DNA from: an uncultured Spirochaetales bacterium
Lineage (GTDB): Bacteria; Spirochaetota; Spirochaetia; SZUA-6
Assembly: GCA_964596425.1 (NCBI GenBank)
Contig: CAZQTC010000031.1
Location: 73,830 to 137,829, forward strand
DNA: 64,000 nt
Direction of reading: 5' to 3'
Part shown: piece by piece, positions 1 to 64,000 of the stretch
How the letters are laid out: each line of letters begins with the position of its first letter
Position numbering within the stretch: position 1 is the first letter of the stretch
Made by a program: the position numbers and the translations under genes
The notes under the pieces: model-generated
Told to the model about the DNA's origin: nothing
The model's input: the letters and a program-made list of their open reading frames with translations, nothing else
Database searches by the model: none

Positions 1-393
1 GGTGAGAATCTGGTTAGACGGGAGGCACTAAGGAGGTATTTGGAGAATGAGAGTAGTCTTTTTTTGATAGGGAAGATACCCGAATCAGGAAATTTTTCGA
101 ATGTTTCTACGGTGTTTTATGAACCATGGTTTGAATACCTTAAGAGGGAGGGAAACTATAATTTCGGAAGTTACGTCTACAGGGGGAGGTGGGAAACGCC
201 GGATCATATCTTGCTTTTTCCTACGCTCTTTGACGGGATGGGTTTGGAATATCGAGGGGGTAATTTTCACGTAATAAAGGCATCCTTTATGCTTACCGGT
301 AGGGGATACCCCGCAAGATGGTACTGTAGAGGGAGTAAGTGCAGAGGGTATTCCGATCATTTACCGGTTATTGTTACGATTTACAGGAGGTGA
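1..393 (+). CDS. Endonuclease/exonuclease/phosphatase (EEP) family protein, C-terminal part (5' truncated by window edge)
   Basis: Frame open from position 1; ends with the EEP terminal motif GYSDHLPV. Confidence 0.8.
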   Translation, partial: GENLVRREALRRYLENESSLFLIGKIPESGNFSNVSTVFYEPWFEYLKREGNYNFGSYVYRGRWETPDHILLFPTLFDGMGLEYRGGNFHVIKASFMLTGRGYPARWYCRGSKCRGYSDHLPVIVTIYRR

Positions 394-414
394 TTCGGTT
401 GTTGGTTGATCGTG

Positions 415-1608
415 TTAGTTTCCTCCCAACATCTCTTTTAATAAGAGATGCGTGTATAATTGATGCCTGGCCAGATGAAAGGGGCTTTTCCAGTTATTTC
501 CTTTGAGGGTTAAAGCCACAGTACCATCTCTGTGCAGGTATCCGAACCACTCGCCATACTCTGGATCGGGGAAATGGTTGTATGACCATTCAAAGAGTTT
601 TTCAAACCAGATGAGGTATTTTTCCTTTCCTGTTAGATGATGTGCTAAGAGTGTGGCATACATTGCCTCGGTGTGCGGCCACCAATACTTCATGTCCCAT
701 TCGACCTGTTCGGGTTGGTAACCCTCCACATCGAGAAACGAGAACAAACCACCGTACTTTTTGTCCCAACCTAACTCCAATGACCAGTCAAGAATGGGAA
801 GCGCTCTCTCTATGAGAGTGGTATCGTTTCTGTAACGCCCCTCTGTTATTATAAACCACGCTGTTTCGATTGCGTGACCTGGATTTATACACCGTCCGGC
901 TGGGTTGTTTAAAAGTTCCCCGTTTAGACCAACAGTCTCGAGGAGGGCTTTTTTTTCGGGATGGACAAAGTATTTGAATATTTCCTCTATATAGGTATCT
1001 ATCATTGCTGTATATTTTTTTTGTTCTTCCTCATTATTACTTGCGTCCCGCATAACTTGAAGGGTAAAGATCATGCTCATTGTGGCGGAGTGTGTTCGTG
1101 TTTTGACAATGATAGGGTTATATTTGGGCTCTAATGCAACTGGTTTTTTGGATAGTTCTAGTATAGTATTTAGAACTTTCCGGGCCAGATTTAGGGCTTC
1201 CTTATTGTGGGATGCTCTGTAATACTCTGCAAAGCCTATAACTGCAAAGACCTCTGTGAATAGGTATCTTCTTCTACGTACCCACTCACCAGTTTTGGTT
1301 ACGGTGAAATATCCTCGTCCGGTTTCGTCGATTATGTGGTTCTTTAAGAACTTATATCCATGGGTTCCCAGAGTTAGCCATTTTTCATCTTTTTCAAACT
1401 CATTGTACATTCTGGAAAATAACCATGTAAGTCTCCCTTGAACCCAGCCACTTTTGTCGGTATTTAAAACCCTTCCCTGGCGGTCGAGGTAGGTAAGAAA
1501 ACCTCCATCCTTACTATCCACACATCTTGGGATCCAAAATTTCATTGTATCATTTAAAAGTTTGTCGTAGAAAAATCTTTTTAAATAATTAAGTCTCTCT
1601 TTTTCCAT
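415..1608 (-). CDS. AGE-family epimerase/isomerase (N-acylglucosamine 2-epimerase-like)
   Basis: 397 aa; motifs DGGFLTYLDRQG, QGR, GHAIETAWF, WWPHTEA, KSPFHLAR. Confidence 0.88.
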   Translation of the reverse strand: MEKERLNYLKRFFYDKLLNDTMKFWIPRCVDSKDGGFLTYLDRQGRVLNTDKSGWVQGRLTWLFSRMYNEFEKDEKWLTLGTHGYKFLKNHIIDETGRGYFTVTKTGEWVRRRRYLFTEVFAVIGFAEYYRASHNKEALNLARKVLNTILELSKKPVALEPKYNPIIVKTRTHSATMSMIFTLQVMRDASNNEEEQKKYTAMIDTYIEEIFKYFVHPEKKALLETVGLNGELLNNPAGRCINPGHAIETAWFIITEGRYRNDTTLIERALPILDWSLELGWDKKYGGLFSFLDVEGYQPEQVEWDMKYWWPHTEAMYATLLAHHLTGKEKYLIWFEKLFEWSYNHFPDPEYGEWFGYLHRDGTVALTLKGNNWKSPFHLARHQLYTHLLLKEMLGGN

Positions 1609-1736
1609 AGTGCATCATTTGCTAAAAGATATTTACAATTAATTATAGGTTAAGACGACCCTTCTGACAATTGACTGATAAGGAAAAAGCAGATAATAGA
1701 GAGTTTGGTTAAAGAGTGTTTTTAGAGAATAGTATA

Positions 1737-3164
1737 TCAATTTATTTTTAGATACATCTTGTTGTGAAATTTCACCCCTAGAAGGCGAGCTACGTATTCG
1801 AGGTGCTTTTGATAGTGTCCGTATAACACGACCCGGTGGAATCCAAAGAAGTTGTCTTCAAACTCTTTTAGTTCCTCAGCAGGGAGTTCGATTGCAATCT
1901 TTGTTCTGCAGCCCCAGGGTGAACCCTTATACTCATGTTTTACAGTTTGTGATTCGTAAGCCAGGAGGTGGTAGGTTTCGAATTCGTCCTTAATAGGCAC
2001 TTTCGGTAGTCCCATGTAGGTCATTTTTCCTTTGCCTATTAGCTTTAGAATTGTTACCGGTTGGTTTTCTTTCATCTCTACTTCCAGGCCTACCTCTGAT
2101 AATGTCTCGTTATGGGTTCTAAACCAGAAGGGGAAACTGTCTTTCCTCGTCATTCTTGTAGGAGCCGTGCAGTGAGCCATTATTACCTGATTGTTGCTTC
2201 TATCAATGGCTGGGTCTGCTTGAAACCCTGGTGCTCCTGCCAGGTAGTGGCATAGAGCTATTGTTAAAACTGTTTCTACATCGGCTTCACATCCCGCTAC
2301 GATGCCCTCATCGTTTAATTTTGAGATAGCAAGGCATGGACTGATCGGTAGTGTTTTTTCCCTTAGGTATGAGAGACAATCGATTGTGAACCCGTTGGTG
2401 TTTTTTTCTTTCATTAGTGATTTCACGGCAAGGTACATTTTAACGGCTTTAAATATGTCACTCTCCGGTGGTTCCTTTACACCTGTAGCTGTTTTCATTA
2501 TTGTGTCGAATTCTCTCTTTGCCTCGCTATCCTTTATGTTGTCGTAGTGGTTGATAAGTTCTGTCGAATCAGCATATATCAATTGTGCACCAAAATATTT
2601 CTCTATAAGCTGTGAATACCCTGGACCCTTCCACCTTGGGTCGAGCATTCTGGGGTCTATCTTTGTGTAATCATGTTTGAGGTCCCTTACTACGAGGAGA
2701 CGGAGTTTTTTTAGTTTGGAAACTGCAGTCATAGCTTCCAGTGGTTCTATCAAATCTTTGGGCTCAGAGGATGCTACAAGAACAGCCTTTGCTTGATTTG
2801 CTAGGAGTGCCGCATAGCCATCGTAGTATACACTAAAGGGCTTGGTGTATACGATAGTTGGCAAATTCTTTTCGCATAATTTGCCTATATCAGGACCTAT
2901 TGAAGCAAATTCGGAATTGAGAGGGACGATTATAAGCCCGTCAGCATTTTCCATTAGGGTGTAACTTTTATATATATCTTCATCGTTACTTACCAGTTGC
3001 CATCCAAAGAAATTGATTGTTTTATCTTTAATTTCATGGATCAGAGCTTTCAGTTCTTCTCTGATTTTTGTGATCTGTCTGTCTACCGGGAATTCTCTGT
3101 ATGGCCATCCGGCTGGCATATCTCTCTCGCCCAGGAAAGTAACGAGGATATTATAAGTTGTCAC
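1737..3164 (-). CDS. L-fucose/L-arabinose isomerase-like protein
   Basis: 475 aa; motifs GFTIDC, AGCEAD, AHCTAP, GFHRVVLYG typical of the FucI/AraA-like fold; substrate unknown. Confidence 0.75.
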   Translation of the reverse strand: MTTYNILVTFLGERDMPAGWPYREFPVDRQITKIREELKALIHEIKDKTINFFGWQLVSNDEDIYKSYTLMENADGLIIVPLNSEFASIGPDIGKLCEKNLPTIVYTKPFSVYYDGYAALLANQAKAVLVASSEPKDLIEPLEAMTAVSKLKKLRLLVVRDLKHDYTKIDPRMLDPRWKGPGYSQLIEKYFGAQLIYADSTELINHYDNIKDSEAKREFDTIMKTATGVKEPPESDIFKAVKMYLAVKSLMKEKNTNGFTIDCLSYLREKTLPISPCLAISKLNDEGIVAGCEADVETVLTIALCHYLAGAPGFQADPAIDRSNNQVIMAHCTAPTRMTRKDSFPFWFRTHNETLSEVGLEVEMKENQPVTILKLIGKGKMTYMGLPKVPIKDEFETYHLLAYESQTVKHEYKGSPWGCRTKIAIELPAEELKEFEDNFFGFHRVVLYGHYQKHLEYVARLLGVKFHNKMYLKIN

Positions 3165-3228
3165 ACCTTTTCTCCTTTCGTGTTATTCATATTTATAATT
3201 TAGACTTTTATACTTTTTTCTCTGGATG

Positions 3229-4557
3229 TCAAGAAGTTGGAGGAGAAGATTTTCCTGTTGCGAGCCTCTTTAAATCCTTTCCGAAGATAGCGAAGTATAA
3301 TGTGCCTATTATGCCAAATATGAAGGCCGTTAAGAGGTTGGTTTTAGGAGAGGCAATGGCCTGTATCCATGGAAGCAGTTTTTGGCCTATGCCTATGGTA
3401 TGAATAACCATAGCCGAGGTAGAGGCGCTCCATAGAAATGCCCCACCAAAGGCGGCAATAGAAACTACTATATCACGGATTAGATAGTAAATACCGAATG
3501 TACTTGCCTTTTTCCCCTCGGGCGCCAGATCCATTATCAGTGCTTTACGAGTGGGTTCTCCGAATTCTTTCATCCCTCGGATAATGAAAGCTACTACCAT
3601 AAGGCCAAATGAATGAGAGAATAGTAGTATTAGGGGAAAAAGTGTGAAAAATCCGAAAGTAATTACAACAAATGGCTTTTTAGTGTTTTTGTCTGCGAGG
3701 TAGGCAATGGGTATGTAGATAATCATTGCTGTAACCATTTCGATAGTCGTTAGAATCCCGAATTGAAATGGGGTAATTCCATTTAAGTTTACACACCAGA
3801 TTACAACGAAAGCGTATGGTATTTGTTCGCAAAAACGTACCAGTATGTCTGATACCAGAAGGTTTCTAAGGTTAGGGCCTATAAGACTGAGTCGTTTTTC
3901 AGTCCTGGTTTTTGTTTCTTCTCCTTTGGGTTTTTCTACCTTTATCATTATTTGTTGGATAAAGAGTGAAACACCTCCCAGGATAAGGGCAATTACAAAA
4001 GCCAGTCGTATACCGGTTTTTTCCCCGAATATTCCGATCATTATTCCCCCTAAAACCGGTCCCAATGCCATGGGAACCCTTCTTACTAAAGAGTGCATAG
4101 AGACTCCCATGGTGCGTTTGTTTTTAGGTAAGACCCTGGATACCATATCCATCGTTGCGGGTAGAGAGATGGCGGTCCAGGATAGAAAGAAAATGGCCCC
4201 TATTATTACCGCCTGCCAGTAGGGAAAGATTATTACTATTAGGTAGCCTATCATGGCTATCAAATTAAAAAGGATGAGTGCCCTCTTATATCCAAGTTTA
4301 TCACTGGCGTACCCCCCTGGGTAGGAGTATAGAGCGCTTAAGAGGTTGTCCATACCGTTTAGGAGCCCCACGGCGAAGGCACCACCACCAAGTGCAACAA
4401 GGTAGAGAGGTAAAAAGCGTTCCGCCATCTTTTCGCCGAGGCCTACCAGGATGACCATGGTGAGTAGAGCAACTATGTTTTTTTTGAGCCCTAGGAAATT
4501 GACTATCTTTTTAAACCACTTTTGGTTCGGATCTTGCTTTTTTACTTTGCTGTTCAC
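3229..4557 (-). CDS. MFS transporter
   Basis: 442 aa; about 12 hydrophobic segments; MFS motif A-like GGYASDKLGYKR and AYLADKNTKK. Confidence 0.9.
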   Translation of the reverse strand: MNSKVKKQDPNQKWFKKIVNFLGLKKNIVALLTMVILVGLGEKMAERFLPLYLVALGGGAFAVGLLNGMDNLLSALYSYPGGYASDKLGYKRALILFNLIAMIGYLIVIIFPYWQAVIIGAIFFLSWTAISLPATMDMVSRVLPKNKRTMGVSMHSLVRRVPMALGPVLGGIMIGIFGEKTGIRLAFVIALILGGVSLFIQQIMIKVEKPKGEETKTRTEKRLSLIGPNLRNLLVSDILVRFCEQIPYAFVVIWCVNLNGITPFQFGILTTIEMVTAMIIYIPIAYLADKNTKKPFVVITFGFFTLFPLILLFSHSFGLMVVAFIIRGMKEFGEPTRKALIMDLAPEGKKASTFGIYYLIRDIVVSIAAFGGAFLWSASTSAMVIHTIGIGQKLLPWIQAIASPKTNLLTAFIFGIIGTLYFAIFGKDLKRLATGKSSPPTS

Positions 4558-4592
4558 TTTTTATCTGCCTTCTTTGTGTTGTGTATGGAAGA

Positions 4593-5186
4593 TTAAGTTT
4601 TAATAATTATGTCCGAAATAATATTGGCCGCCTCGTCGCATCTATCCGCCGACCGATTTAGATGCCTGTAAATCTCTCTCATTTTCATCATGTGGCCCGG
4701 GGAATTAGTTCTGTCATCAAACAGTTTTGCCAGGGCCCCCAGGTATATGTGATTCATCTGATTCTCCATTGCCTTTGCACGTTTTGCATGTTCAAGTGCA
4801 ACGGTCGGGTGTTTTTTCATATTCTTTATTGCGTCATATATTTCAAGTGTACCCATTTTTAGAGTGTTTACAAGTTCAATAAGTTCCTCCGTTGGTTCCA
4901 CTTTGAAGATGCCAATTTCCTCTACGGTGCTTTTGGCTGCATCTATAATATCGTCTACAGCTCTGGAGAGTGTAAAGATGTCCTCTCGATCAAATGGGGT
5001 TACCAGAGCTTTGTTGAGTCGCTCGATAAGAATTCGCCGCAGATCATCTGCCTCTCTTTCCATGCTAAGAATTTTTTCAAACTTCTCTCTGTCGTTATTT
5101 TGAAGGCTTTTTGACATTTCGTCGTATGCCTCGTACACCTTCTCTGCATGTTTTTCCAGTAAGTTATAAAAATTATCCTTTTTCAT
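4593..5186 (-). CDS. DUF47/PhoU-like phosphate transport regulator
   Basis: Start reassigned to MKKDNF at 5186 (ATGA overlap with the PiT stop); motifs EREADDLRR, TPFDREDI, DRCDEAA. Confidence 0.88.
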   Translation of the reverse strand: MKKDNFYNLLEKHAEKVYEAYDEMSKSLQNNDREKFEKILSMEREADDLRRILIERLNKALVTPFDREDIFTLSRAVDDIIDAAKSTVEEIGIFKVEPTEELIELVNTLKMGTLEIYDAIKNMKKHPTVALEHAKRAKAMENQMNHIYLGALAKLFDDRTNSPGHMMKMREIYRHLNRSADRCDEAANIISDIIIKT

Positions 5187-6193
5187 GGTATACCTCCAAT
5201 AGCCTTTAGTATTTTGTATGCCCCGATACCTGCAAATGCTGCGAGGGGAATGGTTAGGACCCAGCTTATAAATATGTTGTAGATAACCTTCCACCTAACC
5301 ATCTTTTTCCTATACGCGTGTCCAACCCCGATGGCGGATGAACTTATAACCTGTGTGGTACTTACCGGTGTTCCTATTAAATTACAGGTAAGAAGAATTG
5401 AAATTGCCGATAGTTGAGCACTAAAGGAATGCACAGGGCGAATTTTAAAGATCCCATACCCCACCGTTTTTAAAATTTTTGTACCCCCCATGGTGATACC
5501 GGTTGCTAATACCGCGGCACTTACTGTCATTACCCATAGAGGTACCGTTAGTGCATTTGTCCTATTCGCTAAGAATAGAGAAAGGGCGATAAGACCCATT
5601 GCCTTCTGTGAATCGTTGGTACCATGCATTGAACCGAGCGCAGCCAGAGTGAAGATCTGGACCCGCTTAAGATACTTATTTGCCCTGGTGGTGGCTCTGC
5701 TGAGTAGGGTAGCGGTTAGTTTGTAGATGGTAAACCCTATAAAGATACCGAGTATTGGTGAGAGAATCATAGCGCCTATTATCTTTATAAGTAGTACGTG
5801 CCATGGAATGGCTTTCTTTCCCAGTTTGTAGATTACCGGGCCAATTAGCCCGCCAACCAGGGCAAAGGAGGAACTTGTTGGTAGTTTTAATGTCCATGCA
5901 AGGAGATTACAAATGATCGCCCCGATTATACCGCTAAGAATTAATCCGATGGAGGCAGGGGTATGGGGAAGCATGTTTATTTTTACTATACCACTTGCCA
6001 CGGTTAGGGCAACGGGTATTCCGAACAGGAATGGACCTGCAAACTCCGCTGTGGTAACTATCACTACGGCCCATTTTCTGGGAACGGCTCCTGATGCTAC
6101 GGCAGTTGCCATTACGTTGTTGCCGTCGTTCATTCCATTGGTGAGGGAGAAAAAGAGAATTGAGATGATAGTTACCGTTAACAGGGTTCCCAT
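5183..6193 (-). CDS. pit: Inorganic phosphate transporter, PiT family
   Basis: 336 aa; PiT signatures NGMNDGNN, PTSSS, HGTND and PVSTTQ. Confidence 0.92.
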   Translation of the reverse strand: MGTLLTVTIISILFFSLTNGMNDGNNVMATAVASGAVPRKWAVVIVTTAEFAGPFLFGIPVALTVASGIVKINMLPHTPASIGLILSGIIGAIICNLLAWTLKLPTSSSFALVGGLIGPVIYKLGKKAIPWHVLLIKIIGAMILSPILGIFIGFTIYKLTATLLSRATTRANKYLKRVQIFTLAALGSMHGTNDSQKAMGLIALSLFLANRTNALTVPLWVMTVSAAVLATGITMGGTKILKTVGYGIFKIRPVHSFSAQLSAISILLTCNLIGTPVSTTQVISSSAIGVGHAYRKKMVRWKVIYNIFISWVLTIPLAAFAGIGAYKILKAIGGIP

Positions 6194-6804
6194 TACAGGC
6201 TGCTCGCTATCATAATTTTCATTAGAATATCGTGGATTCTCTCATCTGTATCCACAATGTTTTCCAAAACATCAATGACCTTTAATTTAATCCCGTAATT
6301 TTCCCTTTCCATGAGATTCTTTGCCACTATTTCTAGGTAGTTTTTAAGGAGCTCTTTTATCTCATACCTGTTATTTTTTAGAAGTTCGTTTACATACTTT
6401 CTGTTTCTAACATACTCAGTTAGGAATTCTTTGATGTTTTCCATTACGCGGTCCTGGATAACGAAGAAACTTGAGAGGTTAAGGGAATCTTCAACCATGT
6501 TTCTCTTGTTTATAAAGAGTGTCAGAAGCGAGAAGATTTTTTTTATCGCAATGTAGAGATCAAAAATTTCTTCCCAGTAGAATGGTGTTACATACTCTTG
6601 CTCTATTACCTCAAGGAAGTGTTGGTAATTTTTCTCTAATTCCGATTCTATGGAGACTACAAGATTGATCTTCCCCGTAATGTCTGTGTTGTTCTCATCG
6701 GAAGCTATCTCACGGATTAATTTTACTACGTAGTCAATCTCTTCTATAACGCTTTTTTCAATTTCGGTTCTCCTTTTAACCAGTGATTTAATTCCCAGTT
6801 TCAT
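6193..6804 (-). CDS. Divergent DUF47/PhoU-like protein
   Basis: 203 aa helical protein; YVTPFYWEEIFDL resembles the DUF47 TPFDREDI motif; coupled to pit. Confidence 0.6.
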   Translation of the reverse strand: MKLGIKSLVKRRTEIEKSVIEEIDYVVKLIREIASDENNTDITGKINLVVSIESELEKNYQHFLEVIEQEYVTPFYWEEIFDLYIAIKKIFSLLTLFINKRNMVEDSLNLSSFFVIQDRVMENIKEFLTEYVRNRKYVNELLKNNRYEIKELLKNYLEIVAKNLMERENYGIKLKVIDVLENIVDTDERIHDILMKIMIASSL

Positions 6805-6843
6805 TACAGCCCTCCTATTTGTATAGTTTATGTCTAATAAATA

Positions 6844-6860
6844 AGCAAAAGATATGCCAG
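6844..6860 (-). promoter_or_regulatory. Sigma-54 (-24/-12) promoter of the DUF47-pit-DUF47 operon
   Basis: Minus strand reads CTGGCATATCTTTTGCT (GG-N10-GC, matches YTGGCACGNNNNTTGCW), 40 bp upstream of the ATG; SD AGGAGG follows. Confidence 0.75.
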
Positions 6861-6959
6861 GAGATTTGCCTGCTAGATGTTGATTTACTCTTTGTGTGAT
6901 AAAGAATTATAGATGAGCAAAAGAGATTGCCCGGTGAGGTGTGGTTTTTTGTTAATTTG

Positions 6960-6978
6960 TTTTACAGGGGGTGTAAAA
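6960..6978. promoter_or_regulatory. Candidate upstream activator sequence (enhancer) for the sigma-54 promoter
   Basis: Perfect inverted repeat TTTTACA-GGGGG-TGTAAAA about 100 bp upstream of the -24 element. Confidence 0.55.
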
Positions 6979-6989
6979 TTGTTTAACTA

Positions 6990-8363
6990 TCATTGGTTTT
7001 CCAATTTTTTCTGCAGCGTTACTCTACTTATACCCAATGCTTTTGCTATTGCTGTTTTGTTGTTCCCTAGTTTTTCTTTTAAGCGTTCGATTAGTTTCTG
7101 CTCCAATTTCTCATTCATAATGCCTAAGAGATTTTCCCTTCCAAAGTATTTCTCCATAAACTTATCTACAAAATCTTCGAAGATATCTCCTGTCTCTCCC
7201 TTTGATATCAGTTTTCTTACCTTGTCTTCATGAATTATACCCCCATCGGCATTTATGCATAGATTTGTTATTACGTTTTCCAGTTCTCGTACGTTACCCG
7301 GCCAATCGTAGTCTAGCATCATTTTTAACGCTCCCCTGGAGATACCCTTTATCTCTCTGTCTAATTTTTTTCGTACATTTTCGATAAAATAGTTTACGAG
7401 TTCGGGTATATCTCCTTTTCTCTCCCTTAGGGGAGGGACGTTAATAGTTGCCACGTTTAATCTGTAATACAAATCCTCTCTAAACTCTCCGCTTTTTACC
7501 CGGGCTTCCAGATCTCTGTTGGTGGCAGAGATAATTCTGGCCTTTAACGGGATGTTTTTTATCCCACCCAATCTCTGAAATTCCTTTTCCTGGAGGACTC
7601 TTAGGAGTTTTGTCTGTATGGGTAGAGGCATATCCCCGATCTCATCAAGAAATATTGTGCCCTCTCCCGCGGCCTCGAATTTTCCTATCTTCCTTGTGTA
7701 TGCTCCGGTGTAAGCTTGAGCCTCATGTCCAAAGAGTTCGTTATCAAGCAGTGTTTCGGATAGACCCGAACAGTTTACCGCAAAGAAAGGCTCGTTTTTC
7801 CTGTTTCCGTTGTAGTGGATAGCCCTTGCTATTAGTTCTTTACCGGTACCGCTCTCCCCCCTTATGAGAACCGTTACATCATTGTCCACAAGTTTCCCTA
7901 TCTTCTTAAAGAGATTCTGCATAGCCTGGGAGTGTCCTATTATCCGGTTGAGGTTATAGTTTTTGAGGTGTTCGTCTCTTACATACTCAACATACTTGGT
8001 CATCTTTTTGAGCTGGAGAACTCGTTTTGTGATAATGCTGATTCTTTCGATATCCAATGGTTTTTCCATGTAATCGTAGGCTCCTATAGAGGTAGCCTGA
8101 ATTATTGTTTCGAAGTCCCCAAAGGCAGATATCATTATTATGTAGATATTGGGATCACGTTTTTTTATCTCTTTTAAAATGGTAAGGCCATCTTCACCGG
8201 GCAGTCTATAGTCTAGAAAGACAATGTCAATCTCATTCTCGTTAATCAAATCCAGGGCTTCGGTTCCGTTGTATGCCCCCAATACCTCGTGTTTCCCTTT
8301 GAAAAGTTGTTTGAAACTCTCTATAATATTTCTATCATCATCAACTACAAGTATCTGGGCCAT
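6990..8363 (-). CDS. NtrC-family sigma-54-dependent response regulator (REC-AAA+-Fis HTH)
   Basis: REC VVDDD/LDYRLP; Walker A GESGTGKE; FLDEIGD; WPGNVREL; C-terminal HTH; GAFTGA loop reads QAYTGA. Confidence 0.95.
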   Translation of the reverse strand: MAQILVVDDDRNIIESFKQLFKGKHEVLGAYNGTEALDLINENEIDIVFLDYRLPGEDGLTILKEIKKRDPNIYIIMISAFGDFETIIQATSIGAYDYMEKPLDIERISIITKRVLQLKKMTKYVEYVRDEHLKNYNLNRIIGHSQAMQNLFKKIGKLVDNDVTVLIRGESGTGKELIARAIHYNGNRKNEPFFAVNCSGLSETLLDNELFGHEAQAYTGAYTRKIGKFEAAGEGTIFLDEIGDMPLPIQTKLLRVLQEKEFQRLGGIKNIPLKARIISATNRDLEARVKSGEFREDLYYRLNVATINVPPLRERKGDIPELVNYFIENVRKKLDREIKGISRGALKMMLDYDWPGNVRELENVITNLCINADGGIIHEDKVRKLISKGETGDIFEDFVDKFMEKYFGRENLLGIMNEKLEQKLIERLKEKLGNNKTAIAKALGISRVTLQKKLENQ

Positions 8364-8374
8364 TGTTTTTCCCT

Positions 8375-10150
8375 TCAGATTAATATTTTTCTGCTTTTTG
8401 AGTTTAGTGGTAAAATTATTGTAAAACAGGTGTGCCCCTCTTTGCTCTCTACGGCTATCTTACCCATATGTCTCTCCACTATGGTCTTTGTAAGTGCTAA
8501 TCCCAATCCTGTGCCCTCCCGTTTGGTTGTAAAGAAGGGTTCAAATATATTTTTTAAGTCATTTTGGTCTATCCCTATTCCCGTATCGCATATCTTTACA
8601 TATACCCTCTGGCTGTCCAGCATGTCGGATTGGACCGTTAATTTTCCTCCCTTGGGCATAGCCTGTATAGCGTTTGTCACTATATTAATAAATGCAATTC
8701 TTATTTTTTCCTGATCCACATTTATTGCAGGCAGATTACGGGCTATCTTTAACTTAACCTGAATCTTTTGATGCTCCATACGATATCTAAAGAGGTTGAG
8801 TACGGAGTCTATTAATTGCGAGAGGTTACTCTCCTGAAAGTGCATTTCACTTGGTTTTGAAAACTCTATTAGTTCCTTTACAATACTGTTGATCCTCTCG
8901 GTTTCCAGGAGTATGGTGGAAATTTCTTCTCTGTTATTCTCTCCGTTGGTATAGTCGGAGAGTCTTGTTCTTAGTATCTGAGTCATCATTTTTATAGAGC
9001 TTAGAGGGTTTCGTATCTCATGGGCAAGTCCTGCGGCGATCTGTCCTGCTGTTGCAAGTTTTGCCGATTGTATCATATCCTCCTGTAATTTTTTTATCCT
9101 CTCATCGTAGAGCTTAAGTTTTTTAACGAGATTGTTAAAGCTATCCGCTATCTTTGCAAACTCATCCTTTCCTCTAAGGTTTATTGTGGTACTGTACTCT
9201 CCAACCTTAAAACCATCTATGGCCTCTGTTATCTTTTTTAGGGATTCGTTTATATTTTTTGCAAGTAAGAAGTAGAGAGCAAGGGAAAGGCTTACCCCGA
9301 TCAGTATTAAAAAGATAAAGAGACTCCTGTAGAAACGAAGGTATTTACTCTCGGAGGCGTGGGAAACGCCAATGCATATAGCTCCCCAGAACTGGTGTCC
9401 CATTACAAACAGCGGTTTTAACAGTACGTATGAGGTTCTATCATTGAGCAATGTATCCTTCATAAAGTAATTTTTGCCTGTCTTAAGTACGGAGAGTGCC
9501 TTATCGTTAAGTTGGTCAAGGCCGTTGTAGGTTGAGATTATCTTCTGGTTACCCCTGTATATCCCATTGTCCATTCCTGTCAGCAGTCGTATGTGTTCGG
9601 CAAATTTCTTTGAAAATCTGGCTCCTATCATCAAGAGGCCTATAATTTGATCATCTTTTTTTATGGGTGAGACCGCACGAATTCCAAAGCCAGATTTTCC
9701 TATTTCGTAGCTGACGTTTGGTATTCCGGAGAGTCCCAGTTGTATAATTCGCTGTTCTATTTTTATATCACCGGATAGTGAAGGGTTATGTCCTCTCAGG
9801 ACTACCTTACCCCTGGTATTTTCTATCTCTATTATATCGGCTATTTTCATCCTGTAGTATTCTACAAGTTTTTTTTCGAGAGCCTTGTGTTTTTTGTTGG
9901 CAAGCAGGGTAATGATGTCTCTGTTTTTGGAGAGCATCTTTGCTATGTTGAGGCAGTCGGTCTCTGTAAATTTAATTTCCTGGTAGTAGGCCGAGATACT
10001 ATCATTTAACTTGGACTGCACTTCGTGTTCTGCCGTCTTTAGTATTAATTTGTAGCCGATTAGGGAGGAGCTGAATGTTGTTATGAATATTGCAATGATA
10101 AAGATTGCGAATATCCTTAGGTTTAGTCTGTAGCGGAAGAAGTTAAGCAT
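8375..10150 (-). CDS. Sensor histidine kinase (Cache-like, HAMP, HisKA, HATPase)
   Basis: Two TMs flank a periplasmic domain; HAMP; H-box AHEIRNPL; N-box NAIQA; G-boxes DTGIG, GTGLGL. Confidence 0.93.
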   Translation of the reverse strand: MLNFFRYRLNLRIFAIFIIAIFITTFSSSLIGYKLILKTAEHEVQSKLNDSISAYYQEIKFTETDCLNIAKMLSKNRDIITLLANKKHKALEKKLVEYYRMKIADIIEIENTRGKVVLRGHNPSLSGDIKIEQRIIQLGLSGIPNVSYEIGKSGFGIRAVSPIKKDDQIIGLLMIGARFSKKFAEHIRLLTGMDNGIYRGNQKIISTYNGLDQLNDKALSVLKTGKNYFMKDTLLNDRTSYVLLKPLFVMGHQFWGAICIGVSHASESKYLRFYRSLFIFLILIGVSLSLALYFLLAKNINESLKKITEAIDGFKVGEYSTTINLRGKDEFAKIADSFNNLVKKLKLYDERIKKLQEDMIQSAKLATAGQIAAGLAHEIRNPLSSIKMMTQILRTRLSDYTNGENNREEISTILLETERINSIVKELIEFSKPSEMHFQESNLSQLIDSVLNLFRYRMEHQKIQVKLKIARNLPAINVDQEKIRIAFINIVTNAIQAMPKGGKLTVQSDMLDSQRVYVKICDTGIGIDQNDLKNIFEPFFTTKREGTGLGLALTKTIVERHMGKIAVESKEGHTCFTIILPLNSKSRKILI

Positions 10151-10754
10151 AGGCCTCCCTCAGCATTCCCCAGTGTGTTACCCCCTTTAAACCGGGTATT
10201 GTGCCCATCCAGACAATTCTAAATCCGTAGTGTTCGTACAGAGCCACATTTTGGGGGTTTTGGGTTTCTAGGTAGCAGGGGAGGTTCAATTTATCCAGCA
10301 TTTGAAAGATGGGTTTCAGTAGTTTCCCGGCAAACCCTTTCCCTCTATAGCCCTTTTGTACCGCGATATTGTGAAGATACCAATGAATGTCAGGGGCGAA
10401 TCTCTCTCTCAGTGTCCGAGAAAATTTGTCGTAATGCATCAATTTGAACAGAACATCTATCGGGACACGAAATATCACCCTTAGTCCGCCCCCTCTGATG
10501 AGGGTGCTAAGGTTTTTTTTCGTCGCCCGGTCGGTTAGCCATAGAGCAACCCCTTCCAATTTCTCGGAGGTAGCGTAAACCAGTCCTTTCTCAAAGCAGT
10601 AGTACACCTCGGGGAGGTATATGCTTTGCAGTTGGGCCTTTCGTTTGGAGGATTTTGGAAAGATATGTATGTTTAACGGATCTTCCATCATCGCCTCTGC
10701 CAGGAGATTGGTTACAGCTCTAATGTATCTCTTCTCTTTCGGAAGTTTTACCAT
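10143..10754 (-). CDS. GNAT family N-acetyltransferase
   Basis: HWYLHNIAV, RGKGFAG, CYLET, NVALYEHYGF. Confidence 0.85.
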   Translation of the reverse strand: MVKLPKEKRYIRAVTNLLAEAMMEDPLNIHIFPKSSKRKAQLQSIYLPEVYYCFEKGLVYATSEKLEGVALWLTDRATKKNLSTLIRGGGLRVIFRVPIDVLFKLMHYDKFSRTLRERFAPDIHWYLHNIAVQKGYRGKGFAGKLLKPIFQMLDKLNLPCYLETQNPQNVALYEHYGFRIVWMGTIPGLKGVTHWGMLREAYA

Positions 10755-10786
10755 TTTTCTGTATTATAATGCTTACAGAGAATAAT

Positions 10787-12478
10787 CTAAAGTAGCACTA
10801 TTCTATTTGAGCCTCTGTAGCGCGTGTAGGGATCACCGAAAGCCTTTAACCGTAGAAGGTGTTGGAGAAACAGAGCCCGCGATGGGGGGATACGGATGAT
10901 AAGATAGATCTGTTCTGTAGATTTTTTAGGGTCTTTTGGTTTTTTTTTCTTTGTCGAAGAGGTTTTTTGAGGTAAAGTGTTCTCGTATGAAATTTCCAGT
11001 TGGTGGTTACCTTCGATTAAGACGGAGTTTATCCACTGGTAAGCAATTCTCCTAAATGGAGATATCACAAACTCTCTCTCTAATAGGAGTATTTCCGCTC
11101 TGGTATACTTGGGGGATTTACGATGGTTATTTGAATCGATTTTGTACTTACAGGGAATTTTTATATTCTGCGGTATGAAACTTTTCAACCAGTTAATATT
11201 TGTTTTTTCTATGTTTTCCAGAGAAAAAACTCTATTGGGATTGGAGATAGGTATAATGGCCTTGCCCTTAATAAGTATCCATGATTTGCCGCATGAAGTG
11301 CAGATTAGTCTTCCATTTTTAAAGCCTTTTATGGAAAACAGTCGGTTGCATTCGGGGCAGAGGTATATAAGTTCTTCTATCCCTCTGGCATCCGCAGGGA
11401 TTTGTAATTTTTGTAGTTGTTTGTCTCTCTTTCTCTCGTGTTCCCTTAGGGTATTGAGTATTTCTTTCAGGTTAGCCTGTTCATTTTTGTACAAGTTGTA
11501 TACAACTTTTATTTTTTCTCTTTTGGGAAACCTGGAAAATCTCGGGTAGTAGGAGTAGTTATCAACGATCTCCGCGCTAACTATGGGAAACGAATAACGG
11601 CTAACGAGTTTTGTACTGGATGAGCTATAGACGGTTTCTCCGTACCAGCTTCGGCCCCCCTCGGGGAATAATCCGACGATACCTCCCGAGGTTAAAATCT
11701 CTATACTTTTTCGAATTGCGGTTATATCCTGTTTGTAACGGGTTATAGGTATGGTCTTTAATCTCTTAAAAATAATTCTTTTAATGGAAGATCGAAACAT
11801 CGAGTAAGTCGTAAGGAAGTGTATCTTGCGTTTTATGCCCGCAGAAATAAATACTGGATCCAAAAACGATCTATGGAGGGTAACTATATAAAAGGCGCCT
11901 TGTTTAGGTACTATATGAGTGTTGTACATCTTCAACTTAAAAAATAGCCTAAGAACGGGAATTAGGAGTAGTCTAGCAGTGCTGTAGAGGGATGGTATTA
12001 TCAATCCTGTTTCTCTCCTATAGCGCCTGTATTGATTCCCTATGCGGTTTATAAGCTTTTTTTCTTCTATTAGAGCGTAGAGTATCCATAGGATTAAAAA
12101 TAGCGGACCCGTTGCTATGATGAATCCGTGGTTACCTATGTAGAGAGCTGGTCCTACAAGCATTAAATGGAAGCCTATGTAGAGTGGATGCCTTACCCAG
12201 AAATATGGGCCCGTTTCTACAAGGTGCTTCGGGGGTCTTGCCGATACAGGCAGGCCTTTTCCTACCTTTAGTAGTTCGATAAAGGCATCTGTATAGAGAA
12301 CTATGCCTATTGCGAGAACAAATGGGGCGATTTTAATGAGATTGGAGGGGAGTAGGTTTAAAATGTTGACGGAGAGGAAGGAACCACAGATTAGAGGATC
12401 AATTAAGTAAAAACCTATAACGTATAGGCTAAAGGGTAAGAGAATCCAGAAAATGGTGAAGTAGAGTATGTATATCAT
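10787..12478 (-). CDS. Fusion: ICMT/PEMT-family membrane methyltransferase + PlsC-type acyltransferase + Zn-ribbon tail
   Basis: N-terminal LVETGPYFWVRHPLYIG; central HRSFLD (HxxxxD) and FPEGGRS; CPEC...CTSC. Confidence 0.75.
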   Translation of the reverse strand: MIYILYFTIFWILLPFSLYVIGFYLIDPLICGSFLSVNILNLLPSNLIKIAPFVLAIGIVLYTDAFIELLKVGKGLPVSARPPKHLVETGPYFWVRHPLYIGFHLMLVGPALYIGNHGFIIATGPLFLILWILYALIEEKKLINRIGNQYRRYRRETGLIIPSLYSTARLLLIPVLRLFFKLKMYNTHIVPKQGAFYIVTLHRSFLDPVFISAGIKRKIHFLTTYSMFRSSIKRIIFKRLKTIPITRYKQDITAIRKSIEILTSGGIVGLFPEGGRSWYGETVYSSSSTKLVSRYSFPIVSAEIVDNYSYYPRFSRFPKREKIKVVYNLYKNEQANLKEILNTLREHERKRDKQLQKLQIPADARGIEELIYLCPECNRLFSIKGFKNGRLICTSCGKSWILIKGKAIIPISNPNRVFSLENIEKTNINWLKSFIPQNIKIPCKYKIDSNNHRKSPKYTRAEILLLEREFVISPFRRIAYQWINSVLIEGNHQLEISYENTLPQKTSSTKKKKPKDPKKSTEQIYLIIRIPPSRALFLQHLLRLKAFGDPYTRYRGSNRIVLL

Positions 12479-12484
12479 TTTTCT

Positions 12485-13036
12485 TCAGTCAGCGAGGCTA
12501 AACCGTATGAGTGTGGCAGCCCCGCACCCCGGTAGTATTCCGATGAGACCGCCGAAAATTCCTCCCCCTGCAAATCCCATCCAGGCAGCGTCTAGGACGC
12601 TCTTTGCGTTTGAAAACTCGGGGTCCATTGCCTCCATAATGGAGAAAAATAGAGCGTAGGTTACTCCCCCTATGATAGCCCCTTCAATATAACCGGCAAC
12701 AGAACCCAGAGGTATTGATAGCCATTTGTTCAGTTGAGAGCTGGAGAAGATATCAAAGAACAATTGGGTTGTCAGTATGGAAACCCCAATGCCTGCCGCT
12801 GCGGGTATTGTAAAGGCCACCAGCTTTTCACCTATCGGTACCTGAGGTGTATATCCGAATAACAGAACCCCATTGTATACGCTTAGTCCCAGTCCGATGA
12901 TTGTTCCCGTTATAAGGGCGGCTGTGCTGTGGGCTTTCGGGCTGTTCTCTTGGGAAAAGAGGGGGGGAGGATTTAATAGAAGAATTGCCAGCATGGAAAA
13001 AAGAATAATTGATAAACCTTTGCTATGGATATTCAT
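12485..13036 (-). CDS. Hypothetical Gly-rich membrane protein with signal peptide
   Basis: 183 aa; N-terminal hydrophobic signal then about 4 Gly-rich hydrophobic helices. Confidence 0.6.
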   Translation of the reverse strand: MNIHSKGLSIILFSMLAILLLNPPPLFSQENSPKAHSTAALITGTIIGLGLSVYNGVLLFGYTPQVPIGEKLVAFTIPAAAGIGVSILTTQLFFDIFSSSQLNKWLSIPLGSVAGYIEGAIIGGVTYALFFSIMEAMDPEFSNAKSVLDAAWMGFAGGGIFGGLIGILPGCGAATLIRFSLAD

Positions 13037-13042
13037 AAAAGC

Positions 13043-13051
13043 ATTATAGCA
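13043..13051 (-). promoter_or_regulatory. Extended -10 promoter 6 nt before the ATG at 13036 (leaderless candidate)
   Basis: Minus strand TGC-TATAAT-gctttt-ATG; no SD. Confidence 0.5.
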
Positions 13052-13096
13052 TATTTAAAAGCGAAACGCTATTTCACAAATAATTCTCAAAAATTC

Positions 13097-13125
13097 TTGA
13101 CAACCCATACTCACCAATTTATTGT
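13097..13125 (+). promoter_or_regulatory. Sigma-70-type promoter of the BMP ABC operon
   Basis: TTGACA-17 bp-TATTGT. Confidence 0.6.
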
Positions 13126-13170
13126 AAGACCTGTAAATCCAACAACAATTCTAAAAATAAGGGGGAAAAG

Positions 13171-14346
13171 TTGAAGAGGTTAGTAAGATTAATGGTGGTT
13201 CTCCTTGTCGTTGTGTTGACAGGAGGATTGGTAATGGCCGCCGGTAGTCAAGAAAAAAAGGCGGGCAAACTAAAGGCTGGATTTATCTATGTTGGGCCGA
13301 TTGGTGATTATGGATGGTCTCATGCGCATGAGATGGGAAGACGCTACGTGCAGAAGAAGTTTGCTTCCTGGTTGGATACCGTTTATGTAGAGTCTGTTCC
13401 GGAGGCCGACGTTGCTAGAATAATAGACAGGTTGGTAAGAGAAGAGAAATGTGATGTTGTTTTTACAACAAGCTTTGGGTATATGGATGCCACAATTGCG
13501 GCCGGGAAAAAGTATCCTGATAAAATTTTTATGCACTGTTCCGGTTTTAAGCGGGCGAAGAATGTAGGCACCTATTTTGCTGAGCTATATCAGATATACT
13601 ACTTAAATGGTTTAATGGCCGGGGCTTTAACTAAGAAGAATAAGGTGGGATACGTGGGTGCATTCCCGATTCCTGAGGTTATCAGACATATTGATGCATG
13701 GGCCCTGGGGGTTAAGGCTGTAAATCCCAAGGCGAAGGTAGAGGTTAGGTGGCTCTTCTCCTGGTATGATCCCGCTAAGGCAAAGGAAGCAGCCGAGGCC
13801 CTTGTGGCTGATGGGTGTGATGCTCTTGCCTTTACGGAGGATTCTCCAAGTGTGATTCAGGTGGGTGAGGAGCACACAAAGAACGGCGATCCTGTGTATA
13901 CCTTTAGTCACTACTCACCTATGGAGAAGTTTGGTCCGGATTCAGCTGTTTCCGGGCAGTTGGTTGATTGGGGAATAATGTATGCAAAAATATTACAGGA
14001 TATCCATAATGGAACCTGGACTAATAAAGATATGTGGTGGCGAGTAAAGGAGGGAGCGGCTAAACTTGGGGCAAGTCCGGATCATAAGATTAACCCCAAA
14101 TTTGTTGATAAGTTGAAGGCAATCTATGTTAATACACCCGATCTCGGTAAGATCAGTGTGTACGATCTGGTTATGAAACGGCTGGCTCAGATGAAAGAGT
14201 CTCCCGATATCTTCGATCCATTTGTTGGTCCGATTAAGGATAACAAGGGGAATCTTAGACTAAAGGCAGGTCAAAGGGCGACAAAACAGCAGCTTTTAAA
14301 CATCAACTATTATGTGGATAATATAGTTGGTGATATTCCCAAGTGA
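13171..14346 (+). CDS. BMP family ABC transporter substrate-binding protein (purine/pyrimidine nucleoside type)
   Basis: GFIYVGPIGDYGWSHAHE, TTSFGY, YLNGLMAG, VGAFPIPEV. Confidence 0.92.
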   Translation: MKRLVRLMVVLLVVVLTGGLVMAAGSQEKKAGKLKAGFIYVGPIGDYGWSHAHEMGRRYVQKKFASWLDTVYVESVPEADVARIIDRLVREEKCDVVFTTSFGYMDATIAAGKKYPDKIFMHCSGFKRAKNVGTYFAELYQIYYLNGLMAGALTKKNKVGYVGAFPIPEVIRHIDAWALGVKAVNPKAKVEVRWLFSWYDPAKAKEAAEALVADGCDALAFTEDSPSVIQVGEEHTKNGDPVYTFSHYSPMEKFGPDSAVSGQLVDWGIMYAKILQDIHNGTWTNKDMWWRVKEGAAKLGASPDHKINPKFVDKLKAIYVNTPDLGKISVYDLVMKRLAQMKESPDIFDPFVGPIKDNKGNLRLKAGQRATKQQLLNINYYVDNIVGDIPK

Positions 14347-14423
14347 TATCCTCAAGTAGAGATAATGTGAAATGTTCAAATTAATCGTGGAGAAAAGGTG
14401 CTAAAATAATTTGTTAGTAGTTG

Positions 14424-14465
14424 TGGGCGGGAAGCAGAGAAGGTGAGCTTCCTGCCCATTTTGTT
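14424..14465 (+). terminator. Intra-operon hairpin / intrinsic terminator after the SBP gene
   Basis: 12-bp stem TGGGCGGGAAGC / GCTTCCTGCCCA (one G-U) followed by TTTTGTT. Confidence 0.65.
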
Positions 14466-14489
14466 AGTGGAGAGGTAGTATCTGCAGAG

Positions 14490-16055
14490 ATGAAGTCTAA
14501 AACAAAGACAGTATCCTCAGAGGATGAAAGACGAATTTCCAGCGTGGAGATGGTGAGTATCTCCAAGTCTTTTCCCAATGTTAAGGCCAACAGTGACGTA
14601 GATATTTCTATTCGGTCGGGAGAAATTCTTGGCCTGTTAGGGGAAAACGGGGCTGGTAAGACTACCCTTATGAATATTCTCTATGGTCTATACAGACCCG
14701 ACTCCGGGTATATAAAAATTAACGGAGAGAGAGTAGATTTTTCCTCCCCGGCCGATGCCATTGGAGCGGGAATTGGTATGGTGCATCAGCACTTCATGTT
14801 GGTACAGAATCATACCGTGGCGGAGAATATAGCGCTTGGGTTGGAGGGTACACCGTTTCTGTACCCTTTGCGATACGTTAGAGAAAGGATTAAGGAGTAT
14901 GAGGGATTATACAATTTGAATGTAAATCCAGATGCCTATATCTGGCAGTTGTCTGCGGGTGAGCAGCAGAGGGTGGAAATTCTTAAGGCTCTGTTTAGAG
15001 GGGCCGATCTCTTAATCCTTGACGAACCAACATCGGTACTAACCCCCAAAGAGGCGGAGGAGTTGTTTGTTGTACTTAGGCGTATGGTAGATGACGGCAG
15101 GGCTGTGATTTTTATAAGCCATAAGTTGGAGGAGGTTCTAAATATATGTAATAGGGTAACGGTACTGAGGAATGGGTATGTAACGGGTAATAGAGAGGTG
15201 GAGGGGGTTACAAAGGAAGAGCTTGCCAGAATGATGGTGGGACGGGAGATTCTCTTCAATTTAAAACGGAAGGATGTTAAGAAAGGCAAGCCTGTTCTTG
15301 AGGTTAAAGATATTCATGTTATGGGCGACAGAGGGTTTTATGCTGTAAAAGGTATTTCATTTCGCATATACGGTGGGGAGGTATTCGGGGTTGCCGGTGT
15401 CTCTGGTAATGGACAACAGGAGCTTGTTGAGGCGCTTACGGGTTTGAGGAGAGTGGAAAATGGGAGCGTTTTTTCTGAGGGGATCGATATAACCAATAGA
15501 TCGCCTCACTATATTAGTTCTCTGGGTATAGGACATGTACCTGAGGAGCGAATAAAGTATGGGGTTGCTCCTAATTTGACCCTCTATGAAAATGCCATAT
15601 TAAAACAACACACCGATACACGCTTTGGGAACTCCCTGTTTTTGAACTTTGAGAAGGTTAAAAATCATGCTCGATATCTGGTTGAGCGATTTGAGATTAA
15701 AACTCCCTCTGTAGAGGTAGCTGTGAAGAATCTATCGGGTGGTAATATTCAAAAGTTAATTTTAGGCCGTGAGATAAGCTGTAACCTTCGTCTGTTGATT
15801 GCCGCTCATCCTACGTATGGTTTGGATGTAGGAGCTACTGAATATATCAGGCGAGAGATCCTTTCTCTAAGAGAGAAAGGGGTGGCCGTTCTGTTAATAT
15901 CGGAGGATCTGGAGGAGCTTTTTGAAATTTCGGACAGACTGGCTGTTATTTTTAAAGGTAAGTTTATAGGGATTCTTGAGAGGGATGAGTTTGATCTGGA
16001 GAGTGTGGGGCTTATGATGACGGGGTCCGCTAAAGAACAATCTGATCCGAATTAG
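14490..16055 (+). CDS. Nucleoside/simple-sugar ABC transporter ATP-binding protein (two ABC domains)
   Basis: GENGAGKT, LSAGEQQR, LDEPT, LSGGNIQK; start placed at ATG 14490 downstream of the hairpin and a GGAGAGG SD. Confidence 0.92.
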   Translation: MKSKTKTVSSEDERRISSVEMVSISKSFPNVKANSDVDISIRSGEILGLLGENGAGKTTLMNILYGLYRPDSGYIKINGERVDFSSPADAIGAGIGMVHQHFMLVQNHTVAENIALGLEGTPFLYPLRYVRERIKEYEGLYNLNVNPDAYIWQLSAGEQQRVEILKALFRGADLLILDEPTSVLTPKEAEELFVVLRRMVDDGRAVIFISHKLEEVLNICNRVTVLRNGYVTGNREVEGVTKEELARMMVGREILFNLKRKDVKKGKPVLEVKDIHVMGDRGFYAVKGISFRIYGGEVFGVAGVSGNGQQELVEALTGLRRVENGSVFSEGIDITNRSPHYISSLGIGHVPEERIKYGVAPNLTLYENAILKQHTDTRFGNSLFLNFEKVKNHARYLVERFEIKTPSVEVAVKNLSGGNIQKLILGREISCNLRLLIAAHPTYGLDVGATEYIRREILSLREKGVAVLLISEDLEELFEISDRLAVIFKGKFIGILERDEFDLESVGLMMTGSAKEQSDPN

Positions 16056-16075
16056 TCAGAAGTAAGGGTTCTGTT

Positions 16076-17188
16076 ATGGCAGTTAGGCTTAGTTTTAAAA
16101 TTGAAAAGAGAATCGAATACTCTAAGTACTTCCCTTTTTTTACCATTGTGTTCTCCCTTGTAGCTGGATTTATCCTTATAGGGATTCTATTCCTCATAAG
16201 TGGCGTTAATCCTGTGTATGCCCTTTGGCGAATATTCTCCGGCTCCTTTGGAAGTGTATATGGTATTACAGAAACGATTACAAAGGCCATTCCTTTGATA
16301 CTTGTAGGTAGTGGACTTGCCCTTGTTTTTAGAGCAAAGTTTTGGAATATCGGTGCGGAGGGGCAGCTCCTCTTTGGTGCCCTCTTTGCCACTTATGTTG
16401 GACTTCACTTTGGTAATAGTTTGCCATCGTATATTATTGTCCCCCTGATGTTTGTTGCAGGCTTTGTGGGTGGGGCTCTTTGGGCGATATTCCCCGCTGT
16501 TTTTAAGCTTAAGTTTGGGGTTAACGAGGTAATTTCGACGCTTATGCTAAACTATATTGCCGCTGAGTTTGTAACCTATCTTGTTACCGGTCCGTGGAAG
16601 GGTAAAACTCAGAAAGGATTTCCCTATACCGACGATCTTCCGCCATCTGCTGTTCTTCACACCATAGGAGTTACAAGAATTCACACCGTTACGCTTGTGG
16701 TAGCTGTAGTGATGGCTATTTTGATGTTTGTTCTTATGTACTATACCCGCTTTGGGTATGAGCTTAGAGTTACAGGGGACAATCAGGATGCTGCCAGGTA
16801 TGCAGGTATAGATTTTGTGAGGGTTTCTGTTTTAATGATGGTTCTAAGCGGAGGTCTTGCAGGGTTGGCGGGGGTCGGAGAGGTTGCGGGTATTCATCAC
16901 CATTTGAGCTATCCTGCCAATATCTCCTCCGGTTACGGTTATACTGCCATTATTGTAGCCTGGCTTGCAAAGTTGAATCCTCTCTATACTGTTATTTCTG
17001 CTCTCTTTTTTGCCGGTATCCTTGTAGGAGGAGATGCCATACAGGTTTCCCTTGGACTTCCGGCTGCGACGGTTCAAATTTTTAATGGAATTTTGCTCTT
17101 TTCGTTAATTGCGGGGGATTTCTTTCTGAACAATCGGATAAAACTCCTGGTGGGTAGTGAAGGGGAGGTGGGTAGATGGAAAAATTAA
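16076..17188 (+). CDS. ABC transporter permease (BPD_transp_2)
   Basis: WNIGAEGQL, NEVISTLMLNY, GYGYTAIIVAWLA. Confidence 0.92.
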   Translation: MAVRLSFKIEKRIEYSKYFPFFTIVFSLVAGFILIGILFLISGVNPVYALWRIFSGSFGSVYGITETITKAIPLILVGSGLALVFRAKFWNIGAEGQLLFGALFATYVGLHFGNSLPSYIIVPLMFVAGFVGGALWAIFPAVFKLKFGVNEVISTLMLNYIAAEFVTYLVTGPWKGKTQKGFPYTDDLPPSAVLHTIGVTRIHTVTLVVAVVMAILMFVLMYYTRFGYELRVTGDNQDAARYAGIDFVRVSVLMMVLSGGLAGLAGVGEVAGIHHHLSYPANISSGYGYTAIIVAWLAKLNPLYTVISALFFAGILVGGDAIQVSLGLPAATVQIFNGILLFSLIAGDFFLNNRIKLLVGSEGEVGRWKN

Positions 17189-18099
17189 TAATTTCGGTTG
17201 TGCAAAGAACCCTCATCGCCGGGACCCCCCTACTTCTCGGAACCCTAGGGGAAATTATTACGGAGAGAGCGGGGGTTTTAAATCTTGGGGTAGAGGGTAT
17301 GATGGCTGTGGGAGCAGTAACAGCCTTTATGACCACCTTTACTACAGGGAGTGTGCTTCTCGGGGTATTCGTTGGGATCCTCTGTGGAATTGCTGTCTCG
17401 CTTCTCCATGCTTTTATGTCTGTGACACTCAAGGCTAATCAGGTTGTCTCGGGACTTGCCCTTGTTATGTTTGGACTCGGTGCCAGCGGACTGTGGGGTA
17501 AGGGATTTATAGGGACCCCCCTACCGACGCGGGTGGATTTTGTAAGAATTCCTCTGCTGTATAAGATTCCTTATGTTGGTGAGATGTTTTTCGATCAGGA
17601 TCCCTTTCTCTACCTGGCCGTTATGCTGGGAGTAATTTTCTGGTTTGTGGTTGTTCATACGAGGTGGGGTATTATCCTTCGTTCCGTGGGCGAAAATCCT
17701 GCTGCTTCCGAGACCCAGGGTATTAAAGTGTACCTTGTTCAGTATATCGCTGTAATGATAGGGGGCGGTTGTGCGGGTCTTGCCGGTGCTCATCTGTCGC
17801 TCTCCTACAGTGCCTCATGGGCCGAGGGTATGACGGGGGGAAGAGGATGGATTGTTATTGCCCTTACCATTTTTGCAAAGTGGAATCCTCTAAGAGCTTA
17901 CTACGGGGCATTTCTGTTTGGAGGGATTTTTGTACTTCAGTATCTCCTTCAACCCATAGGAATACCCCCGAATGTTCTAGGGATGTTCCCGTATTTGATT
18001 ACCCTTGTTGTTCTCGTATCAAGTGGAATCGGGGGAGTAAAACGAAAGGGAATGGCTCCGGCAATGCTGGGTGAGCCCTATGTGAGGGGAGAAAAATAA
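17176..18099 (+). CDS. ABC transporter permease (BPD_transp_2)
   Basis: ERAGVLNLGVEG, ANQVVSG, GRGWIVIAL, PYLITL. Confidence 0.92.
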   Translation: MEKLIISVVQRTLIAGTPLLLGTLGEIITERAGVLNLGVEGMMAVGAVTAFMTTFTTGSVLLGVFVGILCGIAVSLLHAFMSVTLKANQVVSGLALVMFGLGASGLWGKGFIGTPLPTRVDFVRIPLLYKIPYVGEMFFDQDPFLYLAVMLGVIFWFVVVHTRWGIILRSVGENPAASETQGIKVYLVQYIAVMIGGGCAGLAGAHLSLSYSASWAEGMTGGRGWIVIALTIFAKWNPLRAYYGAFLFGGIFVLQYLLQPIGIPPNVLGMFPYLITLVVLVSSGIGGVKRKGMAPAMLGEPYVRGEK

Positions 18100-18107
18100 G
18101 GTTTTTC

Positions 18108-18137
18108 TTGACGGATTTAAACTAAAAACCTTAAAAT
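18108..18137 (+). promoter_or_regulatory. Sigma-70-type promoter 6 nt before the ATG at 18144 (leaderless candidate)
   Basis: TTGACG-18 bp-TAAAAT-caagat-ATG; no SD. Confidence 0.55.
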
Positions 18138-18143
18138 CAAGAT

Positions 18144-19544
18144 ATGGATTATTTACAACAGTTAGAATGGAGAAATTTTTTATTTCAAAGTAAGGTCAGG
18201 GTTTTAAACGAGCTTAGAAACTATATTGAAAGTGCCGATACCTACGAATTACAGCTCTTTGCCAATGATCTGGGTTCTGTATTTACCCCGGATGGTAAGA
18301 GTTTAAGGGAGATACTACTTCATGTGTTATCCACCGGAACGGCTCCTGCGGGGTGGCAACCCTTTCGGTTTCCATCTGTCGTTCCGCCTATGGGTTCCGG
18401 AGGTGCTCATGTGCCGCCACCTCCTCCACCTCCTGGAGGGATATCTGCGCCCCCACCTATGGGTGGTCCTTCGCGGGGTGCAGTCTCACCTTCAGTGTCT
18501 GGGACGGGGACTCCCCCCCCTCCACCTCCTGGATTTGTGCCCGAGGCTGCTGGTAACCTTGCTTCTGCACCACCTCCGCCATCATCTGATTCTGTGGGCG
18601 TCCCTTCCGATTCTTTGGGGGGTTCTAACATCTCCGGTACGCCTGATATGGGTGCTCCTCAGGGTACTGGGGCTGCTTTGAAGGGTTTGTCTGTGAGCGG
18701 GGGAGACGTGGAAGAGGGTACTGGCAAACAAACGGGTGAGGGTGCTTCTGTCCAGACGCTCGAAACAGAAGAAAGTTCAACAGTGGAGACACCTCAGGTT
18801 GAGGGGGCATCCGCGACGGAGAGTGCAGCATTGAAAGAAGAGGTGCTTTCCTCTCTCAAAATGGTGGATATCCCGGGTGGAAGCTTTGTTATGGGTGCCA
18901 ATGACGGACGTGAGGAGGAAAAACCGGCACATAAGGTTAATCTTTCTTCCTATAAGATGTCTGCCTACCTTGTGACCAATAAACAGTACAGAGCCTTTGT
19001 TCTTGCCAATCCTGAGTGGCAGAAAGATCGGATTAATCCCGATTTTCACGATGGGAAGTACCTGGACGATTGGGAGGGAAACGAATACCCCGAGGGTAAG
19101 GATGATCATCCTGTAGCTTTTGTTTCTTTCTATGCGGCGGAGGCATTTGCCAGGTGGTTGGGTAAAAGGCTTCCTACCGAGGCGGAGTGGGAGTTTGCAG
19201 CGAGGGGTGGCCTTGTGGGTAAGAAGTTTCCCAACGGTGATAAGATGAATGAAAAGATAGCGAATTTTGCCAAGCGCTACTCGGGTACAACACCTGTAGG
19301 ACAGTTCGATCCGAATGGATATGGGTTGTACGATATGGCGGGTAATCTGTTCGAATGGACAGCCGATTGGTTTTCCAAGTACACGGAGGAGGAACAAACA
19401 GACCCTAAGGGGCCCTCGTCTGGCGATTACAAGGTAATAAGGGGGGGAAGCTGGATTTCTTCTGCAATGACACTCCGGGTAAGTTTTAGGATAGACGAAG
19501 AACCGGAACGATGCGGGTATATCGGCATACGTCTTGCGGAGTAG
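18144..19544 (+). CDS. FGE-sulfatase (SUMF1-like) domain protein with polyproline/acidic linker
   Basis: C-terminal RLPTEAEWEFAARG, NGYGLYDMAGNLFEW, RGGSW, IGIRLA; several P4-P7 runs; no signal peptide. Confidence 0.85.
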   Translation: MDYLQQLEWRNFLFQSKVRVLNELRNYIESADTYELQLFANDLGSVFTPDGKSLREILLHVLSTGTAPAGWQPFRFPSVVPPMGSGGAHVPPPPPPPGGISAPPPMGGPSRGAVSPSVSGTGTPPPPPPGFVPEAAGNLASAPPPPSSDSVGVPSDSLGGSNISGTPDMGAPQGTGAALKGLSVSGGDVEEGTGKQTGEGASVQTLETEESSTVETPQVEGASATESAALKEEVLSSLKMVDIPGGSFVMGANDGREEEKPAHKVNLSSYKMSAYLVTNKQYRAFVLANPEWQKDRINPDFHDGKYLDDWEGNEYPEGKDDHPVAFVSFYAAEAFARWLGKRLPTEAEWEFAARGGLVGKKFPNGDKMNEKIANFAKRYSGTTPVGQFDPNGYGLYDMAGNLFEWTADWFSKYTEEEQTDPKGPSSGDYKVIRGGSWISSAMTLRVSFRIDEEPERCGYIGIRLAE

Positions 19545-19593
19545 GTTCTTAACAGGATTTTCTTTTTATTTGAGGGTTAGGTTACTTTTTGTA

Positions 19594-20466
19594 CTATTCT
19601 ATTCCCAACTGGGAGGCAGCTTTCTCTATTTCGGCCTTTGTTCTATCTACTATCTCTTGTGCCTTTTCCTTTGTGATGGGAATTCTATCAAATACCTCTT
19701 GGGGGGGTTCTTCTACAGCATTTGAGCCGCTAAAACCCAGTTGATGAGTTATTGCGAGCCAATCGCTTACCTGGACAATGTCTACAGCACTATCCTGTGA
19801 CAAGCTGAATCCCTTTCTTGTAGCTGGAGCCTCATGGTGATGTCTTATTGCAACTATTGTGAGGAGTGGTAGTTCCCATGATCTTGCAACCCATTCCCCT
19901 ACTCTTGTATGATCCACTCCTAAAATTTTTTGCTCCGCTTTGTAGAATGGAATCTCTTCCTTTTCTAACTCATCAAGTACTGGTATAAAGGTTTCTGAAC
20001 AAAAACTGTCTAGGGCTACTTTGCCTATGTCATGTAAAAGACCTGCCGTAAATATATCGTCGGGGTGTTTATGTTTTTTTTCCGTTTTGGCTATCTCTCT
20101 GGATAGGATGGCAACTGCAATGCTGTGAGTCCAAAACTTGCCCCTATCGAAACGTTTATTTGACGTTCTTTCAAAGGCTTTTATAACTCCCAATGCCAGT
20201 ACAAGTTGTGATATGGCATTTGTTCCAAGGTAGGTTACGGCCTCTTTTATATTGTTTATCTTTCTGGAGAGTCCGTAATAGGCAGAGTTTACCAGAGAAA
20301 GTACCTTGGCTGATATGCTCTGGTCATACTCTATAACCTGTGCCAATTCGGCGGCTCCCGCGGTAGGGGATTTTATTATAGAGTTTACCTTAACAGCTAC
20401 AGTTGGAAGTGTCGGCAACGACTGAATTGCTTTTATTATCTTTTTTATCTCTTCCTGATTCCCCAT
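19594..20466 (-). CDS. HDOD domain protein
   Basis: LPTLP, DQSISAKVLSLVNS, WTHS, AGLLHDIGK, IRHHHE. Confidence 0.9.
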   Translation of the reverse strand: MGNQEEIKKIIKAIQSLPTLPTVAVKVNSIIKSPTAGAAELAQVIEYDQSISAKVLSLVNSAYYGLSRKINNIKEAVTYLGTNAISQLVLALGVIKAFERTSNKRFDRGKFWTHSIAVAILSREIAKTEKKHKHPDDIFTAGLLHDIGKVALDSFCSETFIPVLDELEKEEIPFYKAEQKILGVDHTRVGEWVARSWELPLLTIVAIRHHHEAPATRKGFSLSQDSAVDIVQVSDWLAITHQLGFSGSNAVEEPPQEVFDRIPITKEKAQEIVDRTKAEIEKAASQLGIE

Positions 20467-20496
20467 GATTTCCTCCGTAGTGAGTTTTTTCGTACT

Positions 20497-22050
20497 CTAG
20501 AGACTGGCTATTACCTCTGTGATGAGTATCGTTATGTCGTCCTGAAAGTTTGGCTCTGCCATGTACATCATTAATTCCGAGAGCAGATTGTTTGACACAG
20601 CATCGATGTCATTATTTAAGTTTTCCTTCATAACTCTAATTATTCCCCGTTTCCCAAACTGTTCGTGGTTTTCATTCTCTGTTTCGAGTATCCCGTCTGT
20701 ATTGTATACAATTCTATCGCCGGGCTCCAATTCTATTGATTTCTCTTCGTATTCTGTGCCCTCAAACATTCCCAGGAAAAAACCCATCGTGGATAGCTCG
20801 GTTACCCTCCCGTCCGGATGAAAGAGAAGCTGATTAGGATGACCTGCATTAGAATAGTAGAGTTTCATCTCGTTCGTGTCAATGATAGAGTAGAAAGCGG
20901 TAATGTAGTGCTCCGTGTGAATCATGTGGGTAAACTCTTTGTTTAGTTTGGAGAGAGTTTCCGCTGTGGATAGTGACTGTGGAGCACAAAGGTCGAACTG
21001 GCTTTTAAACATTGTGGTAATAAAAGCGGAAGACACACCATGTCCGGAAACATCGGCTATTATAATTCCTACCTTACTTTTATCCAGTCTTTTAATGTCG
21101 AAGAAATCGCCCCCTATATAGGCGTAGGGTATGTATTTGTGGGCAAAGTTTAGGGGGAGATCCGTCGGAAACTCTTTTGGTAACAGGCTTTTTTGGAGCT
21201 CACTCGCAAGAGATAGTTCTTCCACTATTTGTCTGTTTTTCTTTTCAAGTTCTTCCAGAGCATTTTTCAGTTCGAGAGCCTGCTTTTGAAGGATTTCGTT
21301 TGCGGATTCCAATTCAATTGTGCGCTCTTTCAGTATGTTATCCTGTATTACATTGAGACGTTCACTCTTCTCTTCAAGATCCTTTATCTCCCTTATTTCG
21401 TTTATGAATAAAACCCATTTTGTCTTCTGAGGGAGTCCAGGGATATTGATGTGTTCGTAGGGCATTTTAGAGATGGTACAGGAAACCTCTTTGTTATGAG
21501 CGTCGGTTAGATACCTTATATGGTTTCCCTCACTGGTTGTATCTGGTATATCTTCTATGGGAAGACCAAATACCTCCTCAAATTTTTTCCCCTTCTGTTC
21601 CTTTAATTTATGTCCCAGAAACTCTCTATTGGTGGGTATGCATGAGATGATGTGTTGTTTATTATCTAAAAAGATGATCTGGACCGTTCCGCCTTCAAAG
21701 AAAGAACGTAGGAGCTGGAGACATACGTTTTTCTTTTTTCTTTTGACGAACCACTTAATCATCTTGGAGATCCAAAATGGATCGATCTCCTTTGGCAGGT
21801 ATAGTATTCTTTCCTCTCCGGCTTTTTCTTTGTCGGTGGCAAGGGCAAATATATAGGTCCCTTCTTCCGTTGCACTATTGAGCTGATCAGAGATTTCATC
21901 TAGAAAGTCGGTATCTAAGAATACAAATATATCGTTTTTTAGAAGAGAGATCTCCTCGGCGCCCCGGATTTTGAAGTTTATACCATCTTTTTTTAGTTCC
22001 TTTTGTAGATTTTCACATTCTTTGGCATCTCTCCCAACAAGTATGACCAA
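20497..22050 (-). CDS. SpoIIE/RsbU-like PP2C phosphatase with degenerate REC-like N-terminus, PAS-like domain and coiled coil
   Basis: ELQKSLLP, GGDFFD, IADVSGHG, NAGHP, YNTDGI, QDDITIL. Confidence 0.9.
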   Translation of the reverse strand: MVILVGRDAKECENLQKELKKDGINFKIRGAEEISLLKNDIFVFLDTDFLDEISDQLNSATEEGTYIFALATDKEKAGEERILYLPKEIDPFWISKMIKWFVKRKKKNVCLQLLRSFFEGGTVQIIFLDNKQHIISCIPTNREFLGHKLKEQKGKKFEEVFGLPIEDIPDTTSEGNHIRYLTDAHNKEVSCTISKMPYEHINIPGLPQKTKWVLFINEIREIKDLEEKSERLNVIQDNILKERTIELESANEILQKQALELKNALEELEKKNRQIVEELSLASELQKSLLPKEFPTDLPLNFAHKYIPYAYIGGDFFDIKRLDKSKVGIIIADVSGHGVSSAFITTMFKSQFDLCAPQSLSTAETLSKLNKEFTHMIHTEHYITAFYSIIDTNEMKLYYSNAGHPNQLLFHPDGRVTELSTMGFFLGMFEGTEYEEKSIELEPGDRIVYNTDGILETENENHEQFGKRGIIRVMKENLNNDIDAVSNNLLSELMMYMAEPNFQDDITILITEVIASL

Positions 22051-22095
22051 CTCTTCCTCCGCAGATGTTTCGAGCTTCTATGTAACAGTAACTGA

Positions 22096-22128
22096 TAACT
22101 ATTGTAGTTAAAATTGTAAATGATACAA
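22096..22128 (-). promoter_or_regulatory. Candidate promoter of the PP2C-HDOD operon with overlapping palindrome
   Basis: Minus strand TTGTAT-16-TACAAT; the -10 lies inside TAACTA-N3-TAGTTA (22096-22110). Confidence 0.45.
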
Positions 22129-22148
22129 GAAGTAAAAGAAAAAATGTG

Positions 22149-22162
22149 AGATAACGTTATCT
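22149..22162. promoter_or_regulatory. Perfect 14-bp palindrome, candidate operator
   Basis: AGATAACGTTATCT in the intergenic region upstream of the PP2C gene. Confidence 0.45.
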
Positions 22163-22621
22163 TTTATTTGTGTTTGACTTAGGGAAAATGAGTAGTAATC
22201 AATTTTATGTTCCACCGTTGTACCCGCAATTTTTACCGTTTTGCAGGTTGGTATGCTTGGTGTATAGTAGATTCCTCAGGGCTACGATAACCGGGACTAG
22301 GATAAAAACAATCGTCGCTAATTCTAGCCAGATGGACATATCCCATCCCTTGTGGAGGGTCAGGAATTTGGGAAGCGAGAGAAATAGGAGAAATAGTATG
22401 TATTCATACTATCTGTTTTTCTCTCTAAAGTGGAAGATAAGAATGGTTGTACTTATCCGCGACGCGTATAAATAAATATTCTCTCCCATTACATAACTCG
22501 CGGAAATGGAGTCGATACGGTGACGGAAGAGAAAAAAATTGAGGAATTGATGACACGTTTGTTTGGTTCGTGGTTAGCAATGAGATTTTCCACAATGAGG
22601 TTCTCCAAATAATAAAAAGAT

Positions 22622-22649
22622 TTGACTTTGAAATCGGTGGAAGTATAAT
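22622..22649 (+). promoter_or_regulatory. Sigma-70-type promoter of the alpha/beta hydrolase gene
   Basis: TTGACT-16 bp-TATAAT; SD AGGAGG at about 22707. Confidence 0.65.
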
Positions 22650-22723
22650 TTTTTTACGAATGGTAGATTTTTACTCTTTTTTTAGAGCTTCCTTAGGAGT
22701 AATTGTAGGAGGAAAGTAATAGT

Positions 22724-23527
22724 ATGAATCATATCAAGGCTTCTCTTAAAACAGACGACGGGTATAGGATACCGTATCATAGCTGGGAGCTTAGACAGGG
22801 TGGGTATAAATGGTTGGCTCTTGTACTTAGAGACCCCTATTTTCCTATTGAGCGGAATGAGCGACTGATCAATTTTTTGCTTGAGAATTACTTTAAGTTG
22901 TACGCACCTGAGATTCCTGAAATTTCTAATTCCGCAGGCAAGCCGATGGGGATAGATGGTTTTTCTGCGCATCTTGGGAGTTTTAGAGCCTTTCTTGAGG
23001 AAAAAGAGGATAATTTACCGATTGTACCCTTTGTCTTTTCTATATCTGCTCTCCCGTTTCTCTACTATTATTTTCATGTGCTTCCCCCCTTTAAAAAGAT
23101 AGTTATGTTTTCTCCCGTATTGGATTATTCGAAAAAGCCCCTGGAGGGTTCGTTGTTCTGCAAGAGCAGGATACAGGTTGCTTTTAGTGATGATATGCTC
23201 TCCGAGGTAGCTGCAGAGAGATCCGAGGCGGAGAAAGCTATGGACAAATCCCCCACTGTTTCGAAAAAATTGGTAAAGGATTTGAGACGAGAGTTTGCGA
23301 GTTTCCCGGGGGAGTTGGGAGTTGATACTGTTAATGTAAGAATCGGGGTTTTCTATGGAGAATCGGATGGTCTTGTCTCTGTTGAGAGAGTTAATGCTCT
23401 TAAAGATTCCCTTAAGAGTGGTGAGGTGGAGATATATACGTATCCCCGAGTACGTCATTTTATGTTCAATGACAAGTACTGGAAGAATTTGCTTAATGAT
23501 CTGAAGGTATTTTTGGGTAAGGAGTAG
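22724..23527 (+). CDS. Divergent alpha/beta hydrolase (lysophospholipase/PldB-like)
   Basis: DGYRIPYHSW N-terminus, FSPV, GESDGLV (Asp), RHFMF (His); nucleophile elbow reads VFSISA instead of GxSxG. Confidence 0.65.
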   Translation: MNHIKASLKTDDGYRIPYHSWELRQGGYKWLALVLRDPYFPIERNERLINFLLENYFKLYAPEIPEISNSAGKPMGIDGFSAHLGSFRAFLEEKEDNLPIVPFVFSISALPFLYYYFHVLPPFKKIVMFSPVLDYSKKPLEGSLFCKSRIQVAFSDDMLSEVAAERSEAEKAMDKSPTVSKKLVKDLRREFASFPGELGVDTVNVRIGVFYGESDGLVSVERVNALKDSLKSGEVEIYTYPRVRHFMFNDKYWKNLLNDLKVFLGKE

Positions 23528-23557
23528 AAGACTTAAAGATACTTAAGGATAGGTAGC

Positions 23558-24067
23558 CTATTTTAGCTTTTTTATCACGTTATCTATCAATTTTACCTCT
23601 CGCTGTACCGATTTTAAATAGATCGGGAGAGAGTTTTTATAGTTTATACATGATTTTACTATTATTTCTTTCTCTGCTTTCGTAAAACTTATTTTTTTTT
23701 CGGTTTTTTTCTTTTTCGTTTTTTTCTTCTCTGTTGTTTCTTCTTCTGTTGTTTTTACGGTATCTTCATAGGCTATAGAGTTTTCTCCTATAAGGGCTTC
23801 CTGGAGCGGAGATAATTTTTTCGTTTTTGTTTTTTTTCTGGTCTTTTTTTGCGCTTTGGTGGGGGGGGTGTCCTCTGCCTTTTCATCGATAATTTTTTCT
23901 TCGATAACGGTCTCGTTCAATGCCTCCTCGTTCTGAGTTTTGCTCTTCTCCTCTATCTCTTTTAGTACTTTGAAAATACTGGTTTCTGTTATATCTTTTG
24001 GTACCTGAGCTATTCGTTGTTCTACCCGCTCGGCATTTGGACCTTTTATTAACTTTTTTCTTCCCAT
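23558..24067 (-). CDS. Hypothetical Lys-rich protein downstream of parA (putative ParA partner)
   Basis: 169 aa; basic N-terminal peptide, Lys/Glu/Thr-rich linker, C-terminal helical hairpin; SD GGGGAG; no ParB GxxR motif. Confidence 0.65.
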   Translation of the reverse strand: MGRKKLIKGPNAERVEQRIAQVPKDITETSIFKVLKEIEEKSKTQNEEALNETVIEEKIIDEKAEDTPPTKAQKKTRKKTKTKKLSPLQEALIGENSIAYEDTVKTTEEETTEKKKTKKKKTEKKISFTKAEKEIIVKSCINYKNSLPIYLKSVQREVKLIDNVIKKLK

Positions 24068-24127
24068 TTTAGCTACTCCCCACTTTTTATAGATATCTGT
24101 TTATGCAGAGTATATTATAGGAAAATC

Positions 24128-24901
24128 TCATGAGTTTTCTAACCATTTTTCTACTTCTTTGGCTAATTCTTTAAAATCTTGTGCCCCTCTGGATTTGGGG
24201 GCATAGTCGAAGATTGTTTTTTGAGCGTATTGACTCTCTTCAACCGCGATGTTTTTATGTATTACGGTTTTAAAAACCATATCGCCTAACTGTTTCCTTA
24301 GAGTTGCAGCAAGGTCCTGGCTTATAACGGTGCGTTTGTCGTAGAGAGTAATAAAGTAACGGACACTTCTTAAGCCGGGATTACTCTCCCTCGCCTCTTT
24401 TATTGTTTCATTAAGATCACCCAATCCCTCCTGACAGAAGAATGTCGGCTGTACAGGAACAAGTACGTGGGTCGCGGCGAGTAGGGCTGAGATTGTAAAG
24501 AGACCGAGAGAGGGAGGGGTATCTATTACTATGTAATTAAAGTCTTTGTATACCTCCGGTAGAGCCTTCTTTAGGGTATTAAATGTGGAAAGAGTTCTCT
24601 CCAGATTTTCCACTCTGTTTAGTTTTGTGCGTGTTGGTATAATGAAGAGGTTTTCGTATGGGGTTTGTGTTATGAGTTCTCTTATATTAGCCTCCCCACG
24701 GTATAGAAGGGATACATCGCGTTCTATCTTTTCGTAGTCCATGATATTTCTTGTAAGGTTGGCCTGTGGGTCTGTATCTATCATAAGAACTTTTTTACCC
24801 TCGAGTGCCCATGCTGCAGATAAGGAGAGAACCGAGGTGGTTTTACAGACTCCCCCTTTCTGCTGAGCTACGCATAATATTTTTGGCTTATACCTCTTCA
24901 T
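24128..24901 (-). CDS. parA: ParA/Soj-family ATPase (orphan)
   Basis: QQKGGVCKTT Walker A variant, IDTDPQANLT, IDTPPSLG, final FKELAKEV. Confidence 0.9.
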   Translation of the reverse strand: MKRYKPKILCVAQQKGGVCKTTSVLSLSAAWALEGKKVLMIDTDPQANLTRNIMDYEKIERDVSLLYRGEANIRELITQTPYENLFIIPTRTKLNRVENLERTLSTFNTLKKALPEVYKDFNYIVIDTPPSLGLFTISALLAATHVLVPVQPTFFCQEGLGDLNETIKEARESNPGLRSVRYFITLYDKRTVISQDLAATLRKQLGDMVFKTVIHKNIAVEESQYAQKTIFDYAPKSRGAQDFKELAKEVEKWLENS

Positions 24902-25013
24902 GTTCTACTAATCGGCCTAAATTTCTTAAATATCAAAAAAAATCTTGCATATTATTTTTTCATTAATAATATATTTATTAGAGTGATACAATAAGCGCAT
25001 ATAAGGATAAAAA

Positions 25014-25919
25014 ATGGGGAAAGTCTACTCTGTAGGTTTCAAGGAAGAAGAGCACAGTAAAATTGGGGAGATTGTTTCCAAGAAGGGACTTGAATTTGTA
25101 GAACTTACAGAGGATGTGGTAGAAACTCTTTCTGCGGCGGAGAGACATACCCCGGTGTTTATCAAGGTTGATGACAGGGAGGGGGTCAAATTATTAAAGA
25201 AAATAAAGACAGAGGCGGGGGAGAATATATATGTGTGTGGAGTAGATTACTCTAACAGGGATATAGCGTTTGCTGTTTCTCTGATTGATGATGTTCGGGT
25301 GTTTTATCTCCCGGTGGATGAAAACGAGATTCGTAAGGTTCTCAATGAGATAATGGAGGAGATAAGGGTAGGGGAGGCGGAAACCTCGGTTTTTGACGGG
25401 CTTAAGAGTTCGTTTTCTAGTTTTGAATGGGAAACAGACAAGGTCGCTGTTTCGAGTGTGTGTAAGTATTTGGCACGTTCTATGAGGAACGCGGGTTTTT
25501 ATAAAACCTCTACGGAGGAGGATAATGCTGTTCTTGCTCTGGAGGAGGCCCTGTTGAACTCGATTGAGCATGGTAATCTGGAGTTAGATTCTTCTTTAAG
25601 GCCGAAGGACATTTTGGAAGAGGATAAATATGAGCTTTTGAAGGCGGAGAGACTAAGGGATAAGAGATATGCGGGTAGGAAGATTAAGATAGGTGTAGAG
25701 ATGGATGAAAATAAGTGCACTATATCTATTGAGGATGAAGGGCAAGGATTTGATACTTCAAAGGTAAAAGATTATATTAATAATGAAAATTATACCAACG
25801 AGGATATAGCTGACGTTTCTGGTAAGGGATTCTCGTTGATGAAGAGGGCATTTGATAAAGTCGAGTACAACGACAGGGGAACTGTTATTAAATTAACTAA
25901 ATACAGAGATAAGAGTTAA
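25014..25919 (+). CDS. RsbW-like anti-sigma factor / Ser kinase (HATPase_c_2) with N-terminal pseudo-receiver
   Basis: EALLNSIEHGN, IEDEGQGFD, SGKGFSLM, YNDRGT; N-terminal REC-like pattern lacks the acidic pocket. Confidence 0.82.
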   Translation: MGKVYSVGFKEEEHSKIGEIVSKKGLEFVELTEDVVETLSAAERHTPVFIKVDDREGVKLLKKIKTEAGENIYVCGVDYSNRDIAFAVSLIDDVRVFYLPVDENEIRKVLNEIMEEIRVGEAETSVFDGLKSSFSSFEWETDKVAVSSVCKYLARSMRNAGFYKTSTEEDNAVLALEEALLNSIEHGNLELDSSLRPKDILEEDKYELLKAERLRDKRYAGRKIKIGVEMDENKCTISIEDEGQGFDTSKVKDYINNENYTNEDIADVSGKGFSLMKRAFDKVEYNDRGTVIKLTKYRDKS

Positions 25920-25930
25920 AGGAGGTTCAG

Positions 25931-26173
25931 ATGGAACTATCTGAGAAAGAACTAAAGATTGTACTGCAGTCTTTGAAGAGTTATCTTGGTGAGGTTGCTG
26001 GAGCTACTCAGGCACAGAAAAACAAGATGGAGGCAGTGCAAAAAATTATAGATAAGATAGAAGGGGAGATTGGTCCCCTAAAACCGGAAATAACACCTTT
26101 TGATAAAAAGATGGAAGAGTCCCTTTCAGTATTGAAAAAGGGCAAACAAACAACTAAGAAAAAGAAAAAATAG
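25931..26173 (+). CDS. Small hypothetical protein (helical hairpin + poly-Lys tail)
   Basis: 80 aa; SD GGAGG; in operon spacing. Confidence 0.7.
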   Translation: MELSEKELKIVLQSLKSYLGEVAGATQAQKNKMEAVQKIIDKIEGEIGPLKPEITPFDKKMEESLSVLKKGKQTTKKKKK

Positions 26174-26181
26174 GAGGAAAT

Positions 26182-26901
26182 ATGGCTAAGCAAGAAGAAC
26201 AAGCAAAATTGTGGAGTCGTGAGGCTATAATGGCTGTAGAGAATAGGATTCTACAGCAGATTGTGGCAGCCCGTACTCCGGAGGCGGTAGAAGCCGCAAT
26301 AAGTTATGCGCGATTTCTAAGGCTTTCAGGATTGACTTCAGATAACTATCCCCTATTCCTAAAGATGCTAGAAATAGAGAACCATTGGGTTCTTGACGCT
26401 CTAATAGGGGATGAGGATCCGTTCCTGTTGCTCTCTACCATCCAACCCAACAGGTATGTAATTTCGACCTGTTTTAAGCTTTTGACAAGGTGGCATCCGG
26501 GTGGTATCTATCCCAACACACTCTCAATAGCCCTAGGTGTGCTTCAGAGCGCCTACAGCTCTCCAAAGGATGGGTATAAAATTTATCCATTAAATGTGGC
26601 TGATGTTGATAACCTCGGTAAGCACCTTGAGAAGGAGAAGGGACAGAACTATCCCCAGAACCGATGTATTCTGGATATCCTTGATAGGATAGGTTCCCTT
26701 CAAGGTCTGGGTTGGGATGAATCTATGGAGGAGGTAGCACGACAGGCCATAAGGATTAGGAGTAACTTCTTTGATAATACAAAGAAGTTGGAGGATTGTA
26801 TTCCTCAGGTTTTGCTTGTAAGAGGCGATTATCTTAAAGAGGAGGTTCCTCCGAGGTTTGTCTTTGAAGAAGATATCGATGTAACCCATAGGCACGATTA
26901 A
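26182..26901 (+). CDS. Hypothetical protein, paralog A of tandem pair
   Basis: 239 aa; SD GGAGG; about 55-60% identical (hand alignment) to 26931..27650. Confidence 0.85.
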   Translation: MAKQEEQAKLWSREAIMAVENRILQQIVAARTPEAVEAAISYARFLRLSGLTSDNYPLFLKMLEIENHWVLDALIGDEDPFLLLSTIQPNRYVISTCFKLLTRWHPGGIYPNTLSIALGVLQSAYSSPKDGYKIYPLNVADVDNLGKHLEKEKGQNYPQNRCILDILDRIGSLQGLGWDESMEEVARQAIRIRSNFFDNTKKLEDCIPQVLLVRGDYLKEEVPPRFVFEEDIDVTHRHD

Positions 26902-26930
26902 TAATCATTTTAGGAAAAAGGAGAAGAGAT

Positions 26931-27650
26931 ATGGATGAATTAATAGCACAAGAAACGTGGACGCCAGAGCAAATAGCTGAAATTGAGAATAGATTATTAC
27001 AGGGAATCTTCGGTTGTCGTTCCTATGAGGCTGTTGAAGCTGCTATGACCTACGCAGCTTTCTTAAACACCGTTGGTTTAACCCCGGAGAACTACCCTGT
27101 ATTTTTAAGAATGCTTGAAATAGAGAATCACTGGGTAATTGATGCTCTGATAGGTGATAAGGATCCATTTTTGTTGTTATCACCTGTTCAGCCAAATAGG
27201 TACATTGTGGGAAAGATATTTGGAATGATGACCAAGTGGCACAAGGGTGGTATCTATCCCAAGAATCTCTCTGTTATCCTTGGTGTATTACAGTCTAATT
27301 ATAGTTCACCGAGGGATGGGTATAGAATTTATCCGTTAAGCATTTCGGATTTGAACGCTCTTGGTAAACATCTTGATAAAGAAAAGGGACAGGACGACGC
27401 TCTTAATAGAACAATACTTGATATACTTGATAAGATTTCCCAGTTGGAGGGTGTTGGTACGGATCCTGAGATGGAAGAGGTTGCAATTCATGCCTCTGCC
27501 ATAAGAAACGCATTCTTTGACGATAGAAAGAGAATGGAAGATGTTATTCCTCCCGTTCTCTTGGTAAAGGCGAGCTATCACGAAAAGGAGGTTGCACCTA
27601 GAAAACGTATTCCTTTGAAAGAAAAACTTAAAAAAGAAAAGGAAAAGTAG
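26931..27650 (+). CDS. Hypothetical protein, paralog B of tandem pair
   Basis: 239 aa; SD AGGAG; shares MLEIENHWV, DPFLLLS, GGIYP, LGKHL, ILDILD with paralog A. Confidence 0.85.
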   Translation: MDELIAQETWTPEQIAEIENRLLQGIFGCRSYEAVEAAMTYAAFLNTVGLTPENYPVFLRMLEIENHWVIDALIGDKDPFLLLSPVQPNRYIVGKIFGMMTKWHKGGIYPKNLSVILGVLQSNYSSPRDGYRIYPLSISDLNALGKHLDKEKGQDDALNRTILDILDKISQLEGVGTDPEMEEVAIHASAIRNAFFDDRKRMEDVIPPVLLVKASYHEKEVAPRKRIPLKEKLKKEKEK

Positions 27651-28736
27651 GTGGAACGGATAGAAAGGTATTCCAAACTCCTCGAGCAGGTTGATTTTGA
27701 AAACGGTGTCACAATCGAGGACCGTACCTATTACGGTCCCGATGATGTTATTAATGAGCTTAGAGAGCTCGAGGAGCTGTATCAGGCATTGAAGGACTTT
27801 GATATTTTGAGCCTATACGATAGGACGATAGCCCATGACGGCCTTCATGATGAGGATATATACGATCATGGGAGGTACTACGCGTACTTCAGCTTTGAGC
27901 TTAAGGGGCAGAGTAGTGAGGAGAAAGAGGAAAACCTTGTAAATGCCCTTGGAGAGATTGTAGAGCGCTTTGGTAAAGAGCGGGTGCTTAAGTACTTTCC
28001 CAACAGGATCAAGGGCCGTCAAGTGACGGAGGATTTAAAGATAAGACCCGAGGATGAGGATTACCCCTCCTACTATTCTCAGTTTAGGATGGACTATGCC
28101 GAGAAGATGGCGAAAGAAGAGGTGCCTGGCGAGGTGCTCTCCAGAATCCGTGATGATCAGGATGCTATTTTAGATCGCTACGATTGGAATGCGATATATA
28201 TTGCGGATACGGATGGGGAATTGATTGAGGTTTGCGGGGATGTATATCTGGTTCCTCGGGATAAATTGGAGAAGGTATCCCTCTATGCGAGGCTTTGGAA
28301 TGAACTGATTGATAAGGGAGAAGAACATTTCTATGAGTTTTCCATAGCAACGGATGGTGAGTACCCCAAGGATGAGAATAATCCCTATGGGAGGTACTAT
28401 GCCTATGTAAAGTTGGAGCTTAAAGGCCTTAGCGATGAGGGGAGGGTAAAGTTTTTAGAGGAAAACCTTTCGGAGGATATAGTTAAGGGGCTGGGAATTG
28501 ATGAGGTCTCTAGTATTTTCCCTAAGCGGATAGACGGAGACCTTGTTACGCAGCCGTTAACGATTCGTCCCGACGAAGAGGAGTTTCCTTCTCATTTTAA
28601 TGAGAAAAAGGTAGAGCAGGGTAGAAAGCGAGCTTATAAACAGGTTCTCTTTAATATAAGAGCAGAGATTGTGGAACGACTCAAGAGAATCTTGGGGGAA
28701 ATCAAAAAGGCAATTATCTTGGAACAAACTGAATAA
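27651..28736 (+). CDS. Hypothetical acidic protein built of two internal repeats
   Basis: 361 aa; GRYYAY..ELKG..FP.RI.G..VT..L.IRP occurs twice; GTG start abuts the previous stop. Confidence 0.8.
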   Translation: MERIERYSKLLEQVDFENGVTIEDRTYYGPDDVINELRELEELYQALKDFDILSLYDRTIAHDGLHDEDIYDHGRYYAYFSFELKGQSSEEKEENLVNALGEIVERFGKERVLKYFPNRIKGRQVTEDLKIRPEDEDYPSYYSQFRMDYAEKMAKEEVPGEVLSRIRDDQDAILDRYDWNAIYIADTDGELIEVCGDVYLVPRDKLEKVSLYARLWNELIDKGEEHFYEFSIATDGEYPKDENNPYGRYYAYVKLELKGLSDEGRVKFLEENLSEDIVKGLGIDEVSSIFPKRIDGDLVTQPLTIRPDEEEFPSHFNEKKVEQGRKRAYKQVLFNIRAEIVERLKRILGEIKKAIILEQTE

Positions 28737-28763
28737 TTAAAACTATTAGGAGGAGGAAAGAGC

Positions 28764-29072
28764 ATGGATATTGATCTCGAAAAAAATGGTGATACTGTAA
28801 AAATGATAATTGATGGAAATATTGATACGGATGGTGGGCATCAGCTCTCGGTAAAAATTCAGGAAATAATGGAGATGGATGATGTAATGCATGTTATATG
28901 TGATATGACGACGGTTAAGACGATTACTTCATCTGGTATAGGGAAATTGATGAATTTTTATAAATTTATGGATTCTAAAGGTGGAACATTCGAGATAAAG
29001 GGAATCTCTGATAACCTTTACAAGCAGTTTATGGAGATCCATCTTGACAGAATCTTTCCCATAAACAAATAA
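28764..29072 (+). CDS. STAS-domain anti-sigma factor antagonist 1
   Basis: 102 aa; IDGNID, ICDMTTVKTITSSGIGKL; SD AGGAGG. Confidence 0.88.
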   Translation: MDIDLEKNGDTVKMIIDGNIDTDGGHQLSVKIQEIMEMDDVMHVICDMTTVKTITSSGIGKLMNFYKFMDSKGGTFEIKGISDNLYKQFMEIHLDRIFPINK

Positions 29073-29083
29073 GGAGGAATTCC

Positions 29084-29905
29084 TTGAATCATATAGTAAC
29101 GAGTTTTCGAAATCATAAAGGTGAGAAACTCTTTTATCACTATTGGGAAGAGTCCAGTAAGAGTTATAACAAAATAATTGTACTATTACACGGTATCTGC
29201 TATCATGCTGGTTCTTACCCGTACCTGATTCCTGCCCTAATATCGAAAGGATTTAAGGTGTACGCCTTTGATTTTCAGGGGTTTGGTAAGAGTCCGGGTG
29301 ATAGGGGAGATATAGACAATTTTAAGAAGTATGTGGATGATTTGGAGTCTTTTAGGCGGATGATAAAGGGTAGGGAGGGTTACAGAGAAATAATATTCCT
29401 CGGACATTCTCTGGGAGCAAACGTTGCCCTTGCATACCCTTTAAGGTATCCTGAAAATCCTGTAAGAACGATTTTTGCCTCATTGCTCCTCTCTTCCCCG
29501 CTGATTGATAGTGCTGTGAAAGAGGAGGGTTCTCCCATTGATGTTACTCTGGAAGATTTTGTAACGGATAAGGCACGGGTAGACTCTCTTATGGAGGATG
29601 AGCTTGTTGTGAAGCAGATTTCCAAGCGACTTCTTCAGTTTATTGACAGCTCGAATAGAGAGGTTATGGAGAATCTTGATAAATTGAAAGATGGAAAGTT
29701 TCTCTTTCTCCATGGGGAGTTTGATAAAATATCCTCTGTGGACGCTGTCGAAAAATTATACGAGAGATTGGAGTGTAAGAGGAAAAAACTTGTAACCTTC
29801 CCAAGGATGTTGCATGACATCTTTGCAGAGAAGAGGAGAGAACAGGTGTTTAATGCCATTGCTCTGTGGTTGAGCGAGACGGAATTTGAGCATAAAGCAC
29901 CTTAA
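29084..29905 (+). CDS. Alpha/beta hydrolase, lysophospholipase (PldB-like)
   Basis: LLHGI, DFQGFGKSPG, GHSLG, GEFD, HDIF catalytic triad. Confidence 0.9.
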   Translation: MNHIVTSFRNHKGEKLFYHYWEESSKSYNKIIVLLHGICYHAGSYPYLIPALISKGFKVYAFDFQGFGKSPGDRGDIDNFKKYVDDLESFRRMIKGREGYREIIFLGHSLGANVALAYPLRYPENPVRTIFASLLLSSPLIDSAVKEEGSPIDVTLEDFVTDKARVDSLMEDELVVKQISKRLLQFIDSSNREVMENLDKLKDGKFLFLHGEFDKISSVDAVEKLYERLECKRKKLVTFPRMLHDIFAEKRREQVFNAIALWLSETEFEHKAP

Positions 29906-29938
29906 CAGTTTGATTAAAACGACTGAGAGGAGAGGGAT

Positions 29939-30250
29939 ATGGATCTTGATATTGTAATAGAAGATGATACTGTGTATTTTAAAGTTTCGGGCCCGATAGA
30001 TACAGAGGGAGGTTCTGAACTGACGAATAAGTTTATGGAAATAGCCAGTGATGAAACGATAAAGAATGCTGAGTTCGATCTGAGTGAGGTACCAACTATT
30101 ACAAGTGCCGGTATAGGAAAGCTTTTGAGGTTTTTCAAACACTTCGACAAGCTTGGTGGAAAGATGAAGATAAAGGGTATCTCAGATTCACTTAAGGAGC
30201 AGTTTGCAGAAATCCATCTTGATCAGATAATCCCCGTAGAGGATAAGTGA
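29939..30250 (+). CDS. STAS-domain anti-sigma factor antagonist 2
   Basis: 103 aa; VSGPID, FDLSEVPTITSAGIGKL; paralog of 28764..29072. Confidence 0.88.
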   Translation: MDLDIVIEDDTVYFKVSGPIDTEGGSELTNKFMEIASDETIKNAEFDLSEVPTITSAGIGKLLRFFKHFDKLGGKMKIKGISDSLKEQFAEIHLDQIIPVEDK

Positions 30251-30300
30251 ATCTGTAGGCAGGTTGGATAGTATAGATTTGATAAATACATAGATTAGCT

Positions 30301-30333
30301 AAAAAGGGAGTACGAGTTTGTACTCCCTTTTTA
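30301..30333. terminator. Bidirectional intrinsic terminator
   Basis: AAAAAGGGAGTAC-gagttt-GTACTCCCTTTTTT between convergent genes. Confidence 0.85.
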
Positions 30334-30354
30334 TTTGTTTCGATATCTGTGAGG

Positions 30355-31560
30355 CTATTTCAGTGTGACATCTCTACCGTCTTTTATAACATACAGCGGT
30401 TTTTCATGCTCTGTTAGTGCCTCCCACACAGTAGTTGCATTTAACACCACCAGATTCGCCGGGTTACCCTCTTCTAGTTTGAAGTTTTTAATTCCCATTG
30501 CCTTTGCACCGTTGGTGGTTATTAGATCGTAGAGAATATCCATTTCCTCGAAAGTTGTCATCCACATGAGATGTGCAGCTAAAAATGCTACCTCTAGCAT
30601 ATTGTTTCTGCCGAATGGATAGTAAGCATCCGCTATATCGTCCTGTCCTAAGGCTACACTCACACCCTCGTCGTACAAATCGCGAACCCTTGCGTGTAGT
30701 GGACCCGTCTGAGGGTCGCTAACTATACCAATGTTGGCCTTTTTTAGGAGTGCCACGATTTTTCTAAAGTATGGTTCTGGATACAGTGCCATTGCCCTGG
30801 CATGATGTACCATCACGCGGCCTTCCCATCCCTCTTTGATTGTCTTCACTGCAAGCATTTCCAGTGTTCTAAGTCCCGGATCCCCTGCGTCGTCTATTAG
30901 CATCGAAACATCTCTATCGTATTTTTTTGCAATCTCGAACATCCTGTCTATATGCTCCTGAGCATCGGCGTCGGTGTACTCTATCCATGGAATTCCCCCG
31001 ACGACATCCGCTCCCAATTCCATTGCCTCTCTAACGTAATCCTCGGCCCCCGGGTCTCGTACAACACCATCCTGTGGAAAGGCAACAACCTGTAGCTCTA
31101 CAGAATCTTTAAACTCTTCTCTTGCCTTTATGAGGGCCTTTACCCCCTCCAACTTTGCCTTTGTGTCGGTATCCGCAAAAGCCCTTATATGAGTGACACC
31201 GTATTTTATCGCCAGTTTTGCCGCTTTTCTTACGTTTTCTATTATCCAGCTCTCATCGTATTTCTCCTTTACCTTGGAGGCGAGTTCGATAGCTGTCATC
31301 GCTTTGCCCATCGATCCTCCCTGGTAAGAGGTAAGAGCCTCTTCTCCCACCATAGTAAGGGTGTACACCTTGCATAGATGCAGATGTCCATTTGCAAAGG
31401 ATTCTGTAACGAGCTTCCCGTCGGCGTTAATTGTCTGAGCTGCATCCTCCGAGATGTTCTCTGCGATTTTTTTGATTTTCCCCTCAGCGATTCCGATATC
31501 TACTGTCTTGTTTCCGGAAAATCTTGTCTTGGCATTTTTGATTAGAATATCGTAGCTCAT
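30355..31560 (-). CDS. CodA-like amidohydrolase (cytosine/creatinine deaminase-related) with atypical ligands
   Basis: GHLHLCK, VAFPQDG, VVGGIP, HARAM, GQDD..DAYYPFG, GNPANLVVL; HCDE position reads LIDD. Confidence 0.8.
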   Translation of the reverse strand: MSYDILIKNAKTRFSGNKTVDIGIAEGKIKKIAENISEDAAQTINADGKLVTESFANGHLHLCKVYTLTMVGEEALTSYQGGSMGKAMTAIELASKVKEKYDESWIIENVRKAAKLAIKYGVTHIRAFADTDTKAKLEGVKALIKAREEFKDSVELQVVAFPQDGVVRDPGAEDYVREAMELGADVVGGIPWIEYTDADAQEHIDRMFEIAKKYDRDVSMLIDDAGDPGLRTLEMLAVKTIKEGWEGRVMVHHARAMALYPEPYFRKIVALLKKANIGIVSDPQTGPLHARVRDLYDEGVSVALGQDDIADAYYPFGRNNMLEVAFLAAHLMWMTTFEEMDILYDLITTNGAKAMGIKNFKLEEGNPANLVVLNATTVWEALTEHEKPLYVIKDGRDVTLK

Positions 31561-31603
31561 TTTCTCCTCCTAAAAGTAATATTGTTATAAAGGGTTATTA
31601 AAG

Positions 31604-32557
31604 TTATAAATCAAGCCAGGTAGTAAAATTCTTTATCCCCTGGACGGTGATTTTTGCGGCTTTTTGGGCATCGCGCTTTAAGATGCCAACGCCCTTATTG
31701 AATATTGAGGTTAAGAACTCGTAAATATTGTCAAAAACGTCCGGTACATTGTAAAAAAGTATGGCAAAATCATTTTTTCTCGGTTTTACTATCGTAAATG
31801 ACGAGTAAGATATAATTGGTTTTTTACCTATATATACGGTGTCATGCTTTTTTGTTGTCAGAGTGAATAACTCAGAGAACCTGTAGGGAATGCTCTTGCC
31901 ACTTTCCCGTTGTACTGGTTCTATGTTCTTGAATGGGTAGTTTGCAGGTTCTATTAGAACGTATAATTTGCAACCGGCCGATTTAAAGACCAGTGTGTCC
32001 CCCTCTAACCTTATCTCCTGTACGTTGTCGTATCCCGCGATTTCGAAAATAGAGTAGTTTGTATCCGGTTGAAAGTTGGATGATACGATGTAGCCCCCGT
32101 ATTTGGGTAGTTTCCCCTGCCTATAGGCTTCGAATAGATGAACAGCCTGGAGTTTTTTCTTTCTCTTTGGAGGGGTAATCTTTTCCTTTACTACTTCTTC
32201 GGGTTTTTTTCTTTTAGTGGTCTTTTGTGAGGGTTCCTTTTTAGGGGTTTCTTTCTCAACAGGAGGAATTTCAACTGTTGTAGAAATATCGGATTTTTTC
32301 TTGGTTTTTCTACTTGGCTTTTTCCCTTTTGGTTGGGCTATGGGGGCAACTTCGAGGTTCTCTGATTTCTCTTTGAGTTCTTCGATTGTTTTTTTCTTTC
32401 TCTTTGAGTTTCTACGAAGTTTCTCGAGCGTTTCTATTAGGTCTTCGCATTCCTCTCTTACCCTTTGATCTTTGGAGCTTATACCTCCTCCGTATATTAC
32501 CTCGTACTGCTGGACAATTTCTATTAGACGTTCTATCTGGTTATCAGAGAGCTCCAT
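31604..32557 (-). CDS. Hypothetical protein: N-terminal helical hairpin, Lys-rich linker, C-terminal globular domain
   Basis: Start reassigned to MELSDNQ at 32557 because a consensus promoter overlaps the longer ORF start. Confidence 0.75.
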   Translation of the reverse strand: MELSDNQIERLIEIVQQYEVIYGGGISSKDQRVREECEDLIETLEKLRRNSKRKKKTIEELKEKSENLEVAPIAQPKGKKPSRKTKKKSDISTTVEIPPVEKETPKKEPSQKTTKRKKPEEVVKEKITPPKRKKKLQAVHLFEAYRQGKLPKYGGYIVSSNFQPDTNYSIFEIAGYDNVQEIRLEGDTLVFKSAGCKLYVLIEPANYPFKNIEPVQRESGKSIPYRFSELFTLTTKKHDTVYIGKKPIISYSSFTIVKPRKNDFAILFYNVPDVFDNIYEFLTSIFNKGVGILKRDAQKAAKITVQGIKNFTTWLDL

Positions 32558-32564
32558 AAAAATA

Positions 32565-32593
32565 ATTCTAATCGAAATGGTAAGGTAGGTCAA
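32565..32593 (-). promoter_or_regulatory. Sigma-70-type promoter 7 nt before the ATG at 32557 (leaderless candidate)
   Basis: TTGACC-17 bp-TAGAAT-tattttt-ATG. Confidence 0.65.
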
Positions 32594-32634
32594 ATCATAA
32601 AAATTTTTCCTGATAAATACTTGGGCCTATACCC

Positions 32635-32664
32635 TTGATAAGGATAAGTTGATTGTAATATAAA
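32635..32664 (+). promoter_or_regulatory. Candidate argJ promoter 6 nt before the ATG (leaderless candidate)
   Basis: TTGATA-18 bp-TATAAA-tatcac-ATG; no SD. Confidence 0.45.
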
Positions 32665-32670
32665 TATCAC

Positions 32671-33951
32671 ATGGAAGTTTATGAATCTGAAAGAGAGTAT
32701 TTGAGTGAATTGGAAAAGAGAGCTGTTGTTCCCGAGGGTTTCTTGGTATCAACGGAAAGTTTGAAATTCTATCCTGTTGAACGCGAGGTAAAAGAACCTC
32801 TCAGTATGAATCTATCTTTGATTGTGACGGAGAATCCAACCCCGCTGTTTGGAGCTATGTTTACCAGAAATGCTTTTCCGGGAGCACCGGTATTGATTGG
32901 TAGGGAGAAACTTTCTTCCGAATACTTTAAAGGGGTTATCATAAATAATAAAATAGCAAATGTTAGAGCTCCTGGGGGAGTAGAGGACGCGAAAAAAGTA
33001 CTTGCTGAGCTTTCGAGGCTCTTACAGGAAAAGGAAGATTACTTTTTCCCTTCTTCCACCGGGATAATAGGTTGGCGAATTCCGGTAGAGCAGATAGTTA
33101 AGGTGTTACCCAGGCTTGTTAAAGGGTTAAATAACAATTCCCTGCTTCCTATTGCTAAGGCGATAATGACAACAGATTCTTTTCCCAAACTGAGAAGTGA
33201 AAGGTTGGGTGATGGGATAGTAGTGGGGGTTGCGAAGGGAGCGGGTATGATAGAACCCAATATGGGAACCATGCTCTCTTATATATTGACCGATGTGAAG
33301 GTGGATAGAGAGTTTTTGAGAGATGCTCTTAAAGAATGTGTTGATAAAAGTTTTAACAGAATATCGATAGATGGTGATCAGAGTACTAGTGATACTGTCA
33401 TGTTGATATCTTCCGGAAGGAAGAGTAGTGTCCCCGAGGAATTTTTTTATAGAGGGCTCCTTTCGGTGTGTAGAAAACTTGCCGAGGATATAGTGCGTAA
33501 CGGAGAGGGTGTTGCTCATGTTATAGAGGTTACCGTTAAAGGTGCTGGTAACGAATCTTTGGCAAGAGAAACAGGGAAGGCTATCGTGAACTCTCCCCTT
33601 GTTAAAACTGCTGTTTTTGGCAACGATCCCAATGTCGGAAGAATCGTTGCATCTATCGGGGATTTTCTTGGTAACGAAGGAGTTGCAGTTGCCACTGACA
33701 GGGTTAGGATACTGGTTGGGGAGGAGGTTGTTTTTGAGAGGGGATACTTTAGCCTTGACGCTAATAAGGAGAAAAGACTTGCGGATTACCTGGAGAGATG
33801 CTATATGAATCCCGAGGTTAAGGGGTATCCTGTGCATGGGGAAAAGGTCAGAATAGAGGTCGATCTGGGTATGGGAGAGGGGAAGGCGGTTGTAGTAGGT
33901 GCCGATCTCACCTATCAGTATGTCAAGGAAAATGCTGATTATCGTTCGTAA
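32671..33951 (+). CDS. argJ: Ornithine acetyltransferase / glutamate N-acetyltransferase
   Basis: SSTGIIG, AIMTTD, AKGAGMIEPNMGTML, DGDQSTSDT, KTAVFGNDPN, ENADYRS. Confidence 0.95.
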   Translation: MEVYESEREYLSELEKRAVVPEGFLVSTESLKFYPVEREVKEPLSMNLSLIVTENPTPLFGAMFTRNAFPGAPVLIGREKLSSEYFKGVIINNKIANVRAPGGVEDAKKVLAELSRLLQEKEDYFFPSSTGIIGWRIPVEQIVKVLPRLVKGLNNNSLLPIAKAIMTTDSFPKLRSERLGDGIVVGVAKGAGMIEPNMGTMLSYILTDVKVDREFLRDALKECVDKSFNRISIDGDQSTSDTVMLISSGRKSSVPEEFFYRGLLSVCRKLAEDIVRNGEGVAHVIEVTVKGAGNESLARETGKAIVNSPLVKTAVFGNDPNVGRIVASIGDFLGNEGVAVATDRVRILVGEEVVFERGYFSLDANKEKRLADYLERCYMNPEVKGYPVHGEKVRIEVDLGMGEGKAVVVGADLTYQYVKENADYRS

Positions 33952-34018
33952 TATATAGCAATCTGTAAAACATAGTTTTGGAGAATTTACAAAACTGAGA
34001 GTTAATCATACTGGAAAT

Positions 34019-35023
34019 TTGAGAGGATTACGAGGAAGTGTTATGGGAAAGAAAAAACTCGAAGAGAAGATAAGAGATGCAAGCGCAATGTTAAATAGGT
34101 GTAGAGTGGAGATAGCCAAACGCGTTGTCGGGCAAAAACAGATGATAGATGGTATGCTTATGGGACTCCTTGCAGGGGGACATGTTCTTATAGAGGGAGT
34201 TCCCGGGTTGGCTAAAACCCTTGCCGTGCGTACCCTTGCCGAGGTGATAGATGCTGATTTTAAAAGAATCCAGTTCACTCCGGATTTACTTCCCGCTGAT
34301 TTGATCGGAACTATGATCTATAGACAGCCCACCGGTGAGTTTATCCCTAGAAAGGGGCCGATTTTTTCTAATATTGTGCTGGCCGACGAGATAAACAGAG
34401 CGCCGGCTAAGGTGCAATCTGCCCTCTTGGAAGCAATGGAGGAAAGACAGGTTACCATTGGGAATGACACCTTTAAATTGGATTCTCCATTTTTTGTTCT
34501 TGCCACTCAGAATCCAATAGAACATGAGGGTACCTACCCTCTTCCAGAGGCACAACTTGATAGATTTTTACTTAAGTTAAAGGTTGAATATCCTAATTTT
34601 GACGAGGAATTGGACATATTGAGACTGGCAGGTAGCGGTAAAGAAAAGGATGTAGATAGGGTAATGAAAAAGGAAGATATCAATTCGTTGAAGGAACTGG
34701 TAGGTGAGATAAAGATCGAACCCAGCATAAATGAGTATATAGTTTCTATTGTTTCAGCTACCAGGGGTATTGGGGTAAAGAAGGCGGAATTTATTCGCTA
34801 TATAGAGTTTGGAGCTTCACCTAGAGCATCTATATATCTTCATAGATGCTCTAAAATCAGAGCGCTTTTTGATGGAAGGGAGTTTGTAATTCCAGAGGAT
34901 GTTAAAGCGGTTGCTCATGATGTGTTGAGACATAGAATAGTTCTTAATTACGAGGCGGAGTCTGATGGTGTTATTCCTGAAAACATTATCAACAGTATTT
35001 TGAACTATGTTCAGGTGCCGTAG
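34019..35023 (+). CDS. moxR: MoxR-family AAA+ ATPase
   Basis: EGVPGLAKT, RIQFTPDLLPAD, LADEINRAPAK, ATQNPIE, GASPRA. Confidence 0.95.
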   Translation: MRGLRGSVMGKKKLEEKIRDASAMLNRCRVEIAKRVVGQKQMIDGMLMGLLAGGHVLIEGVPGLAKTLAVRTLAEVIDADFKRIQFTPDLLPADLIGTMIYRQPTGEFIPRKGPIFSNIVLADEINRAPAKVQSALLEAMEERQVTIGNDTFKLDSPFFVLATQNPIEHEGTYPLPEAQLDRFLLKLKVEYPNFDEELDILRLAGSGKEKDVDRVMKKEDINSLKELVGEIKIEPSINEYIVSIVSATRGIGVKKAEFIRYIEFGASPRASIYLHRCSKIRALFDGREFVIPEDVKAVAHDVLRHRIVLNYEAESDGVIPENIINSILNYVQVP

Positions 35024-35896
35024 ATGCGTTACTACAGTGATTTGGCCTCTATCAAGAGGATAAGGATAATTGCCTCTAAATTGGTAGAATCTTTTTTTTC
35101 CGGTAATTACAGATCTGTTTTTAGGGGACCGGGTATTGAATTTGATGAGTTTCGCTCTTATATGTATGGTGATGATGTTAGGTTGATAGATTGGAATGTT
35201 ACCTCACGAACCGGTTTCCCCTATGTAAAAGTTTTTAGAGAGGAAAGGGAGCTTTCTCTCTTCTTTCTTCTCGATCTCTCTGCTTCTATGATTTATGGGA
35301 GTGGAGAGCGGAGTAAGATAGAAGTTGCAGGTTTAACTTTTGCTATTCTTACCCTATCGGCTGCTATTAATAATGATAAATTTGGCGCTCTGTTCTTTAC
35401 CGATAGAATAGAGAAATGGGTACCTATGTCTAAAGGGAAAAAGCATGCTCTCAGCCTGATAGATGATATATTTTGGGTAGAGCCACAGGGTCGAGGTTCT
35501 GATTTGAAGATGGCGGTAAAATCGGCGAGTCAGCTTTTAAAAAAACGCAGTATCTGTGTGATTATTTCTGATTTTAAAACCGACAACTATTGGCATGAAT
35601 TATCAATCCTTTCAAAGAAACATGATGTTATCGCTGTAAAGGTATGGGATGATAACGACATTAGTTTCCCTACTGTTGGCTTGATTAGATTACAGGATCC
35701 GGAGAGAGGGGAAGAGATGTACGCGTATGGACTCTCCGAAGAGTTCAGGAATAGTTATAGACGTTTCTGGATGGCAAAGCATAGAAAGTGGAAGAGAAAT
35801 TGTTTTGTTAGGGGTGTAAATATACTGGAGATAAATACCTCTATGGATGTGGGGGCTGAGCTTTTTAAGTTTTTTAGACGACGAAAGAGGGCTTAG
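35024..35896 (+). CDS. DUF58 domain protein (vWA-like)
   Basis: GIEFDEFRSY, DDVRLIDWNVT, DLSASM, ISDF. Confidence 0.92.
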   Translation: MRYYSDLASIKRIRIIASKLVESFFSGNYRSVFRGPGIEFDEFRSYMYGDDVRLIDWNVTSRTGFPYVKVFREERELSLFFLLDLSASMIYGSGERSKIEVAGLTFAILTLSAAINNDKFGALFFTDRIEKWVPMSKGKKHALSLIDDIFWVEPQGRGSDLKMAVKSASQLLKKRSICVIISDFKTDNYWHELSILSKKHDVIAVKVWDDNDISFPTVGLIRLQDPERGEEMYAYGLSEEFRNSYRRFWMAKHRKWKRNCFVRGVNILEINTSMDVGAELFKFFRRRKRA

Positions 35897-35897
35897 G

Positions 35898-36803
35898 GTG
35901 AAGAGGAAATTCTTTCTCTCTGTAGTATTTAGTTTGGTTTCCTTTGGAGTGACCCTATGGGCTCAAGAGTCAGATACAGGTATGGGATATACAATAGAGA
36001 AAAAGGTTTTTGTTCCTCCTAGGTTTTATGTGGGCGATCAGGCTGAGCTTAGGCTTGAGATAAATATTAATAAAGATCTAAAGCCAAATGTGCCTACTAG
36101 TTTGCCCTCTACCCGTTGGCTTAGGATTGATAGAATTAAGGTGGAGAGATTGGGGGATGGTCGATATAGGGTTAGGTTATTCTTTACCTCCTTTCAGCCA
36201 GGTACCCAGTTGCTTCCCACTCTTAGTCTTGGAGGAATAAAGCTTAGGAATATTCAAATCTATACGAGCTCCGTGCTAAAGGATACAGGGGACACTCAAT
36301 TGGGATTGTTTAAGGGTGAATTATTGCTTCCCGGTACTATCTATAGCATTTTGCTTCTTGTCTTCATAATCATTGGGATGCCTGTGGTTATGATAGTGGC
36401 TTATATATATCTGAAAAAATTGGTTAAATATGTGGGGTTTCGGATAAAGAGTAGAAGGCCTTTTTTGTACGCAAGAGTAAATCTATTGAAATTGGAAAGA
36501 AACCTTGGAAAGCTTGAGGAAAAGAAATTCTATACAGAGTTAACCCGTGTGTTGAAGCTTTATCTCTCTATGAAGTATAGCAGAAATTTTGACGTGCTTA
36601 CCACGATGGAAATGAGACGGGAGATTGAGTCTTTGATTGGGGATAGGGCCTTGAATGAAAAAATCGGTGAGCTATTGAGTGATTCGGATAGGGTGAAGTT
36701 TCAAGGGCTTACCTCCTCTAGGGCATCGATGATTAAATCTTTAAAGGATACAAGCGACATTATTAAGAGAATAGAGGAGTTTGCACCAATTGTGGAGTTT
36801 TGA
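35898..36803 (+). CDS. Bat-operon exported/membrane protein (DUF4381-like)
   Basis: GTG start gives a signal peptide; central TM; C-terminal helical domain with SDRVKF. Confidence 0.6.
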   Translation: MKRKFFLSVVFSLVSFGVTLWAQESDTGMGYTIEKKVFVPPRFYVGDQAELRLEININKDLKPNVPTSLPSTRWLRIDRIKVERLGDGRYRVRLFFTSFQPGTQLLPTLSLGGIKLRNIQIYTSSVLKDTGDTQLGLFKGELLLPGTIYSILLLVFIIIGMPVVMIVAYIYLKKLVKYVGFRIKSRRPFLYARVNLLKLERNLGKLEEKKFYTELTRVLKLYLSMKYSRNFDVLTTMEMRREIESLIGDRALNEKIGELLSDSDRVKFQGLTSSRASMIKSLKDTSDIIKRIEEFAPIVEF

Positions 36804-37791
36804 GCATCCTGTTTATCTATTAATTTTGCTGTTTGTTCCGTTTTTTTGGTATTTTCTCTATACATGGAAAGGTGGGGGAGGAAGGTTAGCTTTTGGGTTT
36901 ACAGTGTGGGGAGAGCAGAGGAAGGTTGAATGGGATAGAAGGGTAAGAAAATTTGTAGTTCTTAATAGAATTCTTTTCTGGTTGGGATTTTGTTTTCTTG
37001 TTATAGGGGCAGCGGATCCTACCTATATACATAGAAAGAAGGTATATCTTTCACGCGCTGCTGATATCATGATAGTTCTCGATGAATCACCCAGTATGTC
37101 GGCGAAGGATTTTCAACCTGTAAATAGATTCGAGGCTGCGAAGCAAGTAATAAAAAGGTTTATCAGGGGGAGGGGGAATGATAGAATTGGGCTTGTTGCT
37201 TTTAGTAAAAGAGCCGCTCTTGTTCTACCGCCGACCTCCGTATACGGTAGATTTTATAAGGCTCTCGACTCTTTGAGAATTATGGAATTGGGAAATGGAA
37301 CTGCTATCGGAATGGGATTGGCTGTTGCCTTGAATCATCTGAGAACGAGTGTTGCTACCAAGAGGATAATAATTCTTCTAACGGATGGGGACAACAATGC
37401 GGGAGAGATTCTTCCAGAGACAGCTGCTGAGATAGCATATCAGCTTGGGATAAAGATATATACGATTGGGATCGGGAGAAGCGGAGAAACCTTTATAGAG
37501 TTTCGAGATCCCAAAACCGGAAGGCTCTACCAGGGCTTGTACAAGGGGAATTTGAATGTCGGGCTTCTAAAACAAATTGCCACGAAAAGTGGTGGTCGAT
37601 ATCTCTTTGCGGGGGATGAAGAGGGCTTGAGGGAGGTTTTTGAGAAGATTGATTCCGAGGAAAAAATTAAGCGAGTTGTAAAGATAAGAATGGAGAATAA
37701 GTCTATTCAGGGTTCTTTTATTATTATTGCTTTTGTGTTTATCTTTCTCAATCTCTTTATAAGAAAATTGATTTTCAGGGAAGTCATATAA
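36781..37791 (+). CDS. batA: BatA-like vWA domain protein
   Basis: N-terminal FEHP..L TM motif; MIDAS DESPSM; GTAIGMG; LLTDGDNN; IYTIGIG. Confidence 0.88.
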   Translation: MHQLWSFEHPVYLLILLFVPFFWYFLYTWKGGGGRLAFGFTVWGEQRKVEWDRRVRKFVVLNRILFWLGFCFLVIGAADPTYIHRKKVYLSRAADIMIVLDESPSMSAKDFQPVNRFEAAKQVIKRFIRGRGNDRIGLVAFSKRAALVLPPTSVYGRFYKALDSLRIMELGNGTAIGMGLAVALNHLRTSVATKRIIILLTDGDNNAGEILPETAAEIAYQLGIKIYTIGIGRSGETFIEFRDPKTGRLYQGLYKGNLNVGLLKQIATKSGGRYLFAGDEEGLREVFEKIDSEEKIKRVVKIRMENKSIQGSFIIIAFVFIFLNLFIRKLIFREVI

Positions 37792-38783
37792 TGGGATTTG
37801 GGGAACCAATTTATCTTTTGCTGTTAATTTTAGTAATACCTCTTTTATTATTTTTTTATTACAGTTACAAGAGAGGACTTTCTGATCTTAAGAAACTCGC
37901 AGGCACCGATAGATTTGAGACTTTGAAACGTTCTTACTTTGTGAAGAGTTTCTATAGTACCCTTGCCTTTGTGCTATTTTTTATTTTTAGTGTGTTGGCA
38001 TTGGCCGGTTTAAGGTACGGAGAGAAGTTGGTAAAGGAGGATAGGAAAGGATTAAAGGTTGTATTCTTAATTGATGTCTCTAAGAGTATGATGGCAAAAG
38101 ATACTTCTCCATCACGGCTGAAAGAGGCTGCCTATATCGTTAAAAGTGTTGTTGATAACGTAAGTGATGGTCTGTTTGGGATTGTTTTGTTTAGTGGAAC
38201 GGCTTTTACTGCGGTTCCCATTACGGATGACCTTGTTTCTGTTGTGAGCGTGTTGAATCAGCTTGATAAGGGATGGCTTATTGGGGCTGGTAGTAATATA
38301 GCCATTGGTCTTGAAAAGGCATACGAAATGTTTTATACGGATGAGAATAGGAAGGGATTGATAGTTCTTATTTCGGATGGAGAAAATAGGAAGGGAAATC
38401 CTATATCTGTGGCTAAAAAGCTGGGTGAGGCAGGTATTCCTGTGGTTACGCTTTTGGTGGGAACAGAAAAAGGAGCAAATATTCCTCTCTCCAATGGGAA
38501 CTTGTTGCGGGATAGGACGGGGAGAGTTGTTGTAACAAAGGCGGATCCGGAATTGATGGAGAGAATAGCAAAGGTAAGTGGTGGATATTTTATAGAGGCT
38601 TCTAAGTATGAGAATCCAGAGATTGAGTTGTTGCAAATCTTTAAGAGTAAAGAAAAAGGGTTGATTGCGCTCAACTATAGGATCGAGAAAGAGACAAAGG
38701 GCTCTATTTTGGTATTTTTGGGAATAATTTCCCTTTTGGCATCTCTCTTTGTCTGGAAGTTAAGGTGGAAGGGGCCTATATGA
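37791..38783 (+). CDS. batB: BatB-like vWA domain protein
   Basis: DVSKSM, PSRL, VPITDD, LISDGE, VGTEKGANIP. Confidence 0.88.
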   Translation: MGFGEPIYLLLLILVIPLLLFFYYSYKRGLSDLKKLAGTDRFETLKRSYFVKSFYSTLAFVLFFIFSVLALAGLRYGEKLVKEDRKGLKVVFLIDVSKSMMAKDTSPSRLKEAAYIVKSVVDNVSDGLFGIVLFSGTAFTAVPITDDLVSVVSVLNQLDKGWLIGAGSNIAIGLEKAYEMFYTDENRKGLIVLISDGENRKGNPISVAKKLGEAGIPVVTLLVGTEKGANIPLSNGNLLRDRTGRVVVTKADPELMERIAKVSGGYFIEASKYENPEIELLQIFKSKEKGLIALNYRIEKETKGSILVFLGIISLLASLFVWKLRWKGPI

Positions 38784-39403
38784 GAAAATGTGGTTTGTTG
38801 TTGGTAGGTATATTTGCATTTTTCTACCTCTCTTCATGTGGTATAGATTTATCGAGTATTTTGGTGCTTAGGGGTAATTATTTTTATAATAGGGGTAACT
38901 ATAATAGAGCTTTGATTGATTACTATAAGATTTTTGATAGTAGAAAAATTAAACAGGGAAGTGAGTCTTATAAAAATTACGTTTTGTACAACATTGGTAC
39001 GGTCTATTTAGCCAATGGAGAGTTTAAATCTGCCATTTTAAAGCTCGAAGATGCGAGGAAATGTGATAGAAGAAGAAACAGGGAGTTATGCTTCAGAAGT
39101 AATTTTAACCTGGGCTACATATATTATCAACTGGGTGATTACGATCGAGCGGTTACATATTTTATCGATGCCCTCCTAGTTAAACCATCGAGTTTGGATG
39201 CTAAAAAGAATCTCGAACTAGCGTTAAGGAAACTGCATTTAAATAGCGGTATTGGGGAAAAGAGCAGGGAGAAGAAAAAACAGATAACGAGGAATATGAC
39301 AGGTGCGGCATTGCGGTTGTTAGATTATGTGAAAAACAAGGAGGAGAATCTGTGGCGAGAGACCATAGGCGGACAGTCTTATCTCGAAGAACCAAATTGG
39401 TGA
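38780..39403 (+). CDS. batC: BatC-like TPR (lipo)protein
   Basis: Start at MRKCG; lipobox-like LSSC; TPRs YNIGTVY, FNLGYIYY; AKKNLELA. Confidence 0.75.
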   Translation: MRKCGLLLVGIFAFFYLSSCGIDLSSILVLRGNYFYNRGNYNRALIDYYKIFDSRKIKQGSESYKNYVLYNIGTVYLANGEFKSAILKLEDARKCDRRRNRELCFRSNFNLGYIYYQLGDYDRAVTYFIDALLVKPSSLDAKKNLELALRKLHLNSGIGEKSREKKKQITRNMTGAALRLLDYVKNKEENLWRETIGGQSYLEEPNW

Positions 39404-41388
39404 TGATATTTCTCTTTTTTATTGATTTCCCCCTCTGGATGGTATTCGGACAGATTGGTGAGCTTAACGAGGGAATAAGTGTCTCTATTTCACCAAAGAG
39501 GCCCAGCCTTGGAGAAAAATTTAAATACGAGATAATGGTTCGAGGTAATTTTTTTTCTTCTGTCACAGTGATTCCACCTGCTTACCTTGGAGGTTTTAAG
39601 ATATTGGAAGGTCCCTATATTCGACCCAATGTGGAAGAGAATGGCATTATAATTACTTATATCCTGAAGGCACTAAGAAAAGGCGAGCGAATTCTTAGAA
39701 GTTTTACGGTAAAGGTTAATTCGGATGTGTATAAAACCCCTCCCTTAAAAGTTGATATTATAAATATACGTCCCACCGTTTATTGGAGGGTAAAAAAAGG
39801 AAAATATTTTGTTGGAGAGGTATTCCCCATAACTTTAGAGCTGATTTTGTGGGATAAATTAGCAATACCGCTTAGGGTTGATACAAGGGCGCCGAGGGAT
39901 TCCTGGTTTGAGGAGTTTGTTTCCGGTGAGAGCCTTAAGAGGGATAATTTTGAGGGTAAGGAGCGTTTTGTTGTCCCACTTAAGAATTTTCTGGTTACTT
40001 TTGGTCGGGCGGGACGTTTTAGAATTCCACCGGCCCGGGTGATTTTGCCCGGGAGGGTTAAATTATATACCCCTCTTAAAATTATAGAGGTAAAGAAACT
40101 ACCTAAAGGGGTGGAAAGCACCTATGCTGTGGGGAACTTTGATTACAGACATAGGATAGATAGGGAGAGTATAGAGCTGGGTAAAACATTTAGCGTTACT
40201 CTCACGGTGACCGGGGTGGGTAATTTTAATTACTTTAAATTCCCTGTCCCGGTTGTTGAGGGGGTGAAAGGAATTATTGTAGAAGATGTTGAAGAGGTAA
40301 AACCAACAGTCAAAGGTTATGCTGGGTATAAAAGAAGAATTTATCTGTTTAAACCTGAGAACAGGGGAAAAATTTACTGTACGATACCGGATTTTCCATA
40401 TTTTGATAGAAAGGACAAGGTAGTTAGGGTGCTCAAAGGGGATAGATATACTATTTCAGTCACCTTGCCAGCCAAGAGTTCTCCCAAAGTATCTGTTTTT
40501 TCGATAAAAGGGTATGGGGAGTTTGTAAAGAGTAGTGAGAGATCTCTCTATAATAGCTGGTTTTTGTATCTGGTCTTTTTTCCCGGACCTCTGTTATATT
40601 TGATATTTTTACTGGCTAAAAAATATAAAAAGAAAAGGCGGAGCCTTGTGATAATGGGAGTTCTTGCTGTTTCTTTTGTTGTTTTTCAATCCTCGAATGG
40701 AGATACTGTAGGGGTAAATGGCTCTAGGCTCTACCCTGAAAGGGTGAAAAATTTGTTCTTTAAAGCCTCCAGCGCGTATAATAATAAAGATTATTCTCTC
40801 GCCGGTAGGTTATTTGGAGAATTAGGTAAGATTTATCCCCATAATAAGGTACTTTTGTACAATATGGCCGTGTGCTATTACCGGAGTGAAAATCTTTTGG
40901 AGGCAATGCATATACTAAGAACAATTTTAAGACGGTACCCCGAGGAGCGGGAGGTTAGAGATTTCTTAAATCTTCTGGAGACCAAACTCTTGTTGAAGGA
41001 TCAGATACCGCCCTCACTTGATATTAATCCTGAAAGATTGATAAATCTTCTAATAGTACTTTTTAATTTGCTATTTGTTTTTATTATTGTATATGATTCT
41101 AGTAAAAGAATAGGGTTCCTATTTTCTTCCTTTCTTGTCGGAATAGCTTTTCTTGCCGTTTTTGGCTATCTTGTTTATTCTTACTACTATAGTTCGAGGG
41201 AGCGGGGGATAGTAGGCACCAATTGGACATACGTTTTGCGGATTCCGGAGAAAACATCTTCGGTTCGGAGTAAGATAAGTGGAGGAACCTCTTTTGATGT
41301 ACTGGGAAGAGCAAAGGGGTATGTACTTGTAAGGACAGGAAGTGGAAGTGAAGGATGGATTGTAAACGAGGATATTTTACTGGATTGA
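39400..41388 (+). CDS. batD: BatD-like protein with fused TPR and C-terminal SH3b (BatE-like) region
   Basis: AVGNF, GVGNF, IPDFPYFD BatD motifs; TPR YNMAVCYY; terminal GSEGWI; start approximate. Confidence 0.75.
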   Translation: MMIFLFFIDFPLWMVFGQIGELNEGISVSISPKRPSLGEKFKYEIMVRGNFFSSVTVIPPAYLGGFKILEGPYIRPNVEENGIIITYILKALRKGERILRSFTVKVNSDVYKTPPLKVDIINIRPTVYWRVKKGKYFVGEVFPITLELILWDKLAIPLRVDTRAPRDSWFEEFVSGESLKRDNFEGKERFVVPLKNFLVTFGRAGRFRIPPARVILPGRVKLYTPLKIIEVKKLPKGVESTYAVGNFDYRHRIDRESIELGKTFSVTLTVTGVGNFNYFKFPVPVVEGVKGIIVEDVEEVKPTVKGYAGYKRRIYLFKPENRGKIYCTIPDFPYFDRKDKVVRVLKGDRYTISVTLPAKSSPKVSVFSIKGYGEFVKSSERSLYNSWFLYLVFFPGPLLYLIFLLAKKYKKKRRSLVIMGVLAVSFVVFQSSNGDTVGVNGSRLYPERVKNLFFKASSAYNNKDYSLAGRLFGELGKIYPHNKVLLYNMAVCYYRSENLLEAMHILRTILRRYPEEREVRDFLNLLETKLLLKDQIPPSLDINPERLINLLIVLFNLLFVFIIVYDSSKRIGFLFSSFLVGIAFLAVFGYLVYSYYYSSRERGIVGTNWTYVLRIPEKTSSVRSKISGGTSFDVLGRAKGYVLVRTGSGSEGWIVNEDILLD

Positions 41389-41403
41389 ACCGGAGGAAAT
41401 TTA

Positions 41404-41868
41404 ATGGATTTCGGTGAAATATTGGCACAGTGGGAGAATTATAAGAGGAGAGAGAGGGAGAGAGAAAAAAATAGGGCACAGGAAGAATTACAGAGATGGC
41501 TTGAGTTGCATTCGGATGAGTTGGAGAAGTATAAGAGAGAAAAGGAGAGGGAAGGGGTTAATGAGAGGATCATTGCCGCAAAGAGAAGAGAACAACTTAG
41601 GAAGATGCCACCTGAAAGGGTATTGGATCTTCATGGATATAAGGTTAAAGAGGCAGAAGAGGCAGTTCGCACCTTTGTTAGAGACTGTAAGCGAAGTGGT
41701 GTAAAAAAAGTACTGATAATACATGGCAAGGGCAAGCACACAAAGGGTGAACCAGTACTAAAAAATACCGTTATCAAGATCCTTGAAAGTGAGCCTTTTG
41801 CAGGTGAGTTTGGTACTGCAAGCAGGGAGTATGGTGGAAAAGGTGCTCTCTGGTTGATTATCCGTTGA
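41404..41868 (+). CDS. Smr/MutS2 C-terminal domain protein
   Basis: LDLHGY, IIHGKGKH, GGKGAL. Confidence 0.9.
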   Translation: MDFGEILAQWENYKRREREREKNRAQEELQRWLELHSDELEKYKREKEREGVNERIIAAKRREQLRKMPPERVLDLHGYKVKEAEEAVRTFVRDCKRSGVKKVLIIHGKGKHTKGEPVLKNTVIKILESEPFAGEFGTASREYGGKGALWLIIR

Positions 41869-41883
41869 GTTACCCTAACGTTT

Positions 41884-42102
41884 TTAGCGTTCTCTGTAAA
41901 TAATTCTTCCTCTTGTAAGATCGTATGGGGAGAGAGCAACTTTTACACGATCTCCCGGTACTATTCTTATATAGTGTTTTCTCATCTTGCCGGACAGATG
42001 TGCTAAAATCACATGCCCGTTTTGTAGTTCCACCCTGAACATAGTGTTGGGTAAAGATTCTTTAACCGTACCTTCTACTTCTATAGCCTCTTCTTTTGCC
42101 AA
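41884..42102 (-). CDS. infA: Translation initiation factor IF-1
   Basis: TTG start after AGGAGG gives 72 aa [11 protein letters not shown]...LPNTMFRV...[13 protein letters not shown]. Confidence 0.97.
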
Positions 42103-42121
42103 GAAATCCTCCTTTCCTGTC

Positions 42122-42150
42122 AATTTAAGGAAAAGTGAAATATCTGTCAA
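42122..42150 (-). promoter_or_regulatory. infA promoter
   Basis: TTGACA-17 bp-TAAATT. Confidence 0.6.
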
Positions 42151-42260
42151 TACGGGCGTAAGTATCTTGACATTTTTTTGTTTTTAGTTCAAATTGACTT
42201 GCCTTTTAAAGATTTACATATATAAATTATTTCAATAAAAAAAATCTTCATGGAGAGTAT

Positions 42261-42614
42261 ATGGAAAAAGAATTTGTTTCAAGAATGAAAAAATCTCTAT
42301 TGTCTATGAAAGAGGAAATCTTGAAACATCTTATTGCGGAGAGTGAAGATTTTAAGAACATTGTAGAGGATATTGACCCAAAAGATTTGGCAGATATTGC
42401 TGCCGACGATATAGATAGGAAGACACTCCAGGCTTTGGGTGTTCAGGAGATGAAACGGTTGCAATTGATAGATTCTGCACTTGCGAGAATAGAGAATGGA
42501 AGATATGGAATTTGTATGAAGTGTGGCAAGAAAATCCCTAAAGAGAGATTAGAAGCTATTCCCTACGCCCTGCTCTGTGTGGAGTGTAAGACAAAAGAGG
42601 AAAAGGGAAAATAA
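42261..42614 (+). CDS. dksA: DksA/TraR family C4 zinc-finger protein
   Basis: Coiled coil with DLADIA (DxxDxA); CMKCG..IPKERLEAIPY..LCVEC. Confidence 0.88.
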   Translation: MEKEFVSRMKKSLLSMKEEILKHLIAESEDFKNIVEDIDPKDLADIAADDIDRKTLQALGVQEMKRLQLIDSALARIENGRYGICMKCGKKIPKERLEAIPYALLCVECKTKEEKGK

Positions 42615-42667
42615 AAAGTGTAATAGTTTTCCTTCTCTTCCGATAATTATATCGGAGAAGGAAAACC

Positions 42668-43057
42668 ATGATTTCCCCTATTGCTACAAGTATAAGTATT
42701 ACTTTTCCCTCTATTTTAAGAGTACGCTCAACGGATGGGCGTTTTTATTACCCTGTAAAACCCCTTAATTCGGTTGCAGGTATTTTTAAGCATATTTATA
42801 CGGTACCCTCCGAGAAGGGGGGAGGAAGTCTCTCCCTCTATAAATTGAGGGTGCTGGACAGTGTTATAGACAGACTAATGAAGTATGGTAAGGCATCTGA
42901 GGTTAAACAGATGATGCCAGCCAAGGTCACCGCCGGAAACATAGATAAGCTTATAGAACAATTCTCTAATAAATTGAATAGCGTAAAGGAGAGTTATTCC
43001 CTCTATCATACGGGTTTAGAGCCGGATGTGGGGAAGATAATTAATCTTCTCGCATAG
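42668..43057 (+). CDS. Hypothetical protein
   Basis: 129 aa ORF with SD (GGAGAAGG) co-oriented after dksA. Confidence 0.6.
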   Translation: MISPIATSISITFPSILRVRSTDGRFYYPVKPLNSVAGIFKHIYTVPSEKGGGSLSLYKLRVLDSVIDRLMKYGKASEVKQMMPAKVTAGNIDKLIEQFSNKLNSVKESYSLYHTGLEPDVGKIINLLA

Positions 43058-43126
43058 ATCCGATTTGTTTCCTACTCTTTTGGACAAGGTATTTCATGTT
43101 GAAGGTTACTTCTTAAGATTCACTTC

Positions 43127-43155
43127 TTGACATCTGTAGGGAACATTAACATTAT
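43127..43155 (+). promoter_or_regulatory. Sigma-70-type promoter 6 nt before the ATG at 43162 (leaderless candidate)
   Basis: TTGACA-17 bp-CATTAT-tagtat-ATG; no SD. Confidence 0.55.
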
Positions 43156-43161
43156 TAGTAT

Positions 43162-43797
43162 ATGGAAAGAGATAGAAAAATTATTTATCCTGCCAATAAA
43201 AGGCTAATAGATAAAGAGGTACTCGTTGATGATCTACCCTCTGTGAAACTTTTTGGAAGACGTGTTAGCGATGGTAAGGAGGGATGGTTTTATTTTTCGC
43301 CTATTCTGGGGAGTTATCATAGCATACTTCCTGAGTGGGTAAGGAAGGGAGATGAGGTTGAATTTTTTGAGATTGACGAGGATGGAAAGCTTAGATCTTT
43401 AAAACTTCCAGATGTCGAGGTTGCTTCCGGTTCTGTGTCTAGGTTATTTTTGGAGGATGGAAATATACTCATCTTTTCCAATATTGCAGGTGTGCATGAA
43501 ACTTTTCATCTTATTAAGCCCGAAGATCTAGATAATATTAAGGAAATTGAGGTCGATCTTGTGTATATAGAGGAGCCCTGTCCCCAATGTGGCTCTGTAA
43601 ATGTATTTCACTACAGTGCAAAGGAGAGATCCTTTTCTAAGTGTCTAAATTGTGGTTATAACTGGAGGGGAAATCTTAAGAGTAACTTGATACTGATTAG
43701 GGATAGGGGAGAAGAAGAGGTTAAACTTGAGATTGATAACCACCCGTATCTAAAAGAACTATTGTTAAAGGTTAAAAGAGAAGAAAACTCGCTTTAG
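43162..43797 (+). CDS. Hypothetical protein with C-terminal Zn ribbon
   Basis: 211 aa; CPQC-x17-CLNC. Confidence 0.65.
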   Translation: MERDRKIIYPANKRLIDKEVLVDDLPSVKLFGRRVSDGKEGWFYFSPILGSYHSILPEWVRKGDEVEFFEIDEDGKLRSLKLPDVEVASGSVSRLFLEDGNILIFSNIAGVHETFHLIKPEDLDNIKEIEVDLVYIEEPCPQCGSVNVFHYSAKERSFSKCLNCGYNWRGNLKSNLILIRDRGEEEVKLEIDNHPYLKELLLKVKREENSL

Positions 43798-43811
43798 ACT
43801 ATATTATTAGG

Positions 43812-44489
43812 CTATAGCGGTTGATGTATGAATGGATTACCCTGTATCTCTCTCTCTATAGTTGTGTAGGGGCCATGCCCGGGAAATACCCTTGTTTCCA
43901 TAGGGAGATTTAAAAGTTTTTCCTGAATGCTTTTTATAAGGAGAGTTTCATCTCCACCAGGGAGGTCTGCCCTTCCTATACCCTCAAAAAAGAGAGTGTC
44001 ACCCGTAAATAGTAGTTTTTTTGATTCAGAGTAGAGACATATGCTGCCCTCGGTGTGTCCGGGGGTTTCTATAACCCTGAGATCGGAGTCAAATGGGTGG
44101 TCACCCTCGTGGAGTATAATGTCCGGCTCTGGTAATGAATTGAATATTTGAAAACTAAAATCGGCCATGTCGAACCCCATTGCCCTAAAATCACGTTTGT
44201 TTGCCTCCTTTGCGCTCGCTCCCAGATATTTTTTGTCTTTTTCATGGATAGCAAGTTTTACTTCAATTCCCCGTTTATCGTAAAATTCCTTTAATTTTCC
44301 TGCCGCAGCGGTGTGATCAAAATGGCCGTGTGTAAAAACCATACCCACCGGTATCATGTTGAGCATTTCGATTTTTCCGATTATTTCTGTTTCGTTTCCA
44401 CCGGGATCAATTATTATGCATTTATTCTTACCGATGGAGTAGAGATAGCAGTTGGTTTTTAGTGGGTCTATTATTATTCTCTCTACCAT
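43812..44489 (-). CDS. MBL-fold metallo-hydrolase (glyoxalase II-like)
   Basis: IIDPG, THGHFDH, TPGHT, FTGDTLF, PGHG. Confidence 0.92.
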   Translation of the reverse strand: MVERIIIDPLKTNCYLYSIGKNKCIIIDPGGNETEIIGKIEMLNMIPVGMVFTHGHFDHTAAAGKLKEFYDKRGIEVKLAIHEKDKKYLGASAKEANKRDFRAMGFDMADFSFQIFNSLPEPDIILHEGDHPFDSDLRVIETPGHTEGSICLYSESKKLLFTGDTLFFEGIGRADLPGGDETLLIKSIQEKLLNLPMETRVFPGHGPYTTIEREIQGNPFIHQPL

Positions 44490-44553
44490 GCTATACTAAA
44501 CTAAAATATTTAGAGATATTTTTCAATATTTATTTTTTGTTTATTCGGATGGT

Positions 44554-45846
44554 ATGGAAAAGATATTGTACTATAGCATTCTGGTATTTATTATTGCTTT
44601 TATTTTTTTTGGTGTAATCCCGGGGATAGGAGCCTTTATTGCTCGTTCACGCTGGAGAAGATTTAGAAGACGAATAATTGAGTTGAGTCTTAAACCCTTT
44701 ATTTCTTATTCGGATATAAGTAAGGGTGAAGAGGGATGTGTGGGAGAGTATAGATTTTTTGGTACCATAGAGGCTATTCAAGGGAATAACAGAATTTGGG
44801 TGAGAAGTGGAAATCTGTCGGTGGCGGTGGATATGGAAGAGGTTCTGGTGTACACGCTTCCGTCTTTTACCAGGATAGGAGATTCAGCCTCAGAGCGACT
44901 CGACGAGATGATTCCGGAGGAAGAACCAAGAATAATGCCCTGGGATCAGATTTTTTCGCTCCCGGAGGGAACCAGGGTCTTTGTGGGAGGAACTCTCTTT
45001 TATGAATCGGGTATAGGTATATTTAAGACAACCCCTGATAGCATGCTTCTTGTTGTAATATACGATGGTGATGAAGAGACAATTATAAAACGAAGTATAT
45101 GGAGTGGAAGACAGAGAAACGAGTACTTTAATCAATTCACCCTGGGTTCTATAATTGCCGGCTCTTTCTCTCTTTTGCTTGCTGCCTTTATTATGCTTCA
45201 TAATCCTATTCTAAGAATACCAGCTCTATTCTCCATTACCTTAAGTCTTTTTCCCATAGCTATCCTATTTCCTCCGGGTGTTGTTTTATATTTTCTCTAT
45301 AGGGGCGCATGGAAAAGGGGACGTGTCTTGCGAGCTACCAGGGATTTGCTGAGATTACCTCTGAGATATTTCGGTCAATCCGTTTCTATCGAGAAAAATG
45401 ATATGCGTGGCAGGGATTTAATGTGCTTTAAACGATTTGCCGATCTTCCCGATGGTTCTGTTTACGTTGAGTTGTGTGGGGAGGTAAAAACCTTCGAAAG
45501 AAGAAAAAGGGGGACCAGATTGGTACTGAAATGTGGTGAGAGTGTATTTGAGGTTGAGGGGAATATAACATTTAGAGAAACAGGGCGCCATACCGGGAAT
45601 TTTGAGTTTGCCAGAAGGTTATGTGTTTACGGAGTTTATGAGGAAAACGGAGAACGCAAACTCATTACCAGCGGAAAAGATCCCATGTGCGAACTTGTGG
45701 CAATTGCCGGCGATCCGGAAATTGAAGCGGAGTTGTGTCAGAAACGTGCAAGGGTGTACGAGCTCGTGTCTGCCGCGTTTATATCTCTGGATTTGTTAGT
45801 AAACATGGTTTTAACTATTCTTGTTCTACATAATTATATAGTATAG
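44554..45846 (+). CDS. Hypothetical membrane protein
   Basis: 430 aa; N-terminal TM, two central TMs, C-terminal TM. Confidence 0.7.
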   Translation: MEKILYYSILVFIIAFIFFGVIPGIGAFIARSRWRRFRRRIIELSLKPFISYSDISKGEEGCVGEYRFFGTIEAIQGNNRIWVRSGNLSVAVDMEEVLVYTLPSFTRIGDSASERLDEMIPEEEPRIMPWDQIFSLPEGTRVFVGGTLFYESGIGIFKTTPDSMLLVVIYDGDEETIIKRSIWSGRQRNEYFNQFTLGSIIAGSFSLLLAAFIMLHNPILRIPALFSITLSLFPIAILFPPGVVLYFLYRGAWKRGRVLRATRDLLRLPLRYFGQSVSIEKNDMRGRDLMCFKRFADLPDGSVYVELCGEVKTFERRKRGTRLVLKCGESVFEVEGNITFRETGRHTGNFEFARRLCVYGVYEENGERKLITSGKDPMCELVAIAGDPEIEAELCQKRARVYELVSAAFISLDLLVNMVLTILVLHNYIV

Positions 45847-45892
45847 TGTGAAAGTGTAGCAGGTCTGGTAGTTTTGGTTTGACCTTGGGTGT

Positions 45893-46468
45893 TTATACTC
45901 TTATGGCTGTGAGTGAATGGACCGGTTTTTGTATCGAGATGAACTTTTGCGCATAGATAGAATCGAATACATTCTGGGGTAATTTTTCTTTAGCCAACGT
46001 GAAATCAGGATGTTTTACAAATAGAATTTTGGTCTGGAGATAGTAGTCAAAAAAATCGGTTACAAAGTAAATTTTGCCTCCTATGGTTAGGATGCGAGAA
46101 AATTTTTCCAGTATAGGGTATCTAAGTAAACGTCGTTTCCTGTGCCTGTTTTTGGGCCACGGGTCGGGGAAGTATATGTGGATTGTTTCTACTGTGCCCG
46201 AGGGAATTTTATCTATAAACTCTTCTGCGCGTCCGTGTATTATTTCCACGTTTTGCAGGTTGTTTTTTTCGATTTTTTTTAGAGTCTTTATACATCTCTG
46301 TTTCTTTATTTCTACCCCAAGGAAGAGTCTTTCCGGATTGTATCTCGCATACTGAGAGATAAAATGACCATTTCCGCAACCTATCTCAATTTCTATTTTT
46401 CTGCGCGGCTTTTCTCTCAAGTTTTTTCTAAAGAGGGCTTCTATATCATTTATCTCCAGGAGGGTCAC
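45893..46468 (-). CDS. trmB: tRNA (guanine-N7)-methyltransferase
   Basis: EIGCGNG, GVEI, FPDPWPKNRHRKRR, TD. Confidence 0.92.
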   Translation of the reverse strand: MTLLEINDIEALFRKNLREKPRRKIEIEIGCGNGHFISQYARYNPERLFLGVEIKKQRCIKTLKKIEKNNLQNVEIIHGRAEEFIDKIPSGTVETIHIYFPDPWPKNRHRKRRLLRYPILEKFSRILTIGGKIYFVTDFFDYYLQTKILFVKHPDFTLAKEKLPQNVFDSIYAQKFISIQKPVHSLTAIRV

Positions 46469-48015
46469 TTATCCTTTTTCCCTTCTTTCTTCCTTGCATA
46501 ATTGACCGTTATTTTTCTCCCTTTAAACTCATGACCGTTGAGTTTGGAGATAGCTTCTTCTGCAAACTGGGAAGCTATATCTATGAAGGAATAATTGTCC
46601 AGGATTTTTACGTTTCCTATCTGATGTGATTTTATCTTTAAGTTTTTCATGAAAAAATTTTTTAAATCTTTTGGGTAGACCTTCCTGTTTTTTCCGATGC
46701 TAACAAATATCTTGGTAAAGCTTTCCTCTTGTTGATTACTGTGACTAAAATGTTCTTTGAATAAAAAAGCGGAGAAATAAGAACGCAGAAAAATAGGAAC
46801 ATTTTTTTTGATGAGACGTTTGTAATAATTTAAAGTATCCGGATCTTCCTCTTCTTTAATTTGTTGCACGATTCTTTTTATACTCATCTTTAATACATCT
46901 TCTGTTTTTGGGGTTTCTTCCTTTTTAATGTTCATCTTTGTTGACTCCTGTATTTTCAATAACTCAAAGTAATTATCCTTTGTGACGAAAGTAATTACAT
47001 GTCTCAGACTTGTGTACTCATCCTTTTCTAATTCCATTCTTTTTATGTAGTTTTCGCTGCTAAGTGGAATATCGTAATTTATAATGTAGTATGGTGTCGC
47101 CTCAATAGTTGTAGCGGCAAAGTCGGTTGTTACCAGTATGTCAGTTGTTCCAACTTTGAAGTCACGTATCCTTTTCCTCCTTTGCTCAAATTTTGTATCG
47201 GGTAGGATATCCGCACTTTTATAATTTTTCTTTCTTAGAAAAGTGTTTACTCTGGCGGCTTCTTGAGAGGTCTGGCAAAAGACAACCGCGTTGTGGATAT
47301 CCTTAACAATCAATAATTTATCAAGCACATTTAACTTCTCTTTCTCCTCTACCTCTAGGAAGGTGTGTTCTATCTGATGCTTTTCGTTCTTCCATTTGGA
47401 CAGAGGTATTATCTGGGGATGCTTTAAAAAGGTAAGCAACTTACCTTCTTCCCTGAGATTTGAGGAGAATAGTATTATTTGTGTTTCCTGCGGAATCTTC
47501 GTGAAGATAAAATCTATGTCTTCGTCGAAACCATTCTTTTCATTAGAGGCTGGTGATATAATGACTGCCATCTGCAGGCTGTTTAGGTTTAAATTCCCTC
47601 TTCTGATATGATCAATTACCCGCGTAGGGGTCCCTATCACAACATCGTAGGTCTTCGATAGGCGTCTTACCTCTTTTCTTATTTCTTCTTCATCACTTAA
47701 TGAAATGAAAGTAAGCTTATATTTGTCCCCTATTAATCTTTTAAACTCATTTCTGATTTTATGGACCTTATCAGAAAAATGGGTCAGGACTACCGCTTTT
47801 ATCCCCTTATTGCTCTTGTCAAGTCGTTTAACCATTGGCAGGATGAAGGCGGCAGTCTTGCCTGTTCTCTCGCCTGCCTCTATTGCTATATCGCCTCCCC
47901 TTGCTATTAGCGGAATAATCTTTTTCTGTAACAGGGTTGGCCTCGCAAAACCAGCTCCTCTAATAAAATCAACGATTTCCGCATCACTGATTTTGTTTCT
48001 ATTAAGTAATTTCAT
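46465..48015 (-). CDS. Degenerate DEAD-box helicase-like protein with C-terminal DbpA RNA-binding domain
   Basis: Q-motif GFARPTLLQ, GKT, GTPTR, DILVTTD present; DEAD, SAT and HRxGR motifs absent; DbpA domain (IFVSIGK, NYSFIDI, ITVNYAR). Confidence 0.8.
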   Translation of the reverse strand: MKLLNRNKISDAEIVDFIRGAGFARPTLLQKKIIPLIARGGDIAIEAGERTGKTAAFILPMVKRLDKSNKGIKAVVLTHFSDKVHKIRNEFKRLIGDKYKLTFISLSDEEEIRKEVRRLSKTYDVVIGTPTRVIDHIRRGNLNLNSLQMAVIISPASNEKNGFDEDIDFIFTKIPQETQIILFSSNLREEGKLLTFLKHPQIIPLSKWKNEKHQIEHTFLEVEEKEKLNVLDKLLIVKDIHNAVVFCQTSQEAARVNTFLRKKNYKSADILPDTKFEQRRKRIRDFKVGTTDILVTTDFAATTIEATPYYIINYDIPLSSENYIKRMELEKDEYTSLRHVITFVTKDNYFELLKIQESTKMNIKKEETPKTEDVLKMSIKRIVQQIKEEEDPDTLNYYKRLIKKNVPIFLRSYFSAFLFKEHFSHSNQQEESFTKIFVSIGKNRKVYPKDLKNFFMKNLKIKSHQIGNVKILDNYSFIDIASQFAEEAISKLNGHEFKGRKITVNYARKKEGKKDK

Positions 48016-48052
48016 AATGTATTTATATTTACAAAGAACAAGTTTTTATAAA

Positions 48053-48080
48053 ATTATAGTTTAACTGGGTGTTTTGTCAA
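48053..48080 (-). promoter_or_regulatory. Consensus promoter of the helicase-trmB operon
   Basis: TTGACA-16 bp-TATAAT. Confidence 0.7.
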
Positions 48081-48128
48081 GCAGTATGAGTCGATATAGA
48101 TAGTGAGGTATGTTTATGAGGTGTCAGT

Positions 48129-49349
48129 ATGATTGGTATTAATCGGCGGTTTGTCATTATTTGGAGTTCTGTGTGCTTAATGTTTTTTGTGATCGGTTCT
48201 CTATGGTCGGAAACCTTTCGATTCAAGTATACCAAGGGTGAGAAGTATAGGATTGTTACCAAGGTGAACGAGAATGTCTATGTAAACGGGAAATTCTCCC
48301 ATAGGGCTGATATTCTAGACAAGATATCCGTTGAGGTTAAAGATGTGAAAAATGGGGCAGGACTCTTGTCCTGTATATTCCAGACCTCTGAGCGTGCCTA
48401 CGGTAAGGTTTCGGTGTATAAGCTGACCGATTACTATCGTTCTCTGTTTTGGAGAGATGCGAGGGGGGTTTACAATATATCCCCCGATTATTTTATGCCT
48501 GTTGTTAGAAATGTTCCTACGTTTCCAGAGGGAGATATTAAACCGGGTGATACATGGGTTGCAAAGGGGGAAGAGGTTCACGATCTTAGGAGGAGTTTTG
48601 GGGTAAACAGGGCTTTTCATTTTCCAATAACTGTCAACTATACATACGATACAGATACGGAGGAAAGTGGAATTAAGCTCTCCGTAATAAAGATTGAGTA
48701 TTCTGTCTTTTATAAGGTAGGTGATGTCTCCGGTTTAACGGGAAATTATCCGCGGATTATAACCGGTTTTTCAAAGCAGGTGTACTACTGGAACAAGCTG
48801 GCAGGAAAGCCCTACTCCTACAGTGAGGATTTTGATTTTATCTTTCATCTTGCCTCTGGTGATTATGTGGAATACGAGGGGAGTTCCAGTGGTAAGGTGT
48901 ATGCTGCAACCTCTTTTAACAGAGACAGGGTTAAGGCTGCGATAGAAAGGGCGATAAAGAGGGAAAAAATAAAGGATACAAGTGTTCAAAAGGTAAAAGA
49001 AGGGGTTAGGATAAGGCTGGAAAATATCCACTTTCCCCCCAATTCAGCAATCTTACTTCCGGAGGAAAAAGAAAAATTACGAAAGATTGGTGAGATACTC
49101 AAGAGGTATCCTGATAGAGACATTGTAATAACCGGTCATACTGCGAGAATAGGGACAGAGGAGAGTTGTCAGATACTCTCCGAGGAGCGGGCAAGGGCTG
49201 TTGGTAACTTTTTGCTTTCCATTGGGGCAAAGAAGGCTAGCCAGATGGTTTTTAGAGGAATGGGTTCAAGGGTTCCTATTGCCGATAACTCTACGCCCGA
49301 GGGAAGGGCAAAGAATCGTAGGGTCGAGATAACGATACTGGAAAATTAA
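48129..49349 (+). CDS. OmpA-family protein (C-terminal peptidoglycan-binding domain)
   Basis: Signal peptide; IHFPPNSA, ITGHTA, LSEERARAV, NRRVEI. Confidence 0.88.
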   Translation: MIGINRRFVIIWSSVCLMFFVIGSLWSETFRFKYTKGEKYRIVTKVNENVYVNGKFSHRADILDKISVEVKDVKNGAGLLSCIFQTSERAYGKVSVYKLTDYYRSLFWRDARGVYNISPDYFMPVVRNVPTFPEGDIKPGDTWVAKGEEVHDLRRSFGVNRAFHFPITVNYTYDTDTEESGIKLSVIKIEYSVFYKVGDVSGLTGNYPRIITGFSKQVYYWNKLAGKPYSYSEDFDFIFHLASGDYVEYEGSSSGKVYAATSFNRDRVKAAIERAIKREKIKDTSVQKVKEGVRIRLENIHFPPNSAILLPEEKEKLRKIGEILKRYPDRDIVITGHTARIGTEESCQILSEERARAVGNFLLSIGAKKASQMVFRGMGSRVPIADNSTPEGRAKNRRVEITILEN

Positions 49350-49385
49350 CTCTTTGGAGTGTGGTGGCGTACCCAATATTTCTTG

Positions 49386-49982
49386 TTAGATTCTATTGAT
49401 AAAGTACCTGTGGAATCGGATGTCTTGAGTCAACTCGGGGTGGAATGCGCTAACCAGGATGTTTTTCTCCTCTGCCGCCACAATGGTGCTATCCCTTAAT
49501 CGTGCGATAACCTTGACATGGGGTCCTGCTTTCTCTATTAATGGGGCTCTTATAAACACTCCGCGCACCGGTTGTTCGCCCAGTACTGGGATGTTCAAGT
49601 CTTCCTCAAAGCTTTCAAGTTGTCTTCCGAATGCGTTTCGTCTCACGGTTATGTCTATTAGGCCCATGGGGGATAGAGATGATACGGTATTGTTTCCCTC
49701 TATTCTTTTTGAGAGGATAATCATTCCGGCGCAGGTTCCATAGATGGGAAGTCCCTCCCTGGCAAGTGTTTTAATCCCTTCTATAAATTTATAGGTTTTG
49801 AGTAGTTTCCATATTGTGGTGCTTTCTCCACCAGGGATTATGAGCGCGTCTATCTTTTCAAGTTGACGTGGCAGTTTTACTAATACGGGTTCAACCTTTA
49901 GTTCTTCCTTGAGACGGAGTATTGTCTCGGCATGTTCTCTAAAGGAACCCTGCAGGGCAAGAATTCCGATTCGTTTCTTCAT
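49386..49982 (-). CDS. pdxT: PLP synthase glutaminase subunit
   Basis: GILALQG, PGGESTT, GTCAGMI, RRNAFGRQ, FIRAP, FHPELT. Confidence 0.96.
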   Translation of the reverse strand: MKKRIGILALQGSFREHAETILRLKEELKVEPVLVKLPRQLEKIDALIIPGGESTTIWKLLKTYKFIEGIKTLAREGLPIYGTCAGMIILSKRIEGNNTVSSLSPMGLIDITVRRNAFGRQLESFEEDLNIPVLGEQPVRGVFIRAPLIEKAGPHVKVIARLRDSTIVAAEEKNILVSAFHPELTQDIRFHRYFINRI

Positions 49983-49986
49983 GAGG

Positions 49987-50868
49987 CTACCATCCTCTTA
50001 CTGCGAGTCTGTCCTTTTGCTCTATCTCCGATAGCTCTATACCGTACATTGCCTCCCCAAGGTTTTTAGAAACCTCTGCAAGGATTGACGGCTCGTTGTA
50101 GTGGGTTGTTGCCTCTACGATTGCTTTGGCTCGCTTGGCCGGGTTTTCGGATTTGAATATACCGGAACCAACAAATATGCCGTCGGCTCCTAGTTGCATC
50201 ATAAGAGCGGCGTCTGCCGGTGTTGCTATTCCGCCTGCTGCAAAATTTACAACGGGGAGTTTTCCCGTTTTTGCAACCCCCAGGACCAGTTCGTATGGAG
50301 CACCCAGGTTTTTTGCCTCTGCCATAAGCTCCTCTTCGCTCATTGAGGTAAGTTTTCTTATCTCGTCCATTACGGTTCGAATGTGCCTAACGGCCTCAAC
50401 AATGTTTCCCGTCCCGGCTTCCCCCTTGGTTCTTATCATAGAGGCTCCCTCGGCTATTCTTCTAAGTGCCTCTCCAAGATCTCTGGCGCCACATACGAAT
50501 GGCACCTTAAAAAGGTTTTTGTTTATATGATGTTTTTCATCGGCCGGTGTTAGAACCTCGCTTTCGTCGATATAATCTACACCGAGAGCCTCCAGGATCT
50601 GTGCCTCGACAAAATGGCCGATTCTTACCTTTGCCATTACTGGGATAGAAACCGCTTTCATTATTTTTTCAATTAGAGCGGGGTCACTCATTCTGGCTAC
50701 TCCTCCCTGTGCTCGTATATCGGCTGGGACTCTCTCTAAAGCCATTACCGCCACCGCACCGGCCTCCTCGGCAATCTGCGCCTGTTCCGGTGTTACTACG
50801 TCCATGATTACCCCACCCTTTAGCATCTGAGCAAGGCCTATTTTTGTTGTAATTGTAGATTTTTCCAT
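49987..50868 (-). CDS. pdxS: PLP synthase lyase subunit
   Basis: [47 protein letters not shown]. Confidence 0.97.
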
Positions 50869-50883
50869 ACTACCTCCTCCTGT

Positions 50884-52428
50884 TTATTTTTGCTTTTCTG
50901 GTTTGAGGGTTGAGCCCTTGTTTAATATTTCTCTCATTAAATCCCCGATTGTCTTAATTCCTCTATCGATTTCCTCCTCATTTGCTGTGGAGAAGGAGAG
51001 TCGAAATCCATTTCTTTGCCACTCTTCGACGGAGAAAAACCTGTCGGGAGAGAATATAACTCCCCTGTCTCTACTCTTGATAAATAGGGAAAGTGAATCT
51101 ATGTTGGGCGAGATTTCCACCCACTGATACAGTCCCCCCTTTGGTCGTTTCCACGAGGCTTCCGGTGGAAAGTACTCTTCCATCGCTCTGTGCATTGCTT
51201 CACTCCTCTTTTTTAGAGAGAGAACTTTTTTCTTTAGAAGTTTTTTGAAAAAACCTCTCCTTAAATACTCAAGAACGGCGGCTTGAAGAATGGGACTGGT
51301 GTAGAGGTCAGAAGATTTTTTAATAAGGATTAATTTTTTTATAATCTCTCTGGGTGCCACGATCCAGCTTAGCCGGATGCCGGAAAAGAGCGTTTCTGAG
51401 AAACTTCCCATGTATATTACAATTTCACTCTCATCCCATGCTTTTAAGGGGGGAATCTCCTTCTTCTCGAATCCAAGCTCGTGAGCATAATCATCCTCCA
51501 CTATAATAGTTTGATTCTCCCTGCATAATTGGAGGAGTGTTAATCTTTTTTCTAGGGGTAAGACATTTCCAAGTGGATTGTGAAATGTGGGGATTGTGTA
51601 TAAAAGTTTAACCCTTCGTCGTTTTAGGACACTTGCAACGATTTCAAGGTTAAGTCCTTCGTGGTTTACAGGTATACCTATACAGTTTGCCTGCAGAGCC
51701 CTGAATATTGTGAGAGCCCCCGGATAGGTTAAATTTTCTAATAGTACGGTGTCTCCCGGATCTATGAATAACCTTCCTACGAGACTAAGTCCCTGCTGTA
51801 TTCCGTTGACTATAAGGATGTTGGCCTCTTCACATTTTATCCCTCTCATAGAGAGAAACTCCACCAGGTATTGGAGGAGAGGTTTAAATCCCTGGGGAGA
51901 GTTTGAGCTTAAGAGAGCACTATTGTATCTGTCAAATGCATAGTTGATAGATTTTTTGAAGTTGTTAATATCGGGGAAAACGGTTTCTGTTGGGTTGGGC
52001 TCTTTAAAGTCCGGGTCGAAAGAGATTAACCGGTCATCGGTTTTAAGGTTTTTTAAATTCGTGAGATTTGTAAGTGTCTCGGAGAAATACCTCGACCATC
52101 CTGTGGAAAAGAGTCCTTCATAGTTCGTTTTCGCGGAGTTGTCTTTCCCTTCAGGGACTATCTTGTTACTATGCAAGTTTTTGAATGGCGGATTTTGTGT
52201 TACAAAGCTCCCCCTGCCAATTTCTGAGCTAATAAATCCCATGGCCTCCAGTTCTTGATATGCTAGGAGTATCACGTTTCTGCTCACACCGAGAGAGAGG
52301 GCAAGTTCCCGTGTTGCGGGCAATTTTGAACCCGGTTTGAGTGATCGGTTCTCTATAAGCCGGATGAGTTGGTCCTTTATCTGTACGTATAGAGGGATGC
52401 CATTTCCCCTATTTAAAGTTAGTATCAT
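50884..52428 (-). CDS. MocR/GabR-family regulator (GntR wHTH + class I aminotransferase fold), PdxR-like, Schiff-base Lys replaced by Glu
   Basis: PLYVQI..LPATRELA..VSR; EDDY; GSFSETL instead of GSFSKxL; directly upstream of pdxS. Confidence 0.88.
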   Translation of the reverse strand: MILTLNRGNGIPLYVQIKDQLIRLIENRSLKPGSKLPATRELALSLGVSRNVILLAYQELEAMGFISSEIGRGSFVTQNPPFKNLHSNKIVPEGKDNSAKTNYEGLFSTGWSRYFSETLTNLTNLKNLKTDDRLISFDPDFKEPNPTETVFPDINNFKKSINYAFDRYNSALLSSNSPQGFKPLLQYLVEFLSMRGIKCEEANILIVNGIQQGLSLVGRLFIDPGDTVLLENLTYPGALTIFRALQANCIGIPVNHEGLNLEIVASVLKRRRVKLLYTIPTFHNPLGNVLPLEKRLTLLQLCRENQTIIVEDDYAHELGFEKKEIPPLKAWDESEIVIYMGSFSETLFSGIRLSWIVAPREIIKKLILIKKSSDLYTSPILQAAVLEYLRRGFFKKLLKKKVLSLKKRSEAMHRAMEEYFPPEASWKRPKGGLYQWVEISPNIDSLSLFIKSRDRGVIFSPDRFFSVEEWQRNGFRLSFSTANEEEIDRGIKTIGDLMREILNKGSTLKPEKQK

Positions 52429-52448
52429 TTTCCTCTCCCCTTTAATAT

Positions 52449-52558
52449 ATTGGTTATTGCATTTAAAAAAAGAGCCAATGCCAGAAAATTTGTACTATGC
52501 CATTCCAATATTACCCTATACTATTACACTATTGGTACTATTATTAGAGCCAGATTGG
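52449..52558. promoter_or_regulatory. Five ATTGG/CCAAT boxes, candidate MocR operator array
   Basis: ATTGG 52449, CCAAT 52475, CCAAT 52505, ATTGG 52531, ATTGG 52554; two inverted pairs each with a 21-bp spacer. Confidence 0.45.
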
Positions 52559-52562
52559 AGAG

Positions 52563-53444
52563 GTGTTTAAAATGCCTGACGGAGAGTGTAGGTTAAAAGG
52601 TCTCGTGGAAATTCATGCGGGCGTGTTGCTGTTTGGACTTGTTGGACTGTTTGGTAAATTGATTAGTTTGCCTCCGATGATAATTGTATTTGGTAGGGTC
52701 TTATTTGCTTCACTTAGTCTCTTCTTATTGCTTGTTTTTTGGGGAAAGTCCATACGATTAAAACGGAAGAGGCATTATTTGTATATGGGTAGTTTGGGAT
52801 TTATTCTTGCGGTTCACTGGACTTCTTTCTTTGAATCAATACGGTTGTCCACAGTTGCCATTGGGTTGCTTACCTTTTCCACTTTTCCCGTGTTTGTGGC
52901 TTTTTTAGAACCCCTGTTTTTTCATGAGAGGTTGGAGTTTAAAGCGGTTGTTCTTGCTGCTTTTGCATTTGGCGGGATAACTCTTATTATACCTGAGTTT
53001 AGAATTGGAGATGCTGTTAGCCGGGGCGTGCTGTGGGGTATGTTTTCCGGTTTGACATTTGCTATTCTTTCTATTCTCAATCGCAGGTTTGTTAGAGATT
53101 ATTCTGGTTATGTTGTAGCTTTTTACCAGGATGTAGGAGCAATGGTGGTCCTTTCCCCCTTTCTCTTTTTATTCAGATTTAGTCTCGAAGTGAGGGATAT
53201 TTGGCTTCTTTTTCTATTGGGAGTTGTTTTTACCGGTTTAGCTCATTCATTGTTTATAGGGGGACTTAAATGTGTAAAATCAAGAACGGCCAGTATAATA
53301 GGAAGTTTAGAACCGGTGTATGGAATTATTGCTGCTATAGTGATACTGGGTGAAAAACCCGCTTTAAAGGTGGTTTTGGGTGGGGTTATTATTATCGGTG
53401 TTGCCCTTTACGAGACTGTTTCTACGCGGAGGAGTGGCTATTGA
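52563..53444 (+). CDS. DMT/EamA family transporter
   Basis: Two EamA repeats; about 10 TMs; LEPVYG. Confidence 0.9.
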   Translation: MFKMPDGECRLKGLVEIHAGVLLFGLVGLFGKLISLPPMIIVFGRVLFASLSLFLLLVFWGKSIRLKRKRHYLYMGSLGFILAVHWTSFFESIRLSTVAIGLLTFSTFPVFVAFLEPLFFHERLEFKAVVLAAFAFGGITLIIPEFRIGDAVSRGVLWGMFSGLTFAILSILNRRFVRDYSGYVVAFYQDVGAMVVLSPFLFLFRFSLEVRDIWLLFLLGVVFTGLAHSLFIGGLKCVKSRTASIIGSLEPVYGIIAAIVILGEKPALKVVLGGVIIIGVALYETVSTRRSGY

Positions 53445-54502
53445 TACATGCTGTGATGAATTACTTCTTTCCTTTTACTTAAGCTCTTTAGAAACTCAGC
53501 ATCTAAATCTGGCGCCTGGAAGAACACGCGGTACACAAGTAGAGGGATAAAAAGAAAGACAAGGGTTGATGCAATCAAAAATAGGAGAGTATGCATGTCT
53601 TCTATTCCAATTGTATTCTTTATCAGGAATATTACTCCAAAGACAGAACCTGCACCGAGAGCGGTAATTTTTATATGTCTGGAGGCCGCTCTTATAAAGA
53701 TGAGAGAAGAGAGGGTATATATGGATAGGGAATAAATCATTATGCTGTCTAATTGTTCCACCTGAGAGGAGAGTAACCCGAATTGTGCCATTGTTCTTTT
53801 TAGTATCAGACTCCAACCCAGAAGAAGGGGAAGTAACATAAGCATCGAGGAAACGGGGAGCCAGTCGTACTTTAAGGTCCTGTACATAGAGTGAATGCTT
53901 AAGAGTCCGCCGAGCAAGAGGATAAAAAACAGGATGGTAAGGTACATAAAATTGTGAAAAGGAAGAACCGCCTGGTTTAGGGAGTTAACCCACTGAGAAA
54001 TATTTACTCTACCGTATAACATCAGGATAGAAGCCTTTGTAACGTTTATGAGAAACTCCCTTGAGAGAATGAAAAGGGGGACGAGACTGGAGAATAAGAA
54101 ACCGCCCCAGGAGAAGATCCAGTTTCCCATACCCCTGCGGATACTGAGGAAGAGAACTGCCAGGGTGAAGATGAAGGAGACAAGGAGGGGGAAAAAGCTA
54201 TACCATAGATGAAATGCAAATAGAGCTATAAAGAGTAGGTAAGGCTGTAGATGAAGTGCAACCTCTTCCCAACTTCCCCGGCTGTGAGCCTCGTAGAGTA
54301 ATCTTGCCACGTCGCGGGGGTTGCCTAATGTTTGGGTTATATCTTTAAAGGGTTCCTTGTAGTAAAGTCCCGTGTTTCGAGATTCTTCCAGAGCGTCCTC
54401 CAGGTGGTAGTATATTTCTTTAATTATTTTCTCTTCTGTTGAGGTGTCTAAATGGAGATGAGAGTGAATCTCATTGAGATATGATTGGATTTCTTTATCC
54501 AT
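53438..54502 (-). CDS. PadR-associated membrane protein with N-terminal HAAS/permease-prefix-like domain
   Basis: YLNEI..HL..IIKEI..HLED..LGNPRDVA followed by about 8 TMs. Confidence 0.7.
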   Translation of the reverse strand: MDKEIQSYLNEIHSHLHLDTSTEEKIIKEIYYHLEDALEESRNTGLYYKEPFKDITQTLGNPRDVARLLYEAHSRGSWEEVALHLQPYLLFIALFAFHLWYSFFPLLVSFIFTLAVLFLSIRRGMGNWIFSWGGFLFSSLVPLFILSREFLINVTKASILMLYGRVNISQWVNSLNQAVLPFHNFMYLTILFFILLLGGLLSIHSMYRTLKYDWLPVSSMLMLLPLLLGWSLILKRTMAQFGLLSSQVEQLDSIMIYSLSIYTLSSLIFIRAASRHIKITALGAGSVFGVIFLIKNTIGIEDMHTLLFLIASTLVFLFIPLLVYRVFFQAPDLDAEFLKSLSKRKEVIHHSMYQ

Positions 54503-54520
54503 TTTTTTACCTGGAGAATG

Positions 54521-54859
54521 TCAGGTTGATCCGAAAATGAGCCCTACAGCTCTCGAAAAATCCTCCCACATACCCAGTTTCCTGGCAAGAACCTCTTCTC
54601 CCTTCTCGGTTATTTTGTAGTATTTCCTCTCCTGTTCTCCCCTATGCTTTTTCCATATACCCCTAACAAGACCTGCCTGTTCTAATTTGTGGAGTGCAGG
54701 GTATACGGTTCCCTCTTTGAAACGAAAGTATCCCTCGCTTCTCTTTTCTACCTCTTTTATCAATTGATAACCATAGGTCTCGGTTAGTTCTCTTATGAGA
54801 AAGAGGAGTAATAGGTCGGTATTCCCCCTTAACAGGTCAGCTTTGTATCCGTTATCCAT
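54521..54859 (-). CDS. PadR-family transcriptional regulator
   Basis: YGYQLI, KEGTVYPALHKLE, RKYYKITEKG. Confidence 0.92.
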   Translation of the reverse strand: MDNGYKADLLRGNTDLLLLFLIRELTETYGYQLIKEVEKRSEGYFRFKEGTVYPALHKLEQAGLVRGIWKKHRGEQERKYYKITEKGEEVLARKLGMWEDFSRAVGLIFGST

Positions 54860-54865
54860 ATCTAT

Positions 54866-54895
54866 ATTTTAATTACAGTTCTCCCTATATGTCAA
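54866..54895 (-). promoter_or_regulatory. padR promoter 6 nt before the ATG (leaderless candidate)
   Basis: TTGACA-18 bp-TAAAAT-atagat-ATG; no SD. Confidence 0.6.
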
Positions 54896-54936
54896 CAATG
54901 TTGGTTTTGTAGAGATAATTCCTTGATATTTAGAGT

Positions 54937-54961
54937 GCCTATGTATAGACAGCCTATGTAT
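54937..54961 (+). repeat. 10-bp direct repeat upstream of the radical SAM gene (candidate operator)
   Basis: GCCTATGTAT at 54937 and 54952. Confidence 0.45.
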
Positions 54962-55044
54962 TTTTTCCTAAGATATTGGTAGAATTTAACAGGAATATTT
55001 AGCGTCCATTTGGTGTTTTATTTGATTTTTATGGAGGCATAGTC

Positions 55045-56376
55045 ATGGAGAGAGAAAGGGTATATCTGAGATTTTTCGGTAAGAAATTGATTAGTTACGA
55101 AATACAAGATGATGGTTCTATTAGAGGTACCGGTTTGTTAAATCCTATTCTCGACCGATGGAGGGTTTTCAGAATCTTACTTATGTTGATCCTCCAGGCC
55201 GGATTTTATAGTAAGTATAAAAATCTTGGGAAATGGAAGGGAAAGCGAGTTTCTAATCCCTTCGCCCCACCTGTTGGGAGTAAACCACAGATGCGAGCGC
55301 TTAAGGGATTGCTTAGAAAGGAGCTTAGGGGCAGACCCACTCCTCTTGCCATGACTTTTGCGGTTACCTATAGGTGTCAACTCCGTTGCATTCATTGTAG
55401 CGCCGCTAACCATATAAGATTTGATGTGCCGGAGCTCTCAACGGAGGAAGCTAAGCGTTTAATTGATGATGCCGAAGATTTGGGGGTAACGGTGATTGCC
55501 TTTACAGGTGGTGAACCCCTCTTAAGAAAAGATATATTTGAGCTTGTAGCACATGTTGATGAGAGGAAGGCAGTTCCTATAATGTTTACAAATGCTCTTC
55601 TTTTGAGCGAGGAAACGGTTGACAAACTTAGAGATGCTGGTTTGTATACCGTATTTGTTAGTATAGATAGCCCCATTCCAGAGGAACATGATTCTTTTAG
55701 AGGAAAACCTGGATTGTTTGAGAGGGCTGTGAAGGCTATAAGAATTGTAAAATCCAGGGGGATTTTCGTGGGAATCTCCTCCTATATTACCCGATCCGGT
55801 GCTGCGAAGGGGTTGTACAAACACCTCTACGATTTTGCCAGAGAACTAGGAGTGGATGATGTTATACTCTTTGATGCTGTTCCTACGGGGAGCCTTCTCC
55901 ATGACACCAGTGAGGTTTTAACCCCTGAACAGAGGGTAGAAATAATGGAATACTCGGAGAAAATATTTGAGAAGAGTATTATTCCACCCCTCTCTTCACA
56001 GTCATGGCAAAACTCTGTAGAGGGGTATCTCTCCGGTATCGGGTGTCTTGCCGCTAATGTTCAGTTTTACGCCAGTGCCTATGGTGATATCGCCCCCTGT
56101 GATTTTACTCCTCTTTCCTTTGGTAATGTGCGAAATGAACCCCTTAGAGACATTTGGGATAGAATGACTAATCATCCGGCGTACAATCACAGGGTAAGTT
56201 ACTGTAGAATGCAAAATCCAAAATTTAGGCGCTGTTATATCGATCCTATACCTGCTGGTGCTACTTTACCTTATCCCATCGATAACTTGCCTGCTGTTGA
56301 TTATAGGAAGTGTGATTTAGAATCTCCCCATGGGATGAAGGAGAAAGAAAATGTGAAAGAAAAATTGATTTCTTAG
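55045..56376 (+). CDS. Radical SAM protein with SPASM/Twitch-type C-terminus
   Basis: CQLRCIHC, TGGEPLLR, FTNA, VSIDS, GCLA, GDIAPCDF, CRMQ. Confidence 0.9.
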   Translation: MERERVYLRFFGKKLISYEIQDDGSIRGTGLLNPILDRWRVFRILLMLILQAGFYSKYKNLGKWKGKRVSNPFAPPVGSKPQMRALKGLLRKELRGRPTPLAMTFAVTYRCQLRCIHCSAANHIRFDVPELSTEEAKRLIDDAEDLGVTVIAFTGGEPLLRKDIFELVAHVDERKAVPIMFTNALLLSEETVDKLRDAGLYTVFVSIDSPIPEEHDSFRGKPGLFERAVKAIRIVKSRGIFVGISSYITRSGAAKGLYKHLYDFARELGVDDVILFDAVPTGSLLHDTSEVLTPEQRVEIMEYSEKIFEKSIIPPLSSQSWQNSVEGYLSGIGCLAANVQFYASAYGDIAPCDFTPLSFGNVRNEPLRDIWDRMTNHPAYNHRVSYCRMQNPKFRRCYIDPIPAGATLPYPIDNLPAVDYRKCDLESPHGMKEKENVKEKLIS

Positions 56377-56413
56377 ATTGATCTATTGAGCTAATGAGGG
56401 CTAAATATAGCGT

Positions 56414-57463
56414 ATGGGTGGTGGAAGTAAGATAGTTTTTTCTAAGTACATGGGAATGTTTTTTATACTGCTCTTGATTTTTGCAGGGGTGATAAAGATC
56501 CATTCGATTTTGACGGAGTCTAAGATCTCTCAGTGGAACTATCATACGCTTCAGCGGATACGCGAGATAGAAAAAAACAGTAAAACGCCGGGTAAATTTT
56601 CTTTTGTTGTTTTTGGGGACAATAAAAATTCTGTGAAGACTTTTGATAGTCTGATTTCCAGGTTAAATAAAGAAGATGTAGCTTTTGCGATTGATGACGG
56701 AGATTTGGTCTATGATGGAGAGAGGGAGAAGTTTAGATTTTTCCTGGATCAGTTAAAGGGATTAGAAAAACCCCTCTTTACCGTACTGGGAAATCATGGA
56801 ATTAGAGAGGAGGGAAGAGCTCCCTACTACGATATTTTTGGACCCTTTTATTACTCTTTCACTTTTGGTAATAGTTACTTCATCATTCTTGACGATGCCA
56901 ATGAGAGAAGCCTTGGGGGATTTCAACTTGAGTGGCTAAGGCGCGAATTAGAAAAAGCTGGGAGATACAGATACCGTTTCGTATTTATGCATGTTCCGCT
57001 CTACGATCCTAGGCGAGGGAAGTACGGAGTGGGACATAGTCTTAAAGATTTAAATTATGCTAGACGGCTTAATAGGATTTTGGACAGTGGCAATGTTACT
57101 ATGCTCTTTTGTTCACATATACATGGGTATTATAGGGGTGTGTGGGGTAAGACCCCCTATATAATTACCGGTGGCGCCGGAGCTGAATTGGCCGGGGCAG
57201 ATCCACAACATTACTTTTATCACTATATAAAGGTAAATGTGGATAAATCGGGTGTTAAGTTTGACATTGTTAAATTGAAGAGCCCGGATTTTGAATTGAT
57301 AGACAGATTAACTCATGATGTGTGGATCTATATCTACGCTTTCTTTGCCATACATTTCGTGGATGCTTTGTTGTTCATATCACTCCTTTACCTCGGTACC
57401 TATCTCATCTGGGTAAAGAGGGGATGGATACTCAAAAAATTGAGACTTGACCGACACGAATAA
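56414..57463 (+). CDS. Membrane-anchored calcineurin-like metallophosphoesterase
   Basis: GDNK, GDLV, GNHG, HVP, SHIH; TMs at both termini. Confidence 0.88.
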   Translation: MGGGSKIVFSKYMGMFFILLLIFAGVIKIHSILTESKISQWNYHTLQRIREIEKNSKTPGKFSFVVFGDNKNSVKTFDSLISRLNKEDVAFAIDDGDLVYDGEREKFRFFLDQLKGLEKPLFTVLGNHGIREEGRAPYYDIFGPFYYSFTFGNSYFIILDDANERSLGGFQLEWLRRELEKAGRYRYRFVFMHVPLYDPRRGKYGVGHSLKDLNYARRLNRILDSGNVTMLFCSHIHGYYRGVWGKTPYIITGGAGAELAGADPQHYFYHYIKVNVDKSGVKFDIVKLKSPDFELIDRLTHDVWIYIYAFFAIHFVDALLFISLLYLGTYLIWVKRGWILKKLRLDRHE

Positions 57464-57479
57464 TTTCTGTCAGAGAAGG

Positions 57480-57746
57480 CTAGAAGAAATTATAATGTTT
57501 TTTGATCGGTTCGGTTATATTCCACTTGCATTGAAGCCCTTTAGGGAAAATGACAAAATCACCCTTTTTTATCTCTACGTTTTTATCACCGTAAGTTATG
57601 AGGGCTCTTCCCTCTAGAATGAGACATCTCTCCTCCGATGAATAGGACCAGTCAAACTGAGAGACTTCCTTTTCCCATATGGGCCATGATTTTATACCCA
57701 TCTCTTCTATTTCTTTATCGTTTAGTTTTTTTACCTCTACGTCCAT
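57480..57746 (-). CDS. Cupin domain protein (DUF861-like)
   Basis: WPIWEKEVSQFDWSY..EERCLILEG..GDFVIFPKG..CKW. Confidence 0.85.
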   Translation of the reverse strand: MDVEVKKLNDKEIEEMGIKSWPIWEKEVSQFDWSYSSEERCLILEGRALITYGDKNVEIKKGDFVIFPKGLQCKWNITEPIKKHYNFF

Positions 57747-57803
57747 AGTGTCTAAATTTAAGATATTTTATCGTGATGTTGTCAAGTACCAATTGCGATT
57801 GTG

Positions 57804-58973
57804 TTACGTTTGCCATGTCGGGTGTTGTCTATGGTTTTGTTTTGTTATTACTAGAGCCTGAACGATTAGAGTAGTTACTGCCAATGCGGAACACACGAGA
57901 TAGACACTCTTCATGGATATATCTTGAAGTATAAAGCCCCCTGCGGTGGAACCGGAAACAATTCCAAGGGTTAGTATTGCCTCGTGAATTGCCATTCTTG
58001 CCGCTCTGTGTGAGCTTCCTGATACTCCGTGGAATATGCTTAAGTTGTAGTTAAGTGCGAAGATGATACCGAAGAGCAACATTAAGATACCCGTTGTTAC
58101 TATGTTCCTGGTGAAAATCATTCCCATTACGGCGGTTAAAAGAAGGATTTGACCCAGGATAATCACTCTGGGGTTGAAATGCCAGAATTTGAATTTGCCA
58201 AGGAAGATAAATATTAGAGTTGTCGAGAGACTCCTTATAAGTAGAAGTGTTCCTATCAGAGTTTTGCTAATGTGGAGTGATTCTCTTGCGAATATGGGAA
58301 AGACGTTGACGATCACGCCGAGGGTAAAATACGTGGAGAACAGTCCTATCCATGCAGGATAGCGTAGAGGAGTGCTTCTATCTCCGGCAGATGTTTCTTG
58401 AGACCCTTGTGCCTGGAGGTTTTCGCCCCTATATTTTGTTTTTTTTATGAGGAGTAGAATAACCGTTGAATTGAGTAGGAACAGGATTAGGGAAACAATT
58501 AGGGGAAGACTTGAACTTGCCTGGCTTAGTGCCCCGCTTATTAGAGGGCTCAGGATAAGACCGGAACTCCATGAGAGATTATAAAAACCGATCTTTTTAC
58601 CTAGTAATTTTCCTTCTGCACCGGCGGACATCCATCCCATTGCCTGAGGCCAGAAGAGTGAGAGGGAGAGTCCGAACATACTGTAAAAGATGAATAGAAG
58701 GGTTAGGTTCCTTACCAGGTATGTGAGCAGGAGAAAAAATGCCATTAGGATACCGGAAATGGTCATTGAACGGTGAGGTGGTAAAATTTTGAGGAGTGGC
58801 TTTAGGGTTAGACATCCCACAAAATAGAAGAACGCCCACATGCTACCTATCCAGCCTATTGTCCCTGCGGAGGCGTTGTATACGTCCTTTATATAGAAAA
58901 TGATTCCGAGGGTAACTATACCCTCGGAGAGTGCTGTAACAAAGGCGGAAAAGTATATTATTCTTTCTTTCAT
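57804..58973 (-). CDS. MFS transporter
   Basis: 389 aa; about 12 TMs; FWPQAMGW, YNLSWSSG. Confidence 0.82.
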   Translation of the reverse strand: MKERIIYFSAFVTALSEGIVTLGIIFYIKDVYNASAGTIGWIGSMWAFFYFVGCLTLKPLLKILPPHRSMTISGILMAFFLLLTYLVRNLTLLFIFYSMFGLSLSLFWPQAMGWMSAGAEGKLLGKKIGFYNLSWSSGLILSPLISGALSQASSSLPLIVSLILFLLNSTVILLLIKKTKYRGENLQAQGSQETSAGDRSTPLRYPAWIGLFSTYFTLGVIVNVFPIFARESLHISKTLIGTLLLIRSLSTTLIFIFLGKFKFWHFNPRVIILGQILLLTAVMGMIFTRNIVTTGILMLLFGIIFALNYNLSIFHGVSGSSHRAARMAIHEAILTLGIVSGSTAGGFILQDISMKSVYLVCSALAVTTLIVQALVITKQNHRQHPTWQT

Positions 58974-58983
58974 TTAATAATCT

Positions 58984-59772
58984 TCAAAATGACGTGCCGA
59001 ATGAATCTCCCATTATAGAGGCGGATCTCCACCAGTCAAAGTAATCTCTCTGAAGCTCTTCTTCCGTCGGGAATCTGTAGAACAGTACCGTATTTCTGTC
59101 GCCAATGTAAAAACCGGTTTCAATTGTTCTGTATGGAAACCACTGAGGGTTTATTCTGTTTACCGTTTTGGTATGCTTTTGGGGATTTGCCTTTAGTTGT
59201 TTAAGACAATCCCTGAGGTGTTCTACAGAGTAATACGGTAGGTTTCCAACTCTACCGTGTTCAGGGTCTTCTGCCAGCTCACCCAGATTTAAATCAACAA
59301 AACATATCTTTGGGACGTAGAGATTTTGTTTTTCATCTGTGATGTATTTTATAAAGTCAACTGGTTTTAGATGGCTCACTATTCTTGAATGGACAGGGCA
59401 GAGTTCCTGGTATAGGTTGTATTTGTGAGGTTTTTCGATGACTCTCTCATGTCTTTTTAGTTCCATAACTTTCCCGTCTGGGGTAACGAGATATAATTCT
59501 CTTAGGGTTTGAAGGGGAATTCTCTCCATAACCCTGTAGATTGAGATATAAACGGAGTGTTTGGGTTGACCGTCCGGATGGGGAACACATCGTTTTTTAG
59601 CATCTTCCAGGTTGAAATCGGTACCTTCTAATCCTTCAACTGTAAAATAGATGGCCTGACCATGTGCTCGTTTCTCCGTGCCAACAGCCAGATAGGTTCC
59701 AAACTCGCGTGGGGGAAGCATAGAGGCCACCAGGGCTTCCGGGGTTAAGAGAAAGTAAAAATATACACTCAT
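58984..59772 (-). CDS. Conserved-looking hypothetical protein
   Basis: 262 aa; SD AGGAG; contains an apparent internal repeat (HSVYISIYRVMERIP / HTKTVNRINP). Confidence 0.7.
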   Translation of the reverse strand: MSVYFYFLLTPEALVASMLPPREFGTYLAVGTEKRAHGQAIYFTVEGLEGTDFNLEDAKKRCVPHPDGQPKHSVYISIYRVMERIPLQTLRELYLVTPDGKVMELKRHERVIEKPHKYNLYQELCPVHSRIVSHLKPVDFIKYITDEKQNLYVPKICFVDLNLGELAEDPEHGRVGNLPYYSVEHLRDCLKQLKANPQKHTKTVNRINPQWFPYRTIETGFYIGDRNTVLFYRFPTEEELQRDYFDWWRSASIMGDSFGTSF

Positions 59773-59794
59773 TTTCCACTCCTTTTTAGGGTAT

Positions 59795-59828
59795 GATTTA
59801 TAATAAATCTAATCTTTTAGGTTTTCAA
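59795..59828 (-). promoter_or_regulatory. Promoter overlapped by a 7-1-7 palindrome
   Basis: Minus strand TTGAAA-17-TATTAT; the -10 lies inside GATTTAT-A-ATAAATC (59795-59809). Confidence 0.55.
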
Positions 59829-59848
59829 TATTAATGTAATCTCAAATA

Positions 59849-60535
59849 TCAGAAATTTAAATCGGGGTAGACCTGAAAATTTATAAATTCCCACCTGTAA
59901 AGATATGTTCTTATCCCGTTTGTATCTGTGTTATTTAGAGCAAAGAGAGAAATGCCCGTGTTTGACATGGGAAAGAGAGGCATCCACGCCCTGTGCCCGA
60001 AAGAGGCTTTTATTAGCCACTGGATAAGTCCCGCATGACTCACGGTTACTATATTTATATTTCTCTCCGGGGCTTTTTCGTTTGACTGTAGAAATGATAG
60101 TAGGAGCTTCCAATGTTTCTCTGCGCGTCCATATATTTCCTCTGTTTTTTCAGCCCCGGGGACCCCTTCCCAGCTTTTTTGTTGGAAGTTTTTCCACACC
60201 TCAGGGTATTTAATTGGAAGTTCGTCTAGAGATTCCCCGCTAAAAATTCCGGTATCCAGTTCTATTAGATTGTCATCTTCGATGAAATTTTCCGTTCCCG
60301 TTTTTTCCCGTATTATCTCGGCTGTTTCTCGTGCCCGACTTAAGGGTGAGGTAACAATTAATGAAACTTTCTTGTTTTTAAACCATTCTGCTACTTTCTG
60401 AGCCTGCGCTCGCCCCCTGGATGAGAGAGGGTAATCCTTGTGTCCCTGAATTATGTTTTTCTGATTTCCCATACTTTCGCCATGCCTGACAAAGTAAAAA
60501 TTTGCCTTCCCCATGGTTGCTTTGAAATTGATCAT
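59849..60535 (-). CDS. Histidine phosphatase family protein
   Basis: RHGES, TSPLSRARETA, LIELDTG, SHAG. Confidence 0.9.
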   Translation of the reverse strand: MINFKATMGKANFYFVRHGESMGNQKNIIQGHKDYPLSSRGRAQAQKVAEWFKNKKVSLIVTSPLSRARETAEIIREKTGTENFIEDDNLIELDTGIFSGESLDELPIKYPEVWKNFQQKSWEGVPGAEKTEEIYGRAEKHWKLLLSFLQSNEKAPERNINIVTVSHAGLIQWLIKASFGHRAWMPLFPMSNTGISLFALNNTDTNGIRTYLYRWEFINFQVYPDLNF

Positions 60536-60572
60536 CTCGGCTTTCCCTTCAACCTCTCCCTGACGTTTATAT

Positions 60573-61922
60573 TTAAACCTTTCCTGAGGCTATTAGCCCT
60601 TTGTACCAGTGAGCACTCTTTTTCCACTGACGCTTTAGGGTTTCAAAGTCCACCCGTATTATCCCAAATCTCATATCGTAGCCGTGTGCCCATTCAAAAT
60701 TATCCAGTAACGACCAGAGGAAGTAACCCTTGAGGTTTACATCTTCCTCTATTGCTTTTAGTGCCATTTTAATGTGTTGTTTGAGATAATCTATCCTTTC
60801 GTCGTCTTCAAGGGGGTTTTTCATGTTTTCCTCTTTAAGCGGATAGCCGTTCTCCGTTATATAGGTTGGTATGTTGTCGTACTCGTCCCGGATTCGTATA
60901 AGAAGATTGTACAGCCCCTCAGGGTATATTTCCCACATCTCGCTCCGTTTTACCCCCGGAGTTTGTACCTCTTTTGCATGAGTTACAGGGGTAAAGAAGG
61001 AATGCTTATAGGTGCGGGAGGTGTAGTAATTTATCCCTGCAAAATCGAGTGTGTTTTGCATATCTTCTAGGTCCTTTTCGAATCCCCAGGGGAGATACTT
61101 GCCGAATTTTTTTACTACTTCTTCCGGATATTCTCCCCTTGTTAAGGGGTCTATGTATGTACGGTTTACCAGTTTGTCCATAAAATTGCTTGCCCTCACG
61201 TCTTTGGCTGATTGGGGATTGGCAGGTTTCATCCATATCTGTGCCTCTGCAACTCCGAGTTTTCCTGTTTTGATCAGGGTATGGAGAAGTTTGTGGGTTT
61301 TGGCATGGCAGAGGAGTAGATAATGAGTTGCATGAAACATCCCCATTGGGTTTCTCTTTTTGCCCGGAGCCATGTCACCAAAGATATAGCCGGATACGGC
61401 GTATACAACGGGCTCATTAATTGATATCCAGTGTTTCACCACATCACCAAATTCTTTGAAGAGAGTTTCCGCATAAAATAAGAAGTGATTTACCGATTCT
61501 CTGTTTGTAAGGCCCCCTATTTTTTCAAGCCAGAGGGGAGTATCCCAGTGGAAAAGTGTAACAAAGGGCTCTATCCCGCTTTCGAGAAGTTTATTAATTA
61601 TTCGTCTATAGAAATCCAATCCCTTATCGTTAACAGTATACGGACTTGGAACAATCCTTGGCCAGGCAATGGAGAATCTGTACGCCTTTACACCGAGATT
61701 GCGGAGGTGAAGTATGTCCTCTTCGTACCTGTGATAGTGATCACAGGCTATATCACCGTTTTCGTTATTGTGTATTTTCCCCGGAATATGTGAAAACTCA
61801 TGCCATATGGAGGGGGATGCTCCGTCCTCCAGTGGGTAGCCCTCTATTTGGTATGAGGCTGTGGCCGTTCCCCAGATAAAGCTTTCCGGAAACTTTTTGA
61901 TTTTGGTATCCTTACTCTCCAT
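60573..61922 (-). CDS. Glycoside hydrolase family 1 beta-glucosidase
   Basis: WGTATASYQIEG, YRFSIAWPR, NEP acid/base, ITENG nucleophile, WSLLDNFEW. Confidence 0.95.
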   Translation of the reverse strand: MESKDTKIKKFPESFIWGTATASYQIEGYPLEDGASPSIWHEFSHIPGKIHNNENGDIACDHYHRYEEDILHLRNLGVKAYRFSIAWPRIVPSPYTVNDKGLDFYRRIINKLLESGIEPFVTLFHWDTPLWLEKIGGLTNRESVNHFLFYAETLFKEFGDVVKHWISINEPVVYAVSGYIFGDMAPGKKRNPMGMFHATHYLLLCHAKTHKLLHTLIKTGKLGVAEAQIWMKPANPQSAKDVRASNFMDKLVNRTYIDPLTRGEYPEEVVKKFGKYLPWGFEKDLEDMQNTLDFAGINYYTSRTYKHSFFTPVTHAKEVQTPGVKRSEMWEIYPEGLYNLLIRIRDEYDNIPTYITENGYPLKEENMKNPLEDDERIDYLKQHIKMALKAIEEDVNLKGYFLWSLLDNFEWAHGYDMRFGIIRVDFETLKRQWKKSAHWYKGLIASGKV

Positions 61923-62294
61923 TTCTATTCCTTTCTTATAGTCTTATAGCCGGTACAAATGATTGGCTTTGTTCTCTGGTATAGAATTTAATTTTATAGA
62001 TGCACACATGTTTCTGCAAGTGTAATATCGTGGTGATATTCGAGAAGGGGTGTTTTGAGGAAATTTATAATGGTGAAATTTTTTCGAAGGGAAAATTAGA
62101 GTGGTTTATTGACAATTTTAATTTATTATGTTTTTTGGGGTGTGAGTCAATGGCTAGCCTCTTTCCGACAACGCTTACTGTGAAAATTGTTGGACATGAG
62201 ATTGTTAAAATTAATGGGCTTGAACGGAGGAAAGCAGAAAAACAAATAGGTAGATAATTCCTGGAATAGTGATGGGTATTGCAAATTATCTCGT

Positions 62295-63341
62295 TTAAAG
62301 CAGCGTAGCCAAATTGTATTTTTGTGAGAGTTTTTTTAGGGCTTGGAGGGTATCAGTATCTATGGCAATTCCCTCTTTTAGCGATATCTCTCGTTCTTTA
62401 AGTGCTCTCTCTCCGGGAAATCTTATTTCGGTAAAGCCGGGTCGCAATTTGCTGCTCTTTACGTGGGTTAAGAAACGTTTTATTTCTCCGTAGTAGTAAT
62501 CTTTTCCCTCAAAGGCTGTGGGGTCTATTAACATGAGTATTATCGTCTGTCTTGTCGGGGATGAGGGATTGTTTGCACTCCCGCCTACCATTGCTGTTAA
62601 GGCTTCTATCCAGAGGGAAAGAGCATAGCCCTTGTACCCGTAGTTTACACCCCCGAAGAAGAGAAGGGTTCCCCCCTCTGGTACTACATTTGGGTTGTCG
62701 GTTGGGTTTCCCTCTCTGTCGAGAAACGCGGCCTCCGGTGCCTTTTTGTTTTCCTTTATCAGGGTGTTCATTTTACCTACGGACATTGATGCGGTTGAGA
62801 AATCCGCAAATACGGGGGAGTTTCCGGAAGGATCCGTTGGGAATGCGAGCCCTATGGGGTTTGTGGAGAACCTACCCTCCGTCCCTCCGAAGGGTGCACA
62901 GTCGGTGCATGTAGAGGTTTGTGCCCAGAGGTGTGCAAAGAACCCTTCCTCTGCGAGAGAGACAAGGTATGGTCCTACTGCACCCATCCACAGAGAATTT
63001 TTTATTCCTACCATACTTATACCTGTTTCTCTTACCTTTTGTTTTGCTATTTCTTTAGCCTTGACCATTGCGATTTGGCTGAATCCGCTGTGCGAATCTA
63101 TCAATGCGATTCCCGCCTTCTCTCTTATAACCTCTGGCTCTGCCTTCGGGTTTAGGTCTTTGGGGATAACACTATCAAAATAGGGGAAAAGTTTTACCCC
63201 GTGGGTATGTATGCCCATGGCCTCTGTTTCCACTACTATCTCTGTTACCTGTTTGGCCTTTTCCTGTGAGACCCCCTTGCTTTTAAGGTATTCAATACCA
63301 AATGCATTTAATTTGTCTCTCGATACTCTCTCCAGTTCCAT
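62295..63341 (-). CDS. Ldh_2 family (type-2 malate/L-lactate dehydrogenase-like) oxidoreductase
   Basis: GIHTHG, TNPIG, DFSTAS, YKGYALS, FPGER. Confidence 0.88.
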   Translation of the reverse strand: MELERVSRDKLNAFGIEYLKSKGVSQEKAKQVTEIVVETEAMGIHTHGVKLFPYFDSVIPKDLNPKAEPEVIREKAGIALIDSHSGFSQIAMVKAKEIAKQKVRETGISMVGIKNSLWMGAVGPYLVSLAEEGFFAHLWAQTSTCTDCAPFGGTEGRFSTNPIGLAFPTDPSGNSPVFADFSTASMSVGKMNTLIKENKKAPEAAFLDREGNPTDNPNVVPEGGTLLFFGGVNYGYKGYALSLWIEALTAMVGGSANNPSSPTRQTIILMLIDPTAFEGKDYYYGEIKRFLTHVKSSKLRPGFTEIRFPGERALKEREISLKEGIAIDTDTLQALKKLSQKYNLATLL

Positions 63342-63523
63342 CGTTACCCCCGGGATTTTAATTTATAATTTTACAATTTGTTAGTTTAGTATAGCCTATA
63401 TTTATCTATTGTGAAAGTGTGTGATGAGAGGGTAATTTTAAAAGACTAAATTTTTATTGAAACTATTGGAGAGTTTGGCTTAAGATGAAATAAATGGACA
63501 TGGAATGATAGTATGGAGGGTAA

Positions 63524-64000
63524 ATGGTGGTTGATAGTAATACGAACTCGCGAGCTACGCGACAAAAAGTAGTGTTAATTACTGGCGCTTCCTCAGGAAT
63601 TGGGCGTGCACTTGCGGACGAACTTAGGGATCGTGGCTGGCGCGTTATTGCTACGGCGCGAAGACCCGAAGCGGTAGAGGAATTGAAACAATGCGGTTTC
63701 GATTCTTTGTTGTTGGATGTAACAGATGACAGAGGTGTCGAAAGGGTTGCAAAAGAGGTAAGAGATCTGACGGGTGGTTTGGATATGCTTATAAACAATG
63801 CAGGTTACGGTTTGATAGCTCCCCTTGTTGAGATCCCCCTTGAAAAATTAGAACACCAGTTTAGGGTTAATACCTTTGCTCCCCTTCACTTGGTTCAAGC
63901 TTTTGTCTCTGCAATGAGGGAGAGAGGTGGTGGGATTATTGTGAATGTAGGTAGTGTTTCGGGAGTACTTACCTCCCCGTTTTCCGGTGCCTACTGTGCC
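63524..64000 (+). CDS. Short-chain dehydrogenase/reductase (SDR), 3' truncated; absent from the ORF track
   Basis: ATG 63524 after GGAGG; ITGASSGIG, LINNAGYG, NVGSVSG, ends at GAYCA of the YxxxK motif. Confidence 0.92.
   Translation, partial: MVVDSNTNSRATRQKVVLITGASSGIGRALADELRDRGWRVIATARRPEAVEELKQCGFDSLLLDVTDDRGVERVAKEVRDLTGGLDMLINNAGYGLIAPLVEIPLEKLEHQFRVNTFAPLHLVQAFVSAMRERGGGIIVNVGSVSGVLTSPFSGAYCA

Follow-up and report, generated by a model that had tools for sequence, protein, structure and literature searches.

The window, the whole 64,000-nucleotide stretch of DNA analysed here, holds a gene cluster that includes a ParA/MinD-family ATPase with the deviant Walker A motif KGGVCKTT (24128..24901, minus strand) and, directly after it, a ParA partner, protein A (23558-24067, minus strand). 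The ATPase matches Pfam AAA_31 (2e-44) and CbiA as well as NCBIfam ParA_partition (7e-34), is 66-77% identical among spirochaete loci, and is followed directly by A in 21 loci (the window and 20 more), with no exceptions. A SpoIIE/PP2C-type phosphatase gene (20497..22050, minus strand; Pfam annotation in related loci) adjoins the ParA-A pair, and its membership of the cluster is conserved. There are no chemotaxis or flagellar genes near A.

On the plus strand, an operon opens with an HATPase_c_2 (RsbW/SpoIIAB-like) gene (25014..25919; Pfam PF13581 at 6e-15) whose position in the cluster is conserved. It is followed by the 80-aa protein B (25931-26173) and two 239-aa paralogues: p239a (26182..26901), which starts 9 nt past the B stop codon, and p239b (26931..27650), which is 57% identical to p239a. 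Next comes the very acidic p361 (27651..28736, net charge -31), which no complete spirochaete cluster lacks and whose two halves are 36% identical (E=1e-20), indicating an internal duplication. The partner-switching tail of the operon is a STAS, alpha/beta hydrolase, STAS series (28764..30250; Pfam STAS and Hydrolase_4) in conserved order. The third protein of interest, the 317-aa protein C, is encoded at 31604-32557 on the minus strand, and its ATG start codon at 32557 is supported by homologues. A, B and C are the sole basic proteins (pI about 9.5) of an otherwise acidic cluster. For these three and for p239a, p239b and p361, Pfam and NCBIfam return nothing near a curated threshold, and database names read 'hypothetical protein' throughout.

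The segments and poly-Lys tracts that the initial annotation quoted for A, B and C are all found in the three ORFs. Protein A is composed of three parts. Its N-terminal 42 residues (23942..24067, minus strand; M[AG]RK[KR]LIKGxNAxRVExRIAxxPxD...) form a basic segment that is nearly invariant across the family. Residues 43-125 (23693..23941, minus strand) form a Lys-rich disordered linker, with pLDDT mostly below 60; neither its sequence nor its length is conserved, and its net charge is always basic, ranging from +3 to +17 among orthologues. The C-terminal residues 126-169 (23561..23692, minus strand; ISFTKAEKEIIVKSCINYKNSLPIYLKSVQREVKLIDNVIKKLK) form a hairpin module delineated by HMM, AlphaFold2 and hhalign. 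Protein B has the module at its N-terminus (residues 1-45; 25931..26065, plus strand), placed by HMM, hhalign and a shuffle control. After it come an extension (EIGPLKPExTPFDxxMEESLSVLKxGK) and a short tail of poly-Lys that runs to the stop codon (26066..26173, plus strand). The extension, of ~25 residues, is invariant across the B family; the tail in high-GC relatives is 55-78 residues long, Ala/Lys/Pro-rich and carries a net charge of +12 to +20.

Pairwise BLASTP among A, B and C finds nothing significant, so the A-B similarity is invisible at the single-sequence level. Iterative HMM searches of 8,431 real ORFs together with 16,862 reversed or shuffled decoys, seeded with either the A or the B family, end in one and the same set of 67 ORFs, free of decoys. 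The converged HMM matches A over residues 128-168 (E=2.9e-18) and B over residues 2-45 (E=2.7e-17). Alignment of A with B by hhalign spans all 42 columns without a gap (P=1e-5), scoring 26.0 against 9.0±2.0 for column shuffles, none of which reaches that score in 200 trials (z about 8); MAFFT alone recovers the same register, bearing out the gap-free alignment originally drawn by hand. A third group, of small proteins (T-type), aligns with both A-type (P=6e-25) and B (P=5e-10) modules. A search of 1.84 billion representative proteins returned 142 clusters; apart from four artefacts from repeat proteins, all were A-, B- or T-type. The weakest bridging matches (E 6e-5 to 6e-4) all lie at the same genomic position, beside the p239 pair.

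At the level of sequence profiles, these comparisons establish the A C-terminus (about residues 126-169) and the B N-terminus (about 1-45) as homologous, paralogous copies from one domain family, the B copy being a divergent paralogue of the A/T-type module. Judged on the same profiles, a ~44-residue hairpin module without prior annotation is thus real in two of the three Lys-rich proteins. It is exceedingly improbable that the whole pattern comes from amphipathic, Lys-rich helices that look alike by chance because the genome is AT-rich. The non-significant BLASTP comparisons would fit such a reading, as would the weak hhalign results obtained with small families (B vs A, P=0.0056; A vs C, P=0.43) and the [ST]xxE-type N-cap motif, which is a generic helix start. 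However, the decoy, shuffle and bridging tests refute it for A and B, and every bridging match occupies a conserved genomic position. Chance resemblance is a live explanation for C only.

The module consensus reads D[FL]xxxExxx[LIV][LIV][KQR][ASC][CL]xx[YF]Rxx[LIV][PS]x[YA][LS]x[SA]xQx[EK]...[IV][DE]x[IV]Ix K[LIC]. The Tyr at position 18 that had been assigned to all three proteins is conserved as an aromatic residue, being Y in all A-type and 86% of T-type modules and F or Y in B-type modules, with C also aromatic at 17/18. The most conserved residues ([YF]R, P/S22, S27 and Q29) cluster around the turn, the pattern that an epitope turned towards a conserved partner should show. AlphaFold2 predicts two helices in A (130-146 and 152-168) joined by a loop (147-151) at pLDDT 91-94, and two in C (5-23 and 28-63, loop 24-27) at pLDDT 91-97. 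The predicted folds of the A module and the C N-terminus therefore agree, as anticipated, both being hairpins at pLDDT >90; B is placed by its alignment to A only. A fold as simple as a helical hairpin neither proves homology nor implies ancestry. In the PDB, the shapes nearest to the A module are protein-docking hairpins, at non-significant scores.

T-type proteins represent the simplest form of the family, with 44-100 aa and often a basic disordered tail; several are 44-58 aa long and hold little beyond the hairpin. The module had been described as occurring standalone, C-terminally and N-terminally. Its position does vary and true standalone copies of 44-60 aa exist in other phyla, but B is not one of them, given its additional ~25-residue segment. 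The proposed tie between module and operon proved well founded, as in five phyla the module accompanies the two 239-aa genes. Of the 38 two-paralogue loci with flanks, 36 have a module gene 3-460 bp away from the p239 pair; in non-spirochaete loci it is downstream of p239b, within the same 3-460 bp. In Acidobacteriota, Myxococcota, Desulfobacterota and Fibrobacterota, a T-type gene directly follows p239a/p239b at loci without an adjacent ParA, and it encodes the single hairpin protein of the locus.

The p239 proteins are the most constrained of the cluster, with 85-87% identity among spirochaete lineages against 26-77% for the others, and 70-77% identity in the four other phyla. Searches of Pfam and NCBIfam and structure comparison give no known family or structure match for p239a. 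A REC/coiled-coil protein is also encoded beside the p239-module triad in 19-22 non-spirochaete loci, and gene adjacency does not distinguish between p239, another hairpin and the REC/coiled-coil protein as what the hairpin binds. One spirochaete group has 3-4 tandem p239 paralogues and no detectable module, so p239 proteins can exist without it.

Protein C consists of an N-terminal helical hairpin predicted by AlphaFold2, for which module homology is not established (residues 1-50; 32408..32557, minus strand), a basic disordered linker of net charge +17 (residues 51-137; 32147..32407, minus strand; pLDDT 46-69), and an alpha/beta domain followed by the stop codon (residues 138-317; 31604..32146, minus strand; pLDDT >95). 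The linker differs in length and sequence among homologues. The C-terminal domain has 383 homologues and, as a protein of ~181 aa by itself, is widespread among spirochaetes; no PDB fold match was found for it (best E=0.16, TM<=0.15). The suggested link between C and the cluster is supported by distant spirochaetes, where C lies directly upstream of the kinase gene or directly downstream of the second STAS gene of the cluster; altogether, C accompanies the cluster in three different gene arrangements.

Whether the C hairpin belongs to the module family bears on a broader alternative, in which A, B and C all carry one homologous module and their hairpins pair as four-helix bundles, forming hetero-oligomers that would connect ParA with the products of the operon and with C. 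A hairpin of equal length is confidently predicted at the C N-terminus, with its turn at nearly the same position and its 17/18 aromatic conserved, and a relaxed search with the C-hairpin profile returns module proteins as the best non-self matches, exactly over the modules, though at E=2-30. The hairpin-plus-basic-IDR design is common to A, B and C, C is a member of the cluster, and the PDB shapes closest to the A hairpin pair into four-helix bundles. In a direct hhalign comparison with the module, C has P=0.011, and 5 of 200 shuffles score at least as high (empirical about 0.025). This similarity is nevertheless marginal and not significant by any test: the hhalign probability is 3.7%, a search with the module HMM fails to recover C even at E<=50, and C-type proteins are absent from the 142 matches among 1.84 billion representatives. 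The alignment needs a 4-residue gap rather than the single-residue insertion first assumed.

The two hairpins also have different conserved cores (QYxVIYGGGISxxD..REEC for C, YRxxLPxYLxSxQ for the module), and Q17, G23-G25, I26, S27, D30, R34 and C37 are invariant in C. Moreover, hairpin hetero-pairing cannot be the ancestral function, because loci in four phyla encode one hairpin protein each. We therefore regard hetero-oligomerisation through one shared module as rather unlikely. The initial annotation's single module common to three Lys-rich proteins holds for A and B, which score above all 200 shuffles, and is not supported for C, whose score shuffles do reach. The C hairpin resembles the module in size and shape, and its family is either different or unrecognisably diverged; C probably docks in a manner analogous to the module proteins. 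The docking or oligomerisation role first suggested for the hairpin is reasonable, and on the comparative evidence its first candidate partner is the p239 pair, before hetero-oligomerisation of A, B and C.

A simpler possibility, which we consider quite unlikely, is that the hairpin serves as a homo-dimerisation (four-helix-bundle) element only, leaving contacts with p239 or other proteins to the B C-terminal segment or to the basic tails, which would act on acidic p361/p239 or on nucleic acid. Hairpins of this size commonly dimerise, and those nearest in shape in the PDB serve dimerisation or docking. The second, invariant 25-residue segment of B and the conservation of basic tails beside the hairpin, in a cluster whose other proteins are acidic (p361 at net -31), are consistent with this division of labour. 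Several T-type proteins of 44-58 aa, however, comprise little but the hairpin, so the hairpin itself must carry the function that keeps it beside p239. The strongest conservation, furthermore, falls on polar turn residues and not just on the hydrophobic helix faces.

DNA binding offers a further alternative, in which the module is a small ribbon-helix-helix (RHH)-like domain, A is a ParG/ParR-type centromere-binding protein, and T-type proteins are transcriptional regulators of the p239 genes, making this a DNA partition or regulatory system and not a cargo adaptor. Small genes beside operons are often autoregulators, and basic tails flank the module. Type Ib ParG, ParR and omega resemble A in being small, encoded after a small ParA, and built of a flexible N-terminal tail (basic in A) with a C-terminal domain of ~45 residues behind it; their tail acts on the ATPase, as that of A may. 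In contrast to them, A has no RHH signature or beta strand, and its chromosomal locus is tied to a protein operon and not to a plasmid; plasmid and phage collections hold no match to the cluster. Searches of Pfam and PDB sequences and by Foldseek give no RHH match at E<=10. In B-type proteins, and in part of the T-type, the module already starts at residue 2, which leaves no room for a DNA-reading beta strand. The module's charge ranges from -6 to +4, neutral or acidic in many lineages, and its first position is a conserved Asp. We consider a DNA-binding role very unlikely.

The reading that we regard as probable, if only just, is that the hairpin docks its carrier onto an assembly of p239a/p239b and that A is the ParA adaptor that positions this assembly. 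The hairpin would be a protein-protein docking element, deployed twice in this spirochaete lineage. In B, it is combined with the conserved segment and basic tail, encoded 9 nt upstream of p239a. In A, a basic N-terminal peptide and a basic disordered linker precede the hairpin, which would bind cargo, the gene directly following that of an orphan ParA. Partners of ParA/MinD ATPases generally devote a charged N-terminus to the ATPase and the remainder to cargo (PMC10241942), and the layout of A, with its basic conserved N-terminus, variable basic linker and hairpin, is consistent with this rule. By analogy, the N-terminal segment of A may be a ParA-contacting peptide that engages and stimulates the ATPase. 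From the linkage of the module to p239a/b in five phyla, we infer that the remainder of A binds cargo, with p239 the likely binding partner. With the hairpin holding cargo and the N-terminus on ParA, A would allow ParA to position or partition the p239 assembly. Given the presence of the hairpin beside the p239 pair in five phyla, the ParA partner has the look of an adaptor to a cellular assembly that is as yet uncharacterised.

Structurally, the A module is comparable to the IcmR-IcmQ interacting domains and the QUA1 dimerisation domain, docking hairpins that assemble into four-helix bundles and likewise consist of two antiparallel ~17-residue helices with a short turn. Superposition on IcmR-IcmQ (3fxd) gives an rmsd of 1.6 Å over 43 residues, at 14% identity and a non-significant Foldseek E of about 3. 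Encapsulin cargo-loading peptides and BMC encapsulation peptides are short targeting elements of 10-20 residues. The proposed likeness to them is functional only: one short helical element sits on different carriers, at either terminus, and is genetically linked to genes of an assembly, a putative one in the case of p239. The present element is longer, a two-helix hairpin of 44 residues, and p239a/b match no encapsulin or BMC family.

An assignment of A as an McdB was rejected, as there are no carboxysome or BMC genes in the cluster (in the window and related loci), no family match and no Trp near the A C-terminus. The general design is nonetheless that of McdB, ParP/CheW-like adaptors and PomX, with A likewise encoded beside a ParA-type ATPase and combining a conserved basic N-terminal peptide, a disordered linker and a C-terminus that would be cargo-specific. 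A has no sequence relation to McdB, ParB or annotated partners. It differs further from McdB-type partners in that its presumed cargo is an uncharacterised 239-aa pair and its hairpin also occurs as a free-standing gene in ParA-less loci.

The locus in the window comprises a divergent gene pair and an operon. On the minus strand, a ParA/MinD ATPase (24128-24901; AAA_31 at 2e-44, Walker A KGGVCKTT) is followed 61 nt downstream by protein A, its 169-aa partner (23558-24067). The plus-strand operon runs from an RsbW-like HATPase_c_2 protein that bears an additional N-terminal domain (25014-25919) through the 80-aa protein B (25931-26173), which ends 9 nt before p239a, the tandem 239-aa paralogues p239a (26182-26901) and p239b (26931-27650), and the 361-aa p361 (27651-28736), to a tail of a STAS gene (28764-29072), an α/β hydrolase and a second STAS gene (29939-30250). 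Beyond the operon, on the minus strand, lies the 317-aa protein C (31604-32557). Together with a SpoIIE/PP2C phosphatase (20497-22050), the RsbW-like protein and the two STAS proteins form a complete partner-switching set around the p239 genes that is conserved in spirochaetes, and two α/β hydrolases (22724-23527 and 29084-29905) are conserved alongside it. Pfam and NCBIfam gave no match for A, B, C, p239a, p239b or p361, and "hypothetical protein" is the only database name carried by the hairpin proteins, the p239 pair, p361 and the C-terminal domain of C. The peptide segments and three poly-Lys tracts quoted in the initial annotation, which proposed a ~44-aa helical-hairpin module common to A, B and C, were all located in these proteins as described.

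Pairwise BLASTP of A, B and C detected no similarity. In the A family the first 42 residues are nearly invariant, the last 44 are conserved and the Lys-rich linker between them varies; conservation in the B family spans the entire protein. First-pass hhalign, run with only eight close sequences per family, was weak and returned P=0.0056 for B versus A, P=0.43 for A versus C and P=5e-4 for B versus C. A p239-based genome scan yielded 74 loci in Spirochaetota, Acidobacteriota, Myxococcota, Desulfobacterota and Fibrobacterota, all in MAGs, and hhalign became decisive for the module only once these 74 extra loci had been added. HMM iterations over six-frame ORFs of all loci, seeded with either the A or the B family, converged on one common model of 42-44 columns that spans A residues 128-168 and B residues 2-45. 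The B family was not extended at an inclusion threshold of E<=1e-5 and its bridge to A requires E<=1e-3; the bridge was therefore verified against decoys, with the ORF database tripled by reversed and shuffled sequences. Either seed then recovered the same 67 ORFs and 0 decoys, with no further drift.

The bridge between A and B is a third, T-type group: proteins of 41-160 aa with the module at, or close to, the C-terminus. The weakest bridging hits all lie at the module's usual position beside p239 genes and are thus independently corroborated. Between the enlarged groups, hhalign gave P=6e-25 for A versus T, P=5e-10 for B versus T and P=1e-5 for A versus B, the last over all 42 columns with no gap. 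The observed A/B score of 26.0 is far above that of column shuffles (9.0±2.0; 0/200 reach it), excluding chance resemblance for A and B and bearing out the claim that the C-terminus of A and the N-terminus of B share the module. The ungapped A/B register proposed by hand is the one found by the converged HMM, by hhalign and by MAFFT on the raw proteins. AlphaFold2 models the A module as two helices (130-146 and 152-168) joined by a turn, at pLDDT 91-94. The A/B module is a real domain family, hitherto unannotated.

Searching the combined A and B module profile against 1.84 billion representative proteins (E<=1e-3) returned 142 clusters, all of A-, B- or T-type except four repeat-protein artefacts, and the hairpin is thereby defined as a new family of small domains, with about 140 clusters (50% identity) in five phyla. 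The artefacts (P0196, P0272, P0265 and P0249) are TPR-like or other repeats (...GDLPGALQxYRxSLxIxxKL...) that summed weak repeat hits to the 45-column profile; they are false positives to be filtered from future family builds. A-type proteins (110-236 aa) start with MARK..LIKG and end in the module, and B-type proteins (79-162 aa) carry it as residues 1-44. All three types conserve a hydrophobic core and a polar/aromatic cluster near the turn ([YF]17, R18, P/S22, S/A27, Q29). B differs from A and T in having L14, S22, A24, S25 and K31 in place of C, P, Y, L and E, and possesses an extra invariant segment besides the module. The cysteine at module position 14, in the first helix, is invariant in A- and T-type proteins (A Cys140, window 23648-23650) and is Leu in B. 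By analogy with ParG, the module could be taken for a ribbon-helix-helix (RHH) DNA-binding domain; we reject this, as no RHH hit appeared anywhere searched, B-type and some T-type proteins leave no room for a β strand, a conserved Asp occupies position 1 of the module, and many lineages have a neutral or acidic module.

The p239 paralogues are 57% identical to each other. Each is 85-87% identical between spirochaete lineages, where the other components reach 26-77%, and both retain 70-77% identity across five phyla. By this measure no other component of the system is as tightly constrained as p239a and p239b, and the level suggests a structural heteromer. Of the 38 two-paralog loci flanked by 3 kb or more of sequence, 36 have a module gene 3-460 bp from the pair, and in the four non-spirochaete phyla the conserved unit consists of p239a, p239b and a T-type module protein. 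What follows this triad is usually a protein that combines a receiver-like N-terminal domain with a coiled coil of 500-1000 residues (L023-L052; e.g. L049 12060-14405 and L028 13570-16743), and the non-spirochaete loci showed neither an adjacent ParA nor an A-type protein or C. When the REC domain of this coiled-coil protein was compared with the REC-like N-terminus of the window's kinase-like protein, no significant similarity emerged (P=0.013). Three or four tandem p239 paralogues of about 62% identity occur in a further, distinct set of spirochaete MAGs (L053-L066), and the hairpin module, ParA partner, B and C were all undetectable in the flanks of these loci. PDB sequence searches with p239, C and p361 gave no match, and the p239 pair (p239a included), the hairpin, p361 and the C-terminal domain of C are absent from plasmid and phage collections.

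Protein C is a member of the cluster. In MAGs of Rectinemataceae and Treponemataceae its gene immediately precedes the kinase-like gene, in two other lineages it comes right after the second STAS gene in the same orientation, and in the window's clade it is inverted behind an inserted amidohydrolase gene; the gene neighbourhoods of distant C homologues show the same cluster. In the C family ~45 N-terminal residues are conserved (invariant QY.VIYGGGIS..D..REEC), a basic linker that varies comes next, and a conserved 180-residue C-terminal domain (31607-32146, minus strand) is modelled at pLDDT >95; Foldseek of the C model against PDB folds found no match. This domain is widespread in spirochaetes, with >300 standalone homologues of ~181 aa. 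Two of these (L080 6001-6549 and L081 6001-6552) lie ~3.7 kb from genes for CfpA_C (cytoplasmic filament protein) and TP_0747_N.

The assignment of the module to C as well was not supported, the agreement being confined to shape and size and a marginal profile score. In the AlphaFold2 model, C begins with a confident hairpin (helices 5-23 and 28-63 around a turn; pLDDT 91-97) that closely resembles the A module. hhalign of the module against this hairpin gave P=0.011 and a probability of 3.7% with a 4-residue gap, 5/200 column shuffles reached the observed score, and the conserved cores of the two differ. C goes undetected by the module HMM even with the cut-off relaxed to E<=50, and none of the 142 library clusters contains a C-type protein. 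The best non-self matches of a C-hairpin HMM are module proteins, aligned over their modules, at only E=2-30. The resemblance may here be due to chance, homology of the C hairpin to the module appears unlikely, and C is better described as carrying a second hairpin family of the same cluster. Cys37 of C (window 32447-32449; the REEC cysteine) is invariant in the second helix of its hairpin and differs from the module cysteine.

A, B and C are the sole basic proteins (pI 9.5-9.6) of an acidic cluster in which p361 has a net charge of -31. The basic disordered segment beside the hairpin is conserved even where Ala/Pro/Arg-rich sequence replaces lysine. In high-GC relatives, the tail of B lengthens to 55-78 residues, Ala/Lys/Pro-rich and histone-H1-like; basic disorder by the hairpin is therefore selected and is not a by-product of AT-richness. 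p361, whose conservation is limited to the cluster as found in spirochaetes, is an internal duplication (halves 36% identical, E=1e-20) with a repeated YGRYYAY..ELKG motif.

From the homology, fold class and linkage established here, we infer that the hairpin would act as a protein-protein docking element for a p239a/p239b assembly. As several T-type proteins contain hardly anything else, whatever function keeps the gene near p239 must reside in the hairpin, and the turn cluster looks like an epitope for a conserved partner. Alternatively, hairpin might pair with hairpin to give four-helix bundles, as the oligomerisation role in the initial annotation would have it; the nearest PDB shapes are docking hairpins of this kind, though non-significant, but outside spirochaetes one hairpin gene per locus is the rule. 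In A, a basic disordered linker connects the hairpin to a basic peptide conserved at the N-terminus, and the gene always comes after that of ParA. The rule stated for ParA/MinD partners is that the charged N-terminus serves the ATPase and the remainder of the protein the cargo (PMC10241942), and A fits it in layout and gene position; A is thus best read as an adaptor, which would couple the p239 assembly to ParA so that it is positioned or partitioned. B is a diverged paralogue and probably serves as a resident component or assembly factor, and C would attach by a hairpin of its own and bring in its C-terminal domain. The SpoIIE phosphatase, the RsbW-like kinase and the two STAS proteins point to control by partner switching. 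As a whole, we tentatively picture, as a possibility short of an even chance, p239a and p239b building an unrecognised cytoplasmic assembly (filament, lattice or protein organelle) for which the hairpin is the dedicated docking tag, with ParA-driven positioning through A and partner-switching phospho-control added in spirochaetes and B and C as basic disordered accessory factors.

A keyword search of the literature on this cluster found no description, and the carriers are all uncultured and represented by MAGs, so that the system would otherwise be invisible. Orphan ParA ATPases are widespread, most of them with no known cargo. For the one in this locus, comparative genomics puts forward a candidate cargo, an extraordinarily conserved unannotated protein pair, together with a candidate element linking it to ParA, the hairpin, which offers a concrete experimental handle on what p239a and p239b build. 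A is functionally akin to ParA/MinD partners such as McdB, but on the features compared it falls outside McdB, ParB and the RHH centromere-binding proteins; we rate the system as a ParA adaptor with a new docking domain and a highly conserved candidate cargo.

Follow-up and report, generated by a model that had tools for sequence, protein, structure and literature searches.

A spirochaete-specific ParA with a P-loop cysteine and a partner protein carrying the hairpin of a conserved protein triad

In the 64,000 nucleotides of spirochaetal DNA analyzed here (the window), we found a two-gene unit in which the gene of a Soj-derived ParA ATPase is followed directly by that of a small partner protein, whose C-terminal helical hairpin is orthologous to the third member of a putative, extremely conserved protein triad. 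By analogy with known ParA systems, the two proteins would constitute a dedicated module of ParA plus adaptor that positions the triad on the nucleoid, a reading to which we assign a probability of roughly 0.55. The features of the locus are listed in Table 1.

Table 1. Features of the ParA locus, with positions in the window.
Feature	Position	Strand	Remarks
ParA/MinD-family ATPase, 257 aa	24128-24901	-	Pfam, structure match and tree; Soj-derived spirochaete-specific clade
Deviant Walker A, K15-G-G-V-C19-K20-T21	24839-24859	-	Cys19 codon TGT at 24845-24847
Cys10, strand beta1, clade-specific	24872-24874	-	Cys in 98% of the clade, 4% of 162 outgroup ParAs
Cys156, start of helix alpha7, motif FFCQEG	24434-24436	-	Cys in 100% of the clade, 1% outside
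Partner protein, 169 aa	23558-24067	-	Open reading frame directly after parA
Partner N-module, residues 1-45	23933-24067	-	Peptide MGRKKLIKG, helix 10-20, start of helix 31-55; putative ParA-binding/-activating tag
Partner linker, residues 46-123	23699-23932	-	From about residue 56 disordered, basic, hypervariable
Partner C-terminal helical hairpin, residues 124-169 (helices 130-146 and 152-168)	23561-23698	-	Putative cargo-docking domain
Intergenic region from which parA and the RsbW-like kinase operon diverge	24902-25013		Weak promoter-like matches only
p80, just upstream of the a/b pair	25931-26173	+	N-terminus paralogous to the hairpin module, but diverged
Paralogous a/b pair, candidate cargo (p239a 26182-26901, p239b 26931-27650)	26182-27650	+	Conservation and synteny

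Both open reading frames stand as the original prediction had placed them, and the motifs named there were found as described. Read from the minus strand, the P-loop region is CAG CAG AAA GGG GGA GTC TGT AAA ACC ACC (QQKGGVCKTT), which includes the predicted KGGVCKT with its TGT codon, while the signature lysine and the DPQ and DTPP motifs are intact as Lys15, DTDPQ (residues 42-46) and IDTPPS (residues 126-131). Lys15, the catalytic pair Lys20/Thr21 and Asp127 are invariant both in the clade of this ParA and in 162 outgroup ParAs; Pro45 and Gln46 are likewise invariant within the clade, the latter also in all 162 outgroup sequences. Two Pfam profiles match, AAA_31 (2e-44, 151.9 bits against a cut-off of 27) and CbiA (3e-18, 66.6 bits against 25.4), so that three sequence features defining the ParA/MinD superfamily are present, namely the deviant Walker A with its signature lysine, DxDPQ plus the Walker B aspartate, and the profile score. 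The protein stays below every NCBIfam equivalog cut-off, e.g. that of NF041546 with 117.1 against 180 bits.

The nearest solved structure is Soj of Thermus thermophilus (1WCV, 4e-39), and H. pylori Soj follows at 1e-29. Full-length relatives number 61, are 63-96% identical and all come from Spirochaetota MAGs; they fall into a single 50% cluster at 386 bits, with the next full-length matches reaching 191 bits at most. In a tree of Soj-like ParAs the clade was monophyletic (60 of 60 tips, support 0.999), and its stem, with a length of 0.62, was the longest internal branch (median 0.06). Judged by this phylogeny, the ParA is Soj-derived and nested among Soj-like ParAs, but set apart in a long-branch clade of its own. 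This agrees with its earlier designation as an orphan ParA, as does its place in a conserved chromosomal cluster, and no second ParA was found within the window. The patch by which T. thermophilus Soj binds nonspecific DNA (nsDNA) includes Arg182, Arg194 and Arg208 (PMC6393308), and three of the four patch positions are basic in the present ParA, with Arg190 invariant, Arg202 conserved in 92% of the clade and position 216 always Lys or Arg. At the fourth position the clade has lost the basic residue in favor of Ala or Ser (Ala219 here).

The P-loop cysteine calls for a more measured description than it had been given. The original prediction took KGGxGK[TS] as the consensus and the Cys as a departure from it; the variant itself is real, but the definition used in the field is wider, namely KGGXXK[S/T] (PMC9178275), so that KGGVCKT still satisfies the defining motif. 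Position 19 is left free by this definition, and of the 148 representatives (50% identity) that come nearest to the clade without belonging to it, 16 have Ala and one has Ser there (ca. 11%), which makes the variant less remarkable when taken alone and rules out Cys19 as a breach of the family motif. F-plasmid SopA, a documented functional ParA, also has a non-Gly residue directly before the catalytic lysine, with Tyr at this position in its Walker A KGGVYKT (PMC9178275 Table 1), although this large type Ia ParA carries an N-terminal HTH and is related to the present clade by superfamily only. The Walker A of beta-McdA, in contrast, reads SGGQGKT, whereas the ParA described here keeps the signature lysine and has the Cys before the catalytic one. 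In H. pylori ParA the equivalent residue, Gly16, contacts O3A and O2B of ATP by its backbone NH only (PMC11229316 Table 2), and since residue 19 would reach ATP through the backbone alone, the ATPase with Cys19 is expected to be active.

At the same time, the residue is confined to this clade among the sequences compared. All 61 full-length members have it, as opposed to none of the 53 matches that rank next, and Cys was found at this position in none of the 162 outgroup sequences and none of the 148 representatives. Its codon is TGT here and TGC in 24 other loci, and the codons of the neighboring Gly and Val vary freely. Because Cys19 is kept in all the relatives across this synonymous change, a sequencing error or a pseudogene is ruled out as its source; as far as sequence comparison can tell, it is fixed under purifying selection. 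A literature search for KGGVCKT returned no papers.

Two further cysteines distinguish the clade, namely Cys10, at whose position outgroup ParAs mostly have Ala, and Cys156. When mapped onto H. pylori ParA, the latter comes after the beta6-alpha7 loop, which touches the ATP of the opposite monomer; in that protein Glu156 binds O3' directly, while the contacts of Gln154, Phe157 and Phe158 are water-mediated (PMC11229316 Table 2). A total of 24 substitutions define the ParA clade. Cysteine is the rarest residue, and three of these substitutions are to Cys, two of which (Cys19 and Cys156) map to the predicted ATP-sandwich interface. That Cys19 nevertheless lacks any special function, as a neutral swap between small residues frozen in the slowly evolving P-loop of an otherwise ordinary accessory ParA with an adaptor, falls only a little short of even odds in our estimate: the unconstrained motif position, the Tyr of SopA, the Ala and Ser of the nearest relatives and the backbone-only contact all agree with it, and it is set against the absence of Cys from every outgroup sequence, its retention through a codon change and the company of the other two cysteines.

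The partner gene follows parA in all 24 loci, and where gene calls were available (three loci) it overlaps the 3' end of parA by 19 nt. Its product falls into three parts. The N-terminal peptide has the family consensus MARKRLIKG, and Arg3, Lys4, Leu6, Lys8, Gly9, Asn11 and Ala12 are invariant in 23 sequences. H. pylori ParB begins with MAKNKVLGRG, where Lys5, Leu7, Arg9 and Gly10 stand out (PMC11229316), and the invariant Lys4, Leu6, Lys8 and Gly9 of the partner have the same spacing, in keeping with the ParB motif K-x-L-x-[KR]-G. The ParB-like basic peptide proposed earlier thus appears to be genuine, as far as this resemblance goes. On the side of the ATPase, the clade-specific invariant residues Arg51, Ile53, Tyr56, Asp62 and Tyr67 lie in, or just past, the loop with which H. 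pylori ParA clamps the ParB peptide. An HMM of the N-module matched ParA-linked partners only, i.e. 24 out of 24, and none of the third proteins from loci lacking ParA.

Full-length orthologues of the partner range from 108 to 287 aa, with almost all of the variation in the linker, where no conserved columns are found. AlphaFold2 (AF2) gave a pLDDT of about 50 over residues 56-128 and above 90 in the C-terminal hairpin, which is charge-balanced rather than basic. No match to Pfam or NCBIfam was obtained with the partner even at E 10, nor any fold match in the PDB with E below 1 (Foldseek), and no homology to the described adaptor families McdB, ParP and TlpT was detectable. A sequence search yielded eight homologous proteins, and the orthologues recovered from loci were all from Spirochaetota MAGs. 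The ParB CTPase motif (GxxRxxA), HTH and RHH are absent, and the AF2 model consists of helices and disorder only, in line with the original statement that the partner has neither a ParB CTPase nor an HTH. A stretch reading 'KISFTKAEKE...' had suggested an RHH centromere binder of the ParG/omega type; this candidate was rejected, as AF2 predicted no strand, no Pfam RHH appeared at E 10 and no fold match was obtained. As a rule, the charged N-terminus of a partner protein serves the ATPase and the rest of it the cargo (PMC10241942; PMC11407121), and the present one likewise has a charged N-terminal peptide and a separate, putatively cargo-binding part.

It is this latter part that gives a lead to the cargo, which the original prediction had left as unknown. 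With a hairpin HMM, each spirochaete locus gave exactly one match, which in every case was the protein paired with ParA, and elsewhere the HMM matched a small open reading frame right after the a/b pair in four loci (L025, L026, L027 and L029; E from 5e-9 to 2e-14). The hairpin is hence the third gene of an a/b triad in four of four non-spirochaete loci that reach that far, where the third proteins are 65-82 aa long and encoded immediately 3' of the pair. Within 10 kb of the triad, none of these four loci has a ParA. In the spirochaete clade the hairpin gene instead lies directly after parA and carries an extra N-terminal module of 45 aa, the first nine residues of which resemble the ParA-activating peptide of ParB. 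With the partner's hairpin orthologous to the third triad subunit, the cargo is no longer fully unknown, and the neighboring a/b pair becomes the candidate. The N-terminus of p80 appears to be related as well, with an hhalign probability of 85% against the C-terminus of the partner (P 6e-6 over 44 ungapped columns; ca. 0.35 in negative controls). A common hairpin in p329 was considered too weak (P 0.047 directly, 2.6e-4 via p80).

The a/b pair has more than 1394 homologue clusters, is 72-91% identical across phyla and was found in MAGs of Acidobacteriota, Desulfobacterota, Bacteroidota-type bacteria and Proteobacteria, as well as in one archaeal MAG. Across loci its identity is 84-97%, as compared to 65-85% for ParA and 36-53% for the RsbW-like kinase. 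In the window it lies 1.3 kb from parA, and of the 15 loci that extend far enough, 14 have it at 1.3-6 kb. No Pfam domain was found in the pair, no PDB match by sequence for p239a, and no papers on the pair's motifs. The AF2 model is all-alpha and of low confidence (pLDDT 62), and the only fold matches of p239a were weak ones to ARM, TOG and importin solenoids (best E 0.048), for which reason the label ARM/HEAT-like is tentative. Taken together with the hairpin protein, the pair probably represents an undescribed, extremely conserved three-protein assembly.

The ParA-partner pair itself sits, in all loci, in a conserved chromosomal signaling cluster, whose partner-switching circuit comprises an RsbW-like kinase, two STAS proteins, a PP2C phosphatase and two RsbQ-like hydrolases. 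In one locus (L002) the rest of the cluster is absent downstream, perhaps because of an assembly break. Neither plasmid nor origin markers were found at the locus, and no parS was seen. The divergent intergenic region contains no iterated repeats, and a search for centromere-like repeats around the operon, by which diverged sites could be missed, gave no more than low-complexity coding repeats (those inside the partner gene being Lys codons) and chance-level pairs. An anti-phage defense system was also considered and rejected, as PADLOC gave no match among eight cluster proteins.

On the pattern of ParABS and McdAB, the ParA would coat the nucleoid as ATP-bound sandwich dimers, while the adaptor would dock on the a/b assembly by its hairpin and stimulate ATP hydrolysis, and release of ParA from DNA, by its N-peptide; the resulting ParA gradient would spread and segregate the triad along the nucleoid. 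We infer the physical interactions, the nucleoid binding and the positioning alike. It speaks against this model that the triads of other phyla manage without a linked ParA, that the nsDNA patch has been reduced from four basic residues to three and that the rest of the cluster is absent downstream in L002. Moreover, the basic linker might itself bind DNA, and this would favor a tethering or regulatory role over a ratchet.

The closest parallels are McdA/McdB, ParC/ParP and PpfA/TlpT, which likewise pair the gene of a small ParA-type ATPase with that of an adaptor other than ParB. McdAB-like systems further share the charged adaptor N-terminus that presumably meets the ATPase, the use of the rest for a protein cargo (PMC10241942, PMC11407121), the location near genes of the cargo, here a candidate one, and, in part, the nucleoid-binding patch, of which three of four residues are basic in the present case. 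The partner, however, is unrelated in sequence to McdB, ParP and TlpT, the cargo in those systems is a microcompartment or a chemoreceptor array as opposed to a candidate helical a/b pair, and the adaptor here would be part of the cargo itself, namely its conserved third subunit, extended by an N-terminal tag. With ParABS (Soj/Spo0J) the locus shares the closest sequences and structures, the catalytic residues, three of the four basic patch residues and the K-x-L-x-[KR]-G of the ParB N-terminus, but the partner lacks the dimerization domain as well as the CTPase and HTH, and the ParA belongs to a separate long-branch clade in a neighborhood that is not of the origin type.

An alternative role for the ATPase is that of a regulatory switch instead of a motor, in which ATP-dependent dimerization sequesters or releases the adaptor and the a/b scaffold and thereby gates the output of the partner-switching circuit. 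Precedents of the switch type are FlhG/FleN with FlrA/FleQ, and Soj with DnaA. The conserved signaling cluster around the pair is in favor of such a role, as is the nucleotide-state-dependent partner binding established for members of the family (PMC11407121), and the three clade-specific cysteines could make dimerization condition-dependent. Against it stand two hallmarks of gradient-forming ParAs, namely the nsDNA patch and an activating peptide like that of ParB, and no transcription-factor domain is found in the partner or the a/b pair. We regard it as unlikely as a replacement for the positioning model, with which it is not mutually exclusive.

DNA partition of a type Ib-like kind, with the partner binding a centromere through a hairpin dimer or its basic linker and the pair segregating the chromosome or a region of it, possibly in place of Soj/Spo0J in this clade, is improbable: the small Soj-like ParA nearest to T. 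thermophilus Soj and the ParB/ParG-style tail with its basic linker would suit it, but the partner lacks RHH, HTH and ParB domains and is modeled with two helices and no N-terminal strand, its hairpin is not basic, the orthologue of this hairpin in four loci without ParA is encoded right after a non-DNA a/b pair, iterated repeats are missing near the operon, and the conserved synteny with signaling genes is chromosomal. The type Ib systems ParF/ParG (TP228) and delta/omega (pSM19035) do resemble the locus in being two-gene operons of a small ParA and a small partner with a flexible, activating N-tail and a compact C-terminal domain, yet they differ in that the latter is here a two-helix hairpin without RHH signature, that iterated centromere repeats are missing and that the locus lies on the chromosome, with vertical conservation in the clade. 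The original view of a partner other than ParB, probably with a cargo other than DNA, is upheld, and the partner does not belong among the known centromere-binding proteins.

Returning to the positioning model, a motor devoted to this task suggests that the triad assembles into something large and countable. In a bolder version, which we consider a long shot, the triad builds a discrete low-copy body of a new kind that is partitioned on the nucleoid by ParA, with Cys10, Cys19 and Cys156 acting as a thiol switch, either by a disulfide that bridges the interface of the sandwich dimer or by sharing a metal site. If true, positioning of the body would respond to redox stress along with the partner-switching circuit around it. 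The P-loop cysteine, fixed along with two others of which one maps to the ATP-sandwich interface, is a candidate for redox control of a ParA.

According to the 'luggage tag' principle for ParA cargoes (PMC10241942), the locus may represent a natural case, in which a cargo subunit was turned into a ParA client by the gain of an N-terminal peptide, and may as such be of use in the design of synthetic positioning systems. The triad is among the most conserved uncharacterized proteins that we have met, and the ParA would put a functional label on what is otherwise an opaque set of proteins. In prokaryotes, the positioning of cargo is the general task of ParA/MinD ATPases, and every newly identified cargo has brought new cell biology to light.

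The open reading frames of ParA and of its partner, the product of the gene after parA, were both confirmed in the window where they had been predicted, and the minus strand encodes QQKGGVCKTT, with TGT for the cysteine of the KGGVCKT Walker A motif at 24845-24847. By Pfam, this ParA matches AAA_31 (2e-44) as well as CbiA, and the ParA, RepA and MinD models of NCBIfam are each below threshold; the nearest solved structure is Thermus thermophilus Soj (4e-39), followed by further Soj/ParA proteins. When 1.84 billion representatives clustered at 50% identity were scanned exhaustively with HMMER, the spirochaete ParAs with KGGVCKT (here termed the clade) formed a single cluster at 386 bits, after which the next full-length proteins reached at most 191 bits. 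A maximum-likelihood tree joined 60 clade members in one group (support 0.999), nested among Soj-like ParAs on the longest internal branch (0.62 vs. a median of 0.06). The signature Lys15, earlier described as intact, does not vary in the clade or in 162 outgroup ParAs, nor do Lys20, Thr21, Gln46 and Asp127, while Pro45 is invariant within the clade. No second ParA was found in the window.

That the cysteine might be a sequencing error, as the original prediction allowed, is ruled out by its fixation and by synonymous codon usage. Searching 5.8 billion proteins gave 61 full-length ParA relatives (63-96% identity), every one with KGGVCKT, and the 53 next matches (at most 45% identity) all have KGGVGKT. 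The codon is TGC in 20 genome and four metagenome loci, all of them Spirochaetota MAGs labelled Rectinemataceae, 'Treponemataceae' or Spirochaetales, and TGT in the window. Since the residue is kept despite this change, and since the adjacent Gly and Val codons use every synonymous form across the loci, codon usage indicates that it is under purifying selection. At this position, the 148 nearest representatives outside the clade have Gly (131), Ala (16) or Ser (one), confining Cys to the clade. The Gly-to-Cys replacement is thus genuine and clade-specific, but it is less deviant than first implied, as the motif is defined in the field as KGGXXK[S/T] (PMC9178275), F-plasmid SopA reads KGGVYKT (PMC9178275 Table 1), and Ala and Ser occur among those representatives. 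The counterpart of this Cys in the ATP-bound structure of H. pylori ParA, Gly16, touches ATP O3A and O2B via its backbone NH only (PMC11229316 Table 2), so a small side chain should be tolerated. The P-loop Cys could also be functionally neutral, a question separate from that of the system's role. More notable than this variant itself are the accompanying cysteine changes: the 24 clade-defining positions (at least 97% conserved in the clade, at most 5% shared outside) include C10 in strand beta1, C19 in the P-loop and C156 in an FFCQEG motif, where outgroups have Ala, Gly and Ala, respectively. C156 comes straight after the equivalents of F157 and F158 of H. pylori ParA (HpParA), in the beta6-alpha7 loop that in H. 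pylori meets the ribose of the other monomer's ATP, directly through E156 and via water through F157/F158 (PMC11229316 Table 2). By this analogy, C19 and C156' both map to the ATP-sandwich interface.

A partner orthologue directly follows parA in 24 out of 24 spirochaete loci. Where gene calls were available (loci L001, L003 and L004), the partner gene, start codon included, overlaps the 3' end of parA by 19 nt, which would imply translational coupling; in the window, the overlap is replaced by a 60-nt spacer (24068-24127) carrying a Shine-Dalgarno-like sequence of its own (GGGGAG). Neither Pfam nor NCBIfam gave a family match for the partner, even with its two conserved modules searched separately at E 10, in keeping with the earlier view that it is not a ParB. 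Three modules are visible in the alignment of 23 sequences, namely an N-module (MARKRLIKGxNAxRVExRIAxVPxD...SIFxALKxLE, with R3, K4, L6, K8, G9, N11 and A12 invariant), a basic linker with zero conserved columns, and a C-terminal segment of about 45 aa (FTxAERExIVRCCxDYRNxLPIYLxAVQxEVxxIDSVIxKC). Orthologues range from 108 to 287 aa, nearly all of this variation being supplied by the linker, which stays basic and disordered throughout while its composition switches completely from Lys/Glu/Thr-rich in the low-GC window to Pro/Ala/Arg-rich in high-GC relatives. AlphaFold2 predicted an extended peptide (1-9), helices at 10-20 and 31-55, disorder (56-128) and a C-terminal helical hairpin (130-146 and 152-168, pLDDT >90), for which model Foldseek gave no match at E <1; a ribbon-helix-helix protein is therefore unsupported.

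Residues 1-10 of H. pylori ParB (HpParB) are MAKNKVLGRG, of which Leu7 and Arg9 are conserved across ParBs, and the stimulatory residues are Lys5/Arg9 in HpParB, Lys3/Lys7 in BsSpo0J and Arg10 in TtSpo0J (PMC11229316). The invariant K4, L6, K8 and G9 of the partner are spaced as in the HpParB peptide, so the resemblance to ParA-activating peptides, originally drawn from the basic N-terminus, holds, and by sequence the N-peptide matches the ParB motif. On the ATPase side, the clade-specific invariant residues R51, I53, Y56, D62 and Y67 lie in or just past the equivalent of HpParA 51-60, a poorly conserved loop that clamps the ParB peptide (PMC11229316), which would fit a private ATPase-partner interface.

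Neighborhoods were compared across all loci by tblastn, with the cluster proteins of the window as queries. The resulting supercluster runs ParA, partner, a convergent alpha/beta-hydrolase, SpoIIE-type PP2C, an HDOD protein (some loci), a convergent FGE-sulfatase-domain protein, p329, an RsbW-like kinase, p80, p239a, p239b, p361, a STAS protein, a second alpha/beta-hydrolase and a second STAS protein (some loci). The kinase operon adjoins parA divergently in the window and its closest relatives, where p239a is thus only 1.3 kb away; in other loci it lies about 6 kb downstream. Of the 15 loci of sufficient length to include the paralogous p239a/p239b pair, 14 contain it. The exception, L002 (ERZ25039473 contig_9147), shares its ParA and partner proteins with L001, and its cluster ends inside the PP2C gene, followed by unrelated genes, e.g. 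citrate synthase; this break reflects a strain rearrangement or else a chimeric assembly. Identity across loci is 84-97% for p239a/p239b, 65-85% for ParA, 36-53% for the kinase and 29-51% for the partner.

A full partner-switching set, including one HDOD and one FGE-sulfatase-domain protein, surrounds the ParA pair (18144-30250), with no sigma factor visible in this cluster and no PADLOC defence model matching any cluster protein. The block GRYYAY..ELKG...FP.RI.G..VT..L.IRP.E.E.PS occurs twice in p361, which invariably comes after p239b in spirochaete clusters and is missing from the modules that contain the pair in other phyla. The p329 gene is directly upstream of the kinase operon in most clade members and about 6 kb away in the window lineage.

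Features of the ParA cluster, with positions in the window
Feature	Position	Strand	Description
PP2C/SpoIIE phosphatase	20497-22050
RsbQ-like alpha/beta-hydrolases, two	22724-23527 and 29084-29905
Partner	23558-24067	-	169 aa
Partner linker	23699-23932	-	Disordered and basic; orthologues compared in L004, L010 and L012
ParA	24128-24901	-	257 aa
RsbW-like kinase	25014-25919		Pseudo-receiver-like N-domain
p239a/p239b pair	26182-27650	+	No Pfam match; candidate cargo
p361	27651-28736	+	No family match; internal duplication
STAS proteins, two	28764-29072 and 29939-30250
p329	31604-32593	-	Hairpin-like N-terminus (..QYEVIYGGGIS..), conserved C-terminal domain

Homologs of p239a were found in more than 1394 clusters (72-91% identity over nearly full length), all annotated 'hypothetical', none with a Pfam match, and originating from Vicinamibacteria, Desulfobacteraceae, Rhodothermales and Proteobacteria MAGs and one Bathyarchaeota MAG. 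In five distinct non-spirochaete loci, the pair forms a bare module that lacks ParA and signaling genes. In each of the four loci that extend far enough (L025, L026, L027 and L029), an HMM of the partner hairpin matched a small ORF directly downstream of the pair (E 5e-9 to 2e-14), with a 65-82-aa hairpin protein as product and no ParA within 10 kb. Exactly one ORF per fetched locus matched this HMM, i.e. the ParA partner in spirochaetes and the third gene of the triad elsewhere, while an N-module HMM matched all 24 spirochaete partners and zero ParA-less third proteins. These distributions argue that the partner is the third subunit of the triad, moved beside a dedicated ParA and extended by a ParA-directed N-terminal tag. 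The original suggestion of a non-DNA cargo thereby gains sequence support, and the cargo now has a named candidate.

Profile comparison also supports a hairpin relation between p80 and the partner (P 6e-6 and probability 85% over 44 ungapped columns; negative controls P ~0.35), with weak support for p80 vs. p329 (P 2.6e-4) and partner vs. p329 (P 0.047). The AlphaFold2 model of p239a is all-alpha with low confidence (pLDDT 62), and its fold matches are weak and to ARM/TOG/importin solenoids alone (best E 0.048), making a helical-repeat scaffold plausible, not established. In hairpin helix 1, within AC..[YF]R..LP.Y, C140 (23648-23650) is invariant in spirochaete partners, as is its equivalent in ParA-less third proteins of other phyla (L025-L029), so this cysteine predates the ParA association.

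The non-specific DNA patch of T. thermophilus Soj consists of R182/R194/R208/R211 (PMC6393308). Three of these four positions are basic in the clade (R190 invariant, R202 92% conserved, 216 always Lys/Arg), the fourth being Ala or Ser, and the sequence has no obvious MinD-type amphipathic membrane helix at the ParA C-terminus. This patch, the ParB-like tag and the hairpin derived from the cargo are together read most economically as parts of a nucleoid-based diffusion-ratchet that would position the p239a/p239b/hairpin assembly as its cargo, all physical steps being inferred. ParA could alternatively be a regulator gating the surrounding partner-switching circuit, a rival compatible with positioning. 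A type Ib-like DNA partition system is disfavoured, as Pfam, AlphaFold2 and Foldseek gave no DNA-binding fold for the partner and no centromere repeats were found beside the operon.

Our literature search found no paper mentioning KGGVCKT or the motifs of the p239a/p239b pair. The reading as an orphan-type ParA with a non-ParB partner is supported, and is extended by the link to the triad, to a ParA and adaptor positioning module whose adaptor would be one subunit of a triad that is undescribed and extraordinarily conserved. The proposed system would be analogous, as a diffusion-ratchet, to McdAB and ParABS (PMC11407121; PMC10241942).

Follow-up and report, generated by a model that had tools for sequence, protein, structure and literature searches.

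A MocR/PdxR-like regulator clade of spirochetes that adjoins the PLP synthase genes pdxST and lacks the Schiff-base lysine

How might a regulator encoded next to the genes of vitamin B6 synthesis sense its vitamer when the lysine expected to hold it is missing? To our knowledge, all the MocR regulators studied (GabR, PdxR, TauR, PtsJ, and EnuR) have been described with PLP on the active-site lysine. The question is raised by a gene in a 64,000-nucleotide stretch of a spirochete metagenome-assembled genome (MAG), hereafter the window, which precedes the PLP synthase genes pdxS and pdxT and which encodes glutamate at the position of this lysine (Table 1). Since the ligand is held by a Lys aldimine in the characterized members GabR and PdxR (PMC10450172), a non-covalent mode of binding would be without experimental precedent in the MocR family. 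Asp279 and Lys312 were conserved in all the MocR clusters defined in one survey (PMC6677901), and a comparative-genomics survey of MocR regulons makes no mention of spirochetes or of lysine loss (PMC5320631). We found no description of Lys-less MocR regulators in the full-text literature that we searched; a mention is possible in a FEBS J review (10.1111/febs.14599) or in Bramucci 2011.

By homology and architecture, the protein is a member of the MocR subfamily adjoining PdxR, in agreement with an earlier note on this DNA that had called it MocR/PdxR-like. It displays the architecture of the subfamily, namely, an N-terminal GntR-type winged helix-turn-helix (wHTH), a linker, and a C-terminal aminotransferase-like domain, the first and last of which were recognized by Pfam as GntR and Aminotran_1_2. 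Among the NCBIfam models, it matches the PdxR equivalog NF052282 best, with a marginal score of 321.4 bits against a cut-off of 320, and a relative carrying Asn at the lysine position (P0017) reaches 343 bits on the same model. Residues R40, R50, N51, G71, and G73 of the wHTH are invariant in the clade alignment. The AlphaFold2 model, computed from a clade alignment of 20 sequences, has a mean pLDDT of 81.6 and is confident for both domains (83-91 in the modeled wHTH and mostly 80-95 in the sensor domain). The best Foldseek matches are LysN/KAT-II-like aminotransferases (TM 0.87-0.89 over the target), after which rank Bacillus subtilis GabR and Bacillus clausii PdxR as full-length matches, and HMMER aligns 1x0m and 3aov to residues 161-502 (E ~3e-62). 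The genome also encodes a stand-alone paralog with 34% identity. In annotation pipelines, proteins of this kind go under "PLP-dependent aminotransferase family protein," under "2-aminoadipate transaminase," or under PdxR, of which the former two are incorrect for a Lys-less protein with a DNA-binding domain.

Table 1. Features of the locus, in positions of the window
Feature	Position	Strand	Basis
pdxT (glutaminase subunit, PLP synthase)	49386..49982	-	PF01174, E 2.1e-58
pdxS (PLP synthase subunit), starting 15 bp after the regulator gene	49987..50868	-	PF01680, E 5.8e-111
Lys-less MocR/PdxR-like regulator gene, 514 aa	50884..52428	-	ORF
Fold-type-I aminotransferase-like sensor domain (Aminotran_1_2), residues 177-494	50947..51900	-	PF00155, E 5e-28
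Codon AGC, Ser354, replacing the near-universal Gly of GxRxG	51367..51369	-	Clade comparison
Codon GAA, Glu345, at the PLP Schiff-base lysine position	51394..51396	-	Alignment to the catalytic Lys of homologs
GntR-type wHTH, residues 13-76	52201..52392	-	PF00392, E 8.2e-14
Putative operator box 3, ATTGGCTCTTT, consensus AATTGGATCTTT, ~50 bp before ATG	52469..52479	-	Orthologous upstream regions
Putative operator box 2, ATTGGAATGGCATAGTAC, direct, consensus ATTGGAWTGG(A)TGGTATAT	52492..52509	-	Orthologous upstream regions
Putative operator box 1, TAGTACCAAT, inverted, consensus TAGnnCCAAT	52531..52540	-	Orthologous upstream regions
Divergent EamA/DMT-family transporter gene	52563..53444	+	PF00892, E 1.7e-34

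In gap-free HMMER alignments, E345 stands opposite the K of "gtfsKil" in the solved proteins 1x0m, 3aov, and 1wst, so that the replacement of the Schiff-base Lys by Glu, as read in the earlier note, is exact. The surrounding motif reads YMGSFSETLFSGIRLSWIV (also given as GSFSETLFSGIRLSW), and the EDDY motif (residues 311-314) and the Arg of IRL (R352 in "GIRLS"), which the same note had described as intact, are indeed kept. Where covalent binding of PLP involves Lys312 in GabR and Lys309 in PdxR, the regulator carries Glu345, and the loss of lysine extends to the whole clade described below.

The codon GAA is a single nucleotide away from a Lys codon, and an error of sequencing or assembly, or an AAA-to-GAA mutation private to this MAG, could thus be suspected. 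However, among the 120 best 90%-identity protein clusters drawn from 5.8 billion proteins, the Lys column contains 98 E, 5 N, 1 D, and 16 K. All matches with at least 46% identity are without Lys, which is seen only at 41% identity or less. Glu therefore occurs in 98 independent clusters originating from many assemblies, and also in 13 other genomes, so that the expectation of Lys in all orthologs does not hold and the conservation of Glu in pdxST-linked orthologs, proposed as a check of the original observation, is established. Furthermore, codon 345 is GAG in nine, GAA in five, GAC in one, and AAT in one of 16 orthologous genes; the use of both GAA and GAG implies that Glu345 was kept through synonymous turnover. 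Together with the monophyly of the E/N/D sequences, which form one clade with a support of 100 in a FastTree phylogeny of 115 sequences, these results lead us to reject an error or a private mutation, to which we attribute virtually no probability.

Within this clade, all five Asn sequences fall into one nested subclade (support of 100), and Asp is found at a single tip. In our reading, the Schiff-base lysine was swapped for Glu early in the history of the clade, and for Asn or Asp in sublineages. Next to the clade branches a small sister group, mostly with Lys (P0098, P0099, P0122, and P0119; P0134 has Asn). The Lys-less clade is under purifying selection, with pairwise dN/dS values of 0.06-0.13 over the whole regulator gene. 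Its hosts are Spirochaetota MAGs, whose sources carry names such as Spirochaetales, Spirochaetaceae, and Spirochaetia bacterium, and in 60 relatives of the same order the orthologs are distributed over three families (4/4, 6/13, and 5/13 genomes). A search of genome contigs yielded at least two further clade members among the matches listed, most of which are distant MocRs.

The stop codon of the regulator gene (50886..50884) is separated from the pdxS ATG (50868) by a 15-bp gap containing a GGAGG ribosome-binding site, and we found no terminator-like site on the minus strand between the two genes. The order regulator-pdxS-pdxT, on one strand and with short gaps, is shared by all 15 genome orthologs (L009-L023), and the same arrangement is also present at two Asn-type loci (L038 and L039) and at an Asp-type locus (L043); at another locus (L044), pdxS lies directly downstream of the regulator gene and a pdxT match was not returned. 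In total, 51 of the 60 relatives possess pdxS, 15 of them with a Lys-less regulator alongside. Collinearity with pdxS at a distance of 15 bp, pointed out in the earlier note, is thus correct, but it is not special to the clade. Indeed, a co-directional arrangement with pdxST is also seen for Lys-bearing MocRs of Myxococcota, Anaerolineae, Deltaproteobacteria, and other groups, which leads us to reject the arrangement as a clade-specific novelty, and in Bifidobacterium the regulator gene is downstream of pdxST. On the other side, the regulator gene and the divergent EamA gene have in common a 134-bp intergenic region that bears the putative operator boxes. This divergent EamA neighbor was not found at other orthologous loci; the sister group with Lys does have EamA genes within its pdxS cluster.

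Comparison of the orthologous upstream regions revealed three CCAAT/ATTGG boxes, which together form a putative operator of direct and inverted short repeats, similar to that of PdxR. The three-box pattern matched 15 of 16 distinct regions. Boxes 1 and 2 are 26-28 bp apart in 14 of 15 regions, the remaining one (L009) having 18 bp with the pattern catching a different CCATT, and boxes 2 and 3 are exactly 29 bp apart in all 15 distinct regions that have box 2. Box 3 occurs in all 16 regions, 48-62 bp before the start codon, including the one (L016) in which boxes 1 and 2 were unmatched by the pattern. The composite of boxes 2 and 3 has a single occurrence in the 3.14-Mb genome, which suggests a local regulator; a wider regulon was sought with strict and loose composite patterns and rejected, as neither gave a second convincing site in that genome. 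Box 2 overlaps a conserved TGnTATAT-like element, possibly an extended -10, and box 3 is situated just downstream of this element, which makes us lean towards ligand-promoted repression as the sign of regulation. The position of the promoter is itself putative, a scan with the sigma-70 consensus having given chance-level matches only.

The PLP "quartet" of PdxR consists of Lys, Ser, Arg, and Asp (PMC10450172). In the spirochete regulator, the non-Lys members of the quartet and the ring contacts are retained, i.e., Ser, Arg, Asp, Asn/Tyr, and an aromatic stacking residue. Based on homology to AAT, KAT-II, GabR, and PdxR, we take S342, S344, R352, and Q211 to be phosphate contacts, D312 to contact the pyridine nitrogen, N284 and Y314 to contact O3', and Y235 to stack on the ring, while R476 presumably contacts the substrate carboxylate, as judged from fold homology. 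Each of these residues is present in at least 101 of the 103-104 Lys-less sequences that have a residue at the column concerned. In the 20-sequence alignment, which has a mean column identity of 62% and in which only ~24% of the columns are as conserved as the pocket residues, no variation is seen at Q211, Y235, N284, D312, S344, or R352, and conservation reaches at least 90% at Y314, S342, and R476. Y314 is even better conserved in the Lys-less clade (Y in 101/103) than in the Lys-bearing relatives, among which F, P, Y, and V all occur at this position.

This conservation bears on the possibility, raised in the earlier note, that the protein is effector-blind, the sensor domain serving as a scaffold for dimerization and DNA bending and the regulator setting a fixed, autoregulated level of pdxST expression with no sensing of B6. 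Such a scheme would accommodate the loss of the very residue that all characterized MocRs use to hold their ligand, and simple negative autoregulation of a one-promoter operon works without a ligand. However, it hardly accounts for six invariant and three nearly invariant contacts in a clade that diverges down to 46% identity, for the persistence of the phosphate binders S342, S344, R352, and Q211, which have no obvious scaffold role, or for a Y314 more conserved than in the Lys-bearing relatives. Conservation of the pocket residues could partly reflect fold stability. On balance, we disfavor the effector-blind alternative and regard it as improbable.

Sixteen positions separate the Lys-less clade from Lys-bearing MocRs. 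Residue 354 is Ser in 99 and Cys in 5 of 104 Lys-less sequences, against 142 Gly and 7 Ala in Lys-bearing relatives. Other clade-specific changes comprise D215S, P233L, and the rewriting of segment 462-470 from PG..F to PDRFFSVEEW, directly before the carboxylate-binding Arg, which includes G462D, R463, and W470. G354S, D215S, P233L, and G462D/R463/W470 line the same pocket region, which suggests that the site was remodeled, not abandoned; placed by homology, these changes look like retuning more than decay. The retuning might have been toward a ligand other than B6, for example, a cofactor-free amino or keto acid or a precursor that enters the PdxST reaction, and pdxST would then answer demand instead of product. 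That the remodeling on the substrate side (D462, R463, W470, S215, and S354) is clade specific and that the carboxylate-binding Arg476 is retained would fit with this idea, which is nevertheless unlikely in our opinion, given that D312, N284, Y314, Y235, S342, S344, R352, and Q211 need not all have stayed invariant for such a ligand and that the linkage is strictly to pdxST.

Glutamate is unable to form an aldimine. If PLP were bound covalently via another lysine, in the linker or on a neighboring strand, the protein could still work as a canonical PdxR, and a precedent of sorts exists in linker Lys101 of B. clausii PdxR, which reaches towards the PLP phosphate (PMC10450172). In the clade alignment, K274 and K399 are invariant and K329, K370, and K401 are nearly so. 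However, K274 and K329 are no novelties of the clade, since archaeal 1x0m also has Lys at the aligned positions, and from general knowledge of the fold we assume both to be placed away from C4'. Moreover, the loop 341-354 contains no conserved Lys, and the linker (residues 82-121) is poorly conserved in the clade alignment and disordered in the AlphaFold2 model. We therefore consider a substitute lysine very unlikely.

Since the residues that hold the ring, O3', and the phosphate are kept, the pocket most likely continues to accommodate a phosphorylated B6 vitamer. The genome, 97.6% complete, contains a single copy of pdxS, no PdxJ, no PdxK/ThiD-type kinase above the cut-off, and, as the only related candidate found, a small PNPOx_N-domain ORF. 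The absence of PdxJ and of such a kinase makes PNP less likely as a ligand and designates PLP, produced by PdxST, and PMP, from transaminase half-reactions, as the expected phosphorylated vitamers. The suggestion in the earlier note that a non-aldehyde vitamer (PMP or PNP) may be sensed non-covalently is plausible, and non-covalent PLP fits equally well. Glu345 could donate or accept a hydrogen bond with the aldehyde of PLP or the hydrated form, or could pair in a salt bridge with the ammonium of PMP. Both options are compatible with the variants that carry Asn or Asp, and the negative charge of Glu beside C4' might disfavor the PLP aldehyde. As a rough apportioning, non-covalent PLP or a PLP adduct (e.g., PLP-amino-acid) is the ligand we would name foremost, short of calling it probable, and a sensor specific for PMP or preferring it, in which Glu, Asp, or Asn would pair with the 4'-aminomethyl group, is a more tentative option. 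If PMP were sensed, B6 sufficiency would be gauged from an unreactive amine vitamer and not from the aldehyde PLP, no earlier B6 regulator being known to respond to PMP, and the regulator would exemplify the conversion of a covalent cofactor site of the PLP fold into a reversible ligand site.

Taken together, we propose that the protein is probably an autoregulated feedback regulator of pdxST that, we infer, binds a phosphorylated B6 vitamer non-covalently. It would be a head-to-tail dimer, each subunit with a GntR wHTH and an aminotransferase-like sensor domain, and would control its own regulator-pdxS-pdxT operon via the three-box CCAAT/ATTGG operator. With all the residues holding the ring, O3', and the phosphate retained by the clade, the pocket would bind the vitamer reversibly, and its occupancy would alter the choice of boxes contacted by the two wHTH domains, similarly to B. 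clausii PdxR, so that pdxST would be shut down when B6 is plentiful.

Lysine has been lost elsewhere as well. The homologs number ~37,000 at E<=0.001, stand-alone aminotransferases being counted among them. A search of the whole library added 146 representatives at 50% identity, 137 with K and 9 without, and seven of the 146 are Lys-less outside the Glu clade (S 3, R 2, N 1, and D 1), scattered on the tree. In addition, a Thr-type regulator (GTFSTVLFPPLRVGY) is encoded divergently from pdxS in two genomes belonging to the same order (L031 and L127), and a Pro-type regulator is upstream of pdxST in an Anaerolineae MAG (L053). Loss of the lysine beside pdxST thus seems to be recurrent. Four of the seven other representatives were looked up, and the notion that Lys-less MocRs are always B6 linked was not supported: the Lys-less P0212 adjoins an ECF S-component gene, P0137 adjoins an aminotransferase gene, and no B6 link was found for the Lys-less P0134 and P0186 at the loci looked up. 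A large and old Lys-less clade that adjoins the PLP synthase genes and whose pocket appears otherwise intact would mean that a B6 sensor can do without the covalent link, and hints at a general rule whereby the lysine becomes dispensable when the vitamin is a signal and not a cofactor. The clade could serve as a natural test case for which vitamer (PLP, PMP, or an adduct) is monitored by bacteria and for how occupancy reaches the wHTH domains without an aldimine.

Among known proteins, the closest solved relatives of the sensor domain are the LysN/KAT-II-like alpha-aminoadipate/kynurenine aminotransferases (1x0m, 3aov, and 2egy; TM ~0.88), which, unlike the spirochete regulator, are true enzymes with a catalytic Lys and without a DNA-binding domain. 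B. subtilis GabR has the same two-domain architecture and fold, with homologous PLP pocket residues, and uses its Lys312-bound PLP cofactor to capture GABA as an external aldimine, whereas the spirochete regulator has neither the Lys nor GABA genes and B6 synthesis as its predicted target. The Lys-bearing sister MocRs P0098, P0099, and P0122 share the architecture and are encoded on the same strand as pdxS, and pdxT was also found at several of the loci with Lys-bearing co-directional MocRs. In contrast to the Glu clade, these MocRs preserve both the Lys and the GxRxG Gly, and their loci often have EamA, FMN-binding, aminotransferase, and PhzF genes between the regulator gene and pdxS.

PdxR, known from B. 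clausii, Corynebacterium glutamicum, Listeria, and Streptococcus, has in common with the spirochete regulator the GntR wHTH, the fold-type-I domain, and the adjacency to pdxST, although the solved PdxR is only 22-23% identical to it (Foldseek). The pdxR gene is divergent from pdxST, whereas the spirochete gene is co-directional and predicted to be co-transcribed from one promoter region, which makes the published logic of activating pdxST and repressing pdxR inapplicable as such. The operator of B. clausii PdxR comprises a pair of direct repeats plus a single inverted one, whose usage switches on PLP binding (PMC10450172), a layout that the spirochete boxes, known from sequence, resemble. Finally, the Ser, Arg, and Asp of the PdxR quartet are the same in the spirochete clade, which differs by further pocket changes (G354S, G462D, and others) and, above all, by the fourth member, Lys309 in B. 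clausii, being Glu in the spirochete regulator.

MocR-type regulators without the Schiff-base Lys also occur next to pdxS-pdxT in other contexts. A second such protein, unrelated to the query regulator (∼30% identity), was observed in two genomes of the same taxonomic order, both of genus g4 (G034 and G024), where it carries Thr at this position (GTFSTVLFPPLRVGY), retains EDDY, and is encoded divergently from pdxS-pdxT; other g4 genomes contain the Glu-type, codirectional regulator. A MocR gene located immediately upstream of pdxS-pdxT in an Anaerolineae MAG encodes Pro at the Schiff-base position (SSLSPVLGPGLRLGW), which is a further independent loss of Lys adjoining pdxST. Outside the clade of Glu/Asn/Asp-type orthologs, Lys is absent from 7 of the 146 nearest MocR representatives at 50% identity (∼5%); these seven are dispersed across the tree and have Asn (P0134), Ser (P0137, P0212, and P0266), Asp (P0186), or Arg (P0233 and P0242) instead. 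Gene neighborhoods were looked up for P0134, P0137, P0186, and P0212: P0137 adjoins an aminotransferase gene and P0212 the gene of an ECF-transporter S component, and no link to B6 was found around P0134 or P0186.

Among the orthologs of the query, the one at locus L023 appears disrupted: its match falls into two pieces that overlap, and an in-frame TGA is present. The pdxS match there is truncated (open frame of 176 amino acids), and the locus may reflect operon decay or else an assembly error.

The operator consists of the three conserved CCAAT/ATTGG boxes upstream of the regulator gene. In the window, the EamA/DMT transporter gene starts only 22 bp past box 1, so that overlap between its promoter and the operator is unavoidable. 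With one extra CCAAT pentamer on each side of the three boxes, the 134-bp intergenic region (52429-52562) holds five CCAAT/ATTGG copies; the positions of the two extra pentamers are not conserved in orthologous upstream regions. The EamA/DMT neighbor was not found at other orthologous regulator loci, but in the Lys-bearing sister group the pdxS cluster contains EamA genes (locus L040). The EamA/DMT protein encoded in the window may be a B6 vitamer transporter.

Location of the features discussed
Feature	Location	Strand or length
EamA/DMT gene, divergent from regulator gene	window 52563-53444	(+)
Extra CCAAT pentamers	window 52558-52554; 52453-52449	
Thr-type MocR	L031:1552-2784 (G034)	
Thr-type MocR	L127 (G024:C7:1584-2828)	
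Pro-type MocR	L053:3001-4449 (DAOUAJ010000086.1)	
Apparently disrupted ortholog locus	L023 (G010:C95:1-3704)	
PNPOx_N-domain ORF	G000:C1:10308-10604	
Stand-alone LysN/KAT-II-like aminotransferase	L002 (G000:C10:48030-49082)	419-aa open frame

Across the whole source genome (G000, 97.6% complete), neither PdxJ nor a PdxK/ThiD-family kinase was found above the Pfam cutoff, and the PNPOx_N domain occurs in one small ORF only; PdxST seems to be the sole basis of B6 supply. The same genome encodes a stand-alone aminotransferase paralog that shares 34% identity with the sensor domain of the query, a domain likely derived from the LysN/KAT-II-like aminotransferase family.
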